From: a virus
Taxonomy: Duplodnaviria > Caudoviricetes
Strand: one strand, 5' to 3'
IMG/VR virus record: IMGVR_UViG_3300010352_001202
Length of the DNA stretch: 64,000 nt
Positions 1 through 64,000 of the stretch are shown piece by piece; the first letter of the stretch is position 1; each line of letters begins with the position of its first letter. Made by a program: the position numbers and the translations under genes. The notes beneath the pieces are model-generated. The model was not told where the DNA came from, did not search any database, and worked only from the letters and a program-made list of their open reading frames with translations.

Positions 1-46
1 CTTTAACCAATATGCTCTTAGTCAGTGAGCAGTAAAAAGGAAAATC

Positions 47-946
47 ATGATGTATAAAAACCAGCTGGCCGTAGCTATCAAACACAACGGCAAAATCCTC
101 CGTGAAACAGCAGACCTTGTTCATCTACCATTCGGTAGTGAATTCAGTGTTCTTGTAAAGAACCTAAATAGCCGTCGCGTAAAGTTTACACTTCATATTG
201 ATGGTACAGATGTTCTAGACGGGACAGAGATTATTGTCAATGCCAATTCCGAAGTAGAAATGAAGAGATTCATCCGCAACGGAAATATGGATGAAGGCAA
301 TGCATTCAAGTTTATCGAGCGCACAGCAGCAATCGAAGATGGTCCGCGTGGTATCAAGGTTGATGATGGTATTGTTCGTGTTGAATTTTGGTTCGAACAA
401 GAAGTCCCTGTAGTAACTACAACCATTCATCATCATAAGGATGTTTGGTGGAATGATTATTACCGTAGAACATACACCACTGATTACTATGGCGGTCCAT
501 ATTATGGAATGACATCCGGCTCATTAGGCGATGTAAAACTTGGAAATAGTGAAGCCGGTGGCGGCTCATATTCATCCGCAGCATCTGCATCTGTTGCTAA
601 GGGTGCAGTTCGCAGCATGGTAAACAGTGTAGGTGGTGCAACTGCAACATCTTTCAATGCCATTCCGCAAAACGCATCAGTTCCTGTGTCGGATGTTGCT
701 AAAAGCGAAGCAGGTATTACTGTACCGGGTTCGAAAGTAGAGCAGAAGTTTACAACAGTATACGGATTCAACGCAGAGACCCAATCCCATGTAATCATCT
801 TGAGAATGGCTGGTCGTTCTGGAGAGGTAGAAGTTGCTGCTCCAGTAACTGTAAAATCCAAGCAAAAGTGCAGCACCTGTGGCAAGGTAAACAAAGCTAC
901 AGCGAAATTTTGCTCGGACTGCGGAACGGCACTCGAATTACTTTGA
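47..946 (+). CDS. Hypothetical protein with C-terminal zinc ribbon
   Basis: 299 aa; AAGGA SD; C-terminal CxxC...CxxC (CSTCG...CSDCG). Confidence 0.7.
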   Translation: MMYKNQLAVAIKHNGKILRETADLVHLPFGSEFSVLVKNLNSRRVKFTLHIDGTDVLDGTEIIVNANSEVEMKRFIRNGNMDEGNAFKFIERTAAIEDGPRGIKVDDGIVRVEFWFEQEVPVVTTTIHHHKDVWWNDYYRRTYTTDYYGGPYYGMTSGSLGDVKLGNSEAGGGSYSSAASASVAKGAVRSMVNSVGGATATSFNAIPQNASVPVSDVAKSEAGITVPGSKVEQKFTTVYGFNAETQSHVIILRMAGRSGEVEVAAPVTVKSKQKCSTCGKVNKATAKFCSDCGTALELL

Positions 947-1597
947 TTTACACTTATCGCCGTGATATCTTACCATATTGGTAGGAGAAAATAAACAGCC
1001 ACAATAAGGGCATTCTGATTTAGGTTTCAGAATGCCCTTTCTTTGTTCCGATAACTTTTTCTTAGTATCTTCGGACATTATTCGACCTTTTCCTGCCTCA
1101 GAGATTTTACGCCTATGCTCCTCTGAGTGCTTCATACCGGTATTTCCCGGACTATTAATTCCATTCTTATTACCGATCTTTTTAGCACTCATTTGTGCCT
1201 TAGTTTCGTCTGTATGTTTTCGTCCGGTGCTTGAAATTCTTATTTGTTCTATACGCTCCGGGGATAATTTTTTACCTTTATTATTGGGTGGTTTACCCTT
1301 AAGTGATTTACTTTTCTCCTCGCTATATTTTCTTCTAAGCCATCCGTACACTTTATTACCTTTTCTTGTGGCACCCATCATATGCGCTGCGAATACAAGG
1401 CCCGGTACACCGGGATACATTTTAATAAGGAGTTGATGAGCAACATAATGTTCTTCTGGAGTAAGATTCACTAAATTGGCAGGATCGTCTGTACCGTTTA
1501 GGCATCGCGGAACTATATGATGCTTTTCTGCATAGCATTCAAGAACTCGAAGCCTTGCTCTATTGATTAAGTTATTGTAATGTAGATGATAGTTCAT
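938..1597 (-). mobile_element. HNH homing endonuclease with NUMOD3 repeats
   Basis: EKHHIVPRCLNGTDDPANLVNLTPEEHYVAH; GRKHTDETK and GMKHSEEHR repeats. Confidence 0.9.
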
Positions 1598-1647
1598 GTT
1601 GTATTTACCAATTGTGGTACTTAGTTAGAGGAAATTTATGTGCCTAA

Positions 1648-1851
1648 TTATCAAATCTAATTCTCTCGACCATCTTTATTCAGCCAAAGGCGCCGGCCGA
1701 TTATCTTCCGCGTGATGAACGCATTGTTAATGAAACCGAACTTTTGTTTGGTGCTCCGTTACACGATGAAGAAGATAAACGCAGCGGTACATGGTATACC
1801 ATTCGTTATGCGCGTCGTCGCCACAAAGAATATAAACTTCTAAAGAGATGA
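1648..1851 (+). pseudogene. 5'-truncated SLOG/DprA-like gene remnant
   Basis: Frame reads DYLPRDERIVNETELLFGAP...RSGTWYTIRYARR*; in-frame TAA at 1645 and no upstream start. Confidence 0.55.
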
Positions 1852-2081
1852 CTAAATATCGCATTATTGTCAATTCCTCTACAGTCTATCCTTTTAGGGT
1901 ACAGAAGAAGGATCCTGGTTGGTTTTCTTTTTGGACAGAAATTGCCATGGAAGACACACAGGAACAGGCCGAGTTTAGATTGAAAGAATACATAAGGGCT
2001 AAAATTCCTCCCGTCGGGACAATTGTGAAAACATATGATGAACAGGATCTTTTAGCCGACATTTTAAAGGGTAACATGTGA
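1848..2081 (+). CDS. Hypothetical protein
   Basis: 77 aa ORF coupled to neighbours by ATGA/GTGA overlaps. Confidence 0.6.
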   Translation: MTKYRIIVNSSTVYPFRVQKKDPGWFSFWTEIAMEDTQEQAEFRLKEYIRAKIPPVGTIVKTYDEQDLLADILKGNM

Positions 2082-2269
2082 ACGAATCCTGGGAAGTAAT
2101 TATCGAGGAAGATGAGCACGGTGAGCTTATTCTTCCTTTTCCGCCTGAACTAATTAAGAAATATAATTGGTTAGAAGGCGATGATATTGAATTTGAAATC
2201 AAAGAAGGCTTTGTTGTTATTACGAATACAACTGCCAAAATGCGGGAACAGGAAAGCGGCTTAGGCTAA
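2078..2269 (+). CDS. AbrB/MazE/SpoVT-like DNA-binding protein
   Basis: GELILPFPPELIKKYNWLEGDDIEFEI swapped-hairpin signature. Confidence 0.7.
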   Translation: MNESWEVIIEEDEHGELILPFPPELIKKYNWLEGDDIEFEIKEGFVVITNTTAKMREQESGLG

Positions 2270-2276
2270 ATAATGG

Positions 2277-3659
2277 ATGGCCAATCTAATCCTGTGGAAT
2301 TGTCTTAACGACAAGCGTTTTCCTGTAAGAACATTATCCTGTTACCAATTAGCATCCTGGTTGCGTCAGCACGGCTATACAGTTAAGGTCATTGACTTCT
2401 GTCATTTAATGTCAACTGATGACCTTGTTGCTATCACAGAAAAACATATAGGTACTGATACACTTGCAATAGGAGTGAGCTCTACATTTTGGAGCGATGT
2501 CTTCAAGTGGAACACCGGCGAGCCCGAATGGATATTATCTGCCCGTGCAAGATTAGAGAATAAGAATCTATATTGGCTTGTCGGTGGCTCGCAAGCACAG
2601 TCCGAAAACTTTAAGAATGTGTGGGTTAGATTTTCTGGAAATGCAGAAGACGAACTTCTTAAATGGATGGACAATAATAGTTCTAAACTAAGATTTAGAA
2701 ATCTGTTTGATATAAAATCAGCAACTACGATATTTTCGGCAGACGATTATATTAGACCATCGGAAGTGCTACCTATAGAAATGGGTCGTGGTTGCCAGTT
2801 CAAATGTAGGTTTTGTAGTTATCCCTTAGTAGGTAAAAAGAAGGGAACATACATGAAGGACTTTAGTCTAATAAGAGAAGAGTTTATTAGAAACTATAAT
2901 GAATTCGGAACTACAAAATATTATGTGCTTGATGACACAGCCAATGAAAGTGAAGAAAAAGTAAATGCGTTGGCAGATATTGTCCAGTCTCTTCCCTTTG
3001 AATTATCGTGGACAGGATACAATAGATTAGATCTAATTTGGAGTCGACCCAACACAATACAAACTCTAAAGGATAGCGGGCTGAAGTCCTCATTCTTTGG
3101 TATTGAAAGTTTTCATCCCGAAGCAAGTATGGCCATTGGCAAGGGTTGGAACGGAAAGCATGGTAAAGAGTTCTTGTTAGAACTAAAAGATAAGTGGAAA
3201 ACAGATGTTACTTGGGGTCTATCTTTCATAGTGGGATTACCTGGCGAACTTGCCGAGCACATCGAAGAAACAGATGATTGGTGTGCAAAGAACGGTATGT
3301 ATCATTGGAATTTTTATCCACTGTCCATAAACAAGTTTTCTGGTAAGGTCTGGAAAAGCGAATTTGAATTAGAGCACGAAAAATACGGTTATACCTTCCC
3401 CGGGGAGCAAAATGTCAGTTGGGTAAGCGATAACTGGACATTCGGAAAAGCCGTATTGTACACGCAGGAATTGAATAAACGGCACTACGATAAAGCACAT
3501 TTAGTTTCGTGGCCTCTATTTGAATTATCTTCACTTGGCTACAGCATAAATGAGTTAATGGATAAGAAACTTGTGCAACACCCGTGGAAGCGTTATACAG
3601 CAGAGACAAGTAATTTTATCAACGAGTACACACAACATCAGCTGGCGCAGGTTGTGTAA
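2277..3659 (+). CDS. Radical SAM protein with N-terminal B12-binding-like domain
   Basis: GRGCQFKCRFC (CxxxCxxC), FGIES, FIVGLPGE; N-terminal LASWLRQHGYTVKVIDF. Confidence 0.85.
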   Translation: MANLILWNCLNDKRFPVRTLSCYQLASWLRQHGYTVKVIDFCHLMSTDDLVAITEKHIGTDTLAIGVSSTFWSDVFKWNTGEPEWILSARARLENKNLYWLVGGSQAQSENFKNVWVRFSGNAEDELLKWMDNNSSKLRFRNLFDIKSATTIFSADDYIRPSEVLPIEMGRGCQFKCRFCSYPLVGKKKGTYMKDFSLIREEFIRNYNEFGTTKYYVLDDTANESEEKVNALADIVQSLPFELSWTGYNRLDLIWSRPNTIQTLKDSGLKSSFFGIESFHPEASMAIGKGWNGKHGKEFLLELKDKWKTDVTWGLSFIVGLPGELAEHIEETDDWCAKNGMYHWNFYPLSINKFSGKVWKSEFELEHEKYGYTFPGEQNVSWVSDNWTFGKAVLYTQELNKRHYDKAHLVSWPLFELSSLGYSINELMDKKLVQHPWKRYTAETSNFINEYTQHQLAQVV

Positions 3660-3875
3660 CATAAAATAATAAGTTATAATGCGAACATGAGAAATAACAA
3701 GACAACAGCGACCGCTCCGCTTCGTACGAGCGAAACAGTGGATGTGCTTACCCAACAGATTTTGGGTCTAATCAAACGCGAAGGTTCTGGACAGTTCGAA
3801 TCTATTGATCAAACAAAGGTTGTTCCAGAAAAGAAAGTAAGAAAGTCGAAAAAGACTAAATAAGACATTGCCCAA

Positions 3876-4352
3876 GTGATATTGATTGAAGATTATTTAT
3901 TGTTATCGAAAGATGAGAGACAAAAGCATCTTCGATTAGATGATCCATGCATTGAGCGCGGCGGTCCGAGTAAGGGTGGTTTATCTTCTTACTGTAAAGG
4001 ATTAATGGCACATCAGCTTGACACCACGATACCGGTTGGGCATAAAATACATGTTTGCCATGCATGCAATAATGAAAAATGCAGTAATCCAAATCATTTG
4101 TATTGGGGAACTGCAAAAGAGAATAGATTAGACCAGATAGCAAATGGAACAGATAAGTCTATATGGCAACGCACAGTTGATAAATATGGCTTAGAGACAG
4201 CAAGAAGATTAAATTCACACAGAAGTATCGGTAATAATAATGCCGGTAAAAATAAGATTGCCCCTTTGGCGGAATTGGTAGACGCACTGGATTTAGGTTC
4301 CAGCACCGAAAGGCGTGGGAGTTCGAGTCTCCCAGGGGGCACCATAGTTTAG
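3876..4352 (+). mobile_element. HNH (His-Me) homing endonuclease reading through tRNA-Leu
   Basis: HVCHACNNEKCSNPNHLYWGTAKEN motif. Confidence 0.85.
4260..4344 (+). tRNA. tRNA-Leu(TAG)
   Basis: GCCCCTT/AGGGGGC; loop TTTAGGT; long variable arm; TTCGAGT; ACCA. Confidence 0.95.
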
Positions 4353-4843
4353 TTAGCCCACCTTGGGCACCAAATAAAATGAAAGATTTTTTCCTCTCTA
4401 TTCCAATGTACATTTTAGGTGCCATATCTGATTGGTATGGCAAGAATTATATTGGTGAACAATTTGAGGAAGACGATTTTGATATATTGAAGCCATTTGA
4501 CATTGATGAATGGCATGCACAGCATACGACAGAAGAGGATAAAAAGGTTTAGAGTGACCGGTACGGCCCGGCCGATACCAAGAACGTTTCGTAGTGTCGT
4601 TGACCCAAAACAATTTCAGGTATCGCCTGAGGTCGACATTACGAAGTGCCCAGATATGATACCTGTTCCCTGTACTAAAAAGGTATTAGTTTGGATTGGG
4701 GGAATAATTGGCCCTCGCGTTGTGAGTTATCTTCTGCGTACATCAGGAGACTCTAAGTTACTTACAGCATTGTCAATTTGGTGAAAAAGCGGTTTTAGTT
4801 ACTCTAATTTAATAATTTTTGACCTCGCAGTTACGAGTCTTAA

Positions 4844-4897
4844 AGAATGCGTTCAGCAATTAAAAATCAAACTTGTAATTTGAAAATAAGCATTCTG
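4844..4897 (+). ncRNA. CAGCAA-module RNA A (anticodon stem-loop cargo)
   Basis: AGAATGC/GCATTCT-G helix; GTTCAGCAA; TCAAA-CTTGTAA-TTTGA. Confidence 0.7.
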
Positions 4898-4909
4898 ATA
4901 TAAATATTT

Positions 4910-5038
4910 TGTTGTAGTTTTATCTGGCAGTAGCAATGGTCACTACTGGTAACGGTATATCGGGATAGGTGAAAGTCCTATAAGCGTAATCGATGCGCCC
5001 ACACAGCCCGGGGATATCGATAAACTGCAACACTTTTT
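4910..5038 (+). ncRNA. Unknown ~125-nt structured RNA
   Basis: TATAAATA at 4899-4906; terminal helix TGTTGTAGTTT/AAACTGCAACA; internal hairpins; 3' U-tract. Confidence 0.6.
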
Positions 5039-5049
5039 GAAAGCAAATT

Positions 5050-5325
5050 ATGTCCTGGCCATACGAACACGAACCTAAGGTTAGATGCATTGGTTTTCCC
5101 GAAACTTATCTACAGGCAATAATGAATGCAGTAGATAATCAGATGGTAGTTTGGGGTAAAAACGATTTATTCATGAGTATGGGAACTGCACAATTTGATT
5201 GGGCAGGTTGTACCTGGGAAATGACAGAGATGCAGGAATGTGTTACTGCAATTCAATTGGTAAAAGGTAAACCGATTGCAGAAGATTTGACAGCAGCAAT
5301 GCTAAAAGGTAAAATAGAGGCATAG
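5050..5325 (+). CDS. Hypothetical protein
   Basis: 91 aa ORF. Confidence 0.6.
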   Translation: MSWPYEHEPKVRCIGFPETYLQAIMNAVDNQMVVWGKNDLFMSMGTAQFDWAGCTWEMTEMQECVTAIQLVKGKPIAEDLTAAMLKGKIEA

Positions 5326-5335
5326 TAAGTATTTA

Positions 5336-5410
5336 GGGCGTTTAGCTCAGGGGTAGAGCGTTGCGTTTACACCGCAAATGTCCGGGGTTCGAAACCCTGA
5401 ACGCCCACCA
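5336..5410 (+). tRNA. tRNA-Val(TAC)
   Basis: GGGCGTT/AACGCCC; loop TTTACAC; ACCA. Confidence 0.95.
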
Positions 5411-5897
5411 GAAAACTTGGCGCGTTTCACAAGACCCGTTTGGGCTGTGTGACGGATAACAGTAAGGGAGTGCAAACCCTGAGCCAGTCCAGTTCGCATC
5501 AAGTCCGCAGATGTAAAATCCGGTCCGAGGATTGTTGTTCAACTCGTAATAAGAAACAACAAGGCGGGAGTCTTTGACATCACAGCGGTTTTACTATTCC
5601 GGAGTTAAAATTTAGTACGCGAGTTGAAGCGTTAGTGAGGTACGTCGAAAACACCAAGCGAAACACAAATTCCACACACTGGCATATTGTGTAAGATATG
5701 CCCCCGAGCTGCGTAGGGTTACGACGCAGTGGGTTCTTGTTGTGTTATCCCTAAAATACGGCGGCAGTATTCGGTTCTCTGCCTAACCCACCCGATCTGT
5801 TTGGAATACATTTACAGCCTAAATGTCAGTGAGTAGGAACACTTTCTATCCATGGATAGTAAAACATACCGGGGGCCGAACCGTTAGGGAGGGATAA
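5411..5897 (+). ncRNA. Large structured ncRNA candidate 1 (~490 nt)
   Basis: No credible + strand ORF; many local and long-range helices. Confidence 0.55.
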
Positions 5898-5936
5898 TTG
5901 GAAAATTCCCGAACAAGCTATAATTTAGGAACAGAA

Positions 5937-6188
5937 ATGAAATTTATCGGTAATGTGCTAGACAAGATAGCGAATGCTGTATGTGACTTCTTTGGAGTTG
6001 CAGACAAGGATTCGGGTGTTGTATTAGGGACATTTGTTATTTTTGTTGTTTTCATCTCTGTAGTTAGTGGTGTAGGATTGCTGTCGGCCTGGTTGTTGGG
6101 TATTCCGTGGTGGAGTACATGGGCAATAGCATTCTTGTATTACATGATTCTAGTCGTGAAAGCGAACAACGATATAAATAGTAGATAG
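5937..6188 (+). CDS. Small membrane protein
   Basis: Two hydrophobic segments; AGGA SD before ATG 5937. Confidence 0.65.
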   Translation: MKFIGNVLDKIANAVCDFFGVADKDSGVVLGTFVIFVVFISVVSGVGLLSAWLLGIPWWSTWAIAFLYYMILVVKANNDINSR

Positions 6189-6195
6189 AAGATTT

Positions 6196-6271
6196 CAGGG
6201 TTTAGTGTAGCCTGGTAACACGATTGCTTTGGGAGCAATTATCGAGAGTTCGAATCCCTCATCCCTGACCA
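6196..6271 (+). tRNA. tRNA-Pro(TGG)
   Basis: C1-G72; loop TTTGGGA; TTCGAAT; ACCA. Confidence 0.9.
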
Positions 6272-6373
6272 TAACATGATAAAATATAAATGCCAATGCG
6301 GCAAAGAAAACTGGGCAGATCAGAAGGTTTGCCCTATCTGTGGAAGAATTGTAAAGCCTCCACATAAACAGTC

Positions 6374-6862
6374 TTGAGGATGGTACACTAAACGTGCCTC
6401 AATACTCTGCCTGAGGATAATAGGCGGTGCACACCGGCCTTAGCGCGCGTGAACTGTTACATGTCATGAAATACATGTCAAGTCTCGCATTAGACTTGTA
6501 GGTTATGATAAAGATCCCATTTCGGCGCGCACGGTTTGGGTCATGCTTTGGGGGCATGTAAAAGTGACATAACTAAACTGGGTTTACCACCTATAGCACA
6601 TTTTCTAGGTAACGGGCAGCGAAGAAAGTGATATGCCGGTGGTATATGTAGTCCCTCAGTGATAAGGAGGCAAACTGCTGATATTCCTGTCTTACTATAT
6701 CACCTCCCGGATGTTGGGAAAATGCGCAAAGAACTATGGCATAGGAGAAAACCCATAGGGCGTGCGGCAAGGTTTGGCTAAGTATCTTGATATTGATTTA
6801 TCTTGTTGAAAACCGTTTGAGCCGTGCAGGTAACTTTATGACCGGTTAGCAAAACATCCACC
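6374..6862 (+). ncRNA. Large structured ncRNA candidate 2 (~490 nt)
   Basis: No ORF of 60 aa or more on either strand; nested helices. Confidence 0.55.
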
Positions 6863-6870
6863 TAATTTTT

Positions 6871-7578
6871 ATGAAAATCCACACTAAGAAATTTGTAGGC
6901 ACACCGTTTATTGTTACGGCCGAAAATATCCCAAATGAGCCAGGTGCGTGGGATTCGGCTAAAATCGCCATTTGGCGGGATGAAGTTTTGATCGGTGAAT
7001 ATATTCGTAACTATGCCAGTTACGCCATAATGACATTTTATCCGTTTCAAGTCGGTAATGAATGGTATGCACTCTACAGTGCTGATTATACCACTACTCG
7101 TGTAATGAAACTTCACGAAGATAGGATCGAAGATTGGTGTGGCGAACATCCTGCAATGGGAGGGTTTTGCCCTGTTGAATATTATATTCCGCGCTATAAT
7201 AAATCCATTGACTCGTATAGCGTAAATGAAGAAAAACATGAGTTTGATGTATATCAGATGGACAACGATTATACGAGCATGGAAGCGTTTGTTGCCGATT
7301 GGGATAAGCCTAAATTTGTAGAAACACAGTTCTGTAATTTTGCTTTTGTATGCGGCTGTATCTGGGGCGATGACTCAACCTGGAAATTACGGTATATCGA
7401 GCTTGCAGGCATTCCTGAAAAAGAATTACTTATTACAGAAAAATTTGGTTACTGGGAATTACCCACTCAAATGACACTAAGACAGTGCATTAATATGTCT
7501 AATTGGGAACCCGACCATAATTGGGTTGAACTTACTAGAATGGAGCATTTTAATCTCAAAACCGGCGAACGGTGCTGA
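6871..7578 (+). CDS. Hypothetical protein
   Basis: 235 aa ORF. Confidence 0.7.
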   Translation: MKIHTKKFVGTPFIVTAENIPNEPGAWDSAKIAIWRDEVLIGEYIRNYASYAIMTFYPFQVGNEWYALYSADYTTTRVMKLHEDRIEDWCGEHPAMGGFCPVEYYIPRYNKSIDSYSVNEEKHEFDVYQMDNDYTSMEAFVADWDKPKFVETQFCNFAFVCGCIWGDDSTWKLRYIELAGIPEKELLITEKFGYWELPTQMTLRQCINMSNWEPDHNWVELTRMEHFNLKTGERC

Positions 7579-7588
7579 TAAATAAAGT

Positions 7589-8527
7589 ATGGACTTATCG
7601 ACAATAGCAAAAGATACAAAAATAATACTTACAAGCGGTTGTTCGTATTCTGTTATGTTTGCGCATTTGAATGCACACTTTAAGAATGTTCAGCTTATTA
7701 ACCTTGGTGAAGGCGGCAGATCTAATAAATGGATAGCACAAAGCCTTATTTACGCCCTGGAGCAACTCAAAGATCATCCAAGAGAAAATTTATTTGTAAT
7801 GCCTATGTTTACTAGTGTTGATAGGCAAGATTTGTTTGTAGACAAGCATTCTAATAAATTTCATAAAAAATTAGATTTTTTGGATTTTGCTGATCCTGTA
7901 TTTTTTACAGAAGGATTTAGTTACAGACAATATAAATGGTATAATCATATTATCGAGGGTGACAGCAGGTACGACCCCGACAGAATGACTGGATTATTGA
8001 GCATGACAAATCTCGATAAAAACTCAGAATCTGAATATGTGTTTGAAGAATTTGCCGGAAAATACTATACATATTTTCATAATAATTTTGCAGCATTTGA
8101 TTATACATTACAGAATATAATTGCACTTCAGAATTATTGTAAGTTATCGAACACAAATTACTTGATGTTGTCCTGGCAAGATATTTTTCATGACACTTCG
8201 TTTGATAAGTTTTTCATAGTAGGGCAGACATACGACGGTAATCAGTTTAACCACTGCGATTATTCTACTCTAATGAAGCGAATCGATTGTTATCCTGAGT
8301 TAAGGTATTTGTATAACCAGATTGACTTTTCAAATTGGTGGTTTAATGATACAGAGAGATGCAGCACTGGTGGCCTGGCAGACTGGTGTATAGAAAACGG
8401 GCCGGGATTATTCGGGTCAGAAAAAGATAACTGTCATCCGACCAAACCGGGTTATAAAGAATTTGCAAGGAAAGTTCTTGCACCACTTGTGACACAAAAA
8501 ACTGGTTGGTCGACTATACAGAGATAA
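7589..8527 (+). CDS. SGNH/GDSL-like hypothetical protein
   Basis: SGCSYS, INLGEGGRSN, terminal DNCHPT. Confidence 0.65.
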   Translation: MDLSTIAKDTKIILTSGCSYSVMFAHLNAHFKNVQLINLGEGGRSNKWIAQSLIYALEQLKDHPRENLFVMPMFTSVDRQDLFVDKHSNKFHKKLDFLDFADPVFFTEGFSYRQYKWYNHIIEGDSRYDPDRMTGLLSMTNLDKNSESEYVFEEFAGKYYTYFHNNFAAFDYTLQNIIALQNYCKLSNTNYLMLSWQDIFHDTSFDKFFIVGQTYDGNQFNHCDYSTLMKRIDCYPELRYLYNQIDFSNWWFNDTERCSTGGLADWCIENGPGLFGSEKDNCHPTKPGYKEFARKVLAPLVTQKTGWSTIQR

Positions 8528-8550
8528 ATAAGTACACTGTTATAAACAAC

Positions 8551-8573
8551 GGGGGTGTAGCTCAATAAGAGCA
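8551..8573 (+). pseudogene. 5' remnant of an ancestral tRNA-Ala
   Basis: GGGGGTG-TA-GCTC-AATAA-GAGC-A: acceptor strand plus D arm only. Confidence 0.7.
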
Positions 8574-8596
8574 CAGAGTAATTGCATAAATATGTG

Positions 8597-9046
8597 ATGA
8601 ATAATGGCAAGTATAACACCGAGAATTATAAAAGAAAACAATCTGAAAAGTTAGATAGATTGTATGGTCCGGTTTTGCAACATAAGAAGATTTGTAAATG
8701 TTGTGGATCAGAATTTATCTTTGAAGGAAGACTAGATACAAAAGCCTACGAAAAGGCACAATTTTGTAAAAGAAGTTGTGCTAATAATAGGCAGGAATGG
8801 TGGGATGATAATGCAACACATTATCGAACTATTGCTTTTAGGCATTGGGACGAAAAATGTGCATTGTGCGGATTTGATAAGGTAGTAGCGGTACATCACA
8901 TTGATGAGAGTAAAGAAAATAATTCTTATCGAAACCTAATACCTTTATGCCCAAACCATCATGAAATGTTACATAGTAAGTGGAGACATGAAGTACAACC
9001 GCTTATAGATAGAGCGATAATTGAAAAATTTGGGCCTGTAGTATAA
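8597..9046 (+). mobile_element. HNH endonuclease
   Basis: CALCG...VHHIDE...NLIPLCPNHHEMLH; N-terminal Zn motif. Confidence 0.9.
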
Positions 9047-9105
9047 TGGGATTACGGTAGCTTTGCAAGCTATTTATAGGAGTTCGATTCTCCTCAGGTC
9101 CACCA
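9032..9105 (+). tRNA. tRNA-Ala(TGC)
   Basis: G3-U70; loop TTTGCAA; ACCA. Confidence 0.93.
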
Positions 9106-9116
9106 AAACACATAAC

Positions 9117-9308
9117 ATGATTAGAAAACTAAATGAACTTAGTGGCGACCAATGGTCCTTTATTTGGTCCGTTACTGGTGGAAATGAAGGATGTGATCAT
9201 GCGTATGAAGAATTTAACGCAGTAGAAGAAGACGATTATACCGCAGTCTATAATTGTGTACATTGTAACGCCAAGTTGGATTATGATGTAAGTGATATAA
9301 GTGATTAA
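9117..9308 (+). CDS. Small hypothetical protein
   Basis: CDH...CVHC; start placed after the tRNA. Confidence 0.55.
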   Translation: MIRKLNELSGDQWSFIWSVTGGNEGCDHAYEEFNAVEEDDYTAVYNCVHCNAKLDYDVSDISD

Positions 9309-9316
9309 GGACACGC

Positions 9317-9697
9317 ATGTCTATTAGACTTAGTAGAGATTATTCAGATTATCTGCCTTTACCGACAGCAGAAAACTTAGATATACTCCGGAAACAATGC
9401 AAATTGTTAACCTGCGAACAACTGAATAGCTTGGTATTTTTCCTGTCAGACGAACATAAACGATACACAACAACTATAATTCCAGAAGAAGAAATGCCAT
9501 TACAACAAGCCGAATGGTATGCGATACTCGAATATCAAAAGGTTGTTCAGCAAGAAGTTAAATATAGGAATTTTGTTACCAATTGTGGTAAGGATATAAG
9601 TGAAAAAATGTACGATAATATCATTGGTACCCCAAACAGGGTATTAGATGCTATCTTACAGCAGACAAGGCAATCTTCGCAGAAGATTGGTTTTTGA
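9317..9697 (+). CDS. Hypothetical protein
   Basis: 126 aa; AAGGA SD. Confidence 0.65.
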   Translation: MSIRLSRDYSDYLPLPTAENLDILRKQCKLLTCEQLNSLVFFLSDEHKRYTTTIIPEEEMPLQQAEWYAILEYQKVVQQEVKYRNFVTNCGKDISEKMYDNIIGTPNRVLDAILQQTRQSSQKIGF

Positions 9698-9705
9698 TAG
9701 ATTAT

Positions 9706-9784
9706 TCCGCACGGGCCGGCGTGGTGTAAGGCAAATGACTGTTAATCATTCTCAAGCTAGGTTCAACTCCTAGGTGCGGAGCCA
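9706..9784 (+). tRNA. tRNA-Asn(GTT)
   Basis: TCCGCAC/GTGCGGA; loop CTGTTAA; G73; CCA. Confidence 0.9.
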
Positions 9785-9786
9785 TA

Positions 9787-10329
9787 ATGTCAAAAAGTAG
9801 TGAAGCTGTAAAAAGATGGAGAGCTAATACCAAAGACAGAATGGTAAAGGCAATGGGTAGTAAATGTCAGTGTTGTGGTTATAATACATGTAATAATTCT
9901 TTGGCATTTCATCATATTGATCCAAAAAGAAAAGATTTAACATTTGCAGATACAAGGGCAAATCCTCAAAAATGGAATCTAATTGTTGAGGAGTTAAGAA
10001 AGTGTATTCTGGTATGCCATAATTGCCATGCTGAAATACATGCAGGTATTAGGACTATACCGGAAATTTATTTTATATTTGATGAATCTTTCGCAGATTA
10101 TAAGATAGAAACAGAATATAATTTTTGTATCTGTGGTAAAGAAAAACCACAGACGTTTAAATTTTGTAGTCATAAATGTGCTGCCACAAATCGTCGTAAG
10201 GTCGATTGGAATAATATTGATTTAATTGAATTATTAAAAAATCATAGCATTACCGAATTAGAGGATAAACTAGGAATCTCGAATGCTGCTATATACAAAA
10301 GACGAGATAAGATACTAAATAAGAAATGA
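9787..10329 (+). mobile_element. HNH endonuclease with C-terminal HTH
   Basis: CQCCGY...FHHIDP...KCILVCHNCHAEIH. Confidence 0.9.
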
Positions 10330-10670
10330 AACTAAAATACATTTTTGACGAAGAACAGGTATTCGAAAGCGAAACCGATAATGCACCGCGTGTTGGCGAG
10401 ATGGTCTTTTTTGAAGAAATCTTCTTTGTTGAAAATGTAGTTTGGTATCCAAAGGATGGAGAGGTTCGCATTTTTCTTTCGGACAGAGCAATGGCAAAAC
10501 CGAAGGTTGCGGAATCTAAGGCAAAGGTAGTAAACTTACATTTAGTTGGACAAGCACAGCAGACAGCCGACAAGGCGCTTAAAGAAGCATCCGAACTAAA
10601 AAGACAAGTATTCTCAATTAGACAATATCTAAAAAATCAGCCAAAGGCACCGACAAAAAATGACACCTGA
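10326..10670 (+). CDS. Hypothetical protein
   Basis: 114 aa coupled ORF. Confidence 0.6.
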   Translation: MKLKYIFDEEQVFESETDNAPRVGEMVFFEEIFFVENVVWYPKDGEVRIFLSDRAMAKPKVAESKAKVVNLHLVGQAQQTADKALKEASELKRQVFSIRQYLKNQPKAPTKNDT

Positions 10671-10866
10671 TAAAAACTATCGTATGGCCCCGCAGATCAA
10701 GACAATGATCACAATGATGAAGGGCACTTCGGAACAAAAGAGTGCATGGAAACGTGCAATGATCGATGCGCAACTGTGCGAAGAGTCTGCTCGTCGTGCT
10801 GCATTGAAGTCAAAGGACAATGGAGATAATAAGGGCAAGGGCCGCGGAGCCGTTGCACCTGAGTAA
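10660..10866 (+). CDS. Small hypothetical protein
   Basis: 68 aa ORF. Confidence 0.6.
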   Translation: MTPDKNYRMAPQIKTMITMMKGTSEQKSAWKRAMIDAQLCEESARRAALKSKDNGDNKGKGRGAVAPE

Positions 10867-11076
10867 GTTCAGCCTGGTATGTTCGGTACAATCATAGGAT
10901 TTGGGTCATTTACTATATACCCACCGAGCCTCGGATAATATTAAATTAATTTCATTATCCTTACCAGCATTTTTACTAAGGAATATGTCGCGGATAGATA
11001 TATCTTAAAATAGAATATATAACCCGGACCCTATTATAATATTATATAAATAATGTTATATGTCTATTCCGATTTT

Positions 11077-11150
11077 GCCCTTGTAAGCTAATGGTAAACT
11101 GGCTTCTTGGTATGGAGCATTCGTAGGTTCGATTCCTACCAGGGGCACCA
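11077..11150 (+). tRNA. tRNA-Thr(GGT)
   Basis: GCCCTTG/CAGGGGC; loop TTGGTAT; ACCA. Confidence 0.88.
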
Positions 11151-11170
11151 AAGATAAATAAATGATCAGA

Positions 11171-11248
11171 CGCGGCGTGGGGAAGCTCGGTAACCCGCTA
11201 GGCTCATAACCTAGAGATCGTTGGTTCAAATCCAACCGTTCGCAACCA
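11171..11248 (+). tRNA. tRNA-Met(CAT), initiator-like
   Basis: C1xA72; loop CTCATAA; TTCAAAT; one bulged base in the acceptor stem. Confidence 0.88.
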
Positions 11249-11499
11249 AATTTTATGAAAGTGTTAACAGCACTGTTGGTATACAATCTACCAATATATT
11301 AGGGCTTTTGCTCCGCTGATATGCGTTATCTATTATTACTATGTTTTTTTGGGGTTCACTATGTAGTGTTTTCGGAGAAACGAACTGAAGCTGTGAATAA
11401 GCGGTTGATATACCAGAATCTATCATTGTCAAGAACAATTCACGGGGTCGACCACCGGTAAACGGGTCAGGGTGATATCCGAAACTATCAATAAACAAT

Positions 11500-11578
11500 A
11501 GCAGGCGGGCGGCTGGTAGTCTCGTCAGGTCTCATAAGCCAGAAAAGAGCGTGGTTCGATTCCACGGCACTGCAACCA
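11500..11578 (+). tRNA. Atypical tRNA-Met(CAT)
   Basis: A1xA72; loop CTCATAA; T arm CGTGG-TTCGATT-CCACG; bulged A in the acceptor stem. Confidence 0.75.
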
Positions 11579-11630
11579 ATTAAAATGCCCTAAAGGGCGC
11601 GGCCCGAACATGCGTGTAACTGTTCTTATT

Positions 11631-11715
11631 GCGGATATGGTGGAATTGGTAGTCACGCCAGCTTGAGGTGCTGGTGCCGAAAGGCGTGGAGGTTCGAGTC
11701 CTCTTATCCGCACCA
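11631..11715 (+). tRNA. tRNA-Leu(GAG)
   Basis: GCGGATA/TATCCGC; loop TTGAGGT; long variable arm. Confidence 0.95.
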
Positions 11716-11813
11716 ACTTACTACTATTGTAGGATAAATCCCTACTAAGTATTTCCAATTTACCCGATAAATATATGCTATGTGTGGCAGCACACATTGA
11801 TCAATGGAGGCAT

Positions 11814-12464
11814 ATGTCGGGGCTTGTAAGCAAACTAAACACTCTTAAAGCATTCATGGCATCGCTGACATGGATGAAGATAGCTCAACTAGTAGTGTTA
11901 TTTCTAGTTATGGCATTGGCATGGATTACATACGAGACAAGGGAAGATCTTGTAAGGTATATATTTTCGCAGCAAGAACATAACATTCCGTTAAAGAAAC
12001 TATCAGCTAAAACAACAGAAGAATTAAAGGCAGCCATAGGTAAGAATGACCTAGTGGTTGCTGTCGCCGTTAATGTCATAAATTTTAAGACAAACAGCAG
12101 ATATGTGATCTTTTCATATTCGCCAGACAAAGATCTAACCAATGTGTATAATAGATACAATATGGAAAATCTCGAACAACCATTGTTCACAAATAATCCA
12201 GAACATAATAAAAGAATTATAGAACTTATCAATGGCGAATTTGTTTGTCATAAATATATTAACACTATAGGGAGTGTGGATTTACCTGACACCAGAAATT
12301 ACATAGACACAGTCTGTGCTAATGGTGTCCCTCCATATTATGGAAAAATAATCGGTGTTGTTAGTATCTTCACAAAAAGAGAACCAATTCCGGAAGAAGT
12401 AGATCAGATTAGAGTTCTAACAAGAAATCTTGCTATTTTAATTTACGATAAAGAATTAAAATGA
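11814..12464 (+). CDS. T4 holin T-like membrane protein (paralog 1)
   Basis: Single N-terminal TM plus ~160 aa soluble domain with two Cys; GGAGG SD. Confidence 0.55.
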   Translation: MSGLVSKLNTLKAFMASLTWMKIAQLVVLFLVMALAWITYETREDLVRYIFSQQEHNIPLKKLSAKTTEELKAAIGKNDLVVAVAVNVINFKTNSRYVIFSYSPDKDLTNVYNRYNMENLEQPLFTNNPEHNKRIIELINGEFVCHKYINTIGSVDLPDTRNYIDTVCANGVPPYYGKIIGVVSIFTKREPIPEEVDQIRVLTRNLAILIYDKELK

Positions 12465-12709
12465 TTACAAATAGTCTCGAATGGAATACCTTACAAGACA
12501 CACTTAGACACCGAGCAAAAGGACTTGGCTATAGTAAGGATGTATTAAGAATGATTAATAATATTCATTCTGAAATAACACAATTATCTATAGCTGAAAT
12601 AGAATCGCGCAGAGGAAGAAGTCACCGTGCAGAAGAACTTCTTATTAAGATAAACCAAGACATAGAACTTGTTGAGGAATATCTTCTTGTCGCCGCACTA
12701 TTAGGATAA
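12461..12709 (+). CDS. Hypothetical protein
   Basis: 82 aa helical ORF. Confidence 0.6.
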   Translation: MITNSLEWNTLQDTLRHRAKGLGYSKDVLRMINNIHSEITQLSIAEIESRRGRSHRAEELLIKINQDIELVEEYLLVAALLG

Positions 12710-12715
12710 GGTGGC

Positions 12716-13306
12716 ATGGCTGATAATAGATCACACTACATTATATATTCGATTGTAATTTTATTCTTATTATTCTGGTCGGTCGTATCGGTGTCCTACT
12801 ACGGATTTAAGCATAGCGAAATTGTACTAGACAAAGAAACAACAGATGATATCATAACAGATGTTGCCCGCATTCCAAATTTTGTGGGAATAATGATTAT
12901 TAGGGCAGATATCCAAACTAATGAACGGCATATAATCTATTCTTATATAGCTGATCCCGAAACTAGAAAATTGTTTACGGATTTCTTTCAGAATAAGACG
13001 GTGACACCTGCACAGCCTTTGTTTGTAAAGGGTGATGATAAGATCAACAATCGGATTGTTCGCTTGATAAATCATCAATACGATTGTTCACCCTGGACTG
13101 ATTTGATTGGTTCTAAGTTTGTCCCTGCTTCCATGTCGACTATCACATCAGCATGTGGAGTTGCAATTCCGCCATCATATGGTGCATTCGATGGCATGGT
13201 AACTATTTTCCTTAGCAAGGAGCCGACAGATGCCGATAGGATTCTTCTCGGAACAGTGCTAAAAGATATTTCAAATGATGTTTCCCGAGCCATGGCAAAA
13301 CATTGA
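12716..13306 (+). CDS. T4 holin T-like membrane protein (paralog 2)
   Basis: Shares QPLF...N.RI..LIN...C...C..(V/I)PP.YG with 11814..12464. Confidence 0.55.
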   Translation: MADNRSHYIIYSIVILFLLFWSVVSVSYYGFKHSEIVLDKETTDDIITDVARIPNFVGIMIIRADIQTNERHIIYSYIADPETRKLFTDFFQNKTVTPAQPLFVKGDDKINNRIVRLINHQYDCSPWTDLIGSKFVPASMSTITSACGVAIPPSYGAFDGMVTIFLSKEPTDADRILLGTVLKDISNDVSRAMAKH

Positions 13307-13331
13307 CATTTAAGTAATATTCCTATATACT
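13303..13331 (+). promoter_or_regulatory. Sigma70-type promoter
   Basis: TTGACA-17-TATACT. Confidence 0.75.
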
Positions 13332-13341
13332 TGACAAACAC

Positions 13342-13435
13342 GGACGCGGTAATCAGACAGGCGTGCTGAGCTATCCTGGAAAGATAGTCGTGTGAGTGAT
13401 CCTCGCATGGGTTTCGAATACCCACCCGTCCTCCA
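13342..13435 (+). tRNA. tRNA-Ser(GGA), atypical acceptor stem
   Basis: Loop CTGGAAA; long variable arm; GGACG(C)GG/CCCGTCC; TCCA. Confidence 0.8.
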
Positions 13436-13452
13436 TTTAACCAAGTAAAATC

Positions 13453-13839
13453 ATGCAAAATATCCATAGGAATGTTATGAACGCAATCAAAATGAATCGC
13501 GAGCAACTTCTCGCCATTGTCCGTGAAAACAAGATCAAGCACATGGCCGAAGCCGAGGAAGCCGTTCTTGATTACAAGGCACTTGTATTACAGATCGCCC
13601 AAGCCAATGCAAAGTTGGCCAAGACTGGTGACTTGAATGAATTCAAGAAGATGAAGGCCATGCCACAGGCTCCTCAGTCATATGAGTCAAGCTATGCACG
13701 CGCCATTCGCATGCTTGAACTTTCGGTCGAAGAAATCATTGAAGTCGAAGAAGATGTATTCAACCAACTCGTTCTTGACGAGTGGGACTGGAAGCGCGGC
13801 TTCGTAGCAACCTCTGCTATGTATAAGAGCGCATTTTAA
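13453..13839 (+). CDS. Hypothetical protein
   Basis: 128 aa ORF. Confidence 0.7.
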   Translation: MQNIHRNVMNAIKMNREQLLAIVRENKIKHMAEAEEAVLDYKALVLQIAQANAKLAKTGDLNEFKKMKAMPQAPQSYESSYARAIRMLELSVEEIIEVEEDVFNQLVLDEWDWKRGFVATSAMYKSAF

Positions 13840-13935
13840 ACCAGTTGCATAAGATAGGCAACTACACTACATTATGACTTGCAAGACGCCCATAGTGGGC
13901 AAGTAAGTAAACACACATTGAAGGACTAAACTATC

Positions 13936-14517
13936 ATGGCTGAACCAGTCACCGCTGGACTTGCAGCATCCGCGGCAACCGTCGGTGCCGTAGCAACCAC
14001 TACATCGGGAGCCGCATCAACAGGCTTTTTCGCAAGTGCAGCAGGCTTTGCACTTGGCGTCATTGGCGCCTGGGGTCTTCTGATCCTTATCGGCCTGTTT
14101 GTGCTTGGTATCTTGTTTGAACACAACGGTGCCCGTGGCTGGTCTGTGTTCTCTGCAATTGTTACCGCTGCTGTCGCTTATTTCTTCTTCAGCGTCTCGC
14201 TTCTGACTATCGCAATTGGTGCAGCCGCATACATTGTGATCGGCCTGGTGTGGAGCTTCTGGCGATACAAGCGTCATGCGGCAAATGTGGTTGAGGAATA
14301 CCGGCAAGCATCGCAATCGGAAAAGGAACGCGCCCTGCGCCGCCTGCACCCGAAGGAAATGCTCGGTACCATTACTGCGTGGATCCTGATCTGGCCCTTC
14401 AGCTTCGTGGAAAACATGATCGGTGATTTCATCACTGCCATCCAGACGCTGATTACCAAGGTCTTCCGTGGCATCTACCACAGGATCTACGACTCGGCTG
14501 TCGCTGCTCTGAGCTAA
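13936..14517 (+). CDS. Multi-pass membrane protein
   Basis: Several hydrophobic helices; AAGGA SD. Confidence 0.7.
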   Translation: MAEPVTAGLAASAATVGAVATTTSGAASTGFFASAAGFALGVIGAWGLLILIGLFVLGILFEHNGARGWSVFSAIVTAAVAYFFFSVSLLTIAIGAAAYIVIGLVWSFWRYKRHAANVVEEYRQASQSEKERALRRLHPKEMLGTITAWILIWPFSFVENMIGDFITAIQTLITKVFRGIYHRIYDSAVAALS

Positions 14518-14527
14518 GGCAAGGAGC

Positions 14528-14782
14528 ATGGTGAAGATTGACTTCACCAGTTTCGGAGATTTCTCCACATGCCCAGCATGGTGGAGAAATCTTGTGACTG
14601 AAGCAACAAAAGATTTGCCGCAGCAGGACCCGGAGTGGAGTAATGCCATTATCGCTGCATTGCAAAAATACGGTGCTGTAATGGATGACATTGATTCGTG
14701 GCAATTCAACTATGTTATGTTTAGGGATGATGCGGATTTTTTGGCATGTATATTAAGATGGGATTATGAAGATGGCCGCTAA
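14528..14782 (+). CDS. Hypothetical protein
   Basis: 84 aa; AAGGAG SD. Confidence 0.6.
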   Translation: MVKIDFTSFGDFSTCPAWWRNLVTEATKDLPQQDPEWSNAIIAALQKYGAVMDDIDSWQFNYVMFRDDADFLACILRWDYEDGR

Positions 14783-15164
14783 ACAAGTTATTGTAATGAA
14801 GAAGTTCCCCAAGGATCGCAATATGCGTACCGGGAAATATGTCGCTCAAGGAGCACATGCTTCTGTAGGGGCTATTTTTAGTCTCGGGACTGTGGTGAAT
14901 GATAATCTGGTTATTCCACTTAATGATCCGTTTGTGAAAGAATGGATTACAGGTAGGTTTGCCAAGATAGCACTATATGTCGAAACCGACCAGGAATTGG
15001 TTGATCTCTACAAACAAGCACTTGGCGCGGGCTTGCCTGCCGCACTGATTAAGGATGCAGGGCTGACTGAATTCAATGGCGTGCCTACGCTAACTGCGGT
15101 TGGCATTGGTCCCGGTAATGCAGAAGTTATTGATAAGGTAACCGGTCACTTACCTCTATTTTGA
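14766..15164 (+). CDS. pth2: Peptidyl-tRNA hydrolase, Pth2 family
   Basis: GKYVAQGAHAS, IKDAGLTE, TAVGIGP...IDKVTGHLPL. Confidence 0.92.
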   Translation: MKMAAKQVIVMKKFPKDRNMRTGKYVAQGAHASVGAIFSLGTVVNDNLVIPLNDPFVKEWITGRFAKIALYVETDQELVDLYKQALGAGLPAALIKDAGLTEFNGVPTLTAVGIGPGNAEVIDKVTGHLPLF

Positions 15165-15173
15165 AAGAACAAT

Positions 15174-15413
15174 ATGGATTTTATTACCTGGTTTGTCAAA
15201 ACAAACAGAACAGACATTATCGAGAATTGGTTTCCGGTCGCGGGAATGTATTTCTTTTTTGCTGTTATATTTTCCCTCCTTGCTAACAGCTGGATATTAT
15301 TTGGAATAGCGTACACAATTGGCTTCGCAATCTGCGCACCTATTGCATATGTTCTTCTGAAAGAACAATGGGATAAGGTATATAATCGTTACGAGAAGAC
15401 TCGTAAGGAGTAG
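15174..15413 (+). CDS. Small membrane protein
   Basis: Two TM segments. Confidence 0.6.
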   Translation: MDFITWFVKTNRTDIIENWFPVAGMYFFFAVIFSLLANSWILFGIAYTIGFAICAPIAYVLLKEQWDKVYNRYEKTRKE

Positions 15414-15447
15414 GTTGCGAGAGGTCGCACAATAAGTTATAGTTTAG

Positions 15448-16281
15448 ATGTCTAACACAGAAAGGGACACACAAGTGGACAACGCACTTATCACGGAAAT
15501 TGAACAAAAGAAAGAAAAGTTTGGTGGATGGATCAAGCTCGGCGCCCTGGCGGTAGTCGGCCTGCTTGTTGCCCCGTTTATCATGCTGTCAATCGGCGGC
15601 CTCATCGGCCTTGGTGTTGCAGCAGCCGTCGGATTTACGCTGGTGCAACTTGCTCCTGTATTTGCACTCAAGGTTGCAAACTGGAAATATCGGCTGATTG
15701 ATGCAGAGAAGGTGGCGCATGTAAAGGCAGTTACCAATGCTGCTGCAGAAAATCCGATTGAGACGCTTACCAACTTGCTGATTGCTAAGAAGGGCGCGTT
15801 TAACGAGTTCAAGATGGCAGTGGAACAAGCAGTTACTGCACGCTCCAACTTCAAAACGAAGGTTGAAAAGTTCAAGCAACGCTATCCCGCCCGAGCCGCC
15901 GAATTCGAGGCACAACTTGCACGAATGACCGATTTGGTCGAACGCAAGAAGAAAGCTCTTGGTGATGCAAGGCAATCACTAGAGGATGGTGACATGAAGC
16001 TTGAGGAAATGAAGGCTTACTACGAGATGTCTAAGGATGCAATTGAAGCCAACCGTGCTGCTGGTATGGATACTGGTGACGCATTCGAGAAGTTGAAGGC
16101 CGATACAGCATGTGACGCAGTGTTTGAATCCATGAATATGGCATTCGCTCAACTTGAAGTTGCTGCTGCAATCGATGTGGAAGCGGATGACAAGCCTGCC
16201 CAAGGTGTTGCACAATTAGGTCATAGCGAACCTGTTGTACTCGAAGTACCGGTTACCCAAACACAGAAAGTGAGTCGATAA
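15448..16281 (+). CDS. Membrane-anchored PspA/IM30-like coiled-coil protein
   Basis: N-terminal TM hairpin, ENPIETL, long coiled coil. Confidence 0.6.
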   Translation: MSNTERDTQVDNALITEIEQKKEKFGGWIKLGALAVVGLLVAPFIMLSIGGLIGLGVAAAVGFTLVQLAPVFALKVANWKYRLIDAEKVAHVKAVTNAAAENPIETLTNLLIAKKGAFNEFKMAVEQAVTARSNFKTKVEKFKQRYPARAAEFEAQLARMTDLVERKKKALGDARQSLEDGDMKLEEMKAYYEMSKDAIEANRAAGMDTGDAFEKLKADTACDAVFESMNMAFAQLEVAAAIDVEADDKPAQGVAQLGHSEPVVLEVPVTQTQKVSR

Positions 16282-16437
16282 ATGAAGTTCCGTATCTTTG
16301 GCACAATCGTTGTGCTGGCGATCCTTGGTGCGTTGGCAGTGGTTACTGGCGCACTTGACGAGAAGGGTGCAGGCCGGCATAATGCTCCTACTGCACCTGC
16401 AGACACTGGTGGCTTGCAACCCCTGAAAATCAACTAA
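16282..16437 (+). CDS. Small membrane protein (51 aa, below the ORF-track cutoff)
   Basis: MKFRIFGTIVVLAILGALAVVTG...; abuts the upstream stop codon. Confidence 0.55.
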   Translation: MKFRIFGTIVVLAILGALAVVTGALDEKGAGRHNAPTAPADTGGLQPLKIN

Positions 16438-16455
16438 CTTTACAGAAAGAAACAT

Positions 16456-17394
16456 ATGAAACTCAAACTTATTTCCGCAGTGGCGCTCTCCCTGTTTGCA
16501 TTGACTGCTGCTCAAGCTCAACAAGTGAAGGTGGCAACCGGCGGTCCCAAGGGAACCTACCATGCGCTGTTTGCCAACATTGCCGAAAAGTGTGGCGACC
16601 AAATGGCAATGATTGAAGTGCCGTCAAGCGGTTCACTGGAAAACTTGGACAAGCTGGCCGGCAAGGAAGTCGGTGCTGCATTCATGCAAACTGATGCACT
16701 GTTTGCTTCTGCACAAGGACGCGATCTGGGCAATATCAAGACACTGGTTGCCTTCAACAAGGAATCGGTCCACGTGGTTGCTCCTGTTGCATCCGGACTA
16801 AAGACGTCGGGCAACATGATTGGCATGGGTAAGCAAGACATTGTGTTTACCAATGTCGAAGACTTGGCAGGCTACAAGGTTGCTGCTGCTGGCGGCTCGG
16901 TGATTACTGCCCAAGTTCTGCAAGGTCAGGGCCAGGTGAAGTGGACAATTGTTCCTGTTGACTCAAACGATGCTGCGATTGCTGCTATCAAGTCCGGTGC
17001 TGTTCAGGCGGCTGTGATGGTTGGTGGACAACCGCTAGGAAATGTCAAGGCGCTTGGTCCCGACATGAAGCTACTTAGTTTTAGGTCCGGTACCGTGGAT
17101 CTGTTGAAGACAGTTTACGTCGCTGATAAGTTGTCGTATCCGAAGCTCAGCACTTCTGCTGTGAGCACCATTGCTACCGAAGCATTGCTGGTTACCAGAA
17201 CTGTGAATACGCCGGATCGCGTTACCGCGCTGGCCAACTTCCGAAACTGTGTCATCAAGCATGTTCCCGAATGGCAAGATGCTGACGGTGCTCACCCGGC
17301 TTGGTCGCAAGTGGATGTTGCTAACAAGGGCAAGTGGCCATTCTACGAGTTGCCGATGCCCGCAACCGTGACAGTCACCGGCAAGAAGAAGTAA
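16456..17394 (+). CDS. TAXI-family TRAP solute-binding protein
   Basis: Signal peptide; VATGGPKGTY, SSGSLENL, FMQTD. Confidence 0.85.
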   Translation: MKLKLISAVALSLFALTAAQAQQVKVATGGPKGTYHALFANIAEKCGDQMAMIEVPSSGSLENLDKLAGKEVGAAFMQTDALFASAQGRDLGNIKTLVAFNKESVHVVAPVASGLKTSGNMIGMGKQDIVFTNVEDLAGYKVAAAGGSVITAQVLQGQGQVKWTIVPVDSNDAAIAAIKSGAVQAAVMVGGQPLGNVKALGPDMKLLSFRSGTVDLLKTVYVADKLSYPKLSTSAVSTIATEALLVTRTVNTPDRVTALANFRNCVIKHVPEWQDADGAHPAWSQVDVANKGKWPFYELPMPATVTVTGKKK

Positions 17395-17411
17395 GAGATA
17401 AATAAGAATCT

Positions 17412-17588
17412 AGGATAGGTACAGCAAACAAAATAATAAAGCAACTGGCAGCTTATAAACTGCCTATTATTGGAAGAAACCAAGTTTGTGTCGGACAAGA
17501 TTCCGAATCGAGCGTAAGCGATTTACGATAGGGAGGTGGGTTTGATAGGCCCTCCAGAATAATAATCAAACCGTTACCAACTATCCTG
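17412..17588 (+). ncRNA. CAGCAA-module RNA B
   Basis: AGGATAG/CTATCCT-G; GTACAGCAA; GATAAATA promoter at 17397 and downstream terminator. Confidence 0.75.
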
Positions 17589-17592
17589 TAAT

Positions 17593-17624
17593 GACACCGC
17601 TTATAATAAGCGGTGTCGCCTTTT
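17593..17624 (+). terminator. Intrinsic terminator-like hairpin
   Basis: GACACCGCTTA-TAA-TAAGCGGTGTC then GCCTTTT. Confidence 0.65.
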
Positions 17625-17635
17625 ATAATACAGGC

Positions 17636-18076
17636 ATGGGCCGACTAGTCGAACTAAAAGACATTGATCTTACACCGCATTGGTATTTTTCCGACACATG
17701 GTATAGTACCGACGGTCGCAGATATGTGTATAAGTGGCCAAGCCCGGATTTCCCGCACCAAGTGTCAATTCATGCAGATGATATTGATCGTGACCATGCA
17801 CTAAAAATCAAAATTAGGCGGTGGATTGAAAGAAATCTTTCCGAGACTGTTATATTTTCCGAAGTACAAAAGAACTATCGAATATATTACGGTGAAGAAA
17901 GAGATTGGGATCACAGCTACGAAAGAAGAAATGAGTGGTATGTGTTCCACTTTGAGGATGAACATAGTGCCACAATATTCCGATTAGCATTTTCGGATTT
18001 AGTGAAAGAGATAACAGAGTTACACCCAGACAAGGAAGACGAATATGAGAAAACTAGCTACCATAAGAACTATTAG
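17636..18076 (+). CDS. Hypothetical protein
   Basis: ORF; start placed after the terminator. Confidence 0.65.
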   Translation: MGRLVELKDIDLTPHWYFSDTWYSTDGRRYVYKWPSPDFPHQVSIHADDIDRDHALKIKIRRWIERNLSETVIFSEVQKNYRIYYGEERDWDHSYERRNEWYVFHFEDEHSATIFRLAFSDLVKEITELHPDKEDEYEKTSYHKNY

Positions 18077-18098
18077 CGATAATTGATGGTTGGCAGAT
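18045..18098 (+). pseudogene. 5' remnant of the RNA ligase gene
   Basis: AAGGA SD, then MRKLATIRTISDN*, and AIIDGWQ in another frame; intact ligase reads MRKLATIRQILDL...AVVDGWT. Confidence 0.8.
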
Positions 18099-18117
18099 AT
18101 ATTTGGTAAATAAGCAT

Positions 18118-18684
18118 ATGAAATACTATACCATTTATAAGACAACCTGCCAACCAACCGGTAAAATATATATTGGTCAACATACAACTTCTAAGATTGA
18201 TGACAGATATATAGGATCTGGTAAAATTATAAAAAATGCTATAAAGAAATATGGAAGACATAACTTTACAAAAGATATTTTAGAAGTCTGTGATACATTA
18301 GAAATACAAAATATTAGAGAAGAATATTGGATACAACTGTTTGATTCGCGTAATCCAGAAATAGGATATAATATAGATACCGGCGGCTATTTAGGTCCGC
18401 GAAGTGATCTGGCAAGAAAAAATATTTCTAATGCAAATAAGTCCGCTGACAAAAGAAATAAAATATCAGTTACACTAATGAATCATGTTGTAAAAGATAT
18501 CACTAGAGATAAAATAAGAGAATCTATTTTACCTACCATGACTCCGGAAAGAAAACAATTCCAGCGGAATAATATGTTAGGTAGGAAAAAAATGAGATGC
18601 ATTGAGACTGGAAAATGTTCTCATATACGAGCAGATGATATACAACACTACATAAACAACGGATGGATATTATGCGTAAATTAG
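18118..18684 (+). mobile_element. GIY-YIG (Seg-like) homing endonuclease
   Basis: TIYKTT...KIYIGQH...YIGSG...E...GYNI. Confidence 0.9.
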
Positions 18685-19760
18685 CCACTATTAGACAAAT
18701 CTTAGATTTGAGACCCATACCCGGCGCCGACCAGATAGAGTTGGCAGTTGTAGATGGGTGGACTGTGGTAGTTAGAGTCGGAGAATTCAAACGCGGCGAT
18801 CCCTGCGTGTATTTTGAGATCGATAGCTTCCTGCCATTGCGTCCAGAGTTTGAACACATTCGTGCCCGTTGCTTCAAGAGAATGGGTGAACAGGAAGGGC
18901 TGCGTATCAAAACCATCCGTTTGCGTGGCCAGCTTAGCCAAGGCATGGCCTTACCGCTGACATCTTTTCCGGAAATTATTACCGAGTGGGACAGGCTGTG
19001 CAATGAAGGGCTGAAAGCAGCAAACACAACTATCCATGACGTTGACTTTTCCGAACTATTGGGTGTACAGAAGTACGAACCTCCTGTTCCTACACAGTTG
19101 GCTGGTAATGTCTCTGGAAATTTCCCCGGATTTATTCCAAAGACAGATCAAGAGCGTTGCCAAAACTATGGAAGAGAAATCTTTGTCGACAACGAAGGTG
19201 CTCGTTATGAGATTACTGTCAAGTTGGATGGTACATCTTTTACTGGGTATCGCAAAGACGAGGAAGACGGTGTCTGTGGCCGTAACTGGAAGCTGAAAGT
19301 TGATGACGACAATGCTACAAACTCCTTGGTTCGCATGTATGTAGACAGCGGATTACAAGCAGCATTAGCCAAATTAGGCATGAACTACGCTGTACAAGGT
19401 GAGCTCATGGGCCCTGGCATACAGAAGAATCGTGAGGGCTTTAAGATCACGAAACTGTTTGTGTTCGATATTTACGATATCGATAATGGATGCTATCTTG
19501 CTCCACATGCAAGGCACGAGGTGTTGTATCAACTGTGGGATTTGGGATTGGACCGTGATATGGTTGACCATGTTCCGGTGATCGCAATGGAAATGCCATT
19601 GGAAGAACTTGGCATCGAAAGTGTAGATCAACTCCTGGCTTATGCAGAAGGTCCGAGTATCGCTCACGCCATACGTGAAGGACTTGTGTTCAAACGAGTG
19701 GACGGTGGATTTAGCTTCAAGGCCATTAGCAACAAGTTCTTGCTGAAGGAAGAGGACTAA
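18672..19760 (+). CDS. RNA ligase, DRB0094/Rnl2-like family with N-terminal OB-type domain
   Basis: Motif I KLDGTS, QGELMG, FVFDI, EGLVFK, FKAISNKFL. Confidence 0.9.
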   Translation: MRKLATIRQILDLRPIPGADQIELAVVDGWTVVVRVGEFKRGDPCVYFEIDSFLPLRPEFEHIRARCFKRMGEQEGLRIKTIRLRGQLSQGMALPLTSFPEIITEWDRLCNEGLKAANTTIHDVDFSELLGVQKYEPPVPTQLAGNVSGNFPGFIPKTDQERCQNYGREIFVDNEGARYEITVKLDGTSFTGYRKDEEDGVCGRNWKLKVDDDNATNSLVRMYVDSGLQAALAKLGMNYAVQGELMGPGIQKNREGFKITKLFVFDIYDIDNGCYLAPHARHEVLYQLWDLGLDRDMVDHVPVIAMEMPLEELGIESVDQLLAYAEGPSIAHAIREGLVFKRVDGGFSFKAISNKFLLKEED

Positions 19761-19791
19761 TTTGTGATAAATAGCGTATCAAGGATACGCT

Positions 19792-20565
19792 ATGAGATTG
19801 CAAGAACTTTTCCTCGTTGAAACCACAGAAGAAGACAGGGCTATTATATCCCTGTCTACCGTCGTTTATGCATACCTAAAGAAGTATGCAGGTAAGAAGC
19901 TAAAAGATGGCGAAGTAATAAATGTAGGAACAGTGGGTCAACTGTTTGATACACCAATCAATATTTTAGATCCAGTTGAGATTCAACTATGGAATCATAA
20001 CGACATTCTAAAAGCATTCCCACAGCAGGCATCTGATGCAGATCAAGAAGATCCGGAAGAGGATGATCGCAATATTCTAGGTTTCTGGGATCCACAATCG
20101 GAAATTGTAGCACTGAATATTGATTACCTTGAATCAAATAGTCTAAAGGGTGCAGTAACACACGAATTGCGCCATGCGTTGGATGATTATAAGTCCGAGT
20201 TCAGGGCAGGTTCAAGCACAAGATACGACACACCGAAGAAAAAGGAACACAGAAAGGATCTATCAAATGATCCGTATGCGTCTGAGCTTGAGAAGAAGAA
20301 GCCTTACCACGCCAAGCCGGCCGAGATCAATGCCCGATTTGCAGAGGTACTGCATGGTGTGACTTTCCAGATAAAGCATTCTATGAAGTATCCACCAGAC
20401 CAAATCCGACCGAGAGTGATGAAGTTATTCATGAAGCTTCTAGACATGAAGCACATAGCTCACTTATTTCCAGAGAAAACACAATCTAAAGATTACAAGC
20501 GTTTGGTAAAACGCGGTATGGATTTTATAGATAAAGAGCTAGCACACCTCCAATCTCAAAAATGA
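19792..20565 (+). CDS. Putative virion protein with HExxH motif
   Basis: THELRH; late promoter at 19766; N-terminus MRLQELFLVE. Confidence 0.6.
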   Translation: MRLQELFLVETTEEDRAIISLSTVVYAYLKKYAGKKLKDGEVINVGTVGQLFDTPINILDPVEIQLWNHNDILKAFPQQASDADQEDPEEDDRNILGFWDPQSEIVALNIDYLESNSLKGAVTHELRHALDDYKSEFRAGSSTRYDTPKKKEHRKDLSNDPYASELEKKKPYHAKPAEINARFAEVLHGVTFQIKHSMKYPPDQIRPRVMKLFMKLLDMKHIAHLFPEKTQSKDYKRLVKRGMDFIDKELAHLQSQK

Positions 20566-20599
20566 TGTCTTTTTAACCTATTTCTGCAATGGTTATAGG

Positions 20600-20628
20600 T
20601 TGACAATATAAATAAAGCACACTATAAT
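20600..20628 (+). promoter_or_regulatory. Consensus sigma70 promoter driving RNA C
   Basis: TTGACA-17-TATAAT. Confidence 0.9.
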
Positions 20629-20643
20629 AGTGGCTACTTACAA

Positions 20644-20850
20644 AGAGTGGATACAGCAAACAAACCGACGCTGAAAGGCGACTATGGTGTTGATGTCGAT
20701 CTTACATGTGGAGGGTTTACCCGATGAAGCATAGTAAGGCCATCGCTCAACAAACTTCCTAGGACGAAGCAAAAGGTTCGAACTCGGGGTAAGGCCCGAA
20801 AGCAAACTAGTAATCCTTGTGGTGAAACATTTGTCCCTTACACCACTCTG
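20644..20850 (+). ncRNA. CAGCAA-module RNA C
   Basis: AGAGTGG/CCACTCT-G; ATACAGCAA; multi-hairpin interior. Confidence 0.75.
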
Positions 20851-20876
20851 TTTTCAATATCTAAATACAGACATAC

Positions 20877-21260
20877 ATGACAGTAAGTATTTCCTATTCC
20901 CTCGGAGCATTACACGAAGCTGCCAGATTTATTTGGGAGAATAATGAAAGTGTTCTAAACTGGCCTTGTTCCCCAACTTCGGCGTTTGATGTAATGACGC
21001 AAATTAGGGATATGATGGTCAAGGGAGCATTGGAAAATGCTGAGTTCTTAAAGAAAGAAAAGAACAAAACTTTATCAGCCGATGACGATTGGATGACATT
21101 CAATGGTACCGGCGGATATTATGTCCTGTATGAGCTCTTAAGTGAAGAAGATGATGAAGAAGTGCGCATCGGTATCGACATTTTGGTTGATCCCTCGGTT
21201 AGTCATCCTAACCCCCGGTACGTAACAGAAGTCGTTGACAACACAGAAGAGACTGTATAA
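20877..21260 (+). CDS. Hypothetical protein
   Basis: 127 aa ORF. Confidence 0.65.
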   Translation: MTVSISYSLGALHEAARFIWENNESVLNWPCSPTSAFDVMTQIRDMMVKGALENAEFLKKEKNKTLSADDDWMTFNGTGGYYVLYELLSEEDDEEVRIGIDILVDPSVSHPNPRYVTEVVDNTEETV

Positions 21261-21263
21261 ACT
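21235..21263 (+). promoter_or_regulatory. Sigma70-type promoter driving RNA D
   Basis: TTGACA-17-TAAACT. Confidence 0.7.
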
Positions 21264-21280
21264 AGAGACTTACTTGCTAA

Positions 21281-21390
21281 AGATTAGGTACAGCAAAAAA
21301 TAAAATTAGCATATTAGGGCACACTCGAAAGGGTGTATAACTAAGAACCTTTCTGAAGGGGAAAGCAAAAACTCGTCAAAACCTAATCTG
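21281..21390 (+). ncRNA. CAGCAA-module RNA D
   Basis: AGATTAGGT/ACCTAATCT-G; GTACAGCAA; ACACTC-GAAA-GGGTGT hairpin. Confidence 0.75.
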
Positions 21391-21400
21391 ATCTAATTTT

Positions 21401-22024
21401 ATGTATGGACATTGGATTACAAAGATAGAATTTAATCCGGATGATTATATCGGGTTTGTTTATCTTGTGATTAATGTTCTTACAGATCAAAAATATATCG
21501 GCAAGAAAAATTTCAGAGTTAATACACGAACCACAGAAAGGTGGGAAGAGTATACTTCGAGTTCGAAGTATCTAACTAAAGATATTTTAAAATTAGGAAA
21601 AGAAAATTTTCGATTTGAGATTTTATTTCTGTGTAAAACAAAAGAAGAATTAGATAATTTAGAAATAGAAGAACAAAAAAGAAGAAATATACTTAGATCC
21701 TTATTGCCTAACGGCACACGAGAATATTATAATAGGTATATACATAAGGTCGGTCTTAGCACAAATGGGGCTAAATTTAGCGAAGATGTAAAAGAAAAAA
21801 TGCGTAAAACACATACTGGTGTTCCGCATAATTCTAAAGATAAGAAAGTATATCAGTTTAAAGATACAAACACTGGTATTGTCCAAAATTGGACAAGAAA
21901 AGAATTCCAAAATATAGTGGGTGCTGATCCCTGTAAATTAGTTATAGGTAAGGCAAAATCTGTAAGAAAATGGATTTGTTTAGATCCGATTGATGGGATA
22001 AGGAATTATCCTAAGAGAAAGTAA
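21401..22024 (+). mobile_element. GIY-YIG endonuclease
   Basis: GFVYLVIN...KYIGKK...WEEYTSSS...YYN. Confidence 0.85.
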
Positions 22025-22030
22025 TTTTAA

Positions 22031-22150
22031 AGATTCCGTTCCGCAACTAAAATTAATAAACCGAGGTATGTGGGTTCGAGCCCCACTCTCATTGGCAACA
22101 GTGAGATAGTCGAATTGGTATAGACATTGGTCAAATAAAAAGCGAATCTG
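22031..22150 (+). ncRNA. CAGCAA-module RNA E: circularly permuted tRNA mimic (YrlA-like Y RNA)
   Basis: AGATTC/GAATCT-G; GTTCCGCAA; then T arm, GCAA-capped acceptor stem and D arm in permuted order. Confidence 0.85.
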
Positions 22151-22152
22151 AT

Positions 22153-22497
22153 ATGAAAAATACATACACATTTTTAGTCCTAATTTCTGCAATGTGTTCA
22201 TCATTTGCCGGTCCACCTAAAAATAATGTCGAGCTTGAAGATAAATGTTATGCATTGCTAAAACCTCATATTGAAGGTGCGACAATAAAAGGTGTTAGAT
22301 GGAATAGATACGGCGATGAAGTATCGTTTTCTCTTTCTAAGAATGTAGGATATAATCTGACAAGTTTTGCAGAATGTTACATCGATAACGGGGATGTAAA
22401 ACGGCGCTTTGAATCAAAGGCCGAAGGAAAGATCCGTTACGCCGAGGAACAACGAAAGCGTGCCGAAGAAGAAAAGAAATTAAGAAGATTTAAATAA
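22153..22497 (+). CDS. Secreted hypothetical protein
   Basis: N-terminal signal peptide. Confidence 0.6.
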   Translation: MKNTYTFLVLISAMCSSFAGPPKNNVELEDKCYALLKPHIEGATIKGVRWNRYGDEVSFSLSKNVGYNLTSFAECYIDNGDVKRRFESKAEGKIRYAEEQRKRAEEEKKLRRFK

Positions 22498-22499
22498 TT

Positions 22500-22691
22500 A
22501 TGGGATTTAGATTTCGTAAAAGTATAAAGGTTGGTGGAATTAAGTTAAATCTTGGTAAGACCGGATTAACCAGTGTTTCGGTAAAACCGACTAAAAATAC
22601 AAATATCTCAGCAGGTAAGACCGGAGTCACCGGATCTGTATCTTGGTTAGGCACCGGACTTAGTTATATTTTCAAGATATTCAAATGGTAA
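22500..22691 (+). CDS. DUF4236-like protein
   Basis: MGFRFRKSIKVGGIKLNLGKTG...GTGLSY. Confidence 0.8.
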   Translation: MGFRFRKSIKVGGIKLNLGKTGLTSVSVKPTKNTNISAGKTGVTGSVSWLGTGLSYIFKIFKW

Positions 22692-22876
22692 AAATGAAAG
22701 CATTAGTTCTTTTGGCAGCTATATTCTTGGCAACCTCAGCAAGTGCTACAGGTGGTAGATTAAATAGCAAGGGATGTCATAATAGTAAGAAGGTCGGATA
22801 TCATTGCCATAGAAGTCAAGATAAACCTGCACCTGTTAAGAAAGAAAAAGTTATTCCAAAGAAGAATAAACAATAA
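22685..22876 (+). CDS. Secreted YHYH-like small protein
   Basis: Signal peptide; GGRLNSKGCHN...GYHCH. Confidence 0.75.
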   Translation: MVKMKALVLLAAIFLATSASATGGRLNSKGCHNSKKVGYHCHRSQDKPAPVKKEKVIPKKNKQ

Positions 22877-22909
22877 AGAATTTTGACAGCAACTTAAAAT
22901 AAAATTCTG
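22877..22909 (+). promoter_or_regulatory. Cargo-less CAGCAA module F in the DUF2828 gene leader
   Basis: AGAATTTT-GACAGCAACTTAAAAT-AAAATTCT-G, immediately before the GGAG SD. Confidence 0.75.
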
Positions 22910-22924
22910 AACGGAGAAACAAAA

Positions 22925-24313
22925 ATGACAACACTATTTGAAGCAGTAAACGCAAACGCAACAACAGCAAACGGGGCCGTGACAAACGCATCGTCTCTAA
23001 ATAAAAATGTGGACCTTTTCTTCCTTGCTGGTGCAAGCCGCGGTAAGGATATCACTTCTACCTTCGCCGGAGCCTTCGTTGAAGACTCCGAAGTTGCAAC
23101 TCGTATCCTTCAGTGGGCACGTGATGCACGCGGTGGAGCAGGTGAGCGTGAAACTTTCCGTAAGTTGTTCGGCTATCTGTTGAAGAACGAAATCGCAATC
23201 GCTTCTCGCGTGCTTGTAAAGGCACCTGAGCTTGGCCGTTGGGACGACGTTTTGATCGCCTTCGGTACACCTATCGAGCGTGAAGCTCTGCGTATGATCG
23301 CCTTTGCTTTGAACGAAGTAAAGGATGGTCTGTGCGCAAAGTGGATGCCGCGTCAGGGTGCGGAAGCGAACAAGATTCGCTCGTACATGAAGTTGACTCC
23401 GAAGCAATATCGTAAGCTCTTGGTTGGCTTGTCCAACACTGTTGAGCAGAAGATGTGTGCCCAGGATTGGACTGGAATCGTGTATCCGCATGTTCCGTCG
23501 GTTGCTGCTGGTCGTTACCAGAAGGCTTTCTTGAAGCACGATCCTTCGGGATATGCGAAGTACAAGGAAAAGCTGGTTTCGGGCGAAGCGAAGATCAACG
23601 CATCGGTTGCTTACCCGTACGACGTGATTCGTTCACTTCGTAACGGCGATAAGGTTGTTGCTAACGCACAATGGGATGCATTGCCAAACTATCTTGAAGG
23701 TTCGGACGAAAACATCCTCCCGGTTGTTGACGTTTCGGGTTCTATGGATTTCCAAGTGTCTGGTAGCGTAACTGCTATGGACGTTGCGATCTCCTTGGGA
23801 TTGTACACTTCGGAACGTATGGGTGGTGTGTTCAAGGACCAGTTCGTGACATTCTCGAGCCAGCCGGAAATGCTGCACTTGAAGGGCAACCTTCAACAGC
23901 GTTATGACGCAATGGCTCGTTCCAACTGGGCAATGAGCACAGATATCCAGGCTGTGTTCAAGTTGATCTTGACTTCGGCAACGAAGCATAAGGTTGCTCA
24001 GAAGGAAATGCCGACAAAGATCCTGATCTTGTCGGACATGGAATTCAACACTTGCGTTACTGGCGGAACAAGCGTTAGCGCAATGAACATGATTGAGAAG
24101 GAATATGCTGCCGCAGGGTACAAGGTTCCGCAGGTTGTGTTCTGGAACCTGAAGGGTCGTGCTGGAAACAGCCCGGTTACCTACAACCAGTCCGGAACTG
24201 CACTTGTGTCGGGCTTCTCTCCGAGCATCGTTAAGTCGGTACTTGGTGGTGAAGAAATGACACCGATCAGCATCATGCTGAAGACTGTAATGGTCCAGAG
24301 ATACGACTTCTAA
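22925..24313 (+). CDS. DUF2828-family helical + vWA protein (TROVE/Ro60-like architecture)
   Basis: RDARGGAGER, GRWDD, KWMP; vWA VVDVSGSM, LILSDMEF, VFWN. Confidence 0.85.
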   Translation: MTTLFEAVNANATTANGAVTNASSLNKNVDLFFLAGASRGKDITSTFAGAFVEDSEVATRILQWARDARGGAGERETFRKLFGYLLKNEIAIASRVLVKAPELGRWDDVLIAFGTPIEREALRMIAFALNEVKDGLCAKWMPRQGAEANKIRSYMKLTPKQYRKLLVGLSNTVEQKMCAQDWTGIVYPHVPSVAAGRYQKAFLKHDPSGYAKYKEKLVSGEAKINASVAYPYDVIRSLRNGDKVVANAQWDALPNYLEGSDENILPVVDVSGSMDFQVSGSVTAMDVAISLGLYTSERMGGVFKDQFVTFSSQPEMLHLKGNLQQRYDAMARSNWAMSTDIQAVFKLILTSATKHKVAQKEMPTKILILSDMEFNTCVTGGTSVSAMNMIEKEYAAAGYKVPQVVFWNLKGRAGNSPVTYNQSGTALVSGFSPSIVKSVLGGEEMTPISIMLKTVMVQRYDF

Positions 24314-24330
24314 GAGGTTGTTCTCCTAAA

Positions 24331-24354
24331 AAAGGGGCAGAAACTGCCCCTTTT
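24331..24354 (+). terminator. Intrinsic terminator
   Basis: AAAGGGGCAG-AAA-CTGCCCCTTTT. Confidence 0.85.
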
Positions 24355-24430
24355 CCTTTGGTTAAACCGTTATTAAAAGATAAATAGACATATAATGCTA
24401 AATACAGCATATAAACATCAGGAGGTTCTT

Positions 24431-24619
24431 ATGAACAAGTTTATCTTATCGTTGGCAGTTGTTATGGGTGCAGTTGCTCTTACAGCTTGCGGTGGTGGTT
24501 TCAGTGATTCGCCAGAACAAAAAGCATTCAAGGCTTTTGTTGAAAAGTGCAAAAAGGATCCTAGCACAGCAGATTGCAAGGCATGGAAGGAAAATAATAC
24601 TTCCCCGGGCGGCAACTAA
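24431..24619 (+). CDS. Small lipoprotein
   Basis: Lipobox LTAC; GGAGG SD. Confidence 0.75.
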   Translation: MNKFILSLAVVMGAVALTACGGGFSDSPEQKAFKAFVEKCKKDPSTADCKAWKENNTSPGGN

Positions 24620-24631
24620 AAAGTTGTAAAG

Positions 24632-24659
24632 AAAAGGGGCTGCAAGACAGCCCTTTTTT
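24632..24659 (+). terminator. Intrinsic terminator
   Basis: GGGCTG-CAAGA-CAGCCC followed by a U-tract. Confidence 0.8.
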
Positions 24660-24664
24660 ACGAG

Positions 24665-25057
24665 ATGAAATCTAAGTGTTTAAATTGTCTCCAAGAATTT
24701 GAATATAATCCGCATCAAAATGCAGGTTTATATTGTTCAAATTCTTGCAGAGGAATACATAAATCCAGGCTTCATAAAGAAGCCTGGTATGCAGGTACAT
24801 TAACAAAGAAGATCGATCGTCCTACTATTAGAAAATATCTAACAGAGGATCGAGGATATAATTGTGAAATATGTAAATTATCAGAATGGCAAAATCAGCC
24901 CATAACACTTGAGGTTGATCACACCGATGGAAATTCTGCAGACGATAACCCGAGTAATGTAAGATTGATATGCCCCAATTGTCACAGTCAATCACCACAT
25001 CGCGGCGCTGCCAATAAGGGTAGAGGTCGTAAATCTTTAGGACTTTCGTTATACTAG
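24665..25057 (+). mobile_element. HNH endonuclease
   Basis: CEICK...LEVDHTDGN...NVRLICPNCH. Confidence 0.9.
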
Positions 25058-25071
25058 ATAAATAAACATAT

Positions 25072-25146
25072 GCGGGTGTGGTGCTAGTGGTAACACATAT
25101 CCTTGCCAAGGACAAGTTACGGGTTCGATTCCCGTCTCCCGCTCCA
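25072..25146 (+). tRNA. tRNA-Gly(GCC)
   Basis: Loop TTGCCAA; U73; CCA. Confidence 0.9.
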
Positions 25147-25200
25147 AAATTAAAGCCCTAGTGATAAATACTTCACTAGGGCTTTTCCTTGGAGTTTATT

Positions 25201-25620
25201 ATGAAGAAATTATTAGTTGCAGCATTTTTATCAATTGTATCAATGGCATCTTTCGCTACAGATATGACATTGCCAATCCGTGACATTGTAGACGGTGACA
25301 CAATCAGAACAGCAGTAAAGCTACCGTGTCCGCTATGTACTGTATCCGTTAGAATTCGCGGTATTGACACGCCCGAATCAACCTATCTAGCCAAGTGTCC
25401 TGCAGAGAAGGCAAAGGCATTGCAAGCAAAGGCATATATGATTACATTGGTTGGTAAACACACGACAATGGTTGCTAAGGATGTAAAATGGGATAAGTAT
25501 GGCGGCAGAATCGATGCAGTTGTTGAGGTCAACGGTGTTGATGTTGGTAAGGATATGATTGAAAAGGGTTTTGCTAAACCCTATAGCGGAGTAGGCAAAA
25601 AGCCGGATTGGTGTAATTGA
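25201..25620 (+). CDS. Secreted thermonuclease (SNase-like)
   Basis: IVDGDT, RIRGIDTPE, DKYGGR; signal peptide. Confidence 0.9.
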   Translation: MKKLLVAAFLSIVSMASFATDMTLPIRDIVDGDTIRTAVKLPCPLCTVSVRIRGIDTPESTYLAKCPAEKAKALQAKAYMITLVGKHTTMVAKDVKWDKYGGRIDAVVEVNGVDVGKDMIEKGFAKPYSGVGKKPDWCN

Positions 25621-25645
25621 CCAGAGTTTAGTTTGTTGTTATAAT
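25617..25645 (+). promoter_or_regulatory. Sigma70-type promoter
   Basis: TTGACC-17-TATAAT. Confidence 0.75.
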
Positions 25646-25665
25646 AAAGACATAAATAAGTATAA

Positions 25666-25741
25666 GCCCTTTTAGCTCATTTGGCAGAGCAACGCACTTG
25701 TAATGCGTAGGTGGTCAGTTCGAATCCGACAAAGGGCACCA
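25666..25741 (+). tRNA. tRNA-Thr(TGT)
   Basis: Canonical cloverleaf; loop CTTGTAA. Confidence 0.95.
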
Positions 25742-25759
25742 GATAATAATGAGAATAAC

Positions 25760-26011
25760 ATGGCCACACTTAAGATTAATGTTGATAGCACTTTTGATGT
25801 TGATGTAACGGTTCGTGAGAGCGATAAGTATTCTCAGCTTGCATTTGTTAAGTTTGAAAAGAATTTTCGTCCAGAACATATTCATGCATGCAATGAATTG
25901 TTTCTTACCCCGACACAACTCGAATTGTTAGGCCGATTCTTTATTAGGCAGGCAGATGCAATGCAAACAGCCCAGTCAATTCGTAAGAAGACTGAGATCT
26001 GTCAAGGCTAA
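25760..26011 (+). CDS. Hypothetical protein
   Basis: ORF starting after the tRNA. Confidence 0.6.
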   Translation: MATLKINVDSTFDVDVTVRESDKYSQLAFVKFEKNFRPEHIHACNELFLTPTQLELLGRFFIRQADAMQTAQSIRKKTEICQG

Positions 26012-26430
26012 TGATTTTTAGCTGCCTGCATTGCGGAAAGAAAAAGAAAGGATTTCCGTCTAGCCTCAATAAATATTGTACAAAGAATTGCCAGAGAGAA
26101 TTTGAGTATAATAAATATATTCAGGATTGGAAAAGTGGATTAGTCGACGGTTCTAAGGGTGTAAAGAATTTACAAACTTCGAATTATATTCAGCGTTATA
26201 TAAGAGAAAAATTTAAAGATACATGCGTTGAATGTGGTCAAAATAATATGCACAACGGAAAATTGCTATCGATGCAGTTAGAACATATTGATAGTGATAG
26301 TTCTAACAATTTAGAAAATAATCTATCATTACTTTGCCCGAATTGTCATACTCAGACCGAGTTTTATGGTTCTAAGAATAAAGGTAATGGAAGAGGATCG
26401 ATAAGAAAACAACGCGGGTATGGTATATAG
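26011..26430 (+). mobile_element. HNH endonuclease (paralog of 24665..25057)
   Basis: CVECG...QLEHID...NLSLLCPNCH. Confidence 0.9.
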
Positions 26431-26487
26431 GTTGTGCCCTAGCCTTCCAAGCTATAGAATCCGGTTCGAGTCCGGATACCCGCTCCA
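26414..26487 (+). tRNA. tRNA-Gly(TCC)
   Basis: GCGGGTA/TACCCGC; loop CTTCCAA; TCCA. Confidence 0.92.
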
Positions 26488-26628
26488 AATATGATTGTAT
26501 TTAAAATCTTCTGTGTCTTAGCAATTGCCTATATTCTGAGACATATATTCTTCCAGAAAGATTACACCGAAGTAGATGTTATTATGGAAGAATATAAAGA
26601 AATGCGAAATAAAAAAGATAAATAAAGT

Positions 26629-26736
26629 ATGTTAAACTTATTGATCGGTATTGCACTTGGTGCAGCTTTTTCTCCCTTCTGGATTATGCTCTGGAATAAG
26701 GGTAAAGAGCTCATATCAAGCTCCACAAAAAAATAA
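26629..26736 (+). CDS. 35-aa membrane peptide
   Basis: GATAAATA-AAGT-ATG; hydrophobic helix. Confidence 0.5.
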   Translation: MLNLLIGIALGAAFSPFWIMLWNKGKELISSSTKK

Positions 26737-26743
26737 AGAATTT

Positions 26744-26837
26744 GGGAGTATAGCTCAACGGTAGAGCGACAGGCTTATACCCTGTGTAAGCACTAGATAG
26801 GTGCACGATCTAGGTTCGAATCCTGGTACTCCTACCA
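26744..26837 (+). tRNA. tRNA with anticodon TAT (Ile) and long variable arm
   Basis: Loop CTTATAC; ~24-nt variable region; ACCA. Confidence 0.85.
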
Positions 26838-26852
26838 GAAGGAATAAAAGAT

Positions 26853-27155
26853 ATGTCATATAGAATAAAAATTACCACTACAAAGCCAAACGGAACACCT
26901 TGGTTTTATGAGAGTGGAACACCTAATGCTGCAACAATTCTGGCAGATATTATTACCTGGAATAAGGCGCAGCCTGGCTATGTTAGCGGCTTCGGCGTCC
27001 ATGTTGGCAATAATATTTACGAACACACCATTATCTTTGATTCAGCGTTAAACGGCGATGCATGGTTGCTTGCAAAGCAAACCGAGCCAAATAACATGAT
27101 TCGTGATGCCTATCTTGCCGGTTTACCAGTTCGACAAGATATCGTTATTACCTAA
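26853..27155 (+). CDS. Hypothetical protein
   Basis: 100 aa; AAGGA SD. Confidence 0.65.
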   Translation: MSYRIKITTTKPNGTPWFYESGTPNAATILADIITWNKAQPGYVSGFGVHVGNNIYEHTIIFDSALNGDAWLLAKQTEPNNMIRDAYLAGLPVRQDIVIT

Positions 27156-27160
27156 TATTC

Positions 27161-27248
27161 GGAAGATTGGCAGAGCGGCCGATTGCGTTAGTCTTGAAAA
27201 CTAAAGGTCCGAAAGGGCCCGTGAGTTCGAATCTCACATCTTCCTCCA
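27161..27248 (+). tRNA. tRNA-Ser(TGA)
   Basis: Loop CTTGAAA; long variable arm. Confidence 0.95.
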
Positions 27249-27315
27249 TAATAAATAGCACCATTTGATCCTCTAACACATAAGTAGTATACTTTTGATA
27301 GTTAAGGAGTAACGA

Positions 27316-27603
27316 ATGACCGAATTCTCGTTTGATGAATGGGCTAAACTGTACGAAGCCAATCCTGCCGAATTTGAACGCAGAAGAGCAGAAGTGCTAG
27401 AACAGGAAATTCAAAAAGCGCCTGTGGCACATCGGAACAATCTTAGATTGCTCCAAATGCAGTGCAATGCAATGCATGAAACTATGTCTCCCATGGAAGC
27501 AACCGTTGAGATGTCAAAGATGATGACTGCAAAGCTCAACGAAATGAAGACTCCGTTAACCCAACTAAGAGCAATCTGCGAAGATATTGTTAATCCCGAA
27601 TGA
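27316..27603 (+). CDS. DUF3135-like protein
   Basis: FDEWAKLYEANPAEFERRR...IQKAP...RLLQ. Confidence 0.65.
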   Translation: MTEFSFDEWAKLYEANPAEFERRRAEVLEQEIQKAPVAHRNNLRLLQMQCNAMHETMSPMEATVEMSKMMTAKLNEMKTPLTQLRAICEDIVNPE

Positions 27604-28070
27604 TAACTCTTATTGCAGCCATCGGTCGCAATAATGAATTGGGACTAAATAATAAGATGTTGTGGAATATTCCAGAGGACATGAAACACTTCAAATCCTA
27701 TACCATGGGTAAAGTTATTATCATGGGAAGGAAAACATTTGCAAGTATTGGTTGCAAGGGTTTACCCGGTAGAAAGTGTATAGTTGTTTCCACGCAGGAT
27801 TTGCATGGTTCTGCTATTAGAGCTAGTACGATAGATGCAGCACTATCTATTGATTACTGTTACCCGGAAATTGTGGTAATAGGTGGCGAATCAGTCTATA
27901 GGCAAACAATCATTCATGCTGACAAACTTGTGATAACGCACATAGACGCAGAATTTGAAGCAGACACATTTTTCCCATATATTGATCCGGCGCAATGGGT
28001 GATAAATAGTACAATAAATGGGAGCAATGAAACTTATAACTATAAGTTTGTTGAATATGTGCGTAAATGA
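27600..28070 (+). CDS. frd: Dihydrofolate reductase
   Basis: WNIPEDMKHFK, IMGRKTF, LPGR, IGG, ADTFFP. Confidence 0.95.
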   Translation: MITLIAAIGRNNELGLNNKMLWNIPEDMKHFKSYTMGKVIIMGRKTFASIGCKGLPGRKCIVVSTQDLHGSAIRASTIDAALSIDYCYPEIVVIGGESVYRQTIIHADKLVITHIDAEFEADTFFPYIDPAQWVINSTINGSNETYNYKFVEYVRK

Positions 28071-28297
28071 GGGCAGCAGAATTTCTAATAGAAAAACCAG
28101 TTGAATCAAGTTGGATTGTTGATCTAAGATTTAGCCGTCCGAGCAAGACATTGACAATGCGTTTGTCGAATGGTAGAGAATTTAGAATTCCTGGCATGAC
28201 AAGGACGACCTTTGAGAGATGGACAAATGCCCCTTCAAAGGGAAGATTCTTTCATACAAACATCAAAGACAGATATCAGGTAAATAGAATAAAGTGA
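28067..28297 (+). CDS. KTSC-domain protein
   Basis: VESSWI...APSKGRFFHTNIKDRY. Confidence 0.8.
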   Translation: MRAAEFLIEKPVESSWIVDLRFSRPSKTLTMRLSNGREFRIPGMTRTTFERWTNAPSKGRFFHTNIKDRYQVNRIK

Positions 28298-28465
28298 ACA
28301 TACGCCAGACTATAAAAGATACAAAGAAGGGTGTAAGGGAACTAAAGAAAACAAATCCACACCTTTTTCCAGAATATGTAGCAGTATTGCATGCAGAAGC
28401 AGATCTCAGATGTGCAAAGCAGAATTTACTTGATGCTAAAGCAAGATGGAAAAAGGTAGGTAATT

Positions 28466-28540
28466 AGGACATTATATCAGCGGTAGATTGCGATCGTGAC
28501 AAGATCGAGGTGAGAGGTTCAACTCCTCTATGTCCTACCA
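28466..28540 (+). tRNA. tRNA-Val(GAC)
   Basis: AGGACAT/ATGTCCT; loop GTGACAA; ACCA. Confidence 0.85.
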
Positions 28541-28581
28541 GTATTTCATGGAAAGCATCTGGGTCTTTGTATAAATACATT

Positions 28582-29223
28582 ATGTGGACCTGTAAACATT
28601 GTAATCTATTATTTTATTTGTCTAAGACAACCGAAAAAGCAAATCACTCACGATGGTGTACATCAAACCCCAAGAATATATTTTATAGAGAGCAGGTTGC
28701 CAACCATGCAAAAATAATGTCCGTATCTAATATAGGAAGAATTCGGACAGAAGAAACAAAAGATCGAATAAGCAAATCCCGCAGAGGAAAATATGTAGGT
28801 GATAAAAATCCATTTTATGGAAAAACTCATACCGAGGATAGTAGAAATAAAATAAGCAATGCAGGACTGAGTAGTAAACATCGTAGGTTGGTAAGATCTA
28901 TTAGAAAATATGTAAGAAAAGACGGGACTGAAATATTATTAGATTCGTCGTGGGAAGAGATACTTGCGCAAAGATTAGATGAACTGGACATAAAATGGAT
29001 AAGACCCGTTGATCCTATAGATTGGGTAGATAAGACAAACAAGAAAAGGCATTATTTTCCGGATTTTTATTTAGAAGAATATAATATCTATCTCGATCCA
29101 AAAAATACAGCAGCTATGTCAGCACAACGGGAAAAGGTGGAGTGGTTATTGCTGAATAGGAAAGATGTTTATTTTTTGAAAACTCTCAAAGAATGTAAAG
29201 ATTACACACCGGCGTTCGTATAA
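28582..29223 (+). mobile_element. NUMOD3 + PD-(D/E)xK (TnsA-like) endonuclease
   Basis: NPFYGKTHTE, SSWE, YFPDFYL...YLDPK. Confidence 0.85.
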
Positions 29224-29283
29224 TGGAGAATACAGCTCTCTTCTAAAGAGCGAATAGGGGTTCGATTCCTCTACGCCGGACCA
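29209..29283 (+). tRNA. tRNA-Arg(TCT)
   Basis: CCGGCGT/ACGCCGG; loop CTTCTAA. Confidence 0.93.
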
Positions 29284-29310
29284 GAGGTACCATATAACAG
29301 AAAGACACAT

Positions 29311-29538
29311 ATGACAGATGAGGATCGTACTGTAGGACGGTTAAAGGGTCACAACATCCTTATAAAATTCAAGGATGGCGAAGAACTAACATTGCATGTC
29401 GATGACATAGATGATGAGGGACTCAATAGTGAATGGTTTCAAGATGTCGAACAATATCTAAATCGCAAGATAGAGTATTTCCCTACTGCTGGATTCTCTG
29501 TGGCACCCGATGTTATCAAATATGTTAGAAGAATATGA
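29311..29538 (+). CDS. Hypothetical protein
   Basis: 75 aa ORF. Confidence 0.6.
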   Translation: MTDEDRTVGRLKGHNILIKFKDGEELTLHVDDIDDEGLNSEWFQDVEQYLNRKIEYFPTAGFSVAPDVIKYVRRI

Positions 29539-30017
29539 CAACAATAACACTATTTTATAGTAATTCCCATCCATTTTCCAATTGGTACATGGCTTCGTTT
29601 ATTCATAACGGACATGAATTCAATTGCTCCGAACAATACATGATGTACAAGAAGGCTATGCTCTTCAAGGATTATGATGTTGCTGAAATGATTATGCAAC
29701 AAGGTCATCCGCGTAAGCAGAAGTTTCTCGGAAGACAAGTTCGTGGATTTGATCCGGAAAAGTGGAATGCAGAATGTAAAGACATTATGGTTCCCGGACT
29801 TGTATCTAAGTTTACACAAGATTCCTATTCTTTAACAACATTACTCGATACAGGTGATTCAATTATTGCCGAAGCAAGCCCAACTGATAAGATTTGGGGG
29901 ATTGGATTATCTGAGAATGATCCTAAAGCATTGGATCCTAAAAATTGGCAAGGCACAAACTGGCTTGGTGAAGTCCTAATGAGGACAAGAGATGAAATCC
30001 GTACCGGAAAATATTGA
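29535..30017 (+). CDS. NADAR (YbiA-like) protein
   Basis: FSNWY, SEQYMMYKKAMLF, KFTQ, EASPTDKIWGIG, GTNWLG. Confidence 0.92.
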   Translation: MTTITLFYSNSHPFSNWYMASFIHNGHEFNCSEQYMMYKKAMLFKDYDVAEMIMQQGHPRKQKFLGRQVRGFDPEKWNAECKDIMVPGLVSKFTQDSYSLTTLLDTGDSIIAEASPTDKIWGIGLSENDPKALDPKNWQGTNWLGEVLMRTRDEIRTGKY

Positions 30018-30139
30018 GCATAGAATACAGCTCAAGGAAGACGAAATAAGAAGATATAGGCTTGTCCTGGTTAACTATCCACTTGATAGGTTGAATAGAT
30101 CGGGCATACCATATCTGACACATTTACAAGATCAGCTAA

Positions 30140-30622
30140 ATGAACTCTACGAAGAACGAGCAAAACGAAAAGTTTAGAGAAAAGCTCGAGATGGGAATTA
30201 AGGCAGAAAATGTTGCCTATTCCTACATGATTAAGCACTATGGGTTTGTTGAAGATTTACGCCAACAGAAGCATGGTGAGTTTGCTGGTCCGCGATTAGT
30301 AGGTACAGAAGGCAGAGTTATATTGCCAGATTTCCTTGTATATACAAAGGAAAAAGGCGCATTTGCAGTCGATGTTAAAGCAAAGACATATCTGTATCCA
30401 TTTGAGGGTAAACAGTGTTTTACAGTTGATAATAAATTTGAAGAATATAAAAGAGCAGTTCAAATCAAGAGGTTGGATTACCTTGCATTAATTTTTTCTT
30501 ATAAGGATAGAATGTACTTCTATAAGGATACTGATTGCATTGGATCTCAATATCTCGATAATGAATACGGTTCTGGAATGGTATATTACTTTGAATTTGA
30601 TAAAAGACGATTGACATACTAA
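30140..30622 (+). CDS. PD-(D/E)xK-like nuclease
   Basis: GIKAE...LPDFL...VDVKAK. Confidence 0.6.
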   Translation: MNSTKNEQNEKFREKLEMGIKAENVAYSYMIKHYGFVEDLRQQKHGEFAGPRLVGTEGRVILPDFLVYTKEKGAFAVDVKAKTYLYPFEGKQCFTVDNKFEEYKRAVQIKRLDYLALIFSYKDRMYFYKDTDCIGSQYLDNEYGSGMVYYFEFDKRRLTY

Positions 30623-30623
30623 C

Positions 30624-30932
30624 ATGAGCCACTGGAATTATAGAGTTTGTAAATCAACATACAAGGGTGACGGTTACGAAGAAGTCACCTACGAAATTCG
30701 CGAAGCATATTACAATGCTGACGGTAGCATCTGGGCTGTAACAGAAACAGCAAAAGGTGTATTTGGAGACAACATCCAAGAAATCAAGCAATGCCTTGAA
30801 TGGATGCAACTTGCGGTAAATAAAGAAGTAATCGATCTTGATACTCTTGTATTTGCCCCAATGGACAAAACAGACACAGGCATCGAAGAAGAATGGCTGG
30901 ATTCAGATAGTGATATTCTGCCGCCCTCGTAA
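30624..30932 (+). CDS. Hypothetical phage protein
   Basis: MSHWNYRV...IREAYY. Confidence 0.7.
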   Translation: MSHWNYRVCKSTYKGDGYEEVTYEIREAYYNADGSIWAVTETAKGVFGDNIQEIKQCLEWMQLAVNKEVIDLDTLVFAPMDKTDTGIEEEWLDSDSDILPPS

Positions 30933-30969
30933 CGCGGTCACGAGAGTTTGATTCTCTCATCCAGCACCA
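30896..30969 (+). tRNA. tRNA-Thr(CGT) with A19-U56 elbow
   Basis: GCTGGAT/ATCCAGC-ACCA; loop CTCGTAA; D loop AGTGATA; T loop TTTGATT. Confidence 0.8.
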
Positions 30970-30970
30970 A

Positions 30971-31045
30971 GTCCCTATAGTTCAATGGATAGAATAAGTA
31001 TTTCCGAAGTATTAGATTCAGGTTCGATTCCTGATAGGGGCTCCA
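30971..31045 (+). tRNA. tRNA-Arg(CCG)
   Basis: Loop TTCCGAA; A20. Confidence 0.88.
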
Positions 31046-31066
31046 CCAATAATAAGAATAATAAGA

Positions 31067-31279
31067 ATGGCATCATATTTTAGGGAAGGAAGCAATTTTA
31101 GCTTCAATGGGATAAAAGGCACGATTGTAAAAATAACAGAAACATATAGAAAGAATGTGTTAGTTATTAAAGTTTCAGAGCTGCCGAAAAATAATCAATT
31201 TAAGGGTCGTAAAGTCGAAACCATTGGTATCTTTGAATATCCGGACGGGACACTCGAGTTTATGGCAGTGATTGATTGA
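31067..31279 (+). CDS. Hypothetical protein
   Basis: 70 aa ORF. Confidence 0.55.
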   Translation: MASYFREGSNFSFNGIKGTIVKITETYRKNVLVIKVSELPKNNQFKGRKVETIGIFEYPDGTLEFMAVID

Positions 31280-31354
31280 CATAAGATCACAATATCTGTA
31301 TATTTTAACCACTGTGATGATCAAGATAAGTAAATATCTCAAGGAGACATTACA

Positions 31355-31585
31355 ATGATTGAAATTTACGGTACAGAACAATGCACCTATTGCAAGCAGG
31401 CAGTCTTGCTATGCGAATCAAAAGCAATTCAGTACGAATACACTGATGTTCGTGCTGGGTCAAATTTACAGTTATTAGAAGAAAGAGTTGGAACAAAGGT
31501 AAAGACTGTGCCACAAATTTTCAAAGATGGACAGTATATACCCGAGGGATTTTTTGGTTTACAGAAGGAATTAGCAAAAAGCTAA
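31355..31585 (+). CDS. Glutaredoxin
   Basis: CTYC, TVPQIF. Confidence 0.92.
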   Translation: MIEIYGTEQCTYCKQAVLLCESKAIQYEYTDVRAGSNLQLLEERVGTKVKTVPQIFKDGQYIPEGFFGLQKELAKS

Positions 31586-31593
31586 TAAATGAT

Positions 31594-31764
31594 ATGATTA
31601 AGAGATCATCGTACGAAGACGGATATGACTACGAAGATGACGATTATGAGGAACACCGCGGACCTCGTAAGTTTAAGAAAGATGAACCTCCTCCGGAGAA
31701 AAGAAAGAAGTGGGATCGAGAAAGCCAGTACGATCGAGACCATGACTACGATGATCGACGATAA
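31594..31764 (+). CDS. Small charged protein (56 aa)
   Basis: D/E/Y-rich ORF below the track cutoff. Confidence 0.5.
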   Translation: MIKRSSYEDGYDYEDDDYEEHRGPRKFKKDEPPPEKRKKWDRESQYDRDHDYDDRR

Positions 31765-31774
31765 ATAGTACACT

Positions 31775-31864
31775 GGAAGATAGCATGTCTGGGACATAAC
31801 GAGCCTCGAAAACTCGGCCCTTTGTGATGAGCAGGGGATGGTTCGATTCCATTATCTTCCTCCA
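31775..31864 (+). tRNA. tRNA-Ser(CGA), possible 8/4 fold
   Basis: GGAAGATA/TATCTTCC; ATGG-TTCGATT-CCAT; loop CTCGAAA; long variable arm. Confidence 0.75.
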
Positions 31865-31871
31865 GGAAAAT

Positions 31872-32099
31872 ATGAAGTTAAGTGAAATTGATCTAATTGG
31901 TAAGCCTACTCCGAGTTTTAAGCAAATTCAACTTAAACATGGTGTTAGATTTAGAGACCTAATGGTTCAACTTTCAAAAGGTATCAAGATAGAAATGGAA
32001 CATACGGGTGATTTAGCTCTCGCAAGGGAAATTGCGTTAGATCATTTGAATGAGTTTCCAGATTATTACGATAGGCTCGAACAAGTCGAAAAGAAATAA
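31872..32099 (+). CDS. DUF5661-like protein
   Basis: GIKIEMEHT...AREIALDHLNEFPDYY. Confidence 0.8.
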   Translation: MKLSEIDLIGKPTPSFKQIQLKHGVRFRDLMVQLSKGIKIEMEHTGDLALAREIALDHLNEFPDYYDRLEQVEKK

Positions 32100-32174
32100 C
32101 TCGCTGTAGTTCAATGGACAGAATAGGGCACTCCTAAGGCTTTGATCACCGTTCGATTCGGTGCAGCGGGACCA
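32100..32174 (+). tRNA. tRNA-Arg(CCT)
   Basis: Loop CTCCTAA; ACCA. Confidence 0.88.
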
Positions 32175-32180
32175 ATAAAG

Positions 32181-32206
32181 AAAAAGGGCACCAAGGTGCC
32201 CTTTTT
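32181..32206. terminator. Bidirectional intrinsic terminator
   Basis: AAAAGGGCACC-AA-GGTGCCCTTTTT between convergent transcription units. Confidence 0.85.
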
Positions 32207-32221
32207 GCTGAGCATAATTTC

Positions 32222-32638
32222 TTATGCTAGGTTTAGATCTGCTTGTCCTAATGCAACAGCAGGTTGTGTTGACCAGCTATAGCTTGTGATGGCGATATTG
32301 ATTGGTGCACCAGTTTCCTGAGGAACTGTGTTTGCAACATTAAAAATATCAACACGGAACTGTGCAATCTTTGCGCATGGCAACGGAGCACCACCGAACG
32401 GTGTTGCTGTGATAAAGCACTGTCCTGGTAGCAATGCACCTACTGCATTAGCATTTACCATAAACACGATTTCTGATTTTGTTCCATCGCTTACTACATA
32501 AGCAGCAGAACCTGTTTGCTTAACAATGTATGCATTGGTAGCAGTTGTATTATCTGCCCAACGAACGCCATTGACACGGATTTGGTTACCAGCTGTAGCT
32601 GACGGACCGAACCACTTTTCTTTGATGGGTCTTCCCAT
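32222..32638 (-). CDS. Late (probable virion) hypothetical protein
   Basis: MGRPIKEKWFG; GGAGA SD; GATAAATA on the minus strand at 32682-32689. Confidence 0.7.
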   Translation of the reverse strand: MGRPIKEKWFGPSATAGNQIRVNGVRWADNTTATNAYIVKQTGSAAYVVSDGTKSEIVFMVNANAVGALLPGQCFITATPFGGAPLPCAKIAQFRVDIFNVANTVPQETGAPINIAITSYSWSTQPAVALGQADLNLA

Positions 32639-32734
32639 TTTATCTCCTTTGGAATAATATTCCATTATTGTTTTTACATGATATTTATCTCCTTGTCGGT
32701 AAATATACAAATAAACGCGCTCAATAGGTATAAA

Positions 32735-33556
32735 ATGGATTATAAGAAACACTATGAAAGATTGATCGACAAGGCAAAGAATAGATTGCCCCCGAAGGTG
32801 AAAGAAGATCATCATATTATTCCGAAGTGTATGAATGGAACAGATGCGCCCGGTAATATCATATCCCTTTCCCCAGAAGAACATTTTGTCGCCCACCAAC
32901 TGCTTGTAAAGATATACCCGGGAAATAAGAAACTTATTTCGGCATTATCGATGATGTGCTGTAAGAGTCCGAAAAATAAAAGAAATAATAAATGGTATGG
33001 GAGGATTAGAAAGCAGTTTGCAGAAGCACATTCCGGAGTAGGAAATAACAACGCCAAACTTTCGTCCGAGCAAGTCATTGAGGTATATCATTCTACCGAA
33101 TCATATAAGTTATTATCCGAGAAATACAGTGTAGGAACCTATCAAATAATATCCATAAAAAGAAAACTAACGTATAAGAATGTGACAAGGGATATTTTAG
33201 ATCTGCCGGGATTCTATACAGAAGGTAAAACAACACGTCTCCCTTTGCCTATTGAATTTATTGAAAAGATATTTTACGATTCGGGAGATTATGCTTATTT
33301 CTGGGAAAAATATAAAGCGACAGAAAGAGTCGTCCAAAGCATAAAGAATAAAAAATCATTTAGGAAGATAACATCGGGGTTCGGAACACCTGGTCAGGTA
33401 AGACGTTACGGAATGACGCGCGATGAGGTTGAAGCAGTTTATAATGCGACCGGAACCAACCGTGATGTAGCATTGCGTTTTGGTATACATTACAATACGG
33501 TAAGAAATATCAAAGGTAAGAATTCTCGTGCCTTTGATATCTGGGAGGAATTTTGA
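32735..33556 (+). mobile_element. HNH endonuclease with repeated HTH modules
   Basis: EDHHIIPKCMNG...SPEEHFVAH; NAKLS...HTH. Confidence 0.88.
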
Positions 33557-33594
33557 TTTAGCCATTTGACACCTTATATGGTTCGCCGGCATAA

Positions 33595-33813
33595 TTGATT
33601 ATGGTAAAACAAATCGAGACGTCCAGGAACATTCGAACAACGCTTGACATGCTGCCGGTAACTACCTGGTTAGATAAAAATGTTGTTGATAATAACTGGT
33701 CATGGGTAGTATCGGATACCTACATTCCTGGTTGGGGACATCCGATGATTGTGGAATTTGAGAATCCTGTGACACCTGAATTTCTTACATTATTTAGACT
33801 TATGTTCGGATAA
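33595..33813 (+). CDS. Hypothetical protein
   Basis: 72 aa ORF. Confidence 0.5.
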   Translation: MIMVKQIETSRNIRTTLDMLPVTTWLDKNVVDNNWSWVVSDTYIPGWGHPMIVEFENPVTPEFLTLFRLMFG

Positions 33814-33821
33814 TCCCCGAT

Positions 33822-33850
33822 TTGACACATTGCATGACCGCATGCATAAT
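33822..33850 (+). promoter_or_regulatory. Sigma70-type promoter for rIIA
   Basis: TTGACA-17-CATAAT. Confidence 0.7.
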
Positions 33851-33882
33851 TGTTAGACAATAAACACAGGAAAACAACAACA

Positions 33883-36051
33883 ATGAAGCTAGATGTCGAA
33901 GTCAACGAAGTAGTATTATCGAATGTGGGAACAACGGGCGAGTTCCGTATTCGTAATTCCGCCAAGGCGTTTAAGATTCTTTCTGACGGCCTATATTCGA
34001 ACAAGATCCGCGCAGTCATTCGCGAACTATCGTGCAACGCATTGGATAGCCATGTAGGCGCCGGCAAAGCAGAAGTTCCGTTTGAAGTACATCTCCCGAC
34101 AATGCTTGAACCGTGGTTTGCGGTAAGAGACTTTGGTTTGGGCCTGGACAACGATCAAGTTGTCAATATCTACACCACCTATTTTGAATCTACCAAGACT
34201 GATTCCAATGCATTCATTGGCGCCCTTGGTTTAGGTTCAAAGTCCCCATTCAGCTACACAGAAAACTTTACTGTTACTGCCATCAAGAATGGAACCAAGC
34301 GCATCTACAGCGCATTTATTAACGACCACGGTGTTCCGTCCATTGCAGAAATGGGCGAAGAACTTACAGACGAAGGAAACGGCGTCGAAGTAAAGTTCAG
34401 CGTTACCGATCGTAGCGATTATAATTCCTTCCGCAACGAAGCACACACGGTGCTGAAGTGGTTTGAACATAAGCCAATCATCACAGGCGTTGAGGGCTTC
34501 CAGCACGGTAAGATTACCTACAAGGATAAGGACATTGTCCCGGGTGTTCATACACGCGGAGAAAACGAAGATTATTACAATCGTGGTAGCTTTGCTATCA
34601 TGGGAAATATTCCGTATCCGTTGAACTATGTTCCGGATGCACAAAAGCACTTCGGCGAACTTGCCAGCCTACTTGATTGTAATCTGGTCCTGGAATTTGA
34701 CATTGGCGAACTTGACTTTGCTGCATCCAGAGAACAGCTTAGTTATATTCCACTCACTATTGCAAGTATCAAACGGAAGCTTGAGCTTCTGAATGCCAAC
34801 CTTGCAAAGCACATTGCGAAAAGTGCAGATGTAATTGAATGTGAATGGAAAAGAGCAGAATACCTTAGAGAGCAGGCACAATCACGGTTGTTCCGCGCAG
34901 CCGTAATTCGTTATGTCACAGATTCGAAGTTTGAGTTGTTTGATGCGTCTAACCATTATGGCAGAAAAGAATTCAAATATCTTACCGCGAAGCTTGCAGA
35001 GCGTGGATTGACCATTACTGCATTCAGCACATATGGTAACGGTTCTACAACGAAGCACAGCGAGAGCCACGAATACACTAACAAGCCTAACGCTACCGGC
35101 GGCCATGAATATATTGGATTTTGGAGCATTCCGGTCGACATGAAGGTAGTTATTGTGCAAAACGATCTGAAAACTGGTTGCCAAGCCAGGGCCAGATATC
35201 ACTTTGCAAATCATTACGGAAAGCAGGCTAGCGTTTTCTGCATCACGCATAGCAGCGACGATCTTGAAGTAAGGCAAGCAGAATATGACTTGCTGATGAA
35301 AGAACTTCACAATCCACCGGTAATCATGAAGGCTAGCGAGCTCGAGAAGAAAGAGCGCGCAAAGCCAATGTCTAGCACAGGCATTGTGGAAATTGGAATC
35401 AAGGCTAACGAACGCGCCGGCCACTCTGGTGCATACATGTGGAGACCGTATCGCGAAGAACTCGACGATAATGTGACCTACTATTATGTTACACTGAATA
35501 ACTGTGATCCTATTGATCAGGAAGGTAACGGCATCAATGTGTTCAACCTGAAGGCGCAGATGGACGAGTGCGGCATTGCAGGAATTCAGAATATCAGAAT
35601 TCTCGGTGTGCGCAAAAATCGAATCAAAGAACTGCAAGATCTGGACAACTGGGTTTGGTTTGAGGATAAGTTGAAAGAAGAAACAGCGAAAATTTCTGAT
35701 GCCCATGTAGCAACACTGGTTGCCGCGGAAATGCTTGATTCTTATTACAATAAAGTGCATACTACGCAAACGATTGCAAATCTTGCAGGACCAGATTCGC
35801 ACTATGCTAAATATGTTAAGGAATATAGTAGCATAAAACGGGCAACCGGTAATGCAACAGCACTCATGACACTTTGCGGTGCCTATGGCAAAGCAGTAGA
35901 AGTGGATAAGGTGAAAAAGAGATTCGAAGATGCTAAGGCAAAGTTGTATGCTACATACCCTTTGCTGAAACATGTACAGACAAACGCGCCTGATATTGTT
36001 GTGGCGCAATACATTAAAATGGTAGACAAACAGGAGAAAGAGAATGAGTAA
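33883..36051 (+). CDS. rIIA: RIIA protein
   Basis: GHKL ATPase: IRELSCNALD, RDFGLG, STK, GLGSKS. Confidence 0.93.
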   Translation: MKLDVEVNEVVLSNVGTTGEFRIRNSAKAFKILSDGLYSNKIRAVIRELSCNALDSHVGAGKAEVPFEVHLPTMLEPWFAVRDFGLGLDNDQVVNIYTTYFESTKTDSNAFIGALGLGSKSPFSYTENFTVTAIKNGTKRIYSAFINDHGVPSIAEMGEELTDEGNGVEVKFSVTDRSDYNSFRNEAHTVLKWFEHKPIITGVEGFQHGKITYKDKDIVPGVHTRGENEDYYNRGSFAIMGNIPYPLNYVPDAQKHFGELASLLDCNLVLEFDIGELDFAASREQLSYIPLTIASIKRKLELLNANLAKHIAKSADVIECEWKRAEYLREQAQSRLFRAAVIRYVTDSKFELFDASNHYGRKEFKYLTAKLAERGLTITAFSTYGNGSTTKHSESHEYTNKPNATGGHEYIGFWSIPVDMKVVIVQNDLKTGCQARARYHFANHYGKQASVFCITHSSDDLEVRQAEYDLLMKELHNPPVIMKASELEKKERAKPMSSTGIVEIGIKANERAGHSGAYMWRPYREELDDNVTYYYVTLNNCDPIDQEGNGINVFNLKAQMDECGIAGIQNIRILGVRKNRIKELQDLDNWVWFEDKLKEETAKISDAHVATLVAAEMLDSYYNKVHTTQTIANLAGPDSHYAKYVKEYSSIKRATGNATALMTLCGAYGKAVEVDKVKKRFEDAKAKLYATYPLLKHVQTNAPDIVVAQYIKMVDKQEKENE

Positions 36052-37069
36052 AGCAGTCCCGTATCTGATCCAAGGCAAGAATATTATCCTTGTGATCAAT
36101 GGCAAAAGTCACACAATTTCCAAGGACACACATATTGCCTACGGCAAGATTGTCGACGCTCTAAAGGCGCAGGATTGGGAAGAGTTGCATAACCTTGTCG
36201 AGCCAGCAAAGGCCATTGTTGATTTTGGCAATGGCAATGTATCGATCGAAGGAAACAAGGTATTCTGGAAAGGCCAGCCGTTCCACAACAGTCTTGCCTC
36301 GCGTATGATTGAAATGTACCAAGACGGATTTCCGATTGACCCGATGGTTCGCTTCATGGAAAACTTGATGGACAACCCATCTAAGCGTTCTGTGGACCAA
36401 GTGTACGGCTTCCTGGAAAAGAACAAGCTTCCAATTACGGAAGATGGTTATTTCCTTGCGTACAAGCGTGTTCGCAGCGATTACAAGGACATTCACTCCG
36501 GCACTATTGATAACAGTGTTGGACAAATTGTCGAGATGGATCGTAATCTGGTCGATGACAATCCGGAATCGCATTGCTCTACCGGTCTTCACTTCTGCAG
36601 CGAAAGCTACCTTGGTGAATTTGGCAGCGCATCGCAGCCTGTCATGATCCTGAAAATTAGCCCTGCTGATGTCGTTAGCATTCCTACCGACTACAACGGT
36701 GCTAAGGGTCGTTGCATGCGATACGAAGTGGTTGCACAAGTCAATGGTAAGCCTGCTGATGCGTTCAGTGCTGTAGTGAATAACGACTATTCGCCGAAGC
36801 CTGCTGCTAAGGTTCCGGAACACAAGACATTGAACCCTGCTGCTGCGTGGCCTTTCGCGACCGGTGCCAATGCTCCTATTGTGGAGACTTTGAGTCCTAC
36901 TCCACGAAAGACTGCACAGTTGTATGACCTGGTTCGTGTTTTTGGCGACTGGGAAGAATATACCGGACTTACGCTCGACGAAGCCCGCGAGCAGAAGGAT
37001 CGTAATGCAAGGCAGAAGAAGGCCCAATTGAAGATTGTTGAAGCTGGCACAAGGAAAGAAGTCCAGTAA
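36044..37069 (+). CDS. rIIB: RIIB protein
   Basis: PITEDGYFLAYK, CSTGLH, PADVVSIP, KGRC. Confidence 0.93.
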   Translation: MSKAVPYLIQGKNIILVINGKSHTISKDTHIAYGKIVDALKAQDWEELHNLVEPAKAIVDFGNGNVSIEGNKVFWKGQPFHNSLASRMIEMYQDGFPIDPMVRFMENLMDNPSKRSVDQVYGFLEKNKLPITEDGYFLAYKRVRSDYKDIHSGTIDNSVGQIVEMDRNLVDDNPESHCSTGLHFCSESYLGEFGSASQPVMILKISPADVVSIPTDYNGAKGRCMRYEVVAQVNGKPADAFSAVVNNDYSPKPAAKVPEHKTLNPAAAWPFATGANAPIVETLSPTPRKTAQLYDLVRVFGDWEEYTGLTLDEAREQKDRNARQKKAQLKIVEAGTRKEVQ

Positions 37070-37074
37070 GGTTT

Positions 37075-37262
37075 AGTGTGTGGTTTTGTAGGGCCGGTTG
37101 AGTACCTGCGGTCAAGAAATAGCGCCTCTGGATTTATAGCCGTATACGGCTACCATGTGTCTACTAAGGGCGGCCCGGCACTTTCTTCTACAGAAGGAAT
37201 GTAACCGCGGGGGATCCTAAACGCAGGACGGGGAACTTAGGTGGGGAACCTGAGTACACACT
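37075..37262 (+). ncRNA. Unknown structured RNA or leader (~190 nt)
   Basis: AGTGTGT/ACACACT closing helix; several GC-rich helices. Confidence 0.55.
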
Positions 37263-37266
37263 TTGG

Positions 37267-37297
37267 ATGGTAGTGGGGCAACTCACTACCATTTTTT
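37267..37297 (+). terminator. Intrinsic terminator
   Basis: ATGGTAGTG...CACTACCAT-TTTTT. Confidence 0.8.
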
Positions 37298-37311
37298 ACG
37301 GAGAAAAAGAA

Positions 37312-38166
37312 ATGTTAAAATTAGGTTTTATAGGATACGGGTTTGTAGGCAAAGCATGTCATTATGCCTTCAAATATAATTCCGAAGCTACAGTGGTTGA
37401 TCCCAAGCATACTCATCTTTCAGTTGCAGAGTTGGTAGATATAAATCCGCATGCTATCTTTGTGTCTATAAATGCGCCTACACTTGATGACAGAACAGTG
37501 GATGCATCTGTAATTTACACGATTTTTAGTCAATTAGTACAGGCAAAGTATGCGGGCATAGTCGTGCTAAAGAGCACATTGCCACCTGAAATAGTAGACG
37601 ATTTATATGTGAAATATGGCCATTCTAAAGTAATGGAAAAGCAGGGACCGTTGCGCTATGTATATTCACCAGAATTCTTAAGAGAAGATCATTGGGAAGA
37701 AGATGCAGTAAATCCACGAATGATTATTCTTGCTGGAGATTGGCATGATTGTAAAGAAGTACAACTCATGTATGAAAGACATTCGCATGTAAAGCATCCA
37801 AAATTTCGATTTGTTGATTATAAAGAAGCAGCATTATTGAAATACACAATCAATGCTTTTTTGGCAAGCAAGGTTGTATTCATGAATCAGATATATCAAC
37901 TTTATAGTGATATACATGGTGGAGGAAAAATACATCCGGAATCATGGGACGATTTTATTCAGATATTGGGCGATGATTATCGTTTAGGATCTAGTCATAT
38001 GGCTGTTCCGGGAAACGACGGACAGTTCGGATACGGTGGTTCGTGCTTTCCAAAAGATGTAAAAGCAATGATCGGATTTGATAAGAATGAGAGATTGACT
38101 GTTCTGCGCGAATCCGAATTAGCCAATACGAAAATTAGGTTGACCGGCGACATAGATCCCGACTAA
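37312..38166 (+). CDS. UDP-glucose/GDP-mannose dehydrogenase family protein
   Basis: GYGFVG, LKST, SPEFLRE, KY..N.FLA.K, GYGGSCFPKD. Confidence 0.9.
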   Translation: MLKLGFIGYGFVGKACHYAFKYNSEATVVDPKHTHLSVAELVDINPHAIFVSINAPTLDDRTVDASVIYTIFSQLVQAKYAGIVVLKSTLPPEIVDDLYVKYGHSKVMEKQGPLRYVYSPEFLREDHWEEDAVNPRMIILAGDWHDCKEVQLMYERHSHVKHPKFRFVDYKEAALLKYTINAFLASKVVFMNQIYQLYSDIHGGGKIHPESWDDFIQILGDDYRLGSSHMAVPGNDGQFGYGGSCFPKDVKAMIGFDKNERLTVLRESELANTKIRLTGDIDPD

Positions 38167-38174
38167 AATGCAGT

Positions 38175-38630
38175 ATGATTAATATTCCTGAAATCAAAAG
38201 AATAATGGCAAATCTTGCCAGAGCAAAGAATGACCCATTGCTCGAATTCGTTATGAATGGCGAACCCGATGCGCTCGAGTTGGAAAGAATTCGCGACGAA
38301 AATCTTCAGCTTTTATTTACAATCACTCGTAAATATAGGGTAAGATACATCTATATTGACAAGACTGAAATCTGCGGTTGCGAAAGTAAGAATGATAACG
38401 GTGGCACTTGGCCTGCGATGTGGGCGATTGCCAAGGCTGTTGGATTTCCTGCTTCCTGCGGAAATCACGATCAATATCAGTGCCACAATTGTGGTATTGT
38501 ATTTCCTAAAGATTCTTACGGAGCATGGGACCTGAAGGAAAAAAGAAAGCTTTCCGATGATGAAGCCGAAAAGTTGAAGTTTCATAGAGTAGCTCATCAT
38601 TTTAGAAGGCAGGATAAGGAGTACGCATGA
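38175..38630 (+). CDS. Hypothetical protein
   Basis: 151 aa ORF. Confidence 0.6.
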   Translation: MINIPEIKRIMANLARAKNDPLLEFVMNGEPDALELERIRDENLQLLFTITRKYRVRYIYIDKTEICGCESKNDNGGTWPAMWAIAKAVGFPASCGNHDQYQCHNCGIVFPKDSYGAWDLKEKRKLSDDEAEKLKFHRVAHHFRRQDKEYA

Positions 38631-39001
38631 AATATTTGTTTATCGATGATGAAAGAATGCCAAAGGATGTTACCTGGGTTCTTATTGGTAATGTAGGAAG
38701 CTGGGGTGCGGATTGGGCAATCGTGCGTTCTCTTGAAGAAGCAATTACATGGGTGCTCGACAACGGATTTCCTGATGTGATTAGCTTTGACCACGATTTG
38801 GGAGAAGCGCACTATGCTATGGATTATTCCGATGGTAAAACTGGGTATGATTTTGCCCTGTGGTTGACTGAGCACGATATGGATACAAATACCATGCCGG
38901 AAAACTTCAGCTTCACAGTTCACAGTAAAAACCCTGTGGGCGGGGCCAATATCCAATCACTGCTAAATAACTATATACGGGTAAAGAAGGAAAGAAAATG
39001 A
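38627..39001 (+). CDS. Cyclic-phosphate-processing receiver-domain protein
   Basis: LFIDDER, ISFDHDLG, TGYD, HSKNPVG. Confidence 0.8.
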   Translation: MKYLFIDDERMPKDVTWVLIGNVGSWGADWAIVRSLEEAITWVLDNGFPDVISFDHDLGEAHYAMDYSDGKTGYDFALWLTEHDMDTNTMPENFSFTVHSKNPVGGANIQSLLNNYIRVKKERK

Positions 39002-39248
39002 GCTCAGGTATTTTGAGAAGTTGGTATCTTGCCAAGATGAAAAAGGCAAAAGATCCTGTAGAGTATTTCTATGCGATGCAGGAATTTGTGCTTTACGAGA
39101 TTGGTGTTTTCAACTTCAATCTGTCGAAGTATTTTTAATCAGAAATTGATAAATACTCATAACACCCTTAGGACCATTGGTGTTACGCCAACAGGCGTCG
39201 TGGGGAGGTAATTCGCTACTATCTCCCCATTTTCGCATCGGAGATGTT

Positions 39249-39416
39249 ATGAGATTGTTTGAATTATTTGAAGCTAAAGCTGATAAAAAGGTTGTCGTCA
39301 AAGCGGCAAAACCTCGTAATTTTGTGGCAAAGAACGCAAAGACATCCGGTGCAGGTGCGCACAAAACTAAGGATAAAAAGCTAAAAAGAGACGAGAAGAG
39401 ACTCGCCGACGAATAA
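39249..39416 (+). CDS. Small basic putative head protein
   Basis: MRLFELFEA; KPRNFVAK...GAGAH; late promoter at 39148. Confidence 0.65.
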   Translation: MRLFELFEAKADKKVVVKAAKPRNFVAKNAKTSGAGAHKTKDKKLKRDEKRLADE

Positions 39417-39518
39417 AATCCTTAAGTAACTAATATCCAAAAACGCAACTAAACCACATTTAGTTGCGTTTCTGTTTTATAAGTAGCTAAAATAGCTAAG
39501 TATCAAAAGGATATTAAG

Positions 39519-40682
39519 ATGGCAAAGAAAAAAACTACCGGTGTACATGTAAGTTGGCCTAAGCCGAGCTTCGCTACCGTTGTTAAAACACATAAACATT
39601 TCAGAACAAACTTTCAAGGAGCAATGATGTACGCTCACTATGAGTTGACTGCCATTGACTTGAAAAAAGAAGTTGTGAAATATTTGAAGCATTTAGATGT
39701 AAAGCATCCTATGCTCGAGCGCATTAAAGATATTGATGAGAATAGATTTGCCACTGTCGGTAAGTATATGTATATTCTTAATCATGGCGCCGATATTCCT
39801 GATGATATCATGACCGGATTAATGCCTGCTATGGAGAAGGTTGTTAATGAGGAAGAAGAAAAGGCCGCAGCGATCAAAAAAGAAGCCGATTATATCGCAT
39901 CTCAGGAGGCAGGTAGTAAGCCTGTTAACGAGAGTCCTAAGATTGTTATCTCTATCCAAGACAGGCTCCGCGAAAGGTCGAGAGAAGTTGCGGGGGAGGT
40001 GGAAGGGTGGTTAGACGACTTTGTGCTGGATAAGAAACTTCCTGCTAAGACTGTAGAGGAATTTGTTAATCTATTCAAATCAAACGAGCTAAAGGCTCCG
40101 CATGCACGCCACATGCATACAATCTTTGAAAGGCGTGCAGCAGAAATAGCAGAGGCAGCAGAAGGTACAAATAAAGACCTCAGCGAAGGCTATTCTAACT
40201 TTACAAAGCCAGAGCTGAAGAAGCTAGATCTATTCCACAAGAATTTATTAAAGGCCTGCGCAATGATGCAGGAAGTTGCTAAGGTTGAAAGAGCACCACG
40301 CAAGAAGAAGCCAGTATCACAGGATAAACTTGTATCTAAGCTCAAGTACAAGAAAGAGGATAGTTCATTAGGAATTGTAAGTTTAAATCCTGTACATATT
40401 CTTGGATCTAAGGAAGTATGGGTGTATAATACAAAAACCAGGAAGCTTGCACAGTACAAGGCAGTTGACGAGCGCGGCCTGCTTGTTAAGGGCGCTAGCC
40501 TAGAGAATTTTTCTACAGATTCTGCAGAAAAAACGCTACGCAAACCTGCCGAAGCACTCGCCGAGTTCAAGAAGGCTAGCAAGGTGAAGCTTAGAACCTT
40601 TTTAAAGGAATTAAGCACATTGGACACACCGGCTGGAGGCAAGCTAAACGAGCATCATGTAATCTTAAGGATTGATAAATGA
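39519..40682 (+). CDS. Conserved-type hypothetical phage protein
   Basis: 387 aa; C-terminal VWVYNTKTRKL...KTLRKP. Confidence 0.7.
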   Translation: MAKKKTTGVHVSWPKPSFATVVKTHKHFRTNFQGAMMYAHYELTAIDLKKEVVKYLKHLDVKHPMLERIKDIDENRFATVGKYMYILNHGADIPDDIMTGLMPAMEKVVNEEEEKAAAIKKEADYIASQEAGSKPVNESPKIVISIQDRLRERSREVAGEVEGWLDDFVLDKKLPAKTVEEFVNLFKSNELKAPHARHMHTIFERRAAEIAEAAEGTNKDLSEGYSNFTKPELKKLDLFHKNLLKACAMMQEVAKVERAPRKKKPVSQDKLVSKLKYKKEDSSLGIVSLNPVHILGSKEVWVYNTKTRKLAQYKAVDERGLLVKGASLENFSTDSAEKTLRKPAEALAEFKKASKVKLRTFLKELSTLDTPAGGKLNEHHVILRIDK

Positions 40683-40906
40683 CAGAGGATGACACATTCA
40701 GAATCCTTACAACTCGAATACCATTCTACGAAATGATGAAAATATATCGTTCCGGTATTGGTCCTAAATGGCCAAATAATAGGGGAAACGAGTGGGAAGT
40801 TTTTATGGCAAAATACGGATGGACCTGGGAAGAATTTGTTAAACAGTGGAGAGATTGGAATGGTGGTGTTGGCACCTATTCCGACTTTGAGAAGAGCAAA
40901 AAATGA
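40679..40906 (+). CDS. Hypothetical protein
   Basis: 75 aa coupled ORF. Confidence 0.55.
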   Translation: MTEDDTFRILTTRIPFYEMMKIYRSGIGPKWPNNRGNEWEVFMAKYGWTWEEFVKQWRDWNGGVGTYSDFEKSKK

Positions 40907-40926
40907 AATTATTTTTAGATACAGAA
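40903..40926 (+). pseudogene. 5' remnant of the exonuclease gene
   Basis: ATGAAATTATTTTTAGATACAGAA encodes MKLFLDTE; the gene at 41705 begins MLLFLDTE. Confidence 0.8.
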
Positions 40927-40962
40927 CCAATATGATAAATACTTCCATAGATTGAGGTATAT

Positions 40963-41736
40963 ATGATACACGATAGGCAAGTTATATTAGGTGATAGTAT
41001 AAAAGATATAGATGATAAGAATAGCCAATTGCATAGACTGAAATTGCAGTGCGATGAATGTAATTTAATTTATGGAACAACAGTAGGAAACTGGAAAAAA
41101 AGAAAATCTAAAAATCCAGAATCTTTAGACCTATGCAAATTTTGCCTGAAGAAAGGCGCCCGCAATCCATCATTTGGTAAAGACAGATCAGATGTTATGA
41201 AATATGCCAGGCAATTTCAAAAAATAAATGGAATGTCAGGTAGACACCACTCCGCTGAGACACGAGCATTACAATCTAAGAGTAAGGTAGATTTAATAGC
41301 AGATGGAAAGTTTAATATAAAAAGTTGTAATAGAGGTAGAAAAGCTTATTATGTTTCTACTAAATCTAATACACAATTTCATGCAGACTCTATCTTAGAA
41401 TTAGCAAGAATGATTGAACTAGATAATGATGTAAATGTTGTATCTTGGACAAAATATCACAGAATACGAATACCTTATGTATTCGAAGGTACGAATCATA
41501 ACTATGTTCCTGATTTTTTAATAGAATTTAAGTCTGGTGAAAAAACAATTGAAGAAGTAAAAGGCAGGATTATTCCGCGTGATTTAGAAAAACAAAATGC
41601 CTGCAAGAAATATTGCATTGAAAATAAGTATCTGTATAAAATGTTTACAGGAAAAGATTTGCAGGATATAAAAATGTATAAACAATTATTAAAGGAATCT
41701 AAACATGCTTCTCTTCCTGGACACCGAATTCACTGA
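40963..41736 (+). mobile_element. TnsA-like PD-(D/E)xK endonuclease
   Basis: DSILE...YVPDFLI...EEVKG; NUMOD3-like GRHHSAETR. Confidence 0.85.
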
Positions 41737-42184
41737 TTTACACCACGAAGCAAAGCTTATCAGTATCGCATTGGTTTCGGAAGACGGCAAATCGTTTTAT
41801 GCCGAGCTTGCAGATACCTATGAACGGTGTGAATGTTCCGACTTTGTTATGAATTTTGTTTTGCCTTTCCTGAAGGGTGGCGAATATAAAATGACAGAAT
41901 CAGAATGTGCTCTAAAAATGGCAACATGGATAGAAGAGCAGGGGCATGAATTTATTATTGCTTGTGATAATATTTCGTGGGATCTTCCACATTTGAGAAG
42001 GTTGCTGAATAAGACAACTGTCTGGCCCTCGAATCTTGATAAGAATGATTATTACAAATTCATAATTATGGATGACGATCTTGAACAAATTGTCTTAGAG
42101 AATAATTTTGATGTCCATAATGCGCTCGATGATGCTATGGTAATGATGCTGGCAAACAAGGCAGGAAAAGCTTACGAGTATTGA
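41705..42184 (+). CDS. DEDDh 3'-5' exo(ribo)nuclease
   Basis: FLDTEF, LISIALV, WD, HNALDDA. Confidence 0.88.
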   Translation: MLLFLDTEFTDLHHEAKLISIALVSEDGKSFYAELADTYERCECSDFVMNFVLPFLKGGEYKMTESECALKMATWIEEQGHEFIIACDNISWDLPHLRRLLNKTTVWPSNLDKNDYYKFIIMDDDLEQIVLENNFDVHNALDDAMVMMLANKAGKAYEY

Positions 42185-42215
42185 TAAATAGTGTATCACT
42201 GGAGTTGATACACTT

Positions 42216-42968
42216 ATGTCCGCACAAATAACACCAAGAGTTTTGTTAATGAAGCAAATCGAGCTTATGCTCGGTGCGCAAATGGTTGATATTGAGTTAG
42301 ACGTAGATCACTTGAATACTGCTATAACGATTGGTCTTCAGAAATTGCGTCAGCAATCAGACGGAGCTAATCTCGAGAAAGACATTTTCCTACACATTAC
42401 ACGAGACATATCAGAGTATACTCTTCCAGATGAAGTGCAAGAAGTGAGACGTCTATACCGCCGTGGTGTCGGTGCATACACAAACGGTGGAATAAATTTC
42501 GACCCGGTAGATGCTGCATTCTATAATATCTATTTGCTACAACCAAATAGATCAGGTGGTCTAGCAACCTGGGACTTTTATAATCAATTCCTTGAGACAA
42601 CGGAGCGTCTCTTTGCAAGTCAGTATAATTTCACTTGGGATGTGAATAATCACAAATTAACAATTGTTCGTAGGCCTACAGCCGATGAGGAAGTTGTTGT
42701 TCGTGTTTATGCTAAAAAATCCGAAGATGATTTAATGAATGACCCTTATTCCGGTCCCTGGTTGCGTTCGTATGCTTATGCGCAAGCAAAATATATGTTG
42801 GGAGAAGCTAGAGATAAATTCCCTAGCGGATTCCCTGGACCGAGCGGTAATGTTATGTTAAACGGTGCAACACTTAAACAGGAAGCTACCGTTGAAATTG
42901 AAAAACTTGAGAAACAATTATTAGATCTAGTCACAAGTTCGGATGGTTATGGTTTTGTGATTGGCTAA
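42216..42968 (+). CDS. Neck protein (gp13-like)
   Basis: LGAQMVDIELD; AKYMLGEARDKF...GPSG..LNG; late promoter. Confidence 0.8.
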   Translation: MSAQITPRVLLMKQIELMLGAQMVDIELDVDHLNTAITIGLQKLRQQSDGANLEKDIFLHITRDISEYTLPDEVQEVRRLYRRGVGAYTNGGINFDPVDAAFYNIYLLQPNRSGGLATWDFYNQFLETTERLFASQYNFTWDVNNHKLTIVRRPTADEEVVVRVYAKKSEDDLMNDPYSGPWLRSYAYAQAKYMLGEARDKFPSGFPGPSGNVMLNGATLKQEATVEIEKLEKQLLDLVTSSDGYGFVIG

Positions 42969-43034
42969 CGAAAATTGCGAACCCCTAAGCAAATCGTGTA
43001 TAACTACATGTAAATATAGCTTAGGGGTTTTCTT

Positions 43035-43667
43035 ATGATTATTGGATTGTTAGGTCTGATCAACAGCGGTAAAGGAACAGTTGCTTCACAGTTAGTAGAT
43101 AATTTCAATTTTAGGCAAGACAGTTTCGCTGCCGGGTTGAAAGATGCTTGCGCTGTGATGTTCGATTGGCCTCGTCATTTGCTCGAGGGTGATACAAAAG
43201 AATCAAGAGAGTGGCGAGAAATTGTTGATCCTTGGTGGTCAGAAAAATTGGGCATGCCTAATTTCAGTCCGCGCCTTGCTTTGCAGGTTATTGGAACAGA
43301 CGCACTAAGAAATAATTTCCACGAAGACATCTGGTTCCTGACATTGCAAAACAGGATTAGAAAAAATCCTAACCAGCATGTGGTTATTAGTGATGTACGC
43401 TTTCCAAATGAAATCGATTTCATTCGATCTAATGGTGGCATCCTGGTGAAAATTAATCGTGGCCCTGCTCCCGTATGGTATGAAACAGCATTATTGGCAA
43501 ATAAAGGTAATTCGATTGCTAGGGATGTTATGACGCAAACTTATTCCGGTGCACATTTTAGTGAATGGGCATGGGTTGGCTCGAAAATTGATTTTGAGGT
43601 AAATAATGATGGAAGCCTGGAGTTCCTTGAAGGCCAAGTAAAGGAAATTGTGAGTAAAATTCTCTAG
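43035..43667 (+). CDS. dNMP kinase (T4 gp1-like)
   Basis: GLINSGKGT, PRLALQVIGTD, ISDVRFPNE. Confidence 0.92.
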   Translation: MIIGLLGLINSGKGTVASQLVDNFNFRQDSFAAGLKDACAVMFDWPRHLLEGDTKESREWREIVDPWWSEKLGMPNFSPRLALQVIGTDALRNNFHEDIWFLTLQNRIRKNPNQHVVISDVRFPNEIDFIRSNGGILVKINRGPAPVWYETALLANKGNSIARDVMTQTYSGAHFSEWAWVGSKIDFEVNNDGSLEFLEGQVKEIVSKIL

Positions 43668-43750
43668 AGCTTCATTTGCCATATATTTAACACCCTTATT
43701 GATAAATACTCATAACAAGAAGTATAATTCTTCAGAAGGAGTTAAATTAC

Positions 43751-46546
43751 ATGGCTATTCTAGTATCACCAGGCGTAAGTATTTCGGTCATCGACCAGAG
43801 CATTAATGTTGGTGCCGGTCCAGGTACAGTACCGTTAATCTTTATCGCCACACAACAAGATAAGACTGTTCCGGATGGTTCGGAAGTAGCAGTAGGAACA
43901 ACAAAGGCCAATGCTGGAAAAGTTTGGTCTATCACTTCGCAGCGCGATTTGGTACAGACTTTCGGTGATCCTGTCTTCTATGAAGTTAGCGGAACATCCC
44001 TAAATGGTTATCCACTAAACGAATACGGTTTGCTTGCAGCATACTCGTATCTCGGTATTGCTAACCTAGCAAGAGTTGTCCGTTGCGATATCAATACAGT
44101 TCAATTACAACCAACACCAATTCAGCCAACAAGTCCTGCAGCAGCGGGAACATTCTGGTTTGATGAATCAGCATTACCAAACGGTTCTGCTTATGGTTTG
44201 TTTATTCGTTCTGGCACTTTCCCAAATGAAATTTGGACTGTTGTAGCACCGGATTTCATCTATAACTTTGCAACAGGTGTAGCAAACGCTCCAACACCAA
44301 CAGACGGTGTTGACGGAGACCACGCAGTTGTATTCCAGACAGCATCGGGAACATTATCGTTCTGGAGAAAAGTTGGATCTACATGGTCGCAGATTGGTGC
44401 CCGTGCAGCTCAAGTAACTGCTTCGGCCCCATCAGTGGGTGCATTAATTAATGTTGCATCGACAGTAGGCTTAGAAGTTGGTATGGTTCCAGTAGTTGGT
44501 TCCGGTACTGGTGTTTTCGCAGCTAATACAACTATTACTCAAATCAACAATGCAACATCGTTTACTGTTTCTGCAGTACCATCAACACCGTTTGCGGCTG
44601 CTGATGTAATTAATGCATCGTTTGAAGTTGTTATCAACTCTGTATGGCCGGACCTTACATCGACATCGACAACACAAGAATATTGGCTAAAGACATCCTC
44701 AGCAGCGCAAGGTGCAAATCTTGTTCTACGCAGAATGGATACAACACTTGCTCAGTTCTTGCAAGTTGAAGCTCCAATTCTTACAAATGATGCAGCAGCC
44801 AATACATATTACAGCACAAATCCTGCAGGATCGGATGGCCAGATTTACATTGAGCCAGTCCAGTCGGGTTTAAATCCTACTTCTGCACCGAACTCATACG
44901 AGTTTAGAAAGGCAACTGGCGCATCTGGTCCATGGGCTCCATTACAAGTCATTCAAGGTTCTGTAACAGTTCCAACATCTGGCCCAGAAAACGGTCAGCT
45001 ATGGTTCAATTCAGAGCTTGGCGTTGATAGCAACGGTGAAATCACTGTTGATATGTTAATGGCTGATGGAACAGGCGGATGGCAGAATGTATGGCTAGAT
45101 GGTTGGACAGCGTTCAATACAGCAGCAGTTCTACCAGGCGCAATTAAGGTATATGCACAATCTGCAGATCCACGCGACGATGTACCGCCAAAGGTTCTAT
45201 CGTCAGGCGATGTATGGGTTGATACAGATGTAAATCCGTATCCTGTTATTAAGCGTTGGTCGGGTACAGCATGGATTCTAGTCGACAATACAGACCAGAC
45301 AACTCCAAACGGTATCATCTTCACAGATGCTCGTCCAAATCCAGAATATCACATGGGTACATACTCGGGCGAAAATAACGGTAGTGGTATCAATCCTGAC
45401 TTAGACCCAGATGCACCAGATTCGGACTTGTATCCAAAGGGATTCTTACTATGGAATACTCGTTACTCGACAAACAATGTCAAGGAATGGAATTCACCAT
45501 ATGTAGCTAACGGCGTTCCTGCTGAACCAGATAACACAAACAATGGCTCATTGGGTCGTTGGGTAACAACTTCTGGTAATAACCCAGGTGGCGCACCGTA
45601 CATGGGTGCAGCAGCACAGAATATCTGTATCGTTCGTGCAATCCAGGCAGTTATTACAGCCAACGAAGATATTCGCGCAGAAGATCTATACTATAACTTG
45701 ATTGCTGCCCCGGGATATGTTGAAGCTATTGATGAAATGCTTGTATTGAATGAAGACCGTAAGCAGACAGCTTTTGTTGTCGGCGACACTCCATTCACAC
45801 TAGCAGCCAACGGAACTTCGCTACAGAATTGGGCAACCAACAAGAGCGTTGCATACGGTAACGGTGCTGATGGCCTAGTATCGGCAAGTAAGTATTTTGC
45901 TGCATGGTATCCAAGCGGATTGTCGACCAATGTTGACGGAACTGATGTAGTTGTTCCACCATCACACATGGCTCTAAGAACAATTGCTTACAACGACCAG
46001 GTTGCTTATCCTTGGTTTGCTCCAGCTGGTTTACAACGCGGTATTGTCAACAATGCAGCAGCAGTTGGTTATGTCAATGTCGAAGGACAGTTTATTACTG
46101 TTAAGTTGAATGAAGGTCAAAGAGACATTCTTTACATCAACGGTATTAACCCAATTCGTGTAATGCCACAAGGCGGTATTGTTGTGTTCGGTCAAAAGAC
46201 ACGCCAACCATACGCAAGTGCAACAGACCGTATCAATGTAGTTCGTTTAGAAAATTACTTGCGCTACCAGTTGAACTTACTTGCTCAGCCGTTCCTATTC
46301 GAGCCTAACGATACAACAACTCGTAAGGCAGTTAAGGATGCATTTGATAGATTCATGTCAGAACTTATCACATTGCGTGCTCTATACGACTTCTTAGTTG
46401 TTTGCGATCTTACAAACAACACACCAGCTCGTATCGACAGAAACGAACTTTGGATTGATATTGCAATTCAGCCAGTTAAGGCAATTGAATTTATTTACAT
46501 TCCAATCAGAATCAAGAACACAGGCGCCAGCTTATCGGCACCTTGA
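43751..46546 (+). CDS. Tail sheath protein (gp18-like)
   Basis: LVSPGVS, PWFAPAGLQRG, GINPI, GQKT, RINVVRL, FEPND. Confidence 0.95.
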   Translation: MAILVSPGVSISVIDQSINVGAGPGTVPLIFIATQQDKTVPDGSEVAVGTTKANAGKVWSITSQRDLVQTFGDPVFYEVSGTSLNGYPLNEYGLLAAYSYLGIANLARVVRCDINTVQLQPTPIQPTSPAAAGTFWFDESALPNGSAYGLFIRSGTFPNEIWTVVAPDFIYNFATGVANAPTPTDGVDGDHAVVFQTASGTLSFWRKVGSTWSQIGARAAQVTASAPSVGALINVASTVGLEVGMVPVVGSGTGVFAANTTITQINNATSFTVSAVPSTPFAAADVINASFEVVINSVWPDLTSTSTTQEYWLKTSSAAQGANLVLRRMDTTLAQFLQVEAPILTNDAAANTYYSTNPAGSDGQIYIEPVQSGLNPTSAPNSYEFRKATGASGPWAPLQVIQGSVTVPTSGPENGQLWFNSELGVDSNGEITVDMLMADGTGGWQNVWLDGWTAFNTAAVLPGAIKVYAQSADPRDDVPPKVLSSGDVWVDTDVNPYPVIKRWSGTAWILVDNTDQTTPNGIIFTDARPNPEYHMGTYSGENNGSGINPDLDPDAPDSDLYPKGFLLWNTRYSTNNVKEWNSPYVANGVPAEPDNTNNGSLGRWVTTSGNNPGGAPYMGAAAQNICIVRAIQAVITANEDIRAEDLYYNLIAAPGYVEAIDEMLVLNEDRKQTAFVVGDTPFTLAANGTSLQNWATNKSVAYGNGADGLVSASKYFAAWYPSGLSTNVDGTDVVVPPSHMALRTIAYNDQVAYPWFAPAGLQRGIVNNAAAVGYVNVEGQFITVKLNEGQRDILYINGINPIRVMPQGGIVVFGQKTRQPYASATDRINVVRLENYLRYQLNLLAQPFLFEPNDTTTRKAVKDAFDRFMSELITLRALYDFLVVCDLTNNTPARIDRNELWIDIAIQPVKAIEFIYIPIRIKNTGASLSAP

Positions 46547-46562
46547 TCTTAAACTGATCTAG

Positions 46563-46592
46563 AATATGCCCGGCCAGTCCGGGCATATTTTT
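46563..46592 (+). terminator. Intrinsic terminator
   Basis: AATATGCCCGG-CCAGT-CCGGGCATATT followed by a U-tract. Confidence 0.8.
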
Positions 46593-46605
46593 GGCTAAAT
46601 ATTTC

Positions 46606-47271
46606 ATGATTGATCTTAGAGAAGATATTAGATATTTGCCATCACAAGAAATAGTAGGATGCTGTACTGCTAGTGCCTCTCTTCTTGTTGCCGAAATGCT
46701 TATCAATCGATCTGGTGCTAATCCTATGCATTTCTCTAGGTTATTTGTTTATTACATGACTAGAAAAATGCAAGGTAGAATAGGGCAGAAAGGTGCAGAG
46801 CTAGGGGCAACCCTAGAGGCAATGAAACAATATGGATGTTGCACAGACAGATTGTGGCCTCTTCGTCCCACAATAGTTGATAAAGAGCCAAATGCAGTTG
46901 CAATGGAAGAGGCAAAGAATTATAAAATCGGAACATATACTAATGTTATAGAACAAGATTTCAATTATTTGTTAAATAAAGGATATCCCATAATTATCGG
47001 GTTAGCCACTGGCAGGCAGTTTTGGAAACTTAACGGCAAGCTTTCAGAACAGGTGTATAAGCCTATAAATGATATTGATAACCGCCCTTCACACGGGCAT
47101 GCAGTTACTATTATTGGATATACAGATGATTATTGGATGGTAGCAAATTCAAGCGGACTCAAGTGGGGCGATAAGGGTTATGGAATTTTACCTTATGCTT
47201 GCAGGCAGGATATAGGCGAAGCGTATATCATAAATGATTTTGCAGGGATACCGTCGGAAAAAAATTTCTGA
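46606..47271 (+). CDS. Papain-like (C1) cysteine protease
   Basis: Q...GCCTA, FSRLFVYY, GHAVTIIGY, NSSG..WG..GYG. Confidence 0.88.
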   Translation: MIDLREDIRYLPSQEIVGCCTASASLLVAEMLINRSGANPMHFSRLFVYYMTRKMQGRIGQKGAELGATLEAMKQYGCCTDRLWPLRPTIVDKEPNAVAMEEAKNYKIGTYTNVIEQDFNYLLNKGYPIIIGLATGRQFWKLNGKLSEQVYKPINDIDNRPSHGHAVTIIGYTDDYWMVANSSGLKWGDKGYGILPYACRQDIGEAYIINDFAGIPSEKNF

Positions 47272-47312
47272 TAATTGATAAATAGTATTAGCTTTTATAG
47301 CAGGAGAAAAAG

Positions 47313-47927
47313 ATGGCAAATTTAGCTAAATTCGGTATTCCATTAGATGGAAACAAGCTTGGTATTCTACATCCCAAGCAGAAGTATCGTTTTAGAGTTG
47401 TCTGGCAGAACTTCGGTGAAAACAACGGTTTGCGCGAAATGACTGCTAATGTGGTAACATGTACCAGACCAAAGATTACCTATAACGAAGTACAACTCGA
47501 CTCGTATAACTCTGTAGCATGGATTCAGGGCAAGCACACTTTCGATCCTATCGAAATTACATTGCGCGATGACATTACTAATGCGGTTGTTTCGTCGGTT
47601 GGCGCGCAAGTCCAGAAACAAATGAACCACTTTGAACAGACAAGTGCTGTTGCTGGTATCAACTACAAGTTCGCAATGGAAATCCATTCGCTAGACGGTA
47701 CTGATAATGAGCAATTAGAGTCTTGGGTTCTTGATGGTTGCTGGATCCAGGCTGCTGCCTACGGTGATAACGATTATGCAAGTGGTGATCCAACTATGAT
47801 TACATTGACAATTCGTTTCGACAACGCAACAGAAGTTTCGGGACCAAACACAAACGACGGTACTACAGTCGGTGGAAATCCATATCCAAATGTCGCCAGC
47901 CCAACTGGTGGTACTACATTCGCTTAA
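47313..47927 (+). CDS. Tail tube protein (gp19-like)
   Basis: PKQKYRFRV...W.LDGCWI...TLTIRFD; follows the sheath gene. Confidence 0.85.
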   Translation: MANLAKFGIPLDGNKLGILHPKQKYRFRVVWQNFGENNGLREMTANVVTCTRPKITYNEVQLDSYNSVAWIQGKHTFDPIEITLRDDITNAVVSSVGAQVQKQMNHFEQTSAVAGINYKFAMEIHSLDGTDNEQLESWVLDGCWIQAAAYGDNDYASGDPTMITLTIRFDNATEVSGPNTNDGTTVGGNPYPNVASPTGGTTFA

Positions 47928-47951
47928 TAGCGGATTTTTGGAGGTGGCTTA

Positions 47952-49220
47952 GTGCCAAGTTTTACTAGTCTAGCAACTTCATTGACTGGCGCAGGGTTCT
48001 TCTTTGAGAAGAGCTCTCGCCATGCTACCTATAATTTCAATCAAGAAGGGCAGAGTTTATACAATAACCAGCCCCGCTTTCCTTTTGAATATTACATCAA
48101 TATCAGTCTTAATAATGTAGGCTCTGCTGCTTCGTTTATTTCTCAATCTTTTAATTCTCCAAACTGGGCACAAATAGCACCGCTTGTAAAATCGGTGGAA
48201 ATGCCATCGATGAAAATTGAGACAACTCCGTTAAACCAATATAACAGAAAAAGACTAAGCCAGACAAAGATAGCATTTGAACCAGTTAAGGTTGTGTTTC
48301 ATGATGTTGCAGACGGCAAAACACTGAAATTCTGGGATATGTATTATAGATACTATTTCGGAGATGGCAACGAACCTGGTAAAAATCAAGCAAAGTCGTC
48401 GCAACAGAAAAATAGTCCATTCTCGGTTGAAACTTTAAAGAAAGGAGCGCAGTCTCTAATTCCGAAGATTAACCCGGCTATTGCTAATCTTCCTGCAAGT
48501 ATTAAAAACATGTTTGATAGTAATGCACCGAGTGGTGCAAACGATCCTAACAGCACAAACGGACAGAAATCTAATTTAGAAAATATTGTCAGCGATACAC
48601 TCGATAGCCATATCTTCGGATTTAATTTACCTCAAGTTCAGAACATTCGTAGTTTAATTCAAACTATAGATATCTATCAAGTTCACGGTGGAAGATTTAA
48701 TCAGGTTACTTTAGTTAATCCCAGAATATCTGCATTTACACACGATGTACTAAATTATGCCACAAGCGATAAGACACTTGAGCTAACATTTACATTTGAA
48801 TATGAATATGCATATTACACGATTCAGAACTTACAGTTAGGTGAATCCGGATCTACAAAAGATCAGTTCGAACACGGCGAATTCCTTGAATTACCTGCAT
48901 TGTCATTTAATGCTGCGTTAAACAATTTTGTTGAGTCTAACAATCCTTTGCTTAATTCCGATAATCCAATCCTTCAACGAATTGGTAAGAATGTTCAATC
49001 TACTATTGGTAGTGTTACTGGCGCATTTGCTTCAAATGCGGTTCGTGGAGCTACTTCGGCCATTGCCGGCGCGTTAGATGGCTCTGTAAATATTATTCCT
49101 CCACCATACATTTCTCCAAATATACCACCCGTTACGGCAAGATCATTTGCATCCACTGCTAATATAAATTCTACAATGTATAGGGATGTTAATAGAATTG
49201 GAGGCAACCCAGGTGGCTAA
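47952..49220 (+). CDS. Tail-tube-like baseplate/initiator protein
   Basis: VKSVEMPS...NQYNRKR...FEPVKVVFHD...LTFTFEYE. Confidence 0.65.
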   Translation: MPSFTSLATSLTGAGFFFEKSSRHATYNFNQEGQSLYNNQPRFPFEYYINISLNNVGSAASFISQSFNSPNWAQIAPLVKSVEMPSMKIETTPLNQYNRKRLSQTKIAFEPVKVVFHDVADGKTLKFWDMYYRYYFGDGNEPGKNQAKSSQQKNSPFSVETLKKGAQSLIPKINPAIANLPASIKNMFDSNAPSGANDPNSTNGQKSNLENIVSDTLDSHIFGFNLPQVQNIRSLIQTIDIYQVHGGRFNQVTLVNPRISAFTHDVLNYATSDKTLELTFTFEYEYAYYTIQNLQLGESGSTKDQFEHGEFLELPALSFNAALNNFVESNNPLLNSDNPILQRIGKNVQSTIGSVTGAFASNAVRGATSAIAGALDGSVNIIPPPYISPNIPPVTARSFASTANINSTMYRDVNRIGGNPGG

Positions 49221-49686
49221 TGCAAATATAGCATCTATCGGCAGATTTAGCTCGCAGATGCTTACTTATTTGGGTACGCAGAAGACAGTAAAGTCTGTCA
49301 ACAATGTTCCTACAAATACCTTCAAATATGCAACGGGTCCTACTACTTTTCCAAGTGCAGGTTCTATCTCCCAGGCAGCATTAGGCGGTGGTGTAGTTGG
49401 AAACTATGCACCAGATACATATAATTCTACAAAATCCTATTTTCTATCAAGGGGAATAGGTCCTCTGTACGCCGATACAATGACAGGGCTTGCTATAGAT
49501 ATGGCAAGCATGCTAGGTATTTCTACAGCGGCCCTTTTAGAACAGGTAACGCCGACTGGACAGTTGATGTTCACAGCAGATGCATACCGTTCGTTTAATC
49601 TATTAAGAGATCCTGGCAACCAAGTCGGGATTGTTACCAGCGTAAATAATAGATATAGTCTACAAGCAAGAGAAATAAGGTCGTAA
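49213..49686 (+). CDS. Hypothetical structural protein
   Basis: GTG start with GGAGG SD within the structural operon. Confidence 0.6.
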   Translation: MANANIASIGRFSSQMLTYLGTQKTVKSVNNVPTNTFKYATGPTTFPSAGSISQAALGGGVVGNYAPDTYNSTKSYFLSRGIGPLYADTMTGLAIDMASMLGISTAALLEQVTPTGQLMFTADAYRSFNLLRDPGNQVGIVTSVNNRYSLQAREIRS

Positions 49687-49687
49687 T

Positions 49688-50125
49688 ATGAGTTCCTATG
49701 TACAGGGGCAGTATAAACCTGTCAACCCAAGTAAATATGTAGGGACTTATCCTATATACTTCCGTTCTTCATGGGAATTCAAAGTTATGCAGATGTTCGA
49801 TTCTAATCCGAACATAACTAGCTGGGCCAGCGAATCCATTAAAATTCCTTATCAAAATCCTTTTACCGGTAAATATACCGTGTATGTACCAGATTTCGTG
49901 GTTACTTATGTCGATGCTAAAGGTAGTCAAAAAGCAGAGATTATCGAAGTAAAGCCAGCTAAAGAGACCTTCCTAGAACAGGCAAAGAGTCAAAGAGCTA
50001 AGGCAGCGGTCGCATTGAATACCTATAAATGGGCAGCAGCACATGCGTTTGCTAGGCACCACGGCATGACATTTAGGGTTATGAACGAAAATAATATCTT
50101 CAATAATCCGAAAGGAAAGGCTTGA
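49688..50125 (+). CDS. Head completion nuclease (gp4-like)
   Basis: NPSKYVG...RSSWE...WASE...YVPDF...EVKP...KWAAA. Confidence 0.9.
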   Translation: MSSYVQGQYKPVNPSKYVGTYPIYFRSSWEFKVMQMFDSNPNITSWASESIKIPYQNPFTGKYTVYVPDFVVTYVDAKGSQKAEIIEVKPAKETFLEQAKSQRAKAAVALNTYKWAAAHAFARHHGMTFRVMNENNIFNNPKGKA

Positions 50126-50628
50126 TGACTAAAAAACTGGAAGAATTTTTTAATTTACCTCCCCGCGATGAGCCGGAGGTAGAAGATCTGCCAACAAAAA
50201 CTCGTGAAGAGTTAATGGTAGAGGCACGAGAAATATATTCAGCTATAACAACCGCAGAGAAAGTTGATATCGCTCTTCCTACTGTAGTAGGATTAGACAC
50301 CCATGATTCAGAAATGGATGATATTGCTGCTAAAGCAGTTAGAACATTTAATGATCTAATTGCCTTGGGAGGTAATGTGCCAGATATGCATGCCGGTAAG
50401 ATCTACGAAGTAGCTGGCCAGATGCTCAAGACTGCACTTGATGCTAAGAATGCCAAAGCAGAGCGTAAACTTAAGATGATTGATCTTCAACTTAAGAAAG
50501 TAAAAGCCGAACAAATTGATATACAGCTAGGGCAAGGTAACAGAAGCCCTGCCGGCGGTGGCGAATTTGACCGTAATGAACTCCTAAAATATATTGTCTC
50601 CAACAAATCAGAAAAGTCTGATAAATAG
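50122..50628 (+). CDS. Putative terminase small subunit
   Basis: Helical; IYEVAGQMLK; lies upstream of the large terminase (inference). Confidence 0.5.
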   Translation: MMTKKLEEFFNLPPRDEPEVEDLPTKTREELMVEAREIYSAITTAEKVDIALPTVVGLDTHDSEMDDIAAKAVRTFNDLIALGGNVPDMHAGKIYEVAGQMLKTALDAKNAKAERKLKMIDLQLKKVKAEQIDIQLGQGNRSPAGGGEFDRNELLKYIVSNKSEKSDK

Positions 50629-50647
50629 TCGTAACACTGGAGTCAAT

Positions 50648-51316
50648 ATGGACGAAAAGAAAACATTTAGATCATATTTTGCAGAAACAAAAACAGAATA
50701 TAAGTATGTTCTGAAGTTTGCTGTACATGAAATGACTGATGCAATGATTGATGTATTAGAGTCTTCGCTAAAGAAATACGATATCAAGCAGGCATCCTCG
50801 TTTAAGAAAACACCTATTCAAGAAAGTCCTCTCGATTTTCCTAATGTAAAGAACACACCTGTATTCATTTGCAGTATTGTACTTGGATATCCCGGTTCTC
50901 TAGATTTCCTTAGAACATATGTTTGTAACAATCTTGGAATTTCACCGGGACAGTTAGTTGTATACTCTGAAAATGATCCTCGTCAAATTGAGACCGATCT
51001 TTACATTGATAGAAATTCTGCAGAGTACAAGGCAAAATACAAAACCAAGCTGGGAAGCGACTACGAAGAGACAGGCGATAAGAGCCTATACGGTGCAGAC
51101 TATAATATTTCATTCCTGAAGGAACTCGAAAAGGTTAGCAAGGAAAGAAAAGTAACGCAGGTAGAAAATCCTCTAAGTGTTCCGCAAGATATTGATCATT
51201 CCACATTACCTAAGGGCTATGATGGTTTCAATGATCCTAAGAATTTAAAGAAAGACGATGTTGGGTTATTTGGTAGAGTTAAGAAGCCTAACTTGCTAAA
51301 GGTAGGTGTTCTATGA
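50648..51316 (+). CDS. Hypothetical late protein
   Basis: GATAAATA and GGAG upstream; N-terminal KTFRSYFAE. Confidence 0.7.
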   Translation: MDEKKTFRSYFAETKTEYKYVLKFAVHEMTDAMIDVLESSLKKYDIKQASSFKKTPIQESPLDFPNVKNTPVFICSIVLGYPGSLDFLRTYVCNNLGISPGQLVVYSENDPRQIETDLYIDRNSAEYKAKYKTKLGSDYEETGDKSLYGADYNISFLKELEKVSKERKVTQVENPLSVPQDIDHSTLPKGYDGFNDPKNLKKDDVGLFGRVKKPNLLKVGVL

Positions 51317-52431
51317 ACGATATGAGAAAACTAATAAACCTAATGGAAGGCGTAATGGCCGTTCCCGGATTAAATGAAGCAAGATTTCAGAATGTATCTT
51401 GCTCACAATGCGGCAGAGGATTTGGTCCAGGAGATAGTGGATATTCGCACTGCTCCGATCACAAAGGCAAGACACCTGTAGACGAAGCCACAGAATTACA
51501 CGAAAAGTCAACTTCCGAGAAGCAAGCCCGTTTTATGGCGGCTGCTGCACACGATCCTAAATTCGCCAAGAAAGCAGGTATTGATAGCGGAGTTGCTAAA
51601 GAATTCAACAAGGCCGACACCGGCACAAAACAATTAAGTAACGCGATGAAGAATGTTAACGAAGGCACTGAGTCCGAAATGCAAACTGCAGGAACTGTTG
51701 GGCGCGATCAGGCAGATTCAGAATTTGATGCTTCGCAAGGCAATGCCGAGGAAGTAGACGAATCGCAAGTTTCAGACGGACAAATGAGCAATCCTGCTCC
51801 AGCTGTAGAGGTATTAGCAATGGAAGGTTCAGATTACGATTTAGATTTTATTGCATCGTCGATTAGAAATAATTATGACATGGCAACATCTGAAGAAGAG
51901 TTAAAGAAAATGGTAGCCGGCGAAACAGGTTACGGCCATAACCCAGACTTTGACAATATGTTCCACGGTGCATTAGATCATTTCCTTAATGGCGATGATT
52001 CGGGTATGGGCGACTTTGATGACGGAATGGATGGCGACTTTGATTCAGCAATGGCAAGTGCCGGACATGGATCAGACGAAGATTACGGCGGAGATGATTT
52101 CCCAATGGAAGAAGATCTGAACAACGGATACGATTCAGTTGAGGTTGCAACAGGTAGTGATTTCTTCCCTAACGGTGCTGATAGTCCAGTAGTTAAGGCA
52201 ACAGGCCCGTCTGGAGCACGCCAAGGCGATAATCCAGAACAGAAAAAGATGCAAGTTGCAGAAGTTCATAAAGAACTTGTCTACGGTTATAGAAATTTCC
52301 TAAAGGAATCAGCTTCTTCTAAACCTAAGAAGGGCGAAAAGCCTAAGAAGGCAGAAAAGGCAAAAAAGGGTGAAGATGCCAAGAAACCAGTAAAGGCAAA
52401 AAAAGGTCACAAGCCTAATCTAAAGAAATAA
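51313..52431 (+). CDS. Acidic putative head/scaffold protein with basic tail
   Basis: Low-complexity D/G tract; LNE/LHE/LKE motifs; K-rich C-terminus. Confidence 0.6.
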   Translation: MNDMRKLINLMEGVMAVPGLNEARFQNVSCSQCGRGFGPGDSGYSHCSDHKGKTPVDEATELHEKSTSEKQARFMAAAAHDPKFAKKAGIDSGVAKEFNKADTGTKQLSNAMKNVNEGTESEMQTAGTVGRDQADSEFDASQGNAEEVDESQVSDGQMSNPAPAVEVLAMEGSDYDLDFIASSIRNNYDMATSEEELKKMVAGETGYGHNPDFDNMFHGALDHFLNGDDSGMGDFDDGMDGDFDSAMASAGHGSDEDYGGDDFPMEEDLNNGYDSVEVATGSDFFPNGADSPVVKATGPSGARQGDNPEQKKMQVAEVHKELVYGYRNFLKESASSKPKKGEKPKKAEKAKKGEDAKKPVKAKKGHKPNLKK

Positions 52432-52432
52432 C

Positions 52433-54007
52433 ATGGCAATCTATCAAGACGATAAGCTCGTCAAGCGTGCGTATACGAAAATATCGTATAGTAAGGAGCA
52501 GATTGACGAGCTCAAGGCGTGCATGGACCCTGTTACGGGTCCTCGATATTTTATTGAAAACTTCATGTATATCCAACACCCGATGCAGGGTAGACAGAAA
52601 ATTCACCTATACGATTTTCAGAGAGAATTAATTGAGAACTACCACAGTTCCAGAAAATCTGTAAACATGGTTAGTCGCCAGATGGGCAAGACCACCGTTG
52701 CTGCAGGATATCTCTTGTGGTATGCTATGTTTGTCGAGGATGCAACAATTCTTATTGCATCTAACAAATACGACGGCGCCCAGGAAATTATGCACAGAGT
52801 AAGATATGCTTACGAATCCGTGCCTGACCATATTCGTGCTGGTGTAAAAGTCTATAACAAGCGTTCAATGGACTTTGATAATAATTCCCGTATCGTTGCA
52901 ACAACCACTACAGAAAATACAGGTCGTGGAATGTCCTTGTCCTTAGTCTACCTGGACGAATTTGCGTTCGTGGAACCAAACATTGCTAAGGAATTCTGGA
53001 CTTCTCTATCTCCTACACTGTCGACCGGTGGTAAGTGTATTATCACTTCTACTCCTAACACCGACGAAGATCAATTTGCTGATATTTGGTTCGGCGCCAA
53101 TAAGCTTGTTGATGCCAACGGTAACGAAACAACTGTAGGTGTAAATGGATTTAAGCCTTATATTGCTACATGGGAAGCTCACCCAGACCGCGATCAGACA
53201 TGGGCCGACGCCGAACTTGCCGGTCTAGGCGAAGATCGTTTCTTGCGCGAACACAAGTGCCAGTTCATTACATTTGAAGAAACACTTATCAACCCAGTTA
53301 AGCTCTCTCAACTCGAATCTAGGCAGCCTATTCGCAAGACAGGCCAAGTTCGCTGGTACGGCGATATTCGTCCAAACCTTACATATGTTGTTTCTCTCGA
53401 TCCTTCAATGGGTACCGGCGGTGACAACGCAGCTATTCAGGTATTGGAACTGCCTACACTTGTTCAGGTAGCAGAATGGAGTAGCAATAGAACTCCAATT
53501 GAAGAACAAGTAAGAACAATGCGCAAGATACTAGAAGAATTGTATCAAGCAGGTAAGCCAGAACTTTACTGGTCTGTGGAAAGTAATTCTCTAGGCGAAG
53601 CTGCTCTTGTTGTTATTAGAGACACAGGAGAAGAAAACTTCCCGGGCACTATGTTGCACGATCCAAAGAATCGTCTTCAGGGCAAGACGGGCCGTCGCGC
53701 AGGATTTGTTACAACTAATAAATCTAAACTTGAAGCATGTGCTAAGTTGAAATTCTTAATTGAATCTGGTAAAATGAAACTTAATTCTAAGGGCATCTTA
53801 TCAGAGTTAAAGGTTTTTGTTTCTAGAGGAAACACATTTGAGGCTCGTATCGGGCAGACAGATGATTTAATCATGGCACTTATATTGGCAGTTCGCATGA
53901 CAGATTATATTTCTACATGGGATGATGGCGCGCAGACAGCTATCAATAGTAATATCGCTATCGGGGAAGACAGCAACTACGATGCACCGATGCCTGTTTT
54001 TATTTGA
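52433..54007 (+). CDS. Terminase large subunit (gp17-like)
   Basis: SRQMGKT, YLDEFAF, ITSTPN, LDPS.G, DDLIMA. Confidence 0.95.
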   Translation: MAIYQDDKLVKRAYTKISYSKEQIDELKACMDPVTGPRYFIENFMYIQHPMQGRQKIHLYDFQRELIENYHSSRKSVNMVSRQMGKTTVAAGYLLWYAMFVEDATILIASNKYDGAQEIMHRVRYAYESVPDHIRAGVKVYNKRSMDFDNNSRIVATTTTENTGRGMSLSLVYLDEFAFVEPNIAKEFWTSLSPTLSTGGKCIITSTPNTDEDQFADIWFGANKLVDANGNETTVGVNGFKPYIATWEAHPDRDQTWADAELAGLGEDRFLREHKCQFITFEETLINPVKLSQLESRQPIRKTGQVRWYGDIRPNLTYVVSLDPSMGTGGDNAAIQVLELPTLVQVAEWSSNRTPIEEQVRTMRKILEELYQAGKPELYWSVESNSLGEAALVVIRDTGEENFPGTMLHDPKNRLQGKTGRRAGFVTTNKSKLEACAKLKFLIESGKMKLNSKGILSELKVFVSRGNTFEARIGQTDDLIMALILAVRMTDYISTWDDGAQTAINSNIAIGEDSNYDAPMPVFI

Positions 54008-54039
54008 TAGCAGATAAATAAGAGAAACAAGGATTTCAT

Positions 54040-55533
54040 ATGGTAGAATTGGATACCCTGGCAGGAAAGATTTTTTCTCTCCTAAAGGGAAATGGTTTAA
54101 AGATAAAGATTTATGACGAGGCAGGAGCAGAAACAACTGACCCTAATGTCGGTCGTCGCTTCTTTGTCACTGAACCAAACATTATGGTTACCATTGACGA
54201 AGATAGTAACAAGATTGAATTCAGCAAAGGTGCAACTGTTGACGATTCGGTAGAACACCTACAAAAAAATATTAGACGCCTTGCTGATGAATTTTTAATG
54301 AACTCTGATATTAAAGTTTTTGGTAAAACAATTCAACCAAGAGATTATGCATATCAGGCAAAACAAAAGAAGAATGATGCAGTTATGGAAAATAATCTAA
54401 GACCCGTAAATCACCACTTGCTCGGCCAGGTTTTAAAGAAGGTTAAGTATTTCGGTAACACATATGATTATCAACTTGCTGATGATTTGGGTATTGGGTT
54501 AGAAGAAATTCGTCCAGTTTTGAATAGACTCGTAACAAGCGGCAAAGTCAAGGCAGGAAAAGATTCGCATGGAGATATTATGTATTCAATAGCAGTTGAC
54601 GAAGCAGTTATGGAAAGTTTCAGCAAGATGTTTGGTTCGCTAAAGACATCTCAGCAGACATTAGAAAATGTTCGCATCCTAGTCCGTCACAAGACTCCTG
54701 TTGATGAAAATGTTCGCGGCGCCCGTTCGCGCCACATCAGCGCAATCTTCCTAGAGTGCAATGGCGAGCGTTTCCGTTTCCCACACAACTATCTACCAGG
54801 CGCAAGAGCAATGGCCCAGCACATGGCCCACGGCGGCACACCAGGCGATAAAGTTGGCGGATATATTACAGAAAGCACAGGAAATTTACTCAAGCTTCAA
54901 TCGTTCAACCGTTATGTCACAACAAACAAGCTAATCAACGAAGATAGTTCTGGTATTGTTGAAACAGTAAAGGAAAACATCGAGACCATTCGTACCGAAT
55001 TGAAGAAGCTTACTGGCGTAAAGACATATGAGACAGTTAAGGCCCGTTTAGAAACTTTTGAACGCGAGGCACTTGCCGAGGACGACACAAGTGGTCTTAA
55101 GGAACTTTTCACTATCCGTCGCTTTGATGAGAAGTTCGAAGAAGTCCTTCCTATTGTTAAGCAACTTGTTCAAGAGCGTGATACATTCCATAAGCGCATT
55201 GAAGAGGCGGCCGCAAATACTGTTATGTTGCGTCGTGAGGCTATAAATACTGTACCGATGTTCGAGTTTGCAGGCGAACATGCTCGTTTAGGATTTAAAC
55301 TCAACGAATTGGCATTAAGAATTGTTGAAAATGATGAACTTGCTGGCTTTGTTAATAAGATTGGCACTAAGCTATGTAAGGAAGGTCAGATTAATGATTT
55401 CGAGAAGGCGGTACTTACGCAAGTTCTTGAGAATGCGCAAGTAGTTGAAAAGACAGAAAGTGCAAGAAAAGAAATTAAAGAATCTGCAGACCTGTCATCT
55501 TTCTTTGATAAATACATTATGAACTTCTATTAA
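54040..55533 (+). CDS. Hypothetical late protein
   Basis: 497 aa; GATAAATA upstream. Confidence 0.7.
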   Translation: MVELDTLAGKIFSLLKGNGLKIKIYDEAGAETTDPNVGRRFFVTEPNIMVTIDEDSNKIEFSKGATVDDSVEHLQKNIRRLADEFLMNSDIKVFGKTIQPRDYAYQAKQKKNDAVMENNLRPVNHHLLGQVLKKVKYFGNTYDYQLADDLGIGLEEIRPVLNRLVTSGKVKAGKDSHGDIMYSIAVDEAVMESFSKMFGSLKTSQQTLENVRILVRHKTPVDENVRGARSRHISAIFLECNGERFRFPHNYLPGARAMAQHMAHGGTPGDKVGGYITESTGNLLKLQSFNRYVTTNKLINEDSSGIVETVKENIETIRTELKKLTGVKTYETVKARLETFEREALAEDDTSGLKELFTIRRFDEKFEEVLPIVKQLVQERDTFHKRIEEAAANTVMLRREAINTVPMFEFAGEHARLGFKLNELALRIVENDELAGFVNKIGTKLCKEGQINDFEKAVLTQVLENAQVVEKTESARKEIKESADLSSFFDKYIMNFY

Positions 55534-55540
55534 GAAGTTC

Positions 55541-55569
55541 TTGACAAACACACAATAAGTTCGTACACT
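55541..55569 (+). promoter_or_regulatory. Sigma70-type promoter for the gp32-like gene
   Basis: TTGACA-17-TACACT. Confidence 0.75.
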
Positions 55570-55681
55570 AGACACTGTACGAAATGTAGTCAGTAAGGCG
55601 TGAAAGGGTATAACGCGACCCAAGTAAGCCGTGTCTCGATTAATAGCGTTTTATTAAACTAAAGCATAGGAAAAACAAATC
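55570..55681 (+). promoter_or_regulatory. Structured gp32 leader with possible pseudoknot
   Basis: AGACAC/GTGTCT; GCGT/ACGC crossing GGGT/ACCC; AU-rich tract up to the ATG. Confidence 0.5.
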
Positions 55682-56734
55682 ATGTCTAAAACATTAGAAG
55701 AAATTCGCAAGAAGTTACAAGCACTCGAGTCACGCAAAGGTGGCGGCACACAAGGTTTCAGCGGCGATAAGGCAACTTACGCACATTGGAATATCCCAGA
55801 GGGCACATCCGCAATTCAAAGATTTCTCCCAGACGCCAACGAAGATAACACATTCTTCTGGGCTGAGAAGCAAATCATCAAGCTTCCTTTCCCTGGTATC
55901 AAGGGACAAGACGAAAGCAAGCCAGTTATTGTTCAAGTTCCATGTATCGAAATGTTTGACGGTCCAAAGACCTGTCCTGTACTGAACGAAGTCCGTCCTT
56001 GGTGGAAGGATAAGTCTCTTGAAGAGACCGCTCGTAAGTATTGGGTAAAGCGTTCGTATTACATGCAAGGTTTTGTCAAGCAAGATCCAATGAACGAACA
56101 AGATCCTCCAGAAAATCCAATCCGTAAGTACATTATGGGTCCGCAGATTTTCGCAATCATCAAGGCAGCATTACTTGATCCTGATATGACATACAGCCCT
56201 GTTGATTTAATCAACGGTACTGACTTTATCATTTCCAAGACAAGCAAGGGCGGTTTTGCCGACTACGGTACTTCGAAGTGGGCAAGAAAGGAATCCAGCA
56301 TTACTGAAGATATGCAAGCAGCTATCGACAAGTACGGTTTGGTTGATCTTTCGACATACCTACCGAAGCGTCCTACTCCGGAACAACTTGCCATCATCTA
56401 TGAAATGTTCCAAGCATCTCTAGATGGCGAATTGTATGATCCGGCACAGTGGAGCCAGCATTACAAGCCATTCGGCTTCGACGCAGCCGGCGGTGATGAT
56501 CCTGATGCAGGCGAAGGCAAGAAAGTCAACCGCAGCGCACCTGTATCGCGTCCGGCAGTTTCTACTCCTGTAGTACCTAAGGTTACACAACCTGTAGTTA
56601 CAGAAGAGTCAGAAGATCCTCCGTTCGATGTTGATGTTCCTGCTGACGATGCAACACCGGTAGCTACCACAGCAGCACCGGCTGGTAAATCTCCTCAAGA
56701 AATCCTGGCAATGCTCAGAAATCGTAATAAATGA
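55682..56734 (+). CDS. Single-stranded DNA-binding protein (gp32-like)
   Basis: RFLP, C...CPV, G.DF...K, YGTSKW; acidic tail. Confidence 0.88.
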   Translation: MSKTLEEIRKKLQALESRKGGGTQGFSGDKATYAHWNIPEGTSAIQRFLPDANEDNTFFWAEKQIIKLPFPGIKGQDESKPVIVQVPCIEMFDGPKTCPVLNEVRPWWKDKSLEETARKYWVKRSYYMQGFVKQDPMNEQDPPENPIRKYIMGPQIFAIIKAALLDPDMTYSPVDLINGTDFIISKTSKGGFADYGTSKWARKESSITEDMQAAIDKYGLVDLSTYLPKRPTPEQLAIIYEMFQASLDGELYDPAQWSQHYKPFGFDAAGGDDPDAGEGKKVNRSAPVSRPAVSTPVVPKVTQPVVTEESEDPPFDVDVPADDATPVATTAAPAGKSPQEILAMLRNRNK

Positions 56735-56764
56735 TAATAGTGGGGTTCGCCCCACTTTAATTTT

Positions 56765-57262
56765 ATGAAAAATTCTGCCAGGCAATTTGCTTTAGATAAT
56801 AATCTTTCTACATATATTTCAGAAAAGGCATGTAAGAGAGGTCATTTTGCTCCTAGGAGAGTAAAAGATTCGGCGTGTACTGAATGTGAACAATTGCGCA
56901 AATCATCAGCATATTATGAAAAATATAAAACCGATGAGAATGCATTTCGCAAACAATTTTCTGATTTACGTAATAGAGCAAAAAAGAATAATATACCATT
57001 CTCTATAATTTTTGAAGATATAGAAAAACCGGAATATTGTCCTATTTTAGGAATTAAACTTCATTACGGTATAAATCATTATTCTGATGAATTAAAATGG
57101 CGCAAAAATCCTAATAAAGCAAGTTTTGATAAACTAGATCCATTATTAGGCTATGTACCTGGCAATGTATTCGTAATTAGTCTGCGAGCAAACAGATTAA
57201 AGAATAATTCAACAATTGGCGAGATAGAAAATATACTTGCCTATATGAAAAGGAATAAATGA
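56765..57262 (+). mobile_element. HNH-like endonuclease
   Basis: CKRGH...CTEC; CPILG...SFDKLDP..GYVPGNV.VIS.RAN..K. Confidence 0.85.
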
Positions 57263-57263
57263 C

Positions 57264-58358
57264 ATGGCCAAGCCATTTGATATTTCTAAGTTCAGAAAAA
57301 ATCTGACAAAAAGCATTACAGGTATTTCTACGGGGTTTAACGATCCCGACATATGGGTTAGCACAGGCTCATATGGTTTAAATTATCTTATCAGCGGGGA
57401 TTTCTTTCGCGGAGTTCCTATGGGTAAGGTTACTGTGTTTGCAGGTGAATCGGGTGCAGGTAAGTCCTACATTGTTTCTGGTAACATTGCAAAGGCTGCG
57501 CAAGAGCAAGGTATTTTCGTTGTTATGATTGACTCTGAAAATGCACTTGACGAAGGTTGGCTAAAGCCGCTTGGCGTAGACACAAGCGAAGAAAAGATGT
57601 TGCGTATCAGCGCATCTATGATTGACGAAGTTGCAAAGATTGTTCACGACTTTGTTACTGAATACAAGACAAATTATCTGGATCTTCCTAGAGCAGAGCG
57701 TCCTAAGATTATGTTCATTATCGACTCGCTTGGTATGCTGCTTACTCCGACTGAAGTAAATCAGTTCGAAGCAGGCGATATGAAGGGAGACATGGGACGC
57801 AAGGCAAAGCAGCTGAAAGCTTTCGTTTCAAACTGTGTAAACATGTTTGGTGATTTGAATATCGGTATGGTTGTTACAAATCACACCTATGCGAGTCAAG
57901 ACATGTTCGATCCCGATGACAAGATTTCCGGCGGTTCAGGCTTCATGTTTGCTTCGAGCATTATCGTTGCAATGAAGAAGTACAAGCTGAAGGAAGACGA
58001 GGACGGTAACAAGGTTACAGAAGTAAAGGGTATCAGAGCAACTTGCAAAGTTGTTAAGACTCGATACGCAAAACCGTTTGAATCAATTAAGATTGATATC
58101 CCTTGGGAATCTGGTATGAACCCGATTTCCGGATTGTTTGACCTGTTTGAGAAATCAGGAGTGTTAACCAAAGAGGGCAATCGTTATAAGTATACATCAA
58201 AGCGCACCGGCGCAGAGATGAAGTATTTCCGCAAGGAATGGAATGACTTGGAGAAGATGAAAGTCATTATGGACGAATTTACAGGCGACGATTTCAAGGT
58301 AGTAATCTCCGATTCTGCCGAAGACGGAATCAATGTGCCTGTAGTATCAGAGGAGTAA
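57264..58358 (+). CDS. uvsX: UvsX/RecA-like recombinase
   Basis: GESGAGKS, IDSE, IIDSLG, TNHTY, SGG. Confidence 0.95.
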   Translation: MAKPFDISKFRKNLTKSITGISTGFNDPDIWVSTGSYGLNYLISGDFFRGVPMGKVTVFAGESGAGKSYIVSGNIAKAAQEQGIFVVMIDSENALDEGWLKPLGVDTSEEKMLRISASMIDEVAKIVHDFVTEYKTNYLDLPRAERPKIMFIIDSLGMLLTPTEVNQFEAGDMKGDMGRKAKQLKAFVSNCVNMFGDLNIGMVVTNHTYASQDMFDPDDKISGGSGFMFASSIIVAMKKYKLKEDEDGNKVTEVKGIRATCKVVKTRYAKPFESIKIDIPWESGMNPISGLFDLFEKSGVLTKEGNRYKYTSKRTGAEMKYFRKEWNDLEKMKVIMDEFTGDDFKVVISDSAEDGINVPVVSEE

Positions 58359-58361
58359 GTT

Positions 58362-58610
58362 ATGGTAAACGATAATCATGAACTGTTGTTGGAACTGTGG
58401 GCTAGAATCAAGTCCCATGTGTCTCCAAAAGAAAGATTAGAAGTAGCAGATATTTTTGTTGTTGTATTCGATGAGTTCGGTCTTGTAGATGAAAATCTAT
58501 TAGATGAAGACTTAGATAAAGAAATGCGTGCAGCAGCAAGAAGCCATTTGTCGGAAGAAGTTGACTACGATGAGGAGTATGACGATGACGACAACGGCCA
58601 CGGCTTCTGA
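58362..58610 (+). CDS. Acidic hypothetical protein
   Basis: 82 aa; GAGGAG SD. Confidence 0.7.
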   Translation: MVNDNHELLLELWARIKSHVSPKERLEVADIFVVVFDEFGLVDENLLDEDLDKEMRAAARSHLSEEVDYDEEYDDDDNGHGF

Positions 58611-58899
58611 ATTCGGAAAGACATTACTCGAAACGATTAAGAGCAAGGATGTTCTGAACACCATTACGCAAGTCCAGCAGTACAAAGAGAATATGAGAGA
58701 TGTTACTGTGGGTGCTGACTACGTTACCTGGATTTCAGAACCTGTTAATCTGACTTTGGTACATAAGGCCTTAGCAGAAGACTTAGGAGTCCCTCCGCGT
58801 GTTCTAGCAATCAGACGAGCACAGATGTCAAGACCTCAGAGAGCATATCTGTTGGTGCAAGCAATGGAATTAGGAATTAAGAAAGTACACAAATTGTGA
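58585..58899 (+). CDS. Hypothetical protein
   Basis: GAGGAG SD before ATG 58585. Confidence 0.6.
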   Translation: MTTTATASEFGKTLLETIKSKDVLNTITQVQQYKENMRDVTVGADYVTWISEPVNLTLVHKALAEDLGVPPRVLAIRRAQMSRPQRAYLLVQAMELGIKKVHKL

Positions 58900-59357
58900 G
58901 TTCATGGTATTACAAGGTCACAGCAGATCTTTCTAATGTACCTGCCTTTATAGAACACTTCGAGGAAGAGCTGGAGACAGCTCGTATGGAGTTATCTTTA
59001 AAAGGTAAGTCATTGGAAAGGCATGCGGCTGAGTTGCCCGGATTAGTGGAACACAGATATTCGCAGCTACAAGAAATTGAAGCTATTCTAGAATATCTTA
59101 ATATTCAGTTGCGTAAAGACAGATCTATCGAATTTAAAAAGTTCTTAGAGGCGTACAATAAGACGCTGAGTTCGCGAGATGCAGAAAAGTATGTTGATGG
59201 TGTAGCATCAATTGTTGATTCAACATTGTTGATAAATGAAATTGCATTGTTGCGAAATAAGTATCTAGGAATAACAAAGGGCATGGAAGCAAAGAATTTC
59301 ATGACCGGGCATATTATAAAATTAAGGGCGGCCGGATTGGATGATGCGAGTATCTAA
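58896..59357 (+). CDS. uvsY: UvsY-like recombination mediator
   Basis: Helical; DAEKYVDG...IIKLR; lies between uvsX and uvsW. Confidence 0.75.
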   Translation: MSSWYYKVTADLSNVPAFIEHFEEELETARMELSLKGKSLERHAAELPGLVEHRYSQLQEIEAILEYLNIQLRKDRSIEFKKFLEAYNKTLSSRDAEKYVDGVASIVDSTLLINEIALLRNKYLGITKGMEAKNFMTGHIIKLRAAGLDDASI

Positions 59358-59737
59358 TGGCAACAGAAAACGAAATAGAAAGATGGATTAAATCAAAACC
59401 ATTCCAGTACTGGATATGTAAGTATTTTAGTCATCTATGGATTAAGCCACCGACTCGTTCGGTAGAAGATCATCAAAAAATTCAAATAACAGTTGTTGTA
59501 GGAATTCTTTGTACTCTTTCTGATTATTTTGGCGGAACTCTAGAACACCAGCCAATAGATGTTATTCGCAATGTTTTATATTCAACCGAGGGAAGATATA
59601 GCCCCGGCAGTGTTAAGATTTTAGAAAATAATCTTAATTGGATTAAGACTCACCCACAAGCTGAAAATTGGCAGCGCATCCATGCCAGTGAAGAATTAAC
59701 AGCCATAGAAGACAGGATGTGGAATAAATTATATTAA
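59357..59737 (+). CDS. Hypothetical protein
   Basis: 126 aa coupled ORF. Confidence 0.55.
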   Translation: MATENEIERWIKSKPFQYWICKYFSHLWIKPPTRSVEDHQKIQITVVVGILCTLSDYFGGTLEHQPIDVIRNVLYSTEGRYSPGSVKILENNLNWIKTHPQAENWQRIHASEELTAIEDRMWNKLY

Positions 59738-59748
59738 AAGGAGGCAAT

Positions 59749-59949
59749 ATGCCGAGAAATATTCACGAAGATTTACAGAACCATCACGACACCAAATCAC
59801 ATACATTTAACACAACATTTGGTATGAATCCACCATATACAAAAGAGCAGAGTGCAATTATTGATTTAGAAACAAAGGTTGCCGAATTAGAAGCACAATG
59901 TCGTATCATGGTGTCGCATATCGGGGCATTAGAGACAAAATCTAAGTAA
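59749..59949 (+). CDS. Small hypothetical protein
   Basis: AGGAGG SD. Confidence 0.6.
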
Positions 59950-60587
59950 TGTTCTATACCTATGCTTATATAAGATCAAAAGATTCTGCTACAGCAAAGG
60001 CAGGAACTCCGTATTATATAGGCAAAGGCAAAGGCAATCGTGCATACGAATGGCGTAAAAATGTGCCTAAACCCAAAAACAACAATTTTATTATCTTATT
60101 AGAAACTAATCTAACAGAGACAGGTGCATTAGCACTCGAGCGTAGATTGATAAAGTGGTGGGGAAGAAAAGATTTAGGTACGGGTATTCTTCTTAACAGA
60201 ACAGACGGCGGTGAGGGGCTAACTGGCAGACAACCATCGGCCGTTGGTAAGAAACATACAATCGAGACTCGGCAGAAGATGTCACGGATTAGAAAAGAAA
60301 ATCCGTTAACAGAAAAGCAGTTAGATGTTCTTAGAAAAATGGCTGAACATAATAAGGATGGTAAATCGTGGAACAGTGGTGTTTCTACAGGTCCGCGAAC
60401 TTTCGATCAGAATGAGAATAACAGGCAGGCTCAGCTAGCTAGATGGTCTGTAGCTAAAGAACAAAGAGACGAAGAGTATTTTAAAAATCCGACCTATTGT
60501 TGTCACTGTAAACTGGTTCTATCTTTCAGAAAAAGACATAAGCAATATTGCGACAAAACATGTTCCAGCAAGGCTAGACGAAAATGA
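59949..60587 (+). mobile_element. GIY-YIG endonuclease with NUMOD3
   Basis: YTYAY...PYYIGKG...R...E..LI...N.TDGGEG; GKKHTIETR. Confidence 0.9.
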
Positions 60588-62038
60588 AAACAAAATTAGA
60601 AATTGTCGATGAAGTGAATGTTCGCTTCCATGATTTAGATGTTGTATGCCGTCGCAAAATGGTAGAGGCACTAGAATATTTTATTCCATCGGCACAATAC
60701 ACTCCGGCCTACCGGCTGGGACGATGGTCGGGAAAAATGTCGTATGCAGACATCGGCGGTCGTTCATATCTAAATCTATTAGATAAACTCTTACCCATTG
60801 TGCAACAGCACGGTTATGAAATTGAGATCGATGACCAGCGCGAGCAGCATTCTTTTGAATTTGAAAAAGTCGATGAAGATAGCTACAGCCACATTAGCTG
60901 GCCCAAAGGGCATCCACTTGCTGGACAACCTATCAAGATCAAGGAACATCAACTTGATGTAATTAACTCTTACCTTGAGAACATCACAGGCATTAACATT
61001 GCCCCGACAGGCTCGGGAAAGACCCTAATTACGGCGATTCTTAGCCATAAGGCCGAACCTTATGGCCGCACGATAGTTATTGTGCCTACAAAGGATTTAG
61101 TCACACAAACAGAAGAAGATTACATTAACCTTGGATTAGATGTAGGTGTCTATTACGGCGATAGAAAAGAATATCGCAAGACCCACACAATTTGTACATG
61201 GCAAAGCTTAGAAAGCCTAGCAAAGAAATCAAAAGAAACCGAGCTAGAGATTTATATCGAAGATTTCTTCGAGGGCGTGGTGTGCGTCATAGTGGACGAG
61301 GTACACAAGGCGAAAGCCGATGTATTGAGAAAACTGTTATCGACTTATTTGGCTAAAGCACCTATTCGCTGGGGTCTTACTGGTACAATGCCGGAAGAAG
61401 ACTTTGAAAAGGTAGGCGTTATCGCTTGTATCGGCCCTATGCTGGGTAGAATCAATACAAAAGATCTTCAAGATAGCGGAATCCTTGCACAGTTGCATGT
61501 GAATGTGTGGCAACTACAAGACTTAGGTGAAGCAGCATTTGATAACTATCAATCCGAACTGAAATGGTTAACTACTAATCCGGCACGGCTAAAATATCTT
61601 GCCAAGCAAGTGGAAGAAATGGCCGAGACCGGCAACACACTTATATTGGTAGATCGCATTGAGACTGGAGAAAAGTTACAATCACTTATACCGGGCTCGA
61701 TTTTCGTTTCCGGTAAGATGAAGTCAAAGGACAGAAAAGCCGAGTATAAAGAAGTTCAGGAAGTAGACGGGAAGATTATTATTGCTACATATGGTGTAGC
61801 ATCTACAGGCATTAACATCGTCCGTATTTTTAATCTTGTTCTATTTGAAGCAGGTAAGAGCTTTGTGAGAGTAATTCAAAGTATAGGTCGTGGCATTCGT
61901 GTTGCACCAGATAAGGACTTTGTAAACATCTATGATGTTTGCTCGAACTGTAAGTTCTCAAAGAGGCACCTAACAAAGCGCAAGAAGTTCTATACAGAGG
62001 CACAATATCCATTTAGTATTAAGAAGGTGCAGTATTGA
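60584..62038 (+). CDS. uvsW: UvsW-like SF2 DNA helicase
   Basis: [24 protein letters not shown]. Confidence 0.93.
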
Positions 62039-62376
62039 AAACTATTGAAACAGAAATATCTTGGGGATATTTGCCATTAATAGAAATATTTGCAAAAGCA
62101 AATAGTTTAGTTTTGAAATTTGAGCCAAGGTATACAACTGAACCAACTCGTGAATTTATAACAATTCATTATGAGGAAAATTCCGATACTGATATAACGA
62201 TTACCTGGTTGTCGTTTAAGCATCTCGGATTTAACAATATGTTGTGTGATTATTTAATAAGATGTAATGTGGAACCTATGATGATTCCAATAGGAAAAGT
62301 CGTAATGAGAAAAGATCCAGAGCTGGCAGAAAAAGAATGGCAAGAACATAGAAGGAAAATTGGGCTCACAAGATGA
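62035..62376 (+). CDS. Hypothetical protein
   Basis: 113 aa coupled ORF. Confidence 0.55.
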   Translation: MKTIETEISWGYLPLIEIFAKANSLVLKFEPRYTTEPTREFITIHYEENSDTDITITWLSFKHLGFNNMLCDYLIRCNVEPMMIPIGKVVMRKDPELAEKEWQEHRRKIGLTR

Positions 62377-62876
62377 ATATTTTAACAAATGAAAACAGGG
62401 CTTACAACTTAGATAAGATCCCGAACGAAATAGAAGACATTAGGTATTGCGTATTAGATTATTCGGATCCTAAGAATCCTGATTACTTTTTTATACCATT
62501 AATCTTCCTGGAAAGCTTTTATGCACCAGCTGTTGTTCTAAAGATAGGCGAATATACTGTACAAATGCCGCTTGATTGGTCTATACTTGTATGCGATGAG
62601 GACTATAGTGATTTAGAGCTAATGCCACTCACAAGTTTAAATGATCGTGGATTTCACACCATGGTTTTTAATCCACTAAGGCATATGGTACCAAGACCAC
62701 AAGAAGTAAACATTACAAATGTCTACGCAGAAGTGAAATGGTATTTCCCTAAGTTAAAGAACGGAAACATTTTAGTTGTTCCTGTAGAAGATAAACCTCA
62801 TCCTAACTGTGTATTATTTGTAAAGGAAGTTAGTAAACTTCCCGATGTGATTGATATGGGAGCACTCTTTGAGTAA
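62373..62876 (+). CDS. Hypothetical protein
   Basis: 167 aa ORF in the replication block. Confidence 0.7.
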   Translation: MNILTNENRAYNLDKIPNEIEDIRYCVLDYSDPKNPDYFFIPLIFLESFYAPAVVLKIGEYTVQMPLDWSILVCDEDYSDLELMPLTSLNDRGFHTMVFNPLRHMVPRPQEVNITNVYAEVKWYFPKLKNGNILVVPVEDKPHPNCVLFVKEVSKLPDVIDMGALFE

Positions 62877-63423
62877 CGAAGTAGGTGATTGGATTGAAGG
62901 TTTTTATCAAATGAACCCAGATGCGGTTCGAGTTGATGATGAGCCTAAGAAGAAAAAGAAAGAAAGTACACTGACATTGCAAGTTGAGTTACCTGCAATG
63001 GATTTGCGTAACATGGACTTCTATGCGAAGTTATCTGATGAGCACAAGAAAGAAATCAGCTTATGGGTGCTAATGAGATTCATGAGTTCATCGCAAGGTG
63101 CAACAGAACACCATATAATGATGGTTAATGATGTTGTAAATCATAACTTCAGCAATATTTCCAAGCATCCGGAATTGCAATGGAAGTTATTGGCATTGTG
63201 CGGCACAGGTAAGAAACAATTCCATCCATGGATCGCCCCACCTAGGGGCATCAAAAAGAATAAGTTAGAAGAAGCAGTTCTAAAGCATTACCCGTTACTT
63301 AAAGATAGCGATTTGGAATTATTACTCAAACTAAATACCCAAGCAGATTGGGAAGCATTCTTTAAAGACAACGGATACGACGACAAAACAATTAAGGAAC
63401 TGTTCAACACTAAGGGTAAATAA
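62869..63423 (+). CDS. Putative clamp-loader small subunit (gp62-like)
   Basis: LMRFMS...VN...LQW...KKQFHPWI pattern. Confidence 0.55.
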   Translation: MSNEVGDWIEGFYQMNPDAVRVDDEPKKKKKESTLTLQVELPAMDLRNMDFYAKLSDEHKKEISLWVLMRFMSSSQGATEHHIMMVNDVVNHNFSNISKHPELQWKLLALCGTGKKQFHPWIAPPRGIKKNKLEEAVLKHYPLLKDSDLELLLKLNTQADWEAFFKDNGYDDKTIKELFNTKGK

Positions 63424-63425
63424 CT

Positions 63426-64000
63426 GTGTTGGCAAAAAAGAAAATGGATCAAGACTTCAGCTGTAAGTTTTGCGGAAATAAATTTCATAAGGAAACTACA
63501 CTAGCCACCCATATGTGCGTTAAGAAAAGACGCCATATGGAGCTCGGTGCTTCTGGATCGAGATTTGGTTTCCGTACATTCCAACGATTCTACGAGTTGA
63601 CAACTCAATCAAAGAAACTAAAATCCACAGACGATTTTATCAATAGTCCCTACTATATCGACTTTGTAAAGTTTGGTAATCATCTAGCATTACTAAAGCC
63701 AGTTCATATTGACAAGTATATCGATTTTGTTATTATGAATGGAGTAAAGTTAAAAGATTGGACAAAGGATTTTGTGTATGACCTCTATATTGAGGATCTA
63801 CTCAAAAAAGAACCCGCTGTAAGTGCAACCGAGAGAACCATTACAGAGATAATGGAATGGTGTGATAGGAATACCGTTGAGTTTGATAAATTCTTTTCGA
63901 CAGTAAATGCAAATGAAGCAGCACACCTGATTAGAACAGGCAGAATTAGTCCATGGGTCTTATATCTTAGTTCAACCGGCGAACAGTTAATGTCCCGTTT
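63426..64000 (+). CDS. Partial hypothetical protein with N-terminal Zn finger
   Basis: CKFC...THMC; open to the end of the window. Confidence 0.65.
   Translation, partial: MLAKKKMDQDFSCKFCGNKFHKETTLATHMCVKKRRHMELGASGSRFGFRTFQRFYELTTQSKKLKSTDDFINSPYYIDFVKFGNHLALLKPVHIDKYIDFVIMNGVKLKDWTKDFVYDLYIEDLLKKEPAVSATERTITEIMEWCDRNTVEFDKFFSTVNANEAAHLIRTGRISPWVLYLSSTGEQLMSR

What the first reader, a model, noticed from the sequence alone, without database searches (positions are those of the whole stretch)
22877..22927. Cargo-less module abutting the DUF2828 ribosome-binding site: probable autoregulatory operator
Seen: the minimal module AGAATTTT-GACAGCAACTTAAAAT-AAAATTCT-G ends just before the GGAG SD of the DUF2828 gene. 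Inference: free protein binds its own mRNA once the cargo RNAs are saturated, as in ribosomal-protein autoregulation. This is the strongest link in the sequence between the motif and this protein.
Basis: partly seen in the sequence, partly recalled or inferred. Interest (0 to 1): 0.78.

Follow-up and report, generated by a model that had tools for sequence, protein, structure and literature searches.

The report
Handle-only RNA hairpin on Ro60-like gene's leader
A 33-base hairpin just before the start of a phage gene for a Ro60-like RNA-binding protein is a conserved, stripped-down copy of the "handle" shared by that protein's presumed partner RNAs, so it is probably the site where the protein throttles its own synthesis, though no binding has been shown.

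Summary
Window 22877-22909 is an 8-bp AT-rich stem enclosing CAGCAA, followed by an unpaired G. The GGAG lies 3 nt further on and the ATG of a DUF2828/DUF7788 gene 15 nt further on.

The hairpin alone is not significant (dG -3.7, z -0.5). It is, however, a member of a real, strand-specific family:
- 7 pattern hits in the window against 0.85 in shuffles.
- 156 against 6 hits by strand in 80 related loci.

The protein model matches full-length Ro60.

All 22 close relatives end a handle 10-18 nt before the ATG, 14 of them cargo-less. Every clear cargo-less copy found lies in a DUF2828 leader, including 11 of 12 hits in an unconditioned IMG/VR scan. Four relatives have a near-consensus promoter 10-16 nt upstream, which makes the hairpin the start of the 5'UTR. 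The handle's invariant G touches or overlaps the SD.

Autoregulation by SD occlusion is the best reading (about 0.5) but is inferred. Many distant homologues have no leader handle, and other modules in the window also abut ORF starts.

The scan has already reported the handle/DUF2828 pairing on other DNA, in at least 126 genomes. The leader copy is the new point here.

The parts
22877..22884 (+). 5' arm of the closing stem (AGAATTTT). The first two bases, AG, are invariant in this clade's modules.
22887..22892 (+). CAGCAA core of the handle, unpaired, 2-3 nt after the 5' arm
   Evidence: C, A, G, C, A are invariant in nine leader copies
22893..22900 (+). short A/U-rich linker. It takes the place where other copies carry a cargo (a tRNA-like body or an anticodon-type hairpin).
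22901..22909 (+). 3' arm AAAATTCT plus the invariant unpaired G
   Evidence: the G lies -1 to +3 nt from the SD in close kin
22913..22916 (+). GGAG Shine-Dalgarno of the DUF2828 gene
22925..24313 (+). gene for a 462-aa Ro60-like protein (DUF2828 + DUF7788, vWA with DVSGSM MIDAS)
24330..24354 (+). terminator-like hairpin that closes the transcription unit after the gene
22031..22150 (+). module E: the same handle (CCGCAA variant) carrying a YrlA-type tRNA-like body. In 8 close relatives this type, rather than F, abuts the SD.
21281..21390 (+). module D, preceded by promoter TTGACA-17-TAAACT at 21235-21263
20644..20850 (+). module C, preceded by a consensus promoter at 20600-20628
17412..17588 (+). 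module B
4844..4897 (+). module A, whose cargo is a 5-bp hairpin with a 7-nt anticodon-type loop

Best explanation
The hairpin is a functional, cargo-free copy of the CAGCAA handle and lies in the 5'UTR of the Ro60-like (DUF2828) gene. The handle is the part shared by all small RNAs that travel with this gene, so it is the likely docking site of the protein.

Proposed mechanism:
1. While the trans RNAs (A-E and others) soak up the protein, the weak AU stem stays open and the AU-rich leader is translated.
2. When free protein accumulates, it clamps the stem plus CAGCAA plus the terminal G.
3. That G lies 3 nt from GGAG here and overlaps the SD in some relatives, so the bound roughly 50-kDa ring blocks 30S binding.

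Shown: family membership, conservation, the exclusive leader position, the 5'UTR context and the Ro60 fold.
Inferred: that this protein binds the handle, and that binding represses translation.
For: 1. Family membership. Six modules share one layout on one strand, with 7 hits against 0.85 expected. In 80 loci chosen only for a DUF2828 gene there are 156 hits on the gene strand and 6 on the other. The handle also accompanies the gene in Felixounavirus, Cronobacter S13, KVP40 and mycobacteriophage Gardann.

2. Protein. The model (pLDDT 80.8) has full-length Ro60 chains as its top 13 PDB matches, E 6.6e-10 to 3.4e-6, and the MIDAS motif is invariant.

3. Leader conservation. All 22 relatives at 73-85% identity end a handle 10-18 nt before the ATG. 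In 14 it is cargo-less, with stems that differ yet pair (AGAATTT, AGAATT, AGAATTA, AGATTTA, AGAATCA). L078, at about 50% identity, has its own GC-richer cargo-less copy.

4. Exclusivity. All 16 clear cargo-less modules sit in this leader. The covariance model's strong hits (44-55 bits) lie only in DUF2828 leaders. A pattern scan of all IMG/VR contigs, not conditioned on the gene, gave 12 hits, of which 11 precede a DUF2828 start.

5. 5'UTR context. Near-consensus sigma-70-type promoters end 10-16 nt before the hairpin in L002, L009, L013 and L014.

6. Geometry. The handle's terminal G is -1 to +3 nt from the SD in the close clade.

7. Stem strength. Leader copies have the weakest stems, 1.2 against 2.6 G-C pairs, as expected for a helix that needs a protein to hold it.

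8. Parallel with Ro60. Ro60 recognises a short motif on the 5' strand next to the terminal stem of Y RNAs (PMC4201824).
Against: - There is no binding or expression data, and RNA read data could not be obtained.
- The link between the handle and this particular protein rests on gene neighbourhood and on fold analogy.
- At least 25 distant homologues lack a leader handle and have promoter-type leaders. The feature is therefore clade-specific and not inherent to the system.
- Modules B, D and E also end 2-10 nt before ORF starts, so tight packing alone can put a module next to a start codon.
- Covariation among the nine aligned leader copies is modest: 2 of 7 pairs vary.
- The GC-content comparison does not correct for shared ancestry.
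- In the window the hairpin has no promoter of its own. It touches the stop codon of the upstream ORF, so terminating ribosomes would open its 5' arm.
Confidence: 0.5

Rival explanations
1. It is simply the last and smallest RNA gene of a co-transcribed RNA-protein operon. It would be cut out like its neighbours and act in trans, for example as a cargo-free competitor or cap for the protein, with no effect on translation of the mRNA it came from.
For: Modules and the gene share one transcription unit, with promoters at 20600 and 21235 and a terminator at 24330. Other modules also abut ORF starts. In many kin the RNAs lie next to the gene without touching its SD.
Against: Cargo-less copies are never found anywhere except in the leader. 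Where a promoter fires directly into the hairpin, excising it would leave an mRNA with 0-3 nt ahead of the SD. In L009, L013 and L014 the terminal G is part of the SD.
Confidence: 0.2
2. It is a cis element read by something other than the Ro60-like protein. It could be a 5' stem-loop that protects the mRNA from 5'-end-dependent decay, or a signal for the nuclease that trims all handle RNAs and so sets the 5' end of the mRNA.
For: In four relatives the hairpin lies 3-10 nt from the predicted transcript start, the position of known stabilising 5' hairpins. All modules share fixed ends (AG...CT-G) that could be processing marks.
Against: The stem is very weak (dG -3.7) and would protect poorly by itself. 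A stabiliser would not need the unpaired CAGCAA, which is invariant. No nuclease partner has been identified.
Confidence: 0.2
3. It is a decaying relic of a cargo-bearing module, or a chance hairpin with no function.
For: The hairpin energy is not better than shuffles. L021 looks like an E-type module that lost its cargo.
Against: The stem ends, CAGCA and the terminal G are conserved in 11 distinct sequences while the loop varies. There are compensatory stem changes and a separate copy in distant L078.
Confidence: 0.05

Closest known systems
Ro60 (Rsr) with Y RNAs, especially bacterial and phage YrlA/YrlB (Chen et al. 2014, PMC4201824; Rfam RF02553) and Thermus phage phiLo Ro60 with Yrl1/Yrl2 (PMC12135203)
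   Same: A ring-plus-vWA protein is encoded beside small RNAs whose 5' and 3' ends pair. These RNAs carry a short conserved motif on the 5' strand next to that stem. At least one RNA (module E) has a tRNA-like body in YrlA order: T arm, closed acceptor, D arm.
   Different: The motif is CAGCAA, not GNCGAA or GGUCCGA. No module reaches the Rfam YrlA threshold: E scores 11.8 bits against 69, and F scores nothing. The protein hits DUF2828/DUF7788 rather than Pfam TROVE. No leader copy or autoregulation is described in the Ro60 papers I read.
Translational feedback by target mimicry: ribosomal-protein operators, the thrS operator (an anticodon-arm mimic beside the SD), T4 gp32 and RegA, and the MS2 coat-protein hairpin (established knowledge, not tested here)
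   Same: A copy of the protein's RNA ligand lies in its own leader next to the SD. Competing trans ligands would set the level of free protein.
   Different: Neither binding nor repression has been shown here. The hairpin does not contain the SD or the AUG; it ends 0-3 nt before the SD.
Class I RNAs of dictyostelid amoebae (Kjellin et al. 2021, PMC7919456)
   Same: The paper describes 42-65-nt RNAs with a short terminal stem that has compensatory changes and a conserved 5' G. An unpaired 11-nt motif beside the 5' arm has its last six positions fitting C-N-N-C-A-A, and the 3' end is CUGU. This is the same build as the handle.
   Different: Class I RNAs are eukaryotic, have their own promoter element, and their reported binder is an RRM protein. 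Homology was not tested here; the lead came from earlier notes of this scan.
Bas63 gp130 (PhageMaP preprint, 10.1101/2024.10.10.617714)
   Same: This is a Felixounavirus protein structurally similar to Ro60 that sits just upstream of the tRNA array. A related Felixounavirus carries four unannotated handle RNAs in that array.
   Different: That work guessed that some tRNA genes might be Y RNAs. It described no handle and no leader element, and Felixounavirus leaders lack a module.

Membership tests
CAGCAA-handle RNAs that accompany DUF2828 genes (not in Rfam 15) | 6-8 bp terminal stem beginning AG and ending CT, followed by an unpaired G | tested here: met
   22877-22884 pairs with 22901-22908, followed by G at 22909
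CAGCAA-handle RNAs that accompany DUF2828 genes (not in Rfam 15) | C(A/C)GCA(A/T) 1-5 nt after the 5' arm, on the strand of the DUF2828 gene | tested here: met
   CAGCAA at 22887-22892 on the + strand. The strand bias is 156 against 6.
CAGCAA-handle RNAs that accompany DUF2828 genes (not in Rfam 15) | a variable cargo between the linker and the 3' arm | tested here: not met
   Only 8 nt lie between the core and the 3' arm. This is the distinguishing trait of the leader copies.
Y RNA / YrlA (Rfam RF02553) | score at or above the family's gathering threshold (69 bits) | tested here: not met
   No hit on F. Module E scores 11.8 bits, E 7.6.
Y RNA / YrlA (Rfam RF02553) | GNCGAA(N)G or GGUCCGA motif on the 5' strand (PMC4201824) | tested here: not met
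   The motif here is CAGCAA.
Y RNA / YrlA (Rfam RF02553) | encoded next to a Ro60 orthologue, with the 5' and 3' ends paired | tested here: met
   The neighbouring protein has a Ro60 fold, and the terminal stem is present.
Ro60/TROVE proteins (for the neighbouring gene) | helical-repeat ring plus a vWA domain with a MIDAS motif | tested here: met
   Foldseek's top 13 matches are all Ro60, TM 0.40-0.58. DVSGSM is invariant. There is no Pfam TROVE hit, only DUF2828 and DUF7788, and phmmer against PDB sequences finds nothing.
Autoregulatory translational operator | a mimic of the protein's RNA ligand lies in its own leader next to the SD | tested here: met
   The handle copy ends 3 nt before GGAG. 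The position is conserved in the clade, and promoters in four kin place it in the 5'UTR.
Autoregulatory translational operator | the protein binds the site and lowers its own translation | not testable with these tools
   This needs a binding assay, a reporter fusion or toeprinting.
Intrinsic terminator | G+C-rich stem followed by a T run | tested here: not met
   The stem has one G-C pair and is followed by GAACGG. The scan lists none here.
Sigma-70-type promoter | TTGACA-like and TATAAT-like hexamers 16-18 nt apart | tested here: not met
   TTGACA at 22883-22888 has no -10 partner, and the scan lists no + strand promoter there.

The most novel reading that the evidence does not exclude
A phage Ro60-like protein measures its own free concentration with a 33-nt, cargo-free copy of its partner RNAs' handle placed on its Shine-Dalgarno sequence. 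This would be the first feedback loop described for a Ro60-type particle. It would also define the minimal binding site of a very widespread, still unnamed RNA family: the handle RNAs of DUF2828 proteins, possibly kin of the amoebal Class I RNAs.
Probability: 0.4. Interest if true: 0.78.

Novelty: new variant of a known kind. Interest (0 to 1): 0.6.

Why it matters
DUF2828 proteins occur in more than 700 sequenced phages, including Felix O1 relatives, KVP40, Listeria A511 and many mycobacteriophages. One of them counters a bacterial defence system (10.1101/2024.10.10.617714), yet their RNA partners are not described.

The leader hairpin is the smallest natural version of the shared handle. It therefore offers a ready-made minimal substrate for binding, structural and reporter experiments. 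If it is an operator, it explains how protein and RNA levels are matched during infection.

It also adds a case to the short list of RNA-binding proteins that regulate themselves through a mimic of their ligand.

Tried and rejected
- Hairpin stability as evidence: not significant.
- Exact or near-exact repeats of the 18-mer or 9-10-mers in the window: at chance level. The family shows up only when the covarying stem is allowed to vary.
- tRNA flanks as the 'module': not supported.
- Rfam at gathering and at permissive thresholds: no family matches.
- Terminator and promoter readings of the hairpin itself: rejected.
- Whole genome of the window: none is held.
- Sequence search of the protein against PDB: only noise. 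Fold search was needed to find Ro60.
- Literature search for DUF2828: only incidental mentions.
- One IMG/VR pattern hit in a giant-virus bin (L089): I judged it a chance match from its sequence context, not a leader.
- KVP40's leader has CAGCAA 18 nt before its SD behind a consensus-like promoter, but only an imperfect stem. I do not count it as a member.

Full report
**What is there.** One search confirms the element base for base. AGAATTTT (22877-22884) pairs with AAAATTCT (22901-22908). The loop opens with GA and CAGCAA (22887-22892). An unpaired G follows at 22909, then AAC, GGAG (22913-22916) and the ATG at 22925. The stop codon of a 63-aa ORF touches the first base of the hairpin. The downstream 462-aa protein hits Pfam DUF7788 and DUF2828 and PHROG 850, 'RNA-binding protein'. 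The window comes from a large tRNA-rich phage with 20 tRNA genes.

**Is it more than chance?** By itself, no. The fold is -3.7 kcal/mol with z -0.54, and plain-sequence searches for its core find only chance numbers. As a member of a family, yes.
- Five other intergenic loci (4844, 17412, 20644, 21281, 22031) share the same layout: a stem that starts AG and ends CT, then G, with C(A/C)GCAA 2-4 nt after the 5' arm. Their stem sequences differ but stay complementary.
- A mechanical scan for that layout gives 7 hits on the + strand and none on the - strand. Dinucleotide shuffles give 0.85 +/- 0.95.
- In 80 IMG/VR loci fetched only because they encode a relative of the protein, the scan gives 156 hits on the gene's strand and 6 on the other.
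- The same handle lies next to the gene in a Felixounavirus, Cronobacter phage S13, KVP40 and mycobacteriophage Gardann. In Gardann the stem ends differ, but CAGCAA and the trailing G persist.
- Rfam 15 has no family for it.
- Earlier reports of this scan describe the same pairing in at least 126 genomes. I re-derived it here independently.

**The protein.** An AlphaFold model built on 17 homologues (pLDDT 80.8) has full-length Ro60 chains as its best 13 PDB matches. These include phage phiLo, Xenopus, human and Deinococcus Rsr, with E 6.6e-10 to 3.4e-6 and TM 0.40-0.58. The vWA MIDAS motif DVSGSM is invariant. Sequence search alone finds nothing in the PDB. Mycobacteriophage homologues are already annotated 'Ro-like RNA binding protein'.

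Module E (22031-22150) carries a T arm, a closed acceptor stem and a D arm in the order typical of YrlA RNAs. The Rfam YrlA model aligns exactly these parts, but at 11.8 bits against a threshold of 69. The system therefore works like Ro60 with Y RNAs but fails the sequence-level membership tests. In particular, the 5'-strand motif is CAGCAA rather than the GNCGAA/GGUCCGA of known Y RNAs (PMC4201824).

**The leader copy in relatives.**
- All 22 loci with 73-85% protein identity end a handle 10-18 nt before the ATG.
- In 14 of them the handle is cargo-less like the window's. Their stems read AGAATTT, AGAATT, AGAATTA, AGAGTTA, AGATTTA or AGAATCA, each with a matching 3' arm. The loops vary, while TAAAG, CAGCA and TCTG stay fixed.
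- In the other 8, the tRNA-like E-type module ends at the same place.
- L021 carries an E-type stem and core with the cargo gone. Distant L078 has its own GC-richer cargo-less copy 19 nt before the ATG.
- All 16 clear cargo-less modules found lie in a DUF2828 leader.
- A covariance model made from nine leader copies gives strong hits only at leaders across 820 kb of fetched DNA.
- A pattern with the AGAATT stem, searched in all IMG/VR contigs without reference to the gene, returned 12 places. Eleven directly precede a DUF2828 start; the twelfth I judged a chance match from its sequence context in a giant-virus bin.

**Transcript context.** In L002, L009, L013 and L014 a near-consensus sigma-70-type promoter ends 10-16 nt before the hairpin. 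There the hairpin is the beginning of the 5'UTR of a dedicated DUF2828 transcript. In the window there is no such promoter. Promoters precede modules C and D, and a terminator-like hairpin follows the gene, so the hairpin lies inside a longer transcript.

**Geometry.** The handle's invariant terminal G is -1 to +3 nt from the SD in the close clade and forms part of the SD in L009, L013 and L014. Leader copies also have the weakest stems, 1.2 against 2.6 G-C pairs. This comparison is not corrected for ancestry.

**Reading.** The conserved handle is the only part shared by all the RNAs, so it is the likely docking site. The Ro60-like protein is the likely reader, by neighbourhood across very distant phages and by analogy with Ro60, which reads a motif on the 5' strand beside the terminal stem. 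A cargo-free handle that exists only on the protein's own SD is best explained as a feedback site. Free protein would clamp the weak helix and block the 30S subunit, and the trans RNAs would compete for the protein. I put this at about 0.5.

**Alternatives.**
- A co-transcribed minimal RNA with no cis role (0.2). This sits poorly with the exclusive leader position and with the SD overlap.
- A cis element read by another factor, either a 5' stabiliser or a processing mark (0.2). This does not explain the invariant unpaired CAGCAA.
- A relic or chance hairpin (0.05).

**Limits.**
- Nothing shows binding or regulation, and read data could not be obtained.
- At least 25 distant homologues, Felixounavirus and Gardann have promoter-type leaders without a handle and keep their RNAs downstream. 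The operator, if real, is therefore a clade-specific addition.
- Modules B, D and E also end 2-10 nt before ORF starts. The stronger link is the gene-strand association across phages.

**Novelty.** The Ro60-like nature of DUF2828 proteins is already noted in annotations and for Bas63 gp130 (10.1101/2024.10.10.617714). The handle RNA family is absent from Rfam and from the papers I could search, but this scan has already reported it. A handle-only copy acting on the protein's own leader is a new variant of a known kind, namely feedback by ligand mimicry. It also gives a minimal, testable binding site.

Noticed in passing
L081:6686-7453 (Escherichia phage humlepung, Felixounavirus): Four unannotated handle RNAs lie between annotated tRNA genes just downstream of the vWFA/DUF2828 gene. 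One (7327-7453) has a T arm, a closed acceptor and a D arm. This bears on Bas63 gp130, whose RNA partners were only guessed at.
   Followed up: partly
L084:3895-4165 (Mycobacterium phage Gardann): Three handle RNAs follow the 'Ro-like RNA binding protein' gene. Their stems begin TGG and end CCA plus G, and their cores are CAGCAA or CAGTAA. The middle one overlaps the annotated tRNA-Asn and looks like a YrlA-type body. Rfam YrlA does not reach threshold there.
   Followed up: partly
L082:4870-4931 (Vibrio phage KVP40 leader): After a TTTACA-17-TATAAT promoter, the DUF2828 leader contains CAGCAA about 18 nt before the SD, with only an imperfect flanking stem. It may be a degenerate leader handle.
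   Followed up: no
window 21264-21280; L002:5938-5953; L015 and L020 about 5930-5953: A conserved ACTTGCTAA-like stretch lies between the promoter -10 and the module start. Its TTGCT is complementary to the AGCAA of the core, so an alternative pairing that hides the core is possible in promoter-proximal copies.
   Followed up: no
window 4844-4897; L062:2268; L064:2442; L070:1413 and 5924: The short modules carry a 5-bp hairpin with a 7-nt loop that reads like a tRNA anticodon loop (CTTGTAA, CTTTTAA, CTGTAAA). The same loop, TGCGGAT, occurs in a Felixounavirus and in a mycobacteriophage module.
   Followed up: no
window 21401-22024 and 24665-25057: A SegE-type GIY-YIG endonuclease gene sits exactly between modules D and E, and an HNH-type ORF follows the DUF2828 unit just before a tRNA-Gly.
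   Followed up: no
window 55800-55979: A seventh pattern hit (stem AGGGCA with a G-T pair, core CCGCAA, 180 nt) lies far from the others. It is probably a chance match.
   Followed up: no
L064:7123-7147 and L065:10468-10492: A 25-nt mini hairpin fits the pattern with a CAGCAT core, about 4.5 kb downstream of the gene start. Its status is unclear.
   Followed up: no
window 22685-22876: The 63-aa ORF that ends at the hairpin has a signal-peptide-like N-terminus and a Cys/His-rich, lysine-rich tail. It has no family hit. The preceding 63-aa ORF is DUF4236.
   Followed up: partly
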